NCBI GenBank assembly: GCA_030826005.1
Contig: JAPJOW010000077.1
Location: 1-17,523, forward strand
Direction of reading: 5' to 3'
DNA from: Aliterella sp. RAGGC_92
Lineage (GTDB): Bacteria > Cyanobacteriota > Cyanobacteriia > Cyanobacteriales > Chroococcidiopsidaceae
Length of the DNA: 17,523 bases
The translations under genes were made by a program, and so were the position numbers. Position 1 is the stretch's first letter, and each line of letters opens with the position of its first letter. Below are positions 1 to 17,523 of the stretch, piece after piece. The notes under the pieces are model-generated. The model was not told the DNA's origin. It did not search any database and saw nothing but the letters and a program-made list of their open reading frames with translations.

Positions 1-1
1 G

Positions 2-253
2 CAAGGGAAGATTCAACCCCAAGATATTGATGAATCCTTGTTTTCAAGTCACCTTTACACGGCAGGAAGAAGCGATCCAGATTTAGTAATTCGTACCAGT
101 GGGGAAATGCGGATTAGTAATTTTTTATTGTGGCAAATGGCTTACTCGGAAATTTATGTCACAGATACTTTGTGGCCCGATTTTGACCGCGTGGAGTTTC
201 ACAAGGCTTTGGTTAATTATCAAGGGCGCGATCGCCGTTTTGGTAAAGTTTAA
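2..253 (+). CDS. uppS: Undecaprenyl-diphosphate synthase (cis-prenyltransferase), C-terminal portion. The gene starts upstream of the window.
   Basis: The open frame runs from window position 2 to a TAA stop at 251-253. The translation ...[73 protein letters not shown] matches the highly conserved UPPS C-terminal block (RTSGE.R.SNFLLWQ.AY.E..F....WPDF). The M at 38 in the ORF track is a TTG inside the longer frame. One HIP1 site lies at 227-234. Confidence 0.85.
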
Positions 254-299
254 ATCAGATTAGTGAATTGTTCGATTGCGCTATAGCTAACAATGTTTT

Positions 300-608
300 T
301 CAAACCTTTATGATGTATTTTATAACAAATTTCAAAAAGGCAGTAAATAGTGGTGCAAATATAATCCAAAAGATTCTGTAATAAAGTTGTTTCATTAATG
401 TATTATTACTTTTCTCATGTTCTTCTATTGCTTTTCTGTCACCTCGTGTGATAGAAAATCTTGGATGTCCTTCAAACTTATCAATTTTTTCGTCTATAAA
501 TCTTTCATTTTGAACTCCTAAAAACGATCCAGTCATAAAAACCGCTACTAGCAATACAAAAAGTTTCTGCAAACTCTCAACTGATACTTCGTTATTTATT
601 CCTAACAT
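300..608 (-). CDS. Hypothetical small membrane protein (102 aa, two predicted transmembrane helices), downstream partner of the 223-aa ORF
   Basis: ATG start at 606-608 (minus strand) and TAA stop. There are two hydrophobic stretches, LFVLLVAVFMTGSFLGV near the N-terminus and YYRIFWIIFAPLFTAFLKFVIKYII at the C-terminus. They are separated by a charged loop of about 40 aa (DEKIDKFEGHPRFSITRGDRKAIEEHEK). The region is strongly AT-rich and has no HIP1 sites. No family recognised. Confidence 0.5.
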   Translation of the reverse strand: MLGINNEVSVESLQKLFVLLVAVFMTGSFLGVQNERFIDEKIDKFEGHPRFSITRGDRKAIEEHEKSNNTLMKQLYYRIFWIIFAPLFTAFLKFVIKYIIKV

Positions 609-643
609 AGGTAATAAGTAATTGGAAAATAAGCAGGTAATTA

Positions 644-1315
644 TTAAGAGGACAACGGGTGATGTATAACGAGCGATCTCACTGAGAAGTTTCCCTTGTT
701 TCCTAAAAATTTTTGAATAGGATCAGTTTCAAGACAATTTTTTAGACCTTCGTGCCAATTACTTACAATATTCAGTAATTCACCAGCAATAATACTATTA
801 ATAAAATCAACTTTACAAACACTGGATGCTTGGGCTTCTATTAATTCGGATATGTCATCGCTCGTTAACATTAGTTGAAATACATCTTTGGGTAAAATAT
901 CACTCCCAACTCTTAATTTCATCGAATGCCTTTGAGGGAGCTTATAGTGAGGTAATTTAATTAAAATATCCCAATTGATACTAACTGTTTTAATTTTCTC
1001 ATTTACAGTGTCCCAATTCTCCCTTTCAAACTCAGCCCAAGTAGAATAATCTTTGATCTTTTTGTTTGATAAGATAAAATTAATTGATGTAATTGCTGCA
1101 TCTACTGTATGGTTTCTAAGTTTTTCGGCTATTTGTTCATTAATAGCTCTAATATCTGCCAATTCCAAAATTTTTCTATCTGGCAGTAAACGAATTTCAG
1201 TGTCGGGCTTTGCATTAAGTGTGTAGAAAAAAGACTTAACTTCCTCAAGAGGTATGAGTGCCTCGGATTGCTGTGGAATAATATTGGAATTTACAGATTC
1301 TTCAAAATTGTTCAT
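644..1315 (-). CDS. Hypothetical soluble protein (223 aa) of unrecognised family, first gene of a two-gene minus-strand module
   Basis: ATG at 1313-1315 (minus) and TAA at 644-646. The long ORF lies in an AT-rich, HIP1-free segment. There is no hydrophobic segment. A C-terminal RSLVIH string fits an Rx4H pattern. It is followed 35 nt downstream, in a different frame, by the 2-TM ORF. A TTATAAT -10-like element lies about 32 nt upstream. Confidence 0.55.
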   Translation of the reverse strand: MNNFEESVNSNIIPQQSEALIPLEEVKSFFYTLNAKPDTEIRLLPDRKILELADIRAINEQIAEKLRNHTVDAAITSINFILSNKKIKDYSTWAEFERENWDTVNEKIKTVSINWDILIKLPHYKLPQRHSMKLRVGSDILPKDVFQLMLTSDDISELIEAQASSVCKVDFINSIIAGELLNIVSNWHEGLKNCLETDPIQKFLGNKGNFSVRSLVIHHPLSS

Positions 1316-1346
1316 TCTTAGTAAACCGTTTACAGCGAAAATATAA

Positions 1347-1352
1347 ATTATA
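1347..1352 (-). promoter_or_regulatory. Candidate -10 box (TATAAT on the minus strand) upstream of the 223-aa ORF
   Basis: The plus strand reads attata at 1347-1352, which is TATAAT on the minus strand. It lies about 32 nt upstream of the ATG at 1315. No strong -35 or Shine-Dalgarno sequence was seen. Confidence 0.25.
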
Positions 1353-1411
1353 ACTTTAAGTTCTTGAATTAGCCTTTTGTAAGGCTATGATATAAGCCAT
1401 TAAATCAAAGT

Positions 1412-1427
1412 TACGCCTTCGTAACAT
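1412..1427 (-). terminator. Candidate intrinsic terminator hairpin downstream of the GNAT toxin gene
   Basis: gttacgccttcgtaac forms a 6-bp stem (gttacg/cgtaac) with a 4-nt loop. On the minus-strand transcript it is followed by UUUGAUUU. It lies about 140 nt past the toxin stop. Confidence 0.25.
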
Positions 1428-1566
1428 TCACAGATTGAATTAAATTTGCACTGTCCAATCAATAATTATTAAGGGGCTTGACTAAATTGCTAATCAATCA
1501 CCTTCAAGAATATCTTTGCCAAAATGTCTAATACAGCGAAGATTATAGGTAGTAAGGTAATATCGA

Positions 1567-2085
1567 CTAAATGTCAAGAGTTCTAAAAAGGTCTACCACA
1601 GATTTCATAGGTAAATAGAGCTTCAGAGGAGCTTGTTTAAATTGTTGAAACCCGTACTTTAAATAAAAACTCAACGCATTTTCATCTAATGCTTCTGCTA
1701 TCACTGCACAAGATGCAACTTGCGCGGATACATCTAGCGATTTTTTCAGAGCATCTATTAAAAGTAATTCGCCAAATCCATTACCTTTTTGTCTGTTATC
1801 AACAGCAAGGCGACCTAATAATATAGCTGGTAATAATGGGTAACGAGGTAAGCGCTTTGCCCAAGCCTCATCCAAATCTTTGATTTCAACAGTGTATGAA
1901 CAGAGTGTATAGTAAGCTAAAACATTAACATCAGGTTCGTTAATTAAGACAAATACAGTAGAGACTCGTCTCTTGAGATCCTGAGATGCTTGATTTTGGA
2001 TGTAATTGTTTAAACTGTCTTTTCCACAGTAAAAGCCCGAACGGATATGCTTACGACTCTCAAAGGGAATGATTTTGAGAACCAT
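1567..2085 (-). CDS. GNAT-family N-acetyltransferase toxin of a type II toxin-antitoxin pair (TacT/AtaT/KacT-like)
   Basis: 172 aa. The translation MVLKIIPFESRKHIRSGFYCGKDSLNNYIQNQASQDLKRRVSTVFVL... has a GNAT core with an acetyl-CoA binding stretch (RQKGNGFGELLLIDALKKS). The ATG overlaps the stop of the upstream DUF1778 gene (TAATG, 1-nt overlap). This size and arrangement are canonical for GNAT/DUF1778 TA modules. Confidence 0.8.
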   Translation of the reverse strand: MVLKIIPFESRKHIRSGFYCGKDSLNNYIQNQASQDLKRRVSTVFVLINEPDVNVLAYYTLCSYTVEIKDLDEAWAKRLPRYPLLPAILLGRLAVDNRQKGNGFGELLLIDALKKSLDVSAQVASCAVIAEALDENALSFYLKYGFQQFKQAPLKLYLPMKSVVDLFRTLDI

Positions 2086-2363
2086 TAAATTGCAATTACT
2101 TTTCTATATCGTAAAGCAGCCGTTTTCAGCGCGTCGTTAGGCTGTGGAGGATTAAGTAATGCATCAGCAAAAGTAACGCTGTCTTCAATACTAAGCTTAA
2201 GGGTTAGATGTTGCTCAATGACTCTTTTTGCTTCTGCTTGAGAACTTGCAGCAACAAAATCTGTCAGAGTCCGACCTTCTAAATCTGCGGCTTTCTGCAA
2301 AAGAGCTTTAGTTTCTGGACTGACACGCGCTTCTAGTCGTGCCATTGATTTTGAATCAGTCAT
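2085..2363 (-). CDS. DUF1778-family (TacA-like, ribbon-helix-helix type) antitoxin
   Basis: 92 aa. The translation MTDSKSMARLEARVSPETKALLQKAADLEGRTLTDFVAASSQAEAKRVIEQHLTLKLSIEDSVTFADALLNPPQPNDALKTAALRYRK matches the conserved DUF1778 pattern (RLE.RVSPE.KAL...AA.L.G.S..DFV.....EA...I......L.LS.EDS..F..ALLNPP.PN.AL..AA.RY). It is translationally coupled to the GNAT gene. Confidence 0.8.
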   Translation of the reverse strand: MTDSKSMARLEARVSPETKALLQKAADLEGRTLTDFVAASSQAEAKRVIEQHLTLKLSIEDSVTFADALLNPPQPNDALKTAALRYRKVIAI

Positions 2364-2391
2364 AGTAATAAAATTCAGCTTCTAATCTAAT

Positions 2392-2412
2392 ATTATACGG
2401 CAAATTGCCGTA
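2392..2412 (-). promoter_or_regulatory. TA operon promoter with operator palindrome: a -10 TATAAT overlapped by a 17-nt near-perfect inverted repeat
   Basis: The minus strand reads ...ttttacTGTACGGCAATTTGCCGTATAATatt... about 33 nt upstream of the antitoxin ATG. tacggcaaattgccgta (2396-2412) is an 8-bp/8-bp inverted repeat. TATAAT (2392-2397 on the minus strand) sits at its edge. TTTTAC lies 17 nt upstream as a weak -35. Confidence 0.45.
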
Positions 2413-2440
2413 CAGTAAAACCAATACATAAACTAATCTC

Positions 2441-2713
2441 TTAAGGGCCAGCAAATACAGCTTGTTCTATATCTTGCCGACTCAGGGAGTATTTAAAGGC
2501 GCGTTGAATATCTTGCTTGTTTTCCCCACCTTGAAAATATCGTACTGTAAGTTCTTCGATATCTAGACAAAGCTCTGCTTGCCAATCAGCCTTTTGAATA
2601 TGCCAACAATGAGGCGCTGAAATATCTTGTTGGCAACCTTGACTAATTAACCACTGCTCGATATTTGGCAAAGCATGATTGTATAAAGGAGTATCGGCGT
2701 TAGGAAGCGACAT
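2441..2713 (-). CDS. Small conserved cyanobacterial protein, DUF3143-like (90 aa)
   Basis: ATG at 2711-2713 (minus). The translation MSLPNADTPLYNHALPNIEQWLISQGCQQD...RYFQGG...QRAFKYSLSRQDIEQAVFAGP resembles the roughly 90-aa DUF3143 family shared by cyanobacteria and plastid-bearing eukaryotes. Assignment is from memory of the motif. Confidence 0.45.
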   Translation of the reverse strand: MSLPNADTPLYNHALPNIEQWLISQGCQQDISAPHCWHIQKADWQAELCLDIEELTVRYFQGGENKQDIQRAFKYSLSRQDIEQAVFAGP

Positions 2714-2757
2714 AGGAAACTAAAACTTAATTGTGGTGGGTAAAAATATCAATATTT

Positions 2758-3300
2758 TTAGGAAAAATTACTCAGCGATTGTAAAGCAACATTTACAACT
2801 ATTGTAAACTGCTGCGTAATAAGTTGTAATTCAATTGTTGAGATGGGCTGCCAAGCTTTATCGCCGCGAATGATGCCAATAGCGATCGCCAGTATCAAAC
2901 AGCCAACAAACGTTAACCCTAAAATAAATAAAGCAAAGATTTCGCCTGCGGATAAAGGGCGATCGGTAGGATCGAGATAAGCGGAGGATTTGGTATACTT
3001 AGAGCGATCGCGAACAGAACAATATAGATAAGATGGCGCTTGAATTACCGATAGGCGCGAGTAGCCAATTAAATAATCGTAAGCCGTGCGCCGTTCGGGA
3101 TTGCTGAGGGTAGCGTAAGCCTGGTTAAGCTCTTGAAACTTAGTAGTAGCAATTTCTGTGGATAATTTAGTCGTGTCGGGGTGGTAGTGCTTGCTCAATT
3201 CTCGATAAGCGCGACGAATTTCTATAACTGATGCGGAAGGATGCAACCCTAGCAAAGCATAGTAACTGCTATCTTCTTGTGCGGCAGTATTTTGACTCAT
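2758..3300 (-). CDS. J-domain (DnaJ-like) protein with C-terminal transmembrane segment
   Basis: The J domain is YYALLGLHPSASVIEIRRAYRELSKHYHPDTT with the HPD tripeptide. A C-terminal hydrophobic stretch reads IFALFILGLTFVGCLILAIAIGII. The ORF track starts at a TTG (3324). The first ATG is at 3298-3300 (MSQNTAAQ...), which is preferred. HIP1 sites occur inside the gene. Confidence 0.7.
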   Translation of the reverse strand: MSQNTAAQEDSSYYALLGLHPSASVIEIRRAYRELSKHYHPDTTKLSTEIATTKFQELNQAYATLSNPERRTAYDYLIGYSRLSVIQAPSYLYCSVRDRSKYTKSSAYLDPTDRPLSAGEIFALFILGLTFVGCLILAIAIGIIRGDKAWQPISTIELQLITQQFTIVVNVALQSLSNFS

Positions 3301-3407
3301 TACTATTCTAATACCCAGCGCCAACTAATATATTTTACTGGTTAGGAATCTATAAGTTCAACCTCGATCCAAAATGCTTTTAATAGTCTTATTGAGTGTT
3401 TTACTAA

Positions 3408-4181
3408 CTAAAATGGCAAAAACAACTTAACCGCCGCCGAGCCTAATAGTCCCAAAATGTTCATAAAGTTTCCTTTGCTTTTTGGTTTAGCGGCGCTTGG
3501 TGGCGGAGCTTCTAACTCTTTGATAAATGCTTGCGCTGTTTGGTTGCCAACAACATTATTTTGAGCTAAAAATAATTCTTCCGCAACTTTGGCATCTTCC
3601 CTAGCTCCTTTACGATCTAACAATTGGTAACGAGCAACGCCGCGACCCATGTAAGCTAAAGCAAATTCAGGATCGATGGTCAAAGCTTGGTTAAAATAAT
3701 CAATTGCGCCTTGGGAGTCGCCTTTTTGACCTTGAATCATTCCCCAGCGATAAAAGTCTTGAGCTTTAGCGGCGGTGGTGGGTATACCGATCGCACCTTG
3801 CAAGTGCGCGCCATTTACATCCGCTTCCCCAAAGCTGACGTTGTACAAATAAGCGTCCCGAAAATCTGCCCCAGCTATTTGCGCTCCTTCTAACTTTGCT
3901 CCGGTTAAATTAGCTCCAAATAAAGAAGCGCCGACTAAGTTTGCACCTGTTAAATCCGCTCCACTTAAGTTTGCTCTGCTCAAATTTGCCCCGCTTAAGT
4001 TAGCTCCCGATAAGTTTGCGCCAGATAAATTCGTCAACACCAAGCCTGCACCGCTCAAATCGCAGCTTTGACATTGTTTTGTAGATAGTAGCTGTCTAGT
4101 GTGAGCGATGTTTTCAGATAAAGCAGGATACGCAAGGCTAATGGTAGTAAGTGCAGTAGTAGTGACAATAAAAAGTTTCAT
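3408..4181 (-). CDS. Secreted pentapeptide-repeat protein with C-terminal TPR-like region
   Basis: The N-terminal signal peptide is [22 protein letters not shown]. About 15 consecutive A(N/D)LxG pentapeptides follow ([59 protein letters not shown]...). The C-terminal TPR-like segment reads [29 protein letters not shown]. The C-terminus is lysine- and proline-rich. Confidence 0.8.
   Translation of the reverse strand: [257 protein letters not shown]
3790..4040 (-). repeat. Tandem 15-nt coding repeats (pentapeptide repeat units) inside the pentapeptide-repeat gene
   Basis: The nucleotide-level reiteration (gcnaacttnagcgg...) is visible in the sequence. It is coding, not an array. Confidence 0.6.
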
Positions 4182-4351
4182 AAATAAGAGATTGCAAAGG
4201 ATAGGGCGCTAATTTTTGTAGATTAACATTTAATAATTCAACTGACGATATTATGCCCAAAATCATCTCAATAAGCGACTTGAGGCGGATTTATTTAAGT
4301 TTCGATCGATATATTAAAAGAAAGTAACAATAGCCAATTTTTAATTTAGAT

Positions 4352-5317
4352 ATGGAAACGCGCCGTTTAGGTAGATCGAATCTCCAAATTAGCCCTATTG
4401 TGATGGGAACTTGGCAAGCTGGAAAAAAAGCATGGGTGGGAATCTCTGATGAGGAGACAACTAAGGCAATTAGAGCCGCTTTTGATGCGGGAATTACTAC
4501 CGTTGATACCGCCGAAGTTTATGGCGAAGGGCATTCGGAACGAATTGTGGCTAAAGCTTTAGCTGATGTCAGAGATAAGGTTATTTACGCTACTAAAGTT
4601 TTTTCTAATCATTTGAAGTACGACCAAGTAATCGAAGCTTGCGATCGCTCTTTAACTAATTTGCAAACTGATTATATCGATCTTTATCAAATTCATTGGC
4701 CTAGTGGCTGTTTTAAGAGTGCAGTTGTCCCAATTGAAGAAACAATGAGTGCCTTAAATAAGCTCCTTGAGCAAGGCAAAATCCGCGCTATTGGGGTTTC
4801 TAATTTTTCTCGTTCTCAACTTGAAGAAGCATCGCAGTACGGGCGCATTGACAGCATTCAGCCGCCTTACTCGCTGTTTTGGCGACAGGTAGAACAGGAA
4901 ACTGTACCTTATTGCATTGAAAATGAAATTTCTATTCTTGCTTACTCACCTTTGGCGCAAGGATTATTAACGGGTAAATTTGCCGCCGATCATAAGTTTG
5001 ATGCGGAAGATAACCGTGCGAAAAATAAGCTGTTTCAAGGAGAAAATTACCAAAGGGCGCAAGCGGCTTTGACAAAACTGCGTCCCATTGCCGATCGCTA
5101 TCAAATTACTTTAGGTAATTTGGCTCTAGCTTGGCTAATTGCTCAACCTCAAACTAATGCTATTGTCGGCGCACGAGATACCGAACAAGCTGTAGCTAAT
5201 GCTGTAGCTGCAAATATTCAGCTTTCTGCTGAAGACCTCCAAGAAATTGATGCGATCGGGCGCACCGTTACCGATCGCTTGGACGATAATCCGGTAATGT
5301 GGAACTTTGCGGCTTAA
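4352..5317 (+). CDS. Aldo/keto reductase family oxidoreductase (321 aa)
   Basis: The translation MGTWQAGKKAWVGISDEETTKAIRAAFDAGITTVDTAEVYGEGHSERIVAKAL...IDLYQIHWP...IRAIGVSNFS shows the AKR catalytic and NADP-binding signature blocks. ATG at 4352. Several HIP1 sites lie inside. Confidence 0.85.
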   Translation: METRRLGRSNLQISPIVMGTWQAGKKAWVGISDEETTKAIRAAFDAGITTVDTAEVYGEGHSERIVAKALADVRDKVIYATKVFSNHLKYDQVIEACDRSLTNLQTDYIDLYQIHWPSGCFKSAVVPIEETMSALNKLLEQGKIRAIGVSNFSRSQLEEASQYGRIDSIQPPYSLFWRQVEQETVPYCIENEISILAYSPLAQGLLTGKFAADHKFDAEDNRAKNKLFQGENYQRAQAALTKLRPIADRYQITLGNLALAWLIAQPQTNAIVGARDTEQAVANAVAANIQLSAEDLQEIDAIGRTVTDRLDDNPVMWNFAA

Positions 5318-5648
5318 ACGATGTTGAGAAGTTTCAAGAGTGTTGAATTTTAGTAAACTTACCCTTGCTAAAACCAAAAGTGGTGATAACTTTATTAATA
5401 GGACGCAACAAGCTAAAAACGGCAAACCAAAAAGGCGCTCAACCTAGTGTCCCCTGTTAGAGAGCCAAACTTGTAATTATTCCAAGCATAGGGTTAGTGG
5501 CAAAAAACTTTAATAGAGTAAAAGCCAAACTCAGGTCTAGAAAGATGCGACTGTGCTGGAGTTACGAGAGATGTAAACTTTAGTTATTTCTCCACTTTAT
5601 TTGTTAACTTCTTTGAATAATTTGAATCCCGAAATTTGAGGGGTCTTG

Positions 5649-5679
5649 TCATAAACGGATAAGACCCCTTAAGTTTGTC
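5649..5679 (-). terminator. Stem-loop immediately downstream of the hydrolase gene stop; candidate terminator
   Basis: aggggtctt gtcataaacggat aagacccct forms a perfect 9-bp GC-rich stem with a 13-nt loop. It abuts the minus-strand stop at 5679-5681. On the minus transcript it is followed by CAAAUUUCGGGAUUCAAAUUAUUC, which is only moderately U-rich. Confidence 0.35.
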
Positions 5680-6620
5680 TAGGCTACCTCTGCAAAAGAT
5701 AAAATCCAGGATTTTAATAGCGAATTTACTTGCTCTGGTACTTCGTCATGGGGACAATGACCAGCCCGTAGGAAGTATTCTGTTAGATTGGGGCAATGTT
5801 GGCGGAATTTAGGCGATCGCTCTTTGGCGTTCATCCAAGGATCTCCTTCTCCCCACAGCATTAGTAAAGGACACTTTAACTGTTGGAGTAAAACATCAAC
5901 TTTTTCGCCTTGGGGATTATTAAAAATTGCCGCAAATACTTGGGCTGCACCCGCATCGCAGGAAGGGCGATAAATTTCTTCTACTAATTGGTCGGTGACA
6001 GCGCTTTTATCTAAATAAACTCTTTCTAGAGTTTGGCGAATTACCCAAGGTTGGCGCACGTATTGAAATAAAATGAACCGTGCTAAGGGCTGCCCAAATA
6101 TCCATTTAGCCGCCTCGCCTAAAAACTTTTGCCAAACTTCGGGCTGTTTGGGCGGTTGTACCTCTGCTTGCAAGGGGTCGGGTTCAGAAGATGAATCATC
6201 GACGGAAAAAGGCCCCGCACTATTGAGTAATACTACCCCCGCCGCCGATTCCGGGCGCTGGGCGGCGACACACAAGCAAGCGTAACCACCAAGAGAGTTT
6301 CCGGCTAATACTGTAGGTTGACCGATAACTTCGGTAATAAAATCATTCAGTTGATCGCGCCACAAGTCGGCACTGTAAGCCAATTGAGGTTTTGCCGATC
6401 GCCCAAAACCCAGTAAATCAATTGCCCAAACTTCAAAATCTGCTTGTAATTGAGCGATATTTTTGCGCCAGTGGTCTGTAGAAGCCCCAAACCCATGTAC
6501 TAATAATAAAGGTGGGCGTTTTTGCCTTTCTCCCGCCTTGACATAATAAATTGAGTGTCCGCGCCACTGCCAATACTTACCGGGAGTTGGAGTAGTAGAG
6601 ACGGCTGGTGTTGCCTGCAT
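5679..6620 (-). CDS. Alpha/beta-fold hydrolase (313 aa)
   Basis: The HGFG oxyanion-hole motif (LLLVHGFGASTDHW) and the nucleophile elbow GNSLGG (VLAGNSLGGY) are present. A C-terminal histidine context reads RAGHCPHDE. ATG at 6618-6620 (minus). Confidence 0.8.
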   Translation of the reverse strand: MQATPAVSTTPTPGKYWQWRGHSIYYVKAGERQKRPPLLLVHGFGASTDHWRKNIAQLQADFEVWAIDLLGFGRSAKPQLAYSADLWRDQLNDFITEVIGQPTVLAGNSLGGYACLCVAAQRPESAAGVVLLNSAGPFSVDDSSSEPDPLQAEVQPPKQPEVWQKFLGEAAKWIFGQPLARFILFQYVRQPWVIRQTLERVYLDKSAVTDQLVEEIYRPSCDAGAAQVFAAIFNNPQGEKVDVLLQQLKCPLLMLWGEGDPWMNAKERSPKFRQHCPNLTEYFLRAGHCPHDEVPEQVNSLLKSWILSFAEVA

Positions 6621-6686
6621 GATTTAATTAGAAATAATGTTAAGTTACTTTAATAATTCTAACGAGCGATCGCTAGAACACGGATT

Positions 6687-7559
6687 ATGTCGCAAATAAT
6701 TACTGGAAAAACTAAGCTACTGGGTGTAATTGGGCATCCGGTAGAGCATTCTTTATCGCCGATTATGCACAATGCGGCGATCGCGCATTTGGGTTTAGAT
6801 TACGTTTATCTACCATTGCCAGTACATCCAGACAATTTACAAGCGGCGCTTTCTGGGTTTGCAGCCATTGATTTAGTAGGGTTTAATATTACAATTCCCC
6901 ACAAACAAGCAATTAAGCCTTTAATTACGGAGATTTCCCCTACCGCTAAAGCAGTGGGCGCTATAAATACAGTTTGGCGCACAAGTAACGATACCTGGGC
7001 GGGTACGAATACTGATGTAGAAGGTTTTATTGCTCCTTTGCAGACTTATCACCAAGATTGGAGTCAAAAAACCGCCGTAGTTTTAGGTAATGGTGGTGCA
7101 GCGCGGGCGGTAGTAGCAGGTTGCGCGGAGTTAGGTTTTAAGGAAACTTATGTAGTGGGGAGAAATGCTACAAAGTTAGCTCAATTTGTAGCAAGTTGGG
7201 AGGCGATCGCAACGAGCTTGATAGTTCGCAATTGGGATAAGTTATCGTTACTCATTCCCCAAGCAGATTTGATTATCAATACAACTCCGATCGGGATGTA
7301 TCCTCACGTTGACGAGTCGCCTTTGAGTGAGGAGGAAATGGCATTATTACGGGCGGATGCGATCGCTTACGATTTAATTTACACTCCTAGCCCCACCAAG
7401 TTTTTACAACAAGCACTAGGCAGGGGTGCGACTGCTATTGACGGGTTAGAAATGCTCGTGCAACAAGGAGCGGCGGCTTTAGCAATTTGGTTGCAGCAAC
7501 CCGTACCTGTAGATGTTATGCGTCAAGCGTTACAAAGCCATCTAAATAAAAAAGCCTAG
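6687..7559 (+). CDS. aroE: Shikimate 5-dehydrogenase
   Basis: The translation MSQIITGKTKLLGVIGHPVEHSLSPIMHNAAIAHLGLDYVYLP... matches the conserved AroE N-terminal substrate-binding block. The glycine-rich NADP site is VLGNGGAARAVV. 290 aa, ATG at 6687. Confidence 0.85.
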   Translation: MSQIITGKTKLLGVIGHPVEHSLSPIMHNAAIAHLGLDYVYLPLPVHPDNLQAALSGFAAIDLVGFNITIPHKQAIKPLITEISPTAKAVGAINTVWRTSNDTWAGTNTDVEGFIAPLQTYHQDWSQKTAVVLGNGGAARAVVAGCAELGFKETYVVGRNATKLAQFVASWEAIATSLIVRNWDKLSLLIPQADLIINTTPIGMYPHVDESPLSEEEMALLRADAIAYDLIYTPSPTKFLQQALGRGATAIDGLEMLVQQGAAALAIWLQQPVPVDVMRQALQSHLNKKA

Positions 7560-7562
7560 CTC

Positions 7563-7606
7563 GCCTAGGGTTAAAACCCCAGGCTAATAGCTTAAGCCGA
7601 TTAAGA
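7563..7606 (+). repeat. Copy A of a short dispersed hairpin repeat (consensus about CGCCTAGGGTTAAARCCYNAGGCTAATAGYTYAAGYC)
   Basis: cgcctagggttaaaaccccaggctaatagcttaagccgattaag. It contains the inverted repeat gcctaggg/ccccaggc. It lies between convergent aroE and the 207-aa gene. Further copies are at 13797-13836 and, inverted, at 13957-14007, with a fragment at 14038-14053. Confidence 0.55.
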
Positions 7607-7637
7607 AGAAAATTTTAGACTTATGTAAGAAGTCTAA

Positions 7638-8261
7638 TTACCAACGGCGTTGATCCGCAGGATCGCCGTAGGGATCTTCACTGGCTGGGCGCACGTCACC
7701 AGGATCGCCATAGGGGTCTTCACTAGCGGGGCGTACGTTGCCGTACTGTCCTCTACTCCCACCACCTCTATCCATTAGTTTCTTAGCCGCTATAGCCGCA
7801 ATTCCAGCCATCGCGCCTTTTGCTAAGGGGTTGCTAAATATATTCCCTTGACTATTGCCCCCAAGCATTCCCGCCGCGCCACCTAACAATTGACCGAGTA
7901 AATCGGGTTGCTGTTGGTGCATACGACTTGTTGTTTGGGCTAGATAGTTAGAATCTTGATAGCGATCGTCTTGACCATCGCCATCTAAATCGGGAAAATT
8001 GTAATTTTGCTGCCGCGATTGTTGTTGGAGGTACTGACCGAATTGCATCCGCTCTTGGGGTGACATCCGGCTAAAAGCTTCTTGGGCAGATTCTTGGTAG
8101 ACATCGGCGGGTAACTGTCTAGATACTTGCTGGTAGCGATTGGCTACTTCCTCATCAGAGTATCCTTCGTGAGGCGCACCCTGTTCGTAACGATTGACGA
8201 AACCTCGGTAATCTTGCTCGTTATTTTGACCGCCACCAAGTAAACTTTCTAAAAAACCCAT
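7638..8261 (-). CDS. Hypothetical low-complexity Q/G/D-rich protein (207 aa) with two C-terminal 14-aa tandem repeats
   Basis: ATG at 8259-8261 (minus). Composition is dominated by Q, G, D, Y and R. It contains DLDGDGQDD and a glycine-zipper-like GGAAGMLGG...GAMAGIAAIAAKKL segment. It ends ...VRPASEDPYGDPGDVRPASEDPYGDPADQRRW. HIP1 sites inside the gene argue it is native. No family recognised. Confidence 0.5.
   Translation of the reverse strand: MGFLESLLGGGQNNEQDYRGFVNRYEQGAPHEGYSDEEVANRYQQVSRQLPADVYQESAQEAFSRMSPQERMQFGQYLQQQSRQQNYNFPDLDGDGQDDRYQDSNYLAQTTSRMHQQQPDLLGQLLGGAAGMLGGNSQGNIFSNPLAKGAMAGIAAIAAKKLMDRGGGSRGQYGNVRPASEDPYGDPGDVRPASEDPYGDPADQRRW
7653..7736 (-). repeat. Two tandem 42-nt coding repeats encoding VRPASEDPYGDP(G/A)D
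   Basis: ccgcaggatcgccgtagggatcttcactggctgggcgcacgtc and accaggatcgccataggggtcttcactagcggggcgtacgtt are near-identical adjacent 42-mers on the plus strand. Confidence 0.6.
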
Positions 8262-8296
8262 TTTTAACTCCTATCGATTTGTGTTATTAAAATTTT

Positions 8297-8779
8297 TTAC
8301 AGTGCGGGGGCTGGCTGTAAGTCTGTAAGGTCGCGCCCTGTAGGACGATTGTTGTAACCTTGAAAATCTCGGTATCTTTGAGCTTCAGTTTCCGATACTT
8401 GGATTCCTTCCGCAGGTGGCGTTACCCAGTGGACTTGACGTTGAGCATCTCTGTAATAAACGCGCCCATTTTTGGAGAGATAGTATTGTCCTTCTGCTCC
8501 TTCAGCTTTCTTATTTTTATGCTGGTTGTAGAGATAATAAAGAGCCGCCGCACCCGCTAAAATTACTACTTTTTGCTTGTTTGATATTCCTTGGCGCGGC
8601 TGTTGGGCGCGATCGCTATTGTTATAACTTTGGTTTTCAATGCGCGTGTTGTCTGTGGGCGCAGCAGTATTTGTTCTACTACCGCAACCAGTGAAAATTG
8701 AGAGCGATAACACTGCACTAAGTACGATCGCAACTGGGCGTAAAAATTTTTTCTTTTCGACTAAATATTTTGTATTCAT
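8297..8779 (-). CDS. Hypothetical lipoprotein (160 aa)
   Basis: The signal peptide with a lipobox-like sequence is MNTKYLVEKKKFLRPVAIVLSAVLSLSIFTGCGS. The rest is polar and rich in N, Q and R, with aromatic residues (YYLYNQHK, GRVYYRDAQRQVHWVTPPAEG). ATG at 8777-8779. It lies 36 nt upstream of the 207-aa gene on the same strand, so an operon is likely. Confidence 0.5.
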   Translation of the reverse strand: MNTKYLVEKKKFLRPVAIVLSAVLSLSIFTGCGSRTNTAAPTDNTRIENQSYNNSDRAQQPRQGISNKQKVVILAGAAALYYLYNQHKNKKAEGAEGQYYLSKNGRVYYRDAQRQVHWVTPPAEGIQVSETEAQRYRDFQGYNNRPTGRDLTDLQPAPAL

Positions 8780-9085
8780 CGGCTTATTTCATTGAGTAAA
8801 GAACCCCTTTAATTTGAGCTAGAAGTCTTTTTAAACGGCTATCAAAAAATCTTGTTAGCGTTCAATCAATTTACTCAAGGAGAAATTAGCCTGTAGTAAG
8901 CGATTTCTAGCCGCAACAATTGAGGTATTTGTTGGCAATGGTAGCGAAATTTACAAATTCCTCTATCCAACCTTTGGTAGAAGTTAGATTTAATACTTGC
9001 AACTATGGAAATACATAGCAAGGTATAGCAATACCGAGAAGGGCGATCGCAAGTTGGCAGTAAAAGCGATCGCAGAGCAATCCTA

Positions 9086-10657
9086 CTAGCGATTAATCTG
9101 GATTAAATCTGTCAAAATACTATCCAAGCTTCCATTGACTTGAATGCGATCGATCTTCTCCGCAATTCGCTCTAATACCTCTAATTCCTTCAAACGCAAA
9201 GCAACGGGGTTGTCTTCCATTACTTTTGCGGTATTTAACATACTACGAGTAGCGGCGGTTTCTTCTCTACGTCTGACTACATTTGCTTGAGCGGATTTTT
9301 CTGCTTCTACTACTTTGCTCAAAATAGTTTTAATCTCACCAGGTAGAATAATGTCTTTTACCCCTACAGAATCTACTTCAATGCCATAGTCTGCGGTTTT
9401 GGTGCGGATATAGTCGCTCACGCTTGTATCAACAGCGCCTTTATTTTCTAATAAAGCATCTAAAGTCTGTTCGCCAACGGCTGCACGTAAAGCAAACTGC
9501 AACTCTTTGTATAAAAATTCAGTAACATTTGCCAAACCGCTTTTTGCTCTAAGCGGATCTTGGATGCGAAAACCCGCAGTTAAATTTAAGCGCAGAGGTA
9601 CTTTATCTTTTGACAAGATATCTTGACCAGATACTTCAAGGTTTTGCAAGCGCAAATCAAATATATCCGTTTGAAAAGAGCGCCCAAACACCCACCAAGC
9701 ATGAGTTCCTGGCGGTAGTTGAGTTTGAAACTCTTGATCGATGTATAACAAGCCCACGTGCTGGGGAGGTACTTGGCAAATATGTAAACTGTTGCGAGTT
9801 AATAATTGTACTTCTTTAGCACCTGAAACCAGTTCAGCTACTAATTGGGGGGTTAATTTAGCATCGCTGCTAATATCGATAATTTCTACCTCTACACCTT
9901 GCCAAAATAACTTGCGACTTGTGGGGGGTAATAGGGCGATCGCTTTTCCTAAATATCTGACAATTGCTACTTGCTGACTTTGTAATTGGACAACTTCGCA
10001 ATATGCAGCTACAAAGTCAGGATGTTTTTCAATTAGCACTTCTTCCAAAGGGAAGTCTGGGTTAGGTGTAATTTGGCTGAGAGTCCGCACTGCTACATCT
10101 CTAGTAAAAGTCCAAAAAGCATATTCGCCTACTTCAAGAGGTCGAACAAAGTTGTTTTGGATGTAAAGTAAACCAATCTCAGATTCTAAAATTTGGACTT
10201 TTTTAATTCCATTGATATTGAGCGAAGTCAACTGTCGAACAAACTGGGCGGGTAACTCTAAACTGTCCTCTAAGTTGAAAATATGAGCTTCTACATCGAT
10301 AAAACCACGCCAAAAAGCTCTAAGTTGATTGGGTGCAACGCTAATCCAATTTTGACCGCAGCGTACTAAAGCCGCTTGGTTAAATTCTGTTTTGACGATT
10401 AATAAATGTTGTTGCAACTCGGCGGCGTTGGTTGTTAGTAATAATTCTAAGTTGTCAATTTTTGCTTCTGGTTGGTTGCGGTTGTAAGTTGTCACTTGCC
10501 AATGAAAACCAAAATAGGTATGAGTCCCCGGCTGCAAAATTTTCTTAAAATCGCTCCGGTGATACAAAATGCCAATTTCATTAGGCTTAATATAAAAAGT
10601 TTTCCACATAGAAAGATTGGGCAACTTTACCCAACGAAATAAATTAAATAACTGCAT
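9086..10657 (-). CDS. SPFH/band-7 (stomatin/prohibitin/flotillin-like) family protein with two additional N-terminal SPFH-like repeats (523 aa)
   Basis: The C-terminal part has SPFH core and coiled-coil features (DYGIEVDSVGVKDIILPGEIKTILSKVVEAEKSAQANVVRRREETAATR...LRLKELEVLERIAEKIDR). The SPFH start motif occurs three times: NEIGILYHRSDFKKILQPGTHTYF (about aa 27), SEIGLLYIQNNFVRPLEVGEYAFW (about aa 160) and QHVGLLYIDQEFQTQLPPGTHAWW (about aa 300). There is no N-terminal TM helix. ATG at 10655-10657. Confidence 0.8.
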   Translation of the reverse strand: MQLFNLFRWVKLPNLSMWKTFYIKPNEIGILYHRSDFKKILQPGTHTYFGFHWQVTTYNRNQPEAKIDNLELLLTTNAAELQQHLLIVKTEFNQAALVRCGQNWISVAPNQLRAFWRGFIDVEAHIFNLEDSLELPAQFVRQLTSLNINGIKKVQILESEIGLLYIQNNFVRPLEVGEYAFWTFTRDVAVRTLSQITPNPDFPLEEVLIEKHPDFVAAYCEVVQLQSQQVAIVRYLGKAIALLPPTSRKLFWQGVEVEIIDISSDAKLTPQLVAELVSGAKEVQLLTRNSLHICQVPPQHVGLLYIDQEFQTQLPPGTHAWWVFGRSFQTDIFDLRLQNLEVSGQDILSKDKVPLRLNLTAGFRIQDPLRAKSGLANVTEFLYKELQFALRAAVGEQTLDALLENKGAVDTSVSDYIRTKTADYGIEVDSVGVKDIILPGEIKTILSKVVEAEKSAQANVVRRREETAATRSMLNTAKVMEDNPVALRLKELEVLERIAEKIDRIQVNGSLDSILTDLIQINR

Positions 10658-10957
10658 TACTTTTGTAACACAAATACTACATAATATTTTCTACTCCGCT
10701 AATGCAGGGTTTTACAGTTTAGTGCGGGCAAAAGGTTCTCCAAAACTGGATTAAGAGAGCAATTAATCGCTCTTTGGTTGTCAAGCAACCTTAAAGGAGC
10801 AACTACGCTCAAATATGCCGTTCTACAACCAGTTCTATTTATCTATTTAGACAAACAGATTTGGAAGTTGAAGGACATACTCAAGTTAAAGAGAATTGAC
10901 TTAGCGCTGGCTACTTCACTGCTAACAAAACACCTGCACTTGCAGAGTAATATCAAG

Positions 10958-10978
10958 ATGTTAGGAAGTTCCTAACAT
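10958..10978. other. Perfect 21-nt palindrome (atgttaggaaGttcctaacat) in a gene-free region
   Basis: The sequence is exactly self-complementary around a central G. It could form a 9-10 bp hairpin. ccctaac recurs 20 nt downstream. Confidence 0.4.
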
Positions 10979-11031
10979 TTACAAAGTGACTTGTCCCTAA
11001 CAAGGTGTCCGTACCCAGGACGAGGGTTTTG

Positions 11032-11105
11032 GGGAAAGTACAGGATTTGAACCTATTAACAATCGGCGAAACACCGATCGCTCTACCATTTAGAGTCAAC
11101 TTTCG
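11032..11105 (-). ncRNA. tRNA-like element (possible tRNA pseudogene or atypical tRNA) on the minus strand
   Basis: The reverse complement reads cGAAAGTtgaCTCTAAATGGTAGAGcgATCGGtgtttcgCCGATtgttaATAGGTTCAAATCCTGTACTTTCc. The D arm is canonical (CUCU/AAAUGGU/AGAG). The T arm is canonical (AUAGG/UUCAAAU/CCUGU with one G-U pair). There is a 5-nt variable loop and a 6-bp acceptor pairing (GAAAGU/ACUUUC). The middle stem is 5-7 bp, but its loop UGUUUCG lacks U33. Junctions carry 3 and 2 nt instead of 2 and 1. I therefore cannot call a canonical tRNA or an anticodon. Confidence 0.3.
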
Positions 11106-11252
11106 GGTCGATGAAGTAGTTAAAACACTGAGCGGCATACGCTTACACGGATCGGTAGCGCACCAGTTGGGCATACAGAACCCCGACTATAGCTTGGGGC
11201 TAAAACTAGCTTCGGATCAAAGTTAACACAACACTAATGCGATCGCCACGAG

Positions 11253-11699
11253 TTAAAGCTTTGCAATCTGCTGGCGATCGTAGCTATCCCTTGCTGTTTC
11301 TACTTCAGAAATATGATTTTCTGCCCATTTGCAAAGCTGAGACAATGGTTCAATTAGTGTTTCGCCCAATGGGGTTAAAGAATATTCAACCATTGGCGGA
11401 ATTACTGGGTAAACCATGCGACTAACAATGCCATTCCGTTCTAAACCCCGTAAAGTTTGGGTCAGCATTTTTTGAGAGATACCGCCAATTTCTTTTTGTA
11501 ACTCGTTGTAGCGCTTTGTGCCTTTTGATAAACGATAAATAGCGATCGCAGTCCATTTGTCGGCAATTAAGTCTAAAACTTGCCGCGAGGGACATTGAGC
11601 ATTGCAAACGCTAATTGCTGGATAGTTACGCACCATAAGGTATGTATAGCACTTTTGAGTACCTTCTTGGCAAAAAGAGTAGGTTATTGGCAGAATCAT
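11253..11699 (-). CDS. HxlR-family (MarR-like winged helix) transcriptional regulator
   Basis: The translation CPSRQVLDLIADKWTAIAIYRLSKGTKRYNELQKEIGGISQKMLTQTLRGLERNGIVSRMVYPVIPPMVEYSLTPLGETL is a textbook HxlR signature. The ORF-track ATG is at 11699. An internal ATG at 11636 (MVRNYPAISVCNAQCP...) would give a more typical length of about 127 aa and a 100-nt divergent intergenic region. The true start is uncertain. Confidence 0.8.
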   Translation of the reverse strand: MILPITYSFCQEGTQKCYTYLMVRNYPAISVCNAQCPSRQVLDLIADKWTAIAIYRLSKGTKRYNELQKEIGGISQKMLTQTLRGLERNGIVSRMVYPVIPPMVEYSLTPLGETLIEPLSQLCKWAENHISEVETARDSYDRQQIAKL

Positions 11700-11738
11700 A
11701 AAAACACACTACCCCTCTATATAAAAACAGGAGCAGCT

Positions 11739-12791
11739 ATGACTTACAATCTGCAACTGGTATCTAATGAAAGTTTTGATGAGGGGATGCAGACCCCAAC
11801 AAATGCCGTTCCTACTTCTGATGAGAAGTTGCTTGATGCTTATTCCCAAGCCGTTATTGCTGTCGTGGAAAAAGTCAGCCCCGCCGTAGTTAATATCGAT
11901 GTCCATAGGCAATTAAGAGGTAGAAGAAGAAATAATCAAAGTGTCGCGCAAGAAGTACGCGGGAATGGTTCGGGCTTTATTTTTACTCAAGATGGTTATA
12001 TTCTCACCAATAGCCACGTTGTACACAATGCAACGGGGCTAGAAGTAACCTTAGCTGATGGTCGTCATTTTCCCGCCGAATTAGTAGGAGATGACCCGGA
12101 AACCGATATAGCTGTAATTAGAATCCACGCCCCTAATTTAGTAGCAGCAAAGTTAGGCGATTCTCAATCGCTAAAAGCTGGGCAAGTTGCGATCGCTATT
12201 GGTAATCCCTACGGCTTCCAAACTACGGTCACTACAGGCGTTGTGAGTGCGTTGGGGCGAAGTTTTAGAGCGCGATCGGGTAGGCTAATTGATAATATTA
12301 TCCAAACCGATGCAGCGTTAAATCCCGGCAATTCTGGCGGGCCATTAGTAACATCTCACGGCGAAGTTATTGGTATTAATACCGCCGTCATCATGTCTGC
12401 ACAGGGTATATGTTTTGCCGTACCGATTAATACAGCTAAAACTATCCTCACGCCGTTAATTAAAAATGGCTTTATTCAGCGCGGTTACATTGGTATCGGC
12501 GGGCAAAACGTCCCTTTACCTCGCCGTACAGTGTTATTCCACGAATTATCTGTAGAAAGCGGCGTACTGATTATTTCAATTGAAGAAGATAGTCCCGCCC
12601 AAAATGCCGGACTTGTTGAAGGCGATGTGATTGTAGGAATGAACAATCAACCTATTGCTAGTATTGACGACTTGCATAAATTATTGACTCACGAACAAGT
12701 AGGAATGCGATCGCAACTAACCATTATTCGCGGCAATGATAAGCTAATTATCGATATTGTCTCTGCAAGTAAACCAGCGATAGATGATTAA
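11739..12791 (+). CDS. S1C-family trypsin-like serine protease with C-terminal PDZ domain (HtrA/DegP/Hho-like), apparently without signal peptide
   Basis: The catalytic triad contexts are TNSHVV (His), DIAVIRI (Asp) and GNSGGPLV (Ser). The C-terminal PDZ-like region reads GVLIISIEEDSPAQNAGLVEGDVIVGMNNQPIASIDDL. The ATG at 11739 is preceded by aggag 8 nt upstream. The ORF-track start at 11580 is an upstream alternative start that would overlap HxlR, so I rejected it. The N-terminus MTYNLQLVSNESFDEG is not hydrophobic. Confidence 0.85.
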   Translation: MTYNLQLVSNESFDEGMQTPTNAVPTSDEKLLDAYSQAVIAVVEKVSPAVVNIDVHRQLRGRRRNNQSVAQEVRGNGSGFIFTQDGYILTNSHVVHNATGLEVTLADGRHFPAELVGDDPETDIAVIRIHAPNLVAAKLGDSQSLKAGQVAIAIGNPYGFQTTVTTGVVSALGRSFRARSGRLIDNIIQTDAALNPGNSGGPLVTSHGEVIGINTAVIMSAQGICFAVPINTAKTILTPLIKNGFIQRGYIGIGGQNVPLPRRTVLFHELSVESGVLIISIEEDSPAQNAGLVEGDVIVGMNNQPIASIDDLHKLLTHEQVGMRSQLTIIRGNDKLIIDIVSASKPAIDD

Positions 12792-12877
12792 AACTAGGTT
12801 TTTAAGCAAAAAAATGTAATTGAATGCTCAAAATTGACCCAATTACAGCAATTAAAGGACTAAATAAGGTGTAAAGT

Positions 12878-13735
12878 ATGAGCAACACAATTTTGGTTAC
12901 TGGTGCTACAGGTAATGTAGGGAGTCAAGTTGTCCAGCAACTAATTACTTTGGGGATAACTCCACGAGTAGCAGTGCGTTCGATGAATAAAGCAGAGTCG
13001 CTAAAAAAATCTGGCGCTGAACCAGTGGAGATGGATTTAGAGCGCCCGGAGACTATTGTACCTGCCTTGGCGGGAGTGGATAAAGTTTTCTTAGTTAGTC
13101 CTTTTGTGCCAAATATGGTTGAACTAACAGCAATATTAATCGCGGCGGCAAAACAAGCAAATGTTCGCCACATTGTCAAACTCTCGGCTTTAGCACAGCC
13201 AGGAATTGCTTTAAGTAAGTGGCATGAGGAAATGGAAAATGCGATTGCATCTTCCGGTATTCCTTTTACATTTTTGCGTCCTAATGGATTTATGCAGAAT
13301 TTTGTCAATGCAATGGCAGAAACTATTAAATCTGAAAATGCTTTTTATCTAAATGCGGGAGAGGGTAAAGTTAGCTTTGTCGATACTCGTGACATTGCTT
13401 CAGTAGCGGTAGCTGCTTTAACAACTAGCGGACACGAAGGACAGTCTTACATTATTACAGGATCGGAAGCACTGTCTCACGCTCAATCGGCTTCTATTTT
13501 GTCTCAAGTTTTGGGTAGAACAATCAATTATGTAGATGTTCCTGACGATGCGGTACGCCAAGGAATGCAAGGCGCAGGAATGCCAGATCCGATAGTCAAC
13601 GCTTTACTGGAATTATATGCTAGTTACAAAGCAGGACAAGCGGCGACGGTATCGCCCACTGTAGAGCAAGTTACGGGGAAAAAACCGATAAGTTTTGAGC
13701 AGTTTGCTAAAGATTACGCAGAGGTTTGGCAATAG
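12878..13735 (+). CDS. NmrA-like / atypical SDR NAD(P)-binding oxidoreductase (285 aa)
   Basis: The N-terminal Rossmann motif is ILVTGATGNVGSQVVQQL. The length and organisation are NmrA-like. aaggtg lies 8 nt upstream of the ATG at 12878. The gene is on the same strand as the protease and downstream of it. The divergent HxlR regulator is typical for such oxidoreductases. Confidence 0.8.
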   Translation: MSNTILVTGATGNVGSQVVQQLITLGITPRVAVRSMNKAESLKKSGAEPVEMDLERPETIVPALAGVDKVFLVSPFVPNMVELTAILIAAAKQANVRHIVKLSALAQPGIALSKWHEEMENAIASSGIPFTFLRPNGFMQNFVNAMAETIKSENAFYLNAGEGKVSFVDTRDIASVAVAALTTSGHEGQSYIITGSEALSHAQSASILSQVLGRTINYVDVPDDAVRQGMQGAGMPDPIVNALLELYASYKAGQAATVSPTVEQVTGKKPISFEQFAKDYAEVWQ

Positions 13736-13796
13736 GTAAATAGCGATCGCACTTACTTTGTTTGCTGCCACAATTATGCGGCTATTTATTCAATCC

Positions 13797-13846
13797 CGCC
13801 TAGGGTTAAAGCCCTAGGCTAATAGTTCAAGTCTACTGAAGTAGAC
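13797..13846 (+). repeat. Copy B of the dispersed hairpin repeat plus an adjacent hairpin (gtctacTGAAgtagac)
   Basis: ccgcctagggttaaagccctaggctaatagttcaagtctac has a perfect 8-bp inverted repeat gcctaggg/ccctaggc. It lies immediately downstream of the NmrA-like gene stop, in the convergent intergenic region. Confidence 0.55.
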
Positions 13847-13956
13847 TAATAAAACTATAATTTTTTCTTTAAATATCTACCTGAAAACGAGCGCAATTTC
13901 AGCAACGCTATAAACTTAATCAATCAGATTGTAGATTTAACTAACATGAAATACAG

Positions 13957-14007
13957 TCGGCTTAAGCCGACTTAAGCTATTAGCCTGAGGTTTTAACCCT
14001 AGGCGGG
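13957..14007 (-). repeat. Copy C of the dispersed hairpin repeat, inverted relative to copy B and including the 16-nt perfect palindrome gtcggcttaagccgac
   Basis: Plus strand: gtcggcttaagccgacttaagctattagcctgaggttttaaccctaggcgg. Its reverse complement matches copies A and B. A further fragment, gttttaaccctgggcg, lies at 14038-14053. All lie in the convergent gap between the NmrA-like gene and the SNF2 helicase. Confidence 0.55.
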
Positions 14008-14105
14008 GAAGATGTTTATCGACCAATAGAAGACGATGTTTTAACCCTGGGCGAACAAGGATTTTTTAATAAATTAACAACTCTAGCTTTTGTCTCTGGG
14101 TCTAT

Positions 14106-17100
14106 TTATTCGTCTTCAATCGCAGAGTCTCGATCTAGAATCAATAAGTCACGCAACCCGTTTGTATCTAATTCCGTCAACCACTGCTCTCCTGCGCCTA
14201 CTACTTGTTCGGCTAGTTCTTTTTTGCTTTCAATCATCGCGTTAATTTTTTCTTCCAAAGTGCCAGTACAAACAAATTTATGCACTAAAACATTGCGCTT
14301 TTGACCGATTCTAAATACGCGATCGGTAGCTTGATTTTCGACGGCAGGATTCCACCATCTATCGAAATGAAAAACATGATTTGCTCTTGTCAAATTCAAC
14401 CCTACACCCCCAGCTTTAAGAGACAAAATAAAGATTGGTGGTGCTTGCGGATCGTGTTGAAAACGATCTAACATTTCTTCTCTTTGTTGCTTGGTAGTGC
14501 TGCCATATAAAAACAATACTTCTCTATTAAAATGTTTTTCTAAATGGGTTTTAAGTAACTTTCCCCACTCGGCAAACTGAGTAAAAATTAAAGCGCGATC
14601 GCCTTCTGCGATAACTTCTTCTAACATTTCTTGCAAACGCTGCAATTTACCTGATTTTTTATCAAAGTCGCTAGGTAATATATTTGCTTTGGCTGCTTTT
14701 TCTCCTACCATAACTGGATGATTGCAGATTTGCTTTAGCTTTACTAACAACGCTAAAATCATCCCGCGACGTTGTACGCCTTCGGCAGATTCAATTTGGG
14801 CTAAAGACTCCTCAACTACTTGCTGATAAAGGCTTGCTTGGTCTAGAGAAAGTCCACAAAACACAGTCATTTCTTGCTTTTCGGGCAAATCTTGAATAAT
14901 TGTGCGATCGCTTTTCAATCGGCGGAGAATAAACGGCTGTACGAGCGATCGCAATGTGTTTAAAGAAGCGGCATCGCCATACTTTTCAATTGGCATCGCA
15001 AACCGCCGTTGAAAAAATTGTTTAGCGCCCAAATATCCCGGATTGAGAAAGTCTAAAATTGACCACAATTCCCCTAATCTATTTTCTACGGGCGTACCTG
15101 TTAAAGCAATTTTAAAATTAGCTTTTAATTGTCTTACAGCTTGGGATTGTTTCGCCTCTGGATTTTTGACATTTTGGGCTTCATCTAAAACAACTCCCTG
15201 CCAAGAAACACTTTCAAATGATTTAATATCTCGGTAAATCAACGCATAACTTGTAATCACAACTTCATGCTTTTGTACTTCTTTAACAAAAACCTCACCT
15301 TTAGAGCGTTTATCGCCGTGATGAATTGTTACTTTTAAGCTGGGTGCAAACTTTTTAACTTCTCGCTCCCAGTTTCCTAATACCGAAGTTGGACAAACTA
15401 CTAATGTCGGCTGTGTTAAAGCATTTTGTTCTTGGAGATGTAACAAAAAGGCGATTAATTGAGCCGTTTTACCCAAACCCATATCATCAGCTAAACACGC
15501 ACCCAAACCCCAACGCTCTAAAAATGCCAGCCAGCTAAAACCCCGTTGTTGATAAGGGCGCAACTCTCCTTTAAACTTGCTTGGTGTTGGTAAAACTGCG
15601 ATCGCACTATTATCTTGCAATGTCGTCATCAATTCTTGAAGTACCCCTGACGCTTCAAAGCTGACTACGGGCAATTTTTCAATTGCCATTGTATCCCCGG
15701 TACTGAGACGCAACGCATCTTCAAGGGATAATGTCAAGCTATTTTTGCGGGCGGCAAAAAAGTTTTGGGCGGTTTTAATGTCAGGCGGCTTCAGTTCTAC
15801 CCACTCGCCATTAATCTCTACAAGGGGACTGCCGAGGGCTACAAGGCGGTCAAACTCGCTTTTTGATATTGTTTGCCCGCCAATAGCTAATTCCCACTTT
15901 AAGGTCAGCAAACTGTGCAATCCCAAGCGTTGCTGTTGTTGGGGCGCAGCGTTGCTAATTTTTAAACCCAAACGATTCGCCCAACCGCCGCTACTACTAA
16001 GACTTGGCGGTAAAACTACCCCCAATCCGTTATCTTCAAACCGCCAAGCAATAGACTTAATAAACTCATAAGCTTGCAACGGAGTCAAAATACAGCTTTC
16101 AGGATAAGCAGATTCTAAACTAGGGGCAATGGGTTCGTACAATCTAGACGCTAAACCCAGCCCGCGCAAAAAAGTTTCTTGAGGGTTTTCTATCTCTCTA
16201 TTTTCATACACCCAACGCTCTACTGGATGCTGCCAAATATCCGCCGCTTTTATTAAAAATTCTGAGTTATCTATAGCTTGGAGAGCATACGCCAAAATCC
16301 ACTCATTACTATCTGCATTTGGAGGTATAAGCTGAAAACAGGTACGAAAACGATTTTGAGCCGCCGTCAACTGATACTGTAATGGTGCAATCCAAGCATT
16401 TAAAGACGATTCTAGACGCTCTAGCTGTCCTGGCTCGGATTTAACAATGTTATCGCTACGAGTTAAACTGTGCAGCCACTCTTTCCATAAAGGCGGTAGA
16501 GTAGGTAAATCGCTACTAACCACCGTTCTTACTTGAGCATCTATTGTCGTATTGAGAAAATCTTGAATTAGTTTTTGCGGCGCAATCGGTAAATTTATCG
16601 CGTTAAAAGTTTCCTGCTGATAGCACAAACAAGCTAAAGGCATAGTTTGGGTAAATTGTTCTAAGCGCCCCGAATCAATAGAACTATCTAACAAACTCTG
16701 CCACTTGGTTATTAAAGTATTATCTTCAAGTCTTTCTAAAGTAGGCAAAAACTTAGCTCTACTCATTACATCCCAACTCCACCGCGCAACTTGCGCCCAA
16801 AAACGCAAGTCTCCGCCCAAATAAGAATTTTCTTCAATCCCCAATGGTAGAGAGTTTAGGAGTTTCATTGCTCCAAGGGGGTTAAAGCAATATCCTTCAA
16901 CTTGCCAGGGATATAGTAAATAAGACTTGTTAGTTGCTAATTCTGTAGCAACCGAATGTACCGGATATAGTAAATTTTTATCAATATGCGTCGGCAAAGC
17001 GATCGCTTGATTATTTGGTAGTGGATGATTGCTATCATCTAGCTTTTGAGTGCCGATGCCTTTACGAGGGCGTTTTGCTACCGCCGGGGAAACGGAGAGT

Positions 17101-17285
17101 AAGGAAGCTATTTCGGCGTTTTGCAAAGCTATCCAAGCTGTCAATTCCTCTAGATTCATCGCTAAAGGGTGCTTGGGTAAAGCGGTCAAGTCTGACAACC
17201 CTACAGAGCTTCGCCAAGTTTCTCCCCAAATAAATAAGCAACTACCTTGCTTTTGCAGTAACCAACTACCGTGTAAAATTGCCAT
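14106..17285 (-). CDS. SNF2-family DEAD-like helicase (1059 aa) with a long N-terminal extension (bacterial SNF2-helicase-associated-type region)
   Basis: The SNF2_N motifs are LRPYQQRGFSWLAFLERWGLGACLADDMGLGKTAQ (motif I) and VVLDEAQNVKN (DEAQ box). Helicase_C motifs include LIFTQF and QATDRVFRIGQKRNVLVHKFV. About 560 aa precede motif I. ATG at 17283-17285. Many HIP1 sites lie inside. Confidence 0.85.
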   Translation of the reverse strand: MAILHGSWLLQKQGSCLFIWGETWRSSVGLSDLTALPKHPLAMNLEELTAWIALQNAEIASLLSVSPAVAKRPRKGIGTQKLDDSNHPLPNNQAIALPTHIDKNLLYPVHSVATELATNKSYLLYPWQVEGYCFNPLGAMKLLNSLPLGIEENSYLGGDLRFWAQVARWSWDVMSRAKFLPTLERLEDNTLITKWQSLLDSSIDSGRLEQFTQTMPLACLCYQQETFNAINLPIAPQKLIQDFLNTTIDAQVRTVVSSDLPTLPPLWKEWLHSLTRSDNIVKSEPGQLERLESSLNAWIAPLQYQLTAAQNRFRTCFQLIPPNADSNEWILAYALQAIDNSEFLIKAADIWQHPVERWVYENREIENPQETFLRGLGLASRLYEPIAPSLESAYPESCILTPLQAYEFIKSIAWRFEDNGLGVVLPPSLSSSGGWANRLGLKISNAAPQQQQRLGLHSLLTLKWELAIGGQTISKSEFDRLVALGSPLVEINGEWVELKPPDIKTAQNFFAARKNSLTLSLEDALRLSTGDTMAIEKLPVVSFEASGVLQELMTTLQDNSAIAVLPTPSKFKGELRPYQQRGFSWLAFLERWGLGACLADDMGLGKTAQLIAFLLHLQEQNALTQPTLVVCPTSVLGNWEREVKKFAPSLKVTIHHGDKRSKGEVFVKEVQKHEVVITSYALIYRDIKSFESVSWQGVVLDEAQNVKNPEAKQSQAVRQLKANFKIALTGTPVENRLGELWSILDFLNPGYLGAKQFFQRRFAMPIEKYGDAASLNTLRSLVQPFILRRLKSDRTIIQDLPEKQEMTVFCGLSLDQASLYQQVVEESLAQIESAEGVQRRGMILALLVKLKQICNHPVMVGEKAAKANILPSDFDKKSGKLQRLQEMLEEVIAEGDRALIFTQFAEWGKLLKTHLEKHFNREVLFLYGSTTKQQREEMLDRFQHDPQAPPIFILSLKAGGVGLNLTRANHVFHFDRWWNPAVENQATDRVFRIGQKRNVLVHKFVCTGTLEEKINAMIESKKELAEQVVGAGEQWLTELDTNGLRDLLILDRDSAIEDE

Positions 17286-17523
17286 TTTCTTCCCAAACTT
17301 CAGACTTACCCAAACTATAAAAAATACTTAGTTTTTTGCTATTGCGTAATTATTTATACATTCATTATGAAAATGTCTTGTTTTTAGCGCCTAACCTGTT
17401 CCATGTTAATAGCGATCGCTTTAAAAATTGAATTGAATTATTAGTTTAAGGTAAAGAGTAATTTTTAGATAATACATTGAGGGCGATCGCATGATTTATC
17501 CCCTCCCCCCTGTCCCCTTGTCC

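Follow-up and report, generated by a model that had tools for sequence, protein, structure and literature searches.

The question raised by this locus is whether positions 300 to 1315 of the 17,523-nt stretch of DNA analysed here (hereafter, the window) hold a two-gene module, with a cytoplasmic sensor or enzyme followed by a small membrane effector, as had been proposed from the letters alone. The arrangement on which that sequence-only reading was built is correct, in that two ORFs encoding 223 and 102 aa (ORF1 and ORF2, Table 1) lie 35 nt apart on the same (minus) strand and in different frames, that ORF1 has no hydrophobic segment, and that ORF2 encodes two hydrophobic helices around a charged loop. 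The two ORFs, however, are not two genes but two pieces of one, cut by a one-nucleotide frameshift. We consider it highly probable that the minus strand of this stretch holds a single frameshifted gene for a 338-residue membrane-anchored protein, most likely a recently inactivated pseudogene located in an accessory islet.

The evidence for a single gene comes from its homologues, which are typically 335–342 aa long and made of one polypeptide each. Their N-terminal 204 residues correspond to the matching region of ORF1, while ORF2 aligns over all 102 of its 102 residues to positions 238–339 of homologue P0002 (68% identity, E = 6e-48), and the −1 frame read from position 710 aligns without a gap to residues 204–336 of homologue P0012 of Nostoc sp. 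SerVER01. Once the frame is restored, the resulting 338-aa protein aligns end to end with 49 homologues, gap-free across the junction, and in that alignment it retains every listed invariant residue of the family. The other database relatives of ORF1, 118 in number, all cover the N-terminal domain, and the full-length ones among them measure 324–368 aa. Because homologues are all single polypeptides matched by ORF1 and ORF2 together, the two-gene reading is rejected, and with it the operon with a separate two-TM effector, as full-length relatives are single ORFs spanning both parts. What had been described as a 102-aa two-TM protein actually forms the C-terminal two-thirds of an anchor with three TM helices. 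That membrane helices follow a cytoplasmic domain does hold as a general layout; that the two are encoded by separate sensor and effector genes does not. Both ORFs are indeed open and on the same strand, and a soluble protein followed by a TM protein is a common layout in defence operons, but we give a genuine module of a soluble HEPN-like sensor or enzyme and a separate small two-TM effector very little chance of being right. Homologues are never split at the junction; the ATG of ORF2 is an internal codon not conserved as a start, with V, I or L at the same position in homologues, and no Shine-Dalgarno-like sequence precedes it; and the first TM helix is encoded in neither product, its coding sequence covering what had been taken as a 35-nt spacer. 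The RSLVIH string, offered as a possible HEPN-type motif, corresponds to ORF1 residues 215–220 and falls within the out-of-frame tail (residues 205–223), which no homologue has. Matches to HEPN, SLATT and PADLOC models are likewise absent; in the case of HEPN, no Pfam match was obtained with the ORFs or with 50 full-length members of the family.

The position of the frameshift could be narrowed down by a MAFFT DNA alignment with 12 homologous genes, which locates a single-base gap in the run of five T at 709–705. The −1 frame from this run reads FRKQGKLLSEIARY..., matching the F[KR]KQGxLLSEI of homologues. A one-base deletion, most likely from six T to five at 709–705, would have put everything beyond codon 204 out of frame; frame 0 would then run through 19 missense codons into a stop, producing ORF1, whereas the remainder of the gene would stay open in the −1 frame, where an ORF finder would call ORF2 from an internal ATG.

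An identical 223+102 split is present in assembly GCA_003429145.1 and in two Logan assemblies, which are 98.6–99.7% identical to the window and differ from it at 4–14 positions. Because these three other, non-identical assemblies carry the same split, the frameshift is a real mutation. A sequencing or assembly error, with an intact 338-aa gene in the true genome, might be suspected given that the lesion falls within a short homopolymer run of an otherwise intact gene, but a run of five bases is not error-prone on most sequencing platforms, the split recurs in different data sets, and a pattern scan of JGI metagenomes that permitted either allele recovered a contig with the frameshifted one only, with no intact allele of this lineage. 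We therefore regard such an error as quite improbable. The broken allele is also far less diverged among strains than its surroundings, differing by 0.1–0.3% as opposed to 4–5% at the adjacent 3' end of uppS (Fisher p~1e-5), and this low divergence shows that it has spread or been exchanged, for which hitch-hiking with the neighbouring toxin-antitoxin (TA) pair or a functional split could account equally well.

Our findings at this locus, with the one-nucleotide gap relative to 12 homologous genes and the same lesion in three further assemblies, agree with those expected for a pseudogene. Two of the three other split-bearing strains additionally carry a W93G replacement, at a residue conserved in about 89–90% or more of the family, which suggests, at the level of sequence, relaxed constraint. 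As TM1 is present in neither product and ORF2 has neither a conserved start nor a Shine-Dalgarno-like sequence, the window copy is most likely a pseudogene, inactivated recently, that has presumably lost its function. It would not be the only one, as inactivation has occurred repeatedly, in the window lineage and in at least three others: the copy of Nostoc sp. MG11 has at least three frameshifts and two further loci (L012 and L024) have in-frame stops, all independent lesions, while homologues P0030 and P0033 are truncated and end at other positions. The window copy is otherwise pristine, with no further stop in about 330 codons and the invariant family residues all kept, so that some residual or recoded expression may occur. 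Some full-length protein would in fact be made if the frameshift were bypassed, by −1 ribosomal slippage at the G GGA AAC heptamer (695–689) or the T-run or by transcriptional slippage, and the lesion would in that case throttle expression of a costly gene or serve as its phase switch. We consider this unlikely. The heptamer, of X XXY YYZ form, does sit exactly where both frames are open, the remaining gene is intact with all its invariant residues, and the frameshifted allele is common to strains whose flanking uppS differs by 4–5%; however, descent suffices to explain the heptamer, as the −1 frame at this place encodes the ancestral QGKL. Of the elements of programmed −1 frameshifting, furthermore, only the heptamer was found: no stimulatory RNA structure was detected, as an 83-nt stretch running from the T-run past the heptamer in the 3' direction folds no better than shuffled sequences (z=-0.49), and frameshifting is not used by any homologue, single intact ORFs accounting for 37 of the 41 complete genomic copies. 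Relaxed constraint, if that is what W93G reflects, also argues against bypass, and efficient transcriptional slippage or phase variation requires longer runs than five T or three G or A. A recently inactivated pseudogene thus remains our preferred reading of the window copy.

The disrupted gene is located in a small, horizontally acquired accessory islet. The low GC content pointed out in the sequence-only reading was confirmed, with values of 0.29–0.33 over about 150–1650 compared to 0.40–0.50 in most of the window. The window has 25 copies of the HIP1 octamer GCGATCGC against 0.17 expected, and none of them within 236–2881; that the octamer peppers every native gene is overstated, however, as the HIP1-free stretch includes the DUF3143 gene (2441–2713), which is part of the native backbone. 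Nucleotide synteny with the nearest relative found, Chroococcus sp. CMT-3BRIN-NPC107 (~85%), covers 8695 to 2418 and breaks off there, and in PCC 7509 a 62-nt uppS relic directly follows DUF3143. The islet boundaries are not marked by any tRNA, Rfam element or repeat in the flanks. The neighbouring GNAT/DUF1778 TA pair was correctly recognised: it resembles TacA-TacT type II modules in having a strong TacA1 domain and a GNAT ORF (several GNAT families, E=7e-5 to 0.03, all below gathering scores), and its ORFs overlap at 2085, where the toxin start meets the antitoxin stop. The pair is nonetheless a neighbour of the disrupted gene and not a part of it, as a terminator-like hairpin and 250 nt lie between them. 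In this upstream region, matches in a promoter scan were not above shuffled expectation.

Table 1. Coordinates of the features discussed, in window positions unless residues of the restored protein are indicated.
Feature	Position	Strand	Remarks
uppS 3' end, convergent core gene	38..253	+	PF01255 on the full gene in locus L001
Accessory islet, ~2.2 kb	254..2417		TA pair and disrupted gene, between uppS and DUF3143 gene
Single disrupted gene, probable pseudogene	300..1315	minus	~337-aa uncharacterised family; homology of both ORFs
ORF1	1315..644	minus	223 aa; residues 1-204 authentic N-terminal domain, 205-223 out-of-frame tail
ORF2	608..300	minus	102 aa; TM2, cytoplasmic loop with conserved F-x-I-T-x-G-D motif, TM3
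T5 run (A5 on + strand)	705..709	minus	Likeliest 1-nt deletion site; homologues read TTT[C/T]TT
Heptamer G GGA AAC	689..695	minus	X XXY YYZ form in frame 0; within zone open in both frames
Out-of-frame ORF1 tail GNKGNFSVRSLVIHHPLSS and stop codon	644..702	minus	No counterpart in homologues; holds RSLVIH
Coding sequence of first TM helix, TSPVVLLIITCLFSNYLLPML	603..665	minus	Open in -1 frame only; covers the 35-nt spacer
Upstream non-coding region of disrupted gene	1316..1566	minus	Terminator-like hairpin 1425-1410 after GNAT gene; TATAAT-like hexamer near 1351-1346
GNAT-type ORF, TacT-like toxin candidate	1567..2085	minus	Acetyltransf_7 E=7e-5, under gathering score
TacA/DUF1778 antitoxin	2085..2363	minus	PF08681, E=2.2e-27
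Cytoplasmic alpha/beta domain	residues ~20-195		Predicted
Three TM helices	residues ~212-236, 246-270, 309-335		Predicted, N-terminus inside
Cytoplasmic loop of 40 residues	TM2-TM3		Predicted; conserved F-x-I-T-x-G-D motif

As for the protein that the intact gene would encode, conserved residues are found both in its predicted cytoplasmic domain (D38, K65, Q128, H130, D170 and E179) and in the cytoplasmic loop (T290, G292 and D293), and the domain and the TM2-TM3 loop might be involved in ligand binding or catalysis, acting on or through the membrane. An AlphaFold model with a mean pLDDT of 80.8 was obtained. Foldseek gave no match at E<=1e-3, and profile searches against the PDB returned compositional TM matches and a G-gamma at E~0.5, none of them significant. 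The predicted domain bears a likeness to the KA1, TBP-like and SAM-decarboxylase-like alpha+beta sandwiches, including the N-terminal repeat domain of RnlA, but these are generic folds and their sequence identity to the family is 5–12%. Repeated weak Foldseek matches to YgiF, Pct1, LEF-4 and viral mRNA 5'-phosphatases suggested membership in the CYTH/TTM triphosphate-tunnel enzymes, which we rejected, as the ExExK signature is not conserved in the family (D38 is, E40 is not). A PD-(D/E)xK nuclease, suggested by the conserved PD38, was also rejected because the position of the following D/E-x-K (46–48) is variable.

The family itself is large and scattered through cyanobacteria and Bacteroidota. 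At E<=0.001 the restored profile matches 923 clusters (50% identity), 254 of which at E<=1e-30, and nearly all cluster representatives among the matches listed are single polypeptides of 320–350 aa matching positions ~1–335. A scan by peptide patterns, which gives a lower bound, confirmed relatives in at least 43 of 185,579 species genomes. In 47 of 47 loci the gene has a lower GC content than the flanking DNA, by 9 points on average, and no HIP1 site was found in the cyanobacterial copies. Beyond local synteny no neighbour gene recurs among 48 loci, and the gene of this family stands alone; no copies were found on PLSDB plasmids, INPHARED phages or IMG/VR contigs.

Whether the family has a role in defence was approached through its context and its likeness to known effectors. 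CBASS 2TM/4TM effectors (Cap14/Cap15), SLATT proteins and retron 2TM effectors likewise combine a soluble domain with few TM helices, and the family shares with membrane-effector defence genes an accessory, AT-rich and patchy occurrence, at times next to TA or defence genes. Several cyanobacterial copies are bordered by TA pairs, Mrr_N or TIR genes, while the surroundings of some other loci are purely housekeeping, and the 145 nearest-neighbour proteins of 39 loci include strong matches to AbiEii, PD-T4-6, Tmn, MkoA, PDC-S02, AriA, TIR_2 and PIN, given here as raw occurrences. Unlike the CBASS, SLATT and retron effectors, however, the family has three C-terminal TM helices and a conserved cytoplasmic loop, has no phage, plasmid or IMG/VR copies, and shows neither a SLATT or PADLOC match nor any partner, be it a cyclase, a reverse transcriptase or another gene. 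In PADLOC-DB v2, neither ORF had a match and the 50 full-length members gave four marginal and inconsistent ones only (best E=0.0018); no SLATT or related Pfam domain was matched by these members at E<=0.1; and no cyclase, SMODS or reverse transcriptase recurs as a neighbour in the 48 loci. Judging only from architecture and context, our best guess is that the intact family is a candidate stand-alone membrane-anchored conflict or defence-type protein. The more specific proposal, that cyanobacteria and Bacteroidota possess in the ~337-aa family, with its alpha/beta domain of conserved residues and three-TM anchor, a stand-alone protein for conflict or anti-phage (abortive-infection-like) action that had not been described before, is put forward tentatively and is more likely wrong than right. 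If it is true, cost or toxicity of the protein would explain the recurrent inactivation.

The window copy has many commonalities with frameshifted accessory pseudogenes, where adjacent same-strand ORFs in different frames jointly match one longer protein, a single-base indel lies in a homopolymer, and independent lesions are found in other lineages; it differs from the usual cases in that the parent family is uncharacterised and the broken allele is common to several diverged strains. The main value of our analysis is therefore that of a correction, as the two-gene system flagged at this locus is a frameshift artefact and its HEPN cue is out-of-frame sequence. Because the window copy is disrupted, cloning the pair of ORFs, as had been suggested, would test a broken gene. 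A word of caution also applies to short ORFs in general: the absence of homologues for one that sits beside a longer ORF should prompt a check for a frameshift, since a word-indexed search with ORF2 alone returned no relatives in spite of their existence at 68% identity. The parent family is of interest in its own right. It comprises 923 or more clusters at 50% identity and is not covered by any model in Pfam, NCBIfam or PADLOC. Its GC content is always under that of the host, its occurrence is patchy across two phyla, and it has been inactivated repeatedly; such a profile is typical of conflict genes and makes the family reasonable to include, at low cost, in a screen for defence genes by way of an intact homologue. 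The view that neither ORF belongs to a described family was borne out, as scans of both ORFs, 50 full-length members and 121 diverse representatives against Pfam, PADLOC, NCBIfam and PHROGs gave nothing meaningful. The matches seen in these libraries were TM-composition ones, such as DUF996, plus one spurious match to FlbD, which probably explains why the family carries the label YlzI/FlbD at JGI.

The two neighbouring minus-strand ORFs that the sequence-only reading had taken for a two-gene module are one gene, split by a frameshift: the homologues are single proteins, and the restored product aligns with them without a gap. The description of the region as such proved correct in the ORF list, GC content, octamer count and family searches, in terms of the ORFs, AT-richness, HIP1 gap, TA neighbour and lack of a family match. 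ORF1 and ORF2 are separated by 35 nt and differ in frame [(1315-608) mod 3 = 2], GC is 0.29-0.33 over about 150-1650 vs 0.40-0.50 in most of the window, and no meaningful match to either ORF was seen in Pfam, PADLOC, NCBIfam or PHROGs. The HIP1 octamer GCGATCGC, found in 25 copies in the window vs 0.17 expected from shuffles, has 0 copies between 236 and 2881. This stretch reaches past the islet into native backbone (2441-2881), where it takes in the DUF3143 gene and the last part of the DnaJ-domain gene, so that HIP1 absence alone cannot delimit foreign DNA here.

Coordinates and annotation of the ORFs, their TA neighbours and backbone genes in the window
Feature	Position	Strand	Remarks
ORF2	608..300	-	102 aa, ORF list
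ORF1	1315..644	-	223 aa, ORF list
GNAT ORF	2085..1567	-	GNAT matches under Pfam gathering scores
TacA/DUF1778 antitoxin	2363..2085	-	E=2e-27
Two backbone ORFs	7638-8261, 8297-8779	-	207 and 160 aa; no Pfam match
SNF2-family helicase	14106-17285	-	1059 aa, with DUF3670 domain
Other backbone genes, rest of window			DnaJ-domain protein, pentapeptide-repeat protein, aldo-keto reductase, alpha/beta hydrolase, AroE, SPFH protein, HxlR regulator, HtrA-type protease, NmrA-like protein

With ORF1 as query, 119 proteins were retrieved; almost all are 335-342 aa long, and ORF1 spans only the first ~205 residues of these. Their C-termini correspond to ORF2, as in the homologue P0002 (...LPVLGINNELSIDSLQK...HPRFSITRGDKKAIEEH...), residues 238-339 of which were matched by ORF2 in BLASTP with 69/102 identities (E=6e-48). 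Upon three-frame translation, no stop interrupts the -1 frame between a point shortly ahead of where ORF1 ceases to be homologous and the ORF2 stop; this frame gives IFRKQGKLLSEIARYTSPVVLLIITCLFSNYLLPMLGINN... and aligns gap-free with residues 204-336 of P0012, a homologue from Nostoc sp. SerVER01. The restored 338-aa protein matches 49 full-length homologues end to end, with a gap-free junction, and a DNA alignment with 12 homologous genes contains one single-base gap, located in the T-run at 709-705 (AAATTT-TTAGG in the window vs AAATTT[C/T]TTA... in relatives). Due to this frameshift, residues 205-223 of ORF1 (GNKGNFSVRSLVIHHPLSS) are read as out-of-frame missense, and the HEPN-like RSLVIH pointed out earlier lies within this tail. 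The first TM helix of the family, encoded by the apparent 35-nt spacer and its surroundings (about 665-603), is consequently missing from both ORF products, and the ATG of ORF2 falls inside the family's coding sequence, at a codon that specifies V, I or L in homologues; no Shine-Dalgarno-like sequence was found upstream of it. A word-indexed protein search with ORF2 alone retrieved only ORF2 itself. Since there are relatives with 50-68% identity, which the method missed, this outcome is no evidence of orphan status, and it illustrates how short-ORF searches can mislead through the sensitivity gap of a word-indexed tool.

That the frameshift is an assembly error is unlikely, as the same 223+102 arrangement is present in QQTW01020079.1 (GCA_003429145.1) and in the Logan assemblies SRR33995916 and SRR33995912, which are 98.6%, 99.7% and 99.3% identical to the window, respectively, and hence represent distinct strains or data sets. 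Furthermore, a pattern admitting either the T5 or the T6 allele met only a frameshifted contig in the JGI metagenome collection. Alternatively, the frameshift might be bypassed by recoding, given that the zone in which both frames are open contains a G GGA AAC heptamer (695-689). In the -1 frame, however, this heptamer just encodes the ancestral Q-G-K-L, folding of the 83-nt segment that extends from the T-run to beyond the heptamer is no better than in shuffles (z=-0.49), and no homologue is frameshifted at the junction, 37 of the 41 complete genomic copies being intact single ORFs. What speaks against decay is that, apart from the frameshift, the window copy contains no further stop and retains all invariant residues; either the lesion is therefore recent, or leaky expression continues to some extent. 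In two of the sister strains, however, the WAEFER motif carries W93G, at a position that about 89-90% or more of family members conserve, and this substitution and the independent lesions elsewhere are signs of decay. The Nostoc sp. MG11 copy (L047:6001-7012) has at least three frameshifts, and two other family loci have in-frame stops at codon 299 (L012:6001-7008) and codon 28 (L024:6001-7002), so that about 3-4 of the 41 complete genomic copies are disrupted, with no site in common; two further homologues, P0030 and P0033, are cut short at yet other positions even though their contigs are long. The feature has the marks of a frameshift-disrupted gene, and it came out negative in every test of membership in a two-gene, HEPN, CBASS-type or retron-type module. 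The sequence-only reading had named a lack of co-occurrence of the two genes in other genomes as a refutation; the outcome was an unexpected one, in that the two parts always co-occur, simply because both belong to one protein. The finding at this locus is therefore an ordinary one, most likely a pseudogene of recent origin within a small islet that bears a TA pair.

The uncharacterised parent family is a moderately interesting candidate for follow-up through an intact homologue. When 1.84 billion cluster representatives were scanned in full with HMMER, 923 clusters matched at E<=1e-3, 254 of them at E<=1e-30; nearly all are 320-350 aa long and are matched across the whole profile. The family was confirmed in only 43 of 185,579 species (21 from cyanobacteria, 20 from Bacteroidota, and two MAGs with the labels Rhizobium and Patescibacteria), a lower bound obtained with one genome per species and three peptide patterns, and no copy was found among PLSDB plasmids, INPHARED phages and IMG/VR contigs. 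The GC content of the gene is below that of its flanks (31% to 57% GC) in 47/47 loci, by a mean of 9.2 points, and 0 cyanobacterial copies contain a HIP1 site vs 0.1-2.1 per kb in the flanks. The family gene is stand-alone, since any one neighbouring gene family is shared by at most 5 of 48 loci, and such sharing reflects synteny among close relatives. Cyanobacterial neighbours include VapBC, DUF433/DUF5615, HicB, AF2212-like, Mrr_N, TIR and AAA_15/21 ATPase, and in several Nostoc (L004, L010/L014) the intact gene sits beside small TA-like genes at the edge of nif or hup (uptake hydrogenase) clusters, a position syntenic across five species. In Bacteroidota it adjoins groEL and an HNH gene, or stands upstream of mfd. 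The 145 nearest-neighbour proteins from 39 loci, taken as a raw tally, include strong PADLOC matches to AbiEii, PD-T4-6, Tmn, MkoA, PDC-S02 and AriA, accompanied by TIR_2, PIN and integrase domains, and no partner stands out.

The AlphaFold2 model of the restored product, built with the 49-homologue alignment (mean pLDDT 80.8, pTM 0.66), has an alpha/beta domain (23-190) followed by three long helices (199-237, 246-279 and 291-336), and family-averaged hydropathy shows three hydrophobic segments (~212-236, 246-270 and 309-335). Mean K+R is 4.5 before TM1, 0.8 in the TM1-TM2 loop, 8.4 in the TM2-TM3 loop and 0.2 at the C-terminus, from which an N-in topology is predicted that places both the N-domain and the loop of 40 residues on the cytoplasmic side. 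Residues D38, K65, F96, W115, P127, Q128, H130, D170, F171, E179, W187, T290, G292 and D293 are at least 90% conserved among 129 sequences 18-41% identical to the query, and the conserved polar cluster in the N-domain, with the conserved loop motif, suggests a putative ligand-binding or catalytic site to which both cytoplasmic parts would contribute. The domain could not be assigned to a fold: no match came from profile searches with the family against PDB sequences, Pfam and NCBIfam, and Foldseek against PDB and BFVD gave nothing at E<=1e-3, its recurrent weak matches to triphosphate-tunnel enzymes included. Our best guess for the intact family, made with low confidence, is a stand-alone conflict or defence-type protein whose cytoplasmic module would control or anchor an activity at the membrane; that it is a new single-gene, membrane-anchored defence family has a similarly low probability. 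Alternatively, the family might be an accessory membrane protein of some other kind.

As for the islet, it lies in a backbone whose marker proteins share more than 90% identity with their counterparts in Synechocystis sp. PCC 7509, Chroococcus sp. CMT-3BRIN-NPC107 and Chlorogloea sp. CCALA 695. Between 8695 and 2418 the window is syntenic with the Chroococcus MAG at the nucleotide level (~85%); this synteny ends just beyond the DUF3143 gene, past which the MAG has unrelated genes. In PCC 7509, a 62-nt remnant of uppS coding sequence (L058:8335-8396, 89% identical to window 86-147) lies directly downstream of the DUF3143 gene, which hints at a former adjacency of DUF3143 and uppS and at an insertion of about 254-2417, with the TA pair and the gene, between them; the edges of this segment are marked by no tRNA, Rfam element or flanking repeat. 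Compared with the sister-strain loci (L001-L003), the gene (300-1315) differs by 0.1-0.3% vs 4-5% for the adjacent uppS 3' end (window 1-253; Fisher p~1e-5), and thus the islet, frameshift included, looks to have been exchanged or swept recently, possibly by hitch-hiking with the addictive TA pair. In the backbone, the region of the two Pfam-less ORFs has about 90% nucleotide identity to the Chroococcus MAG, and these are therefore probably real conserved hypothetical genes.
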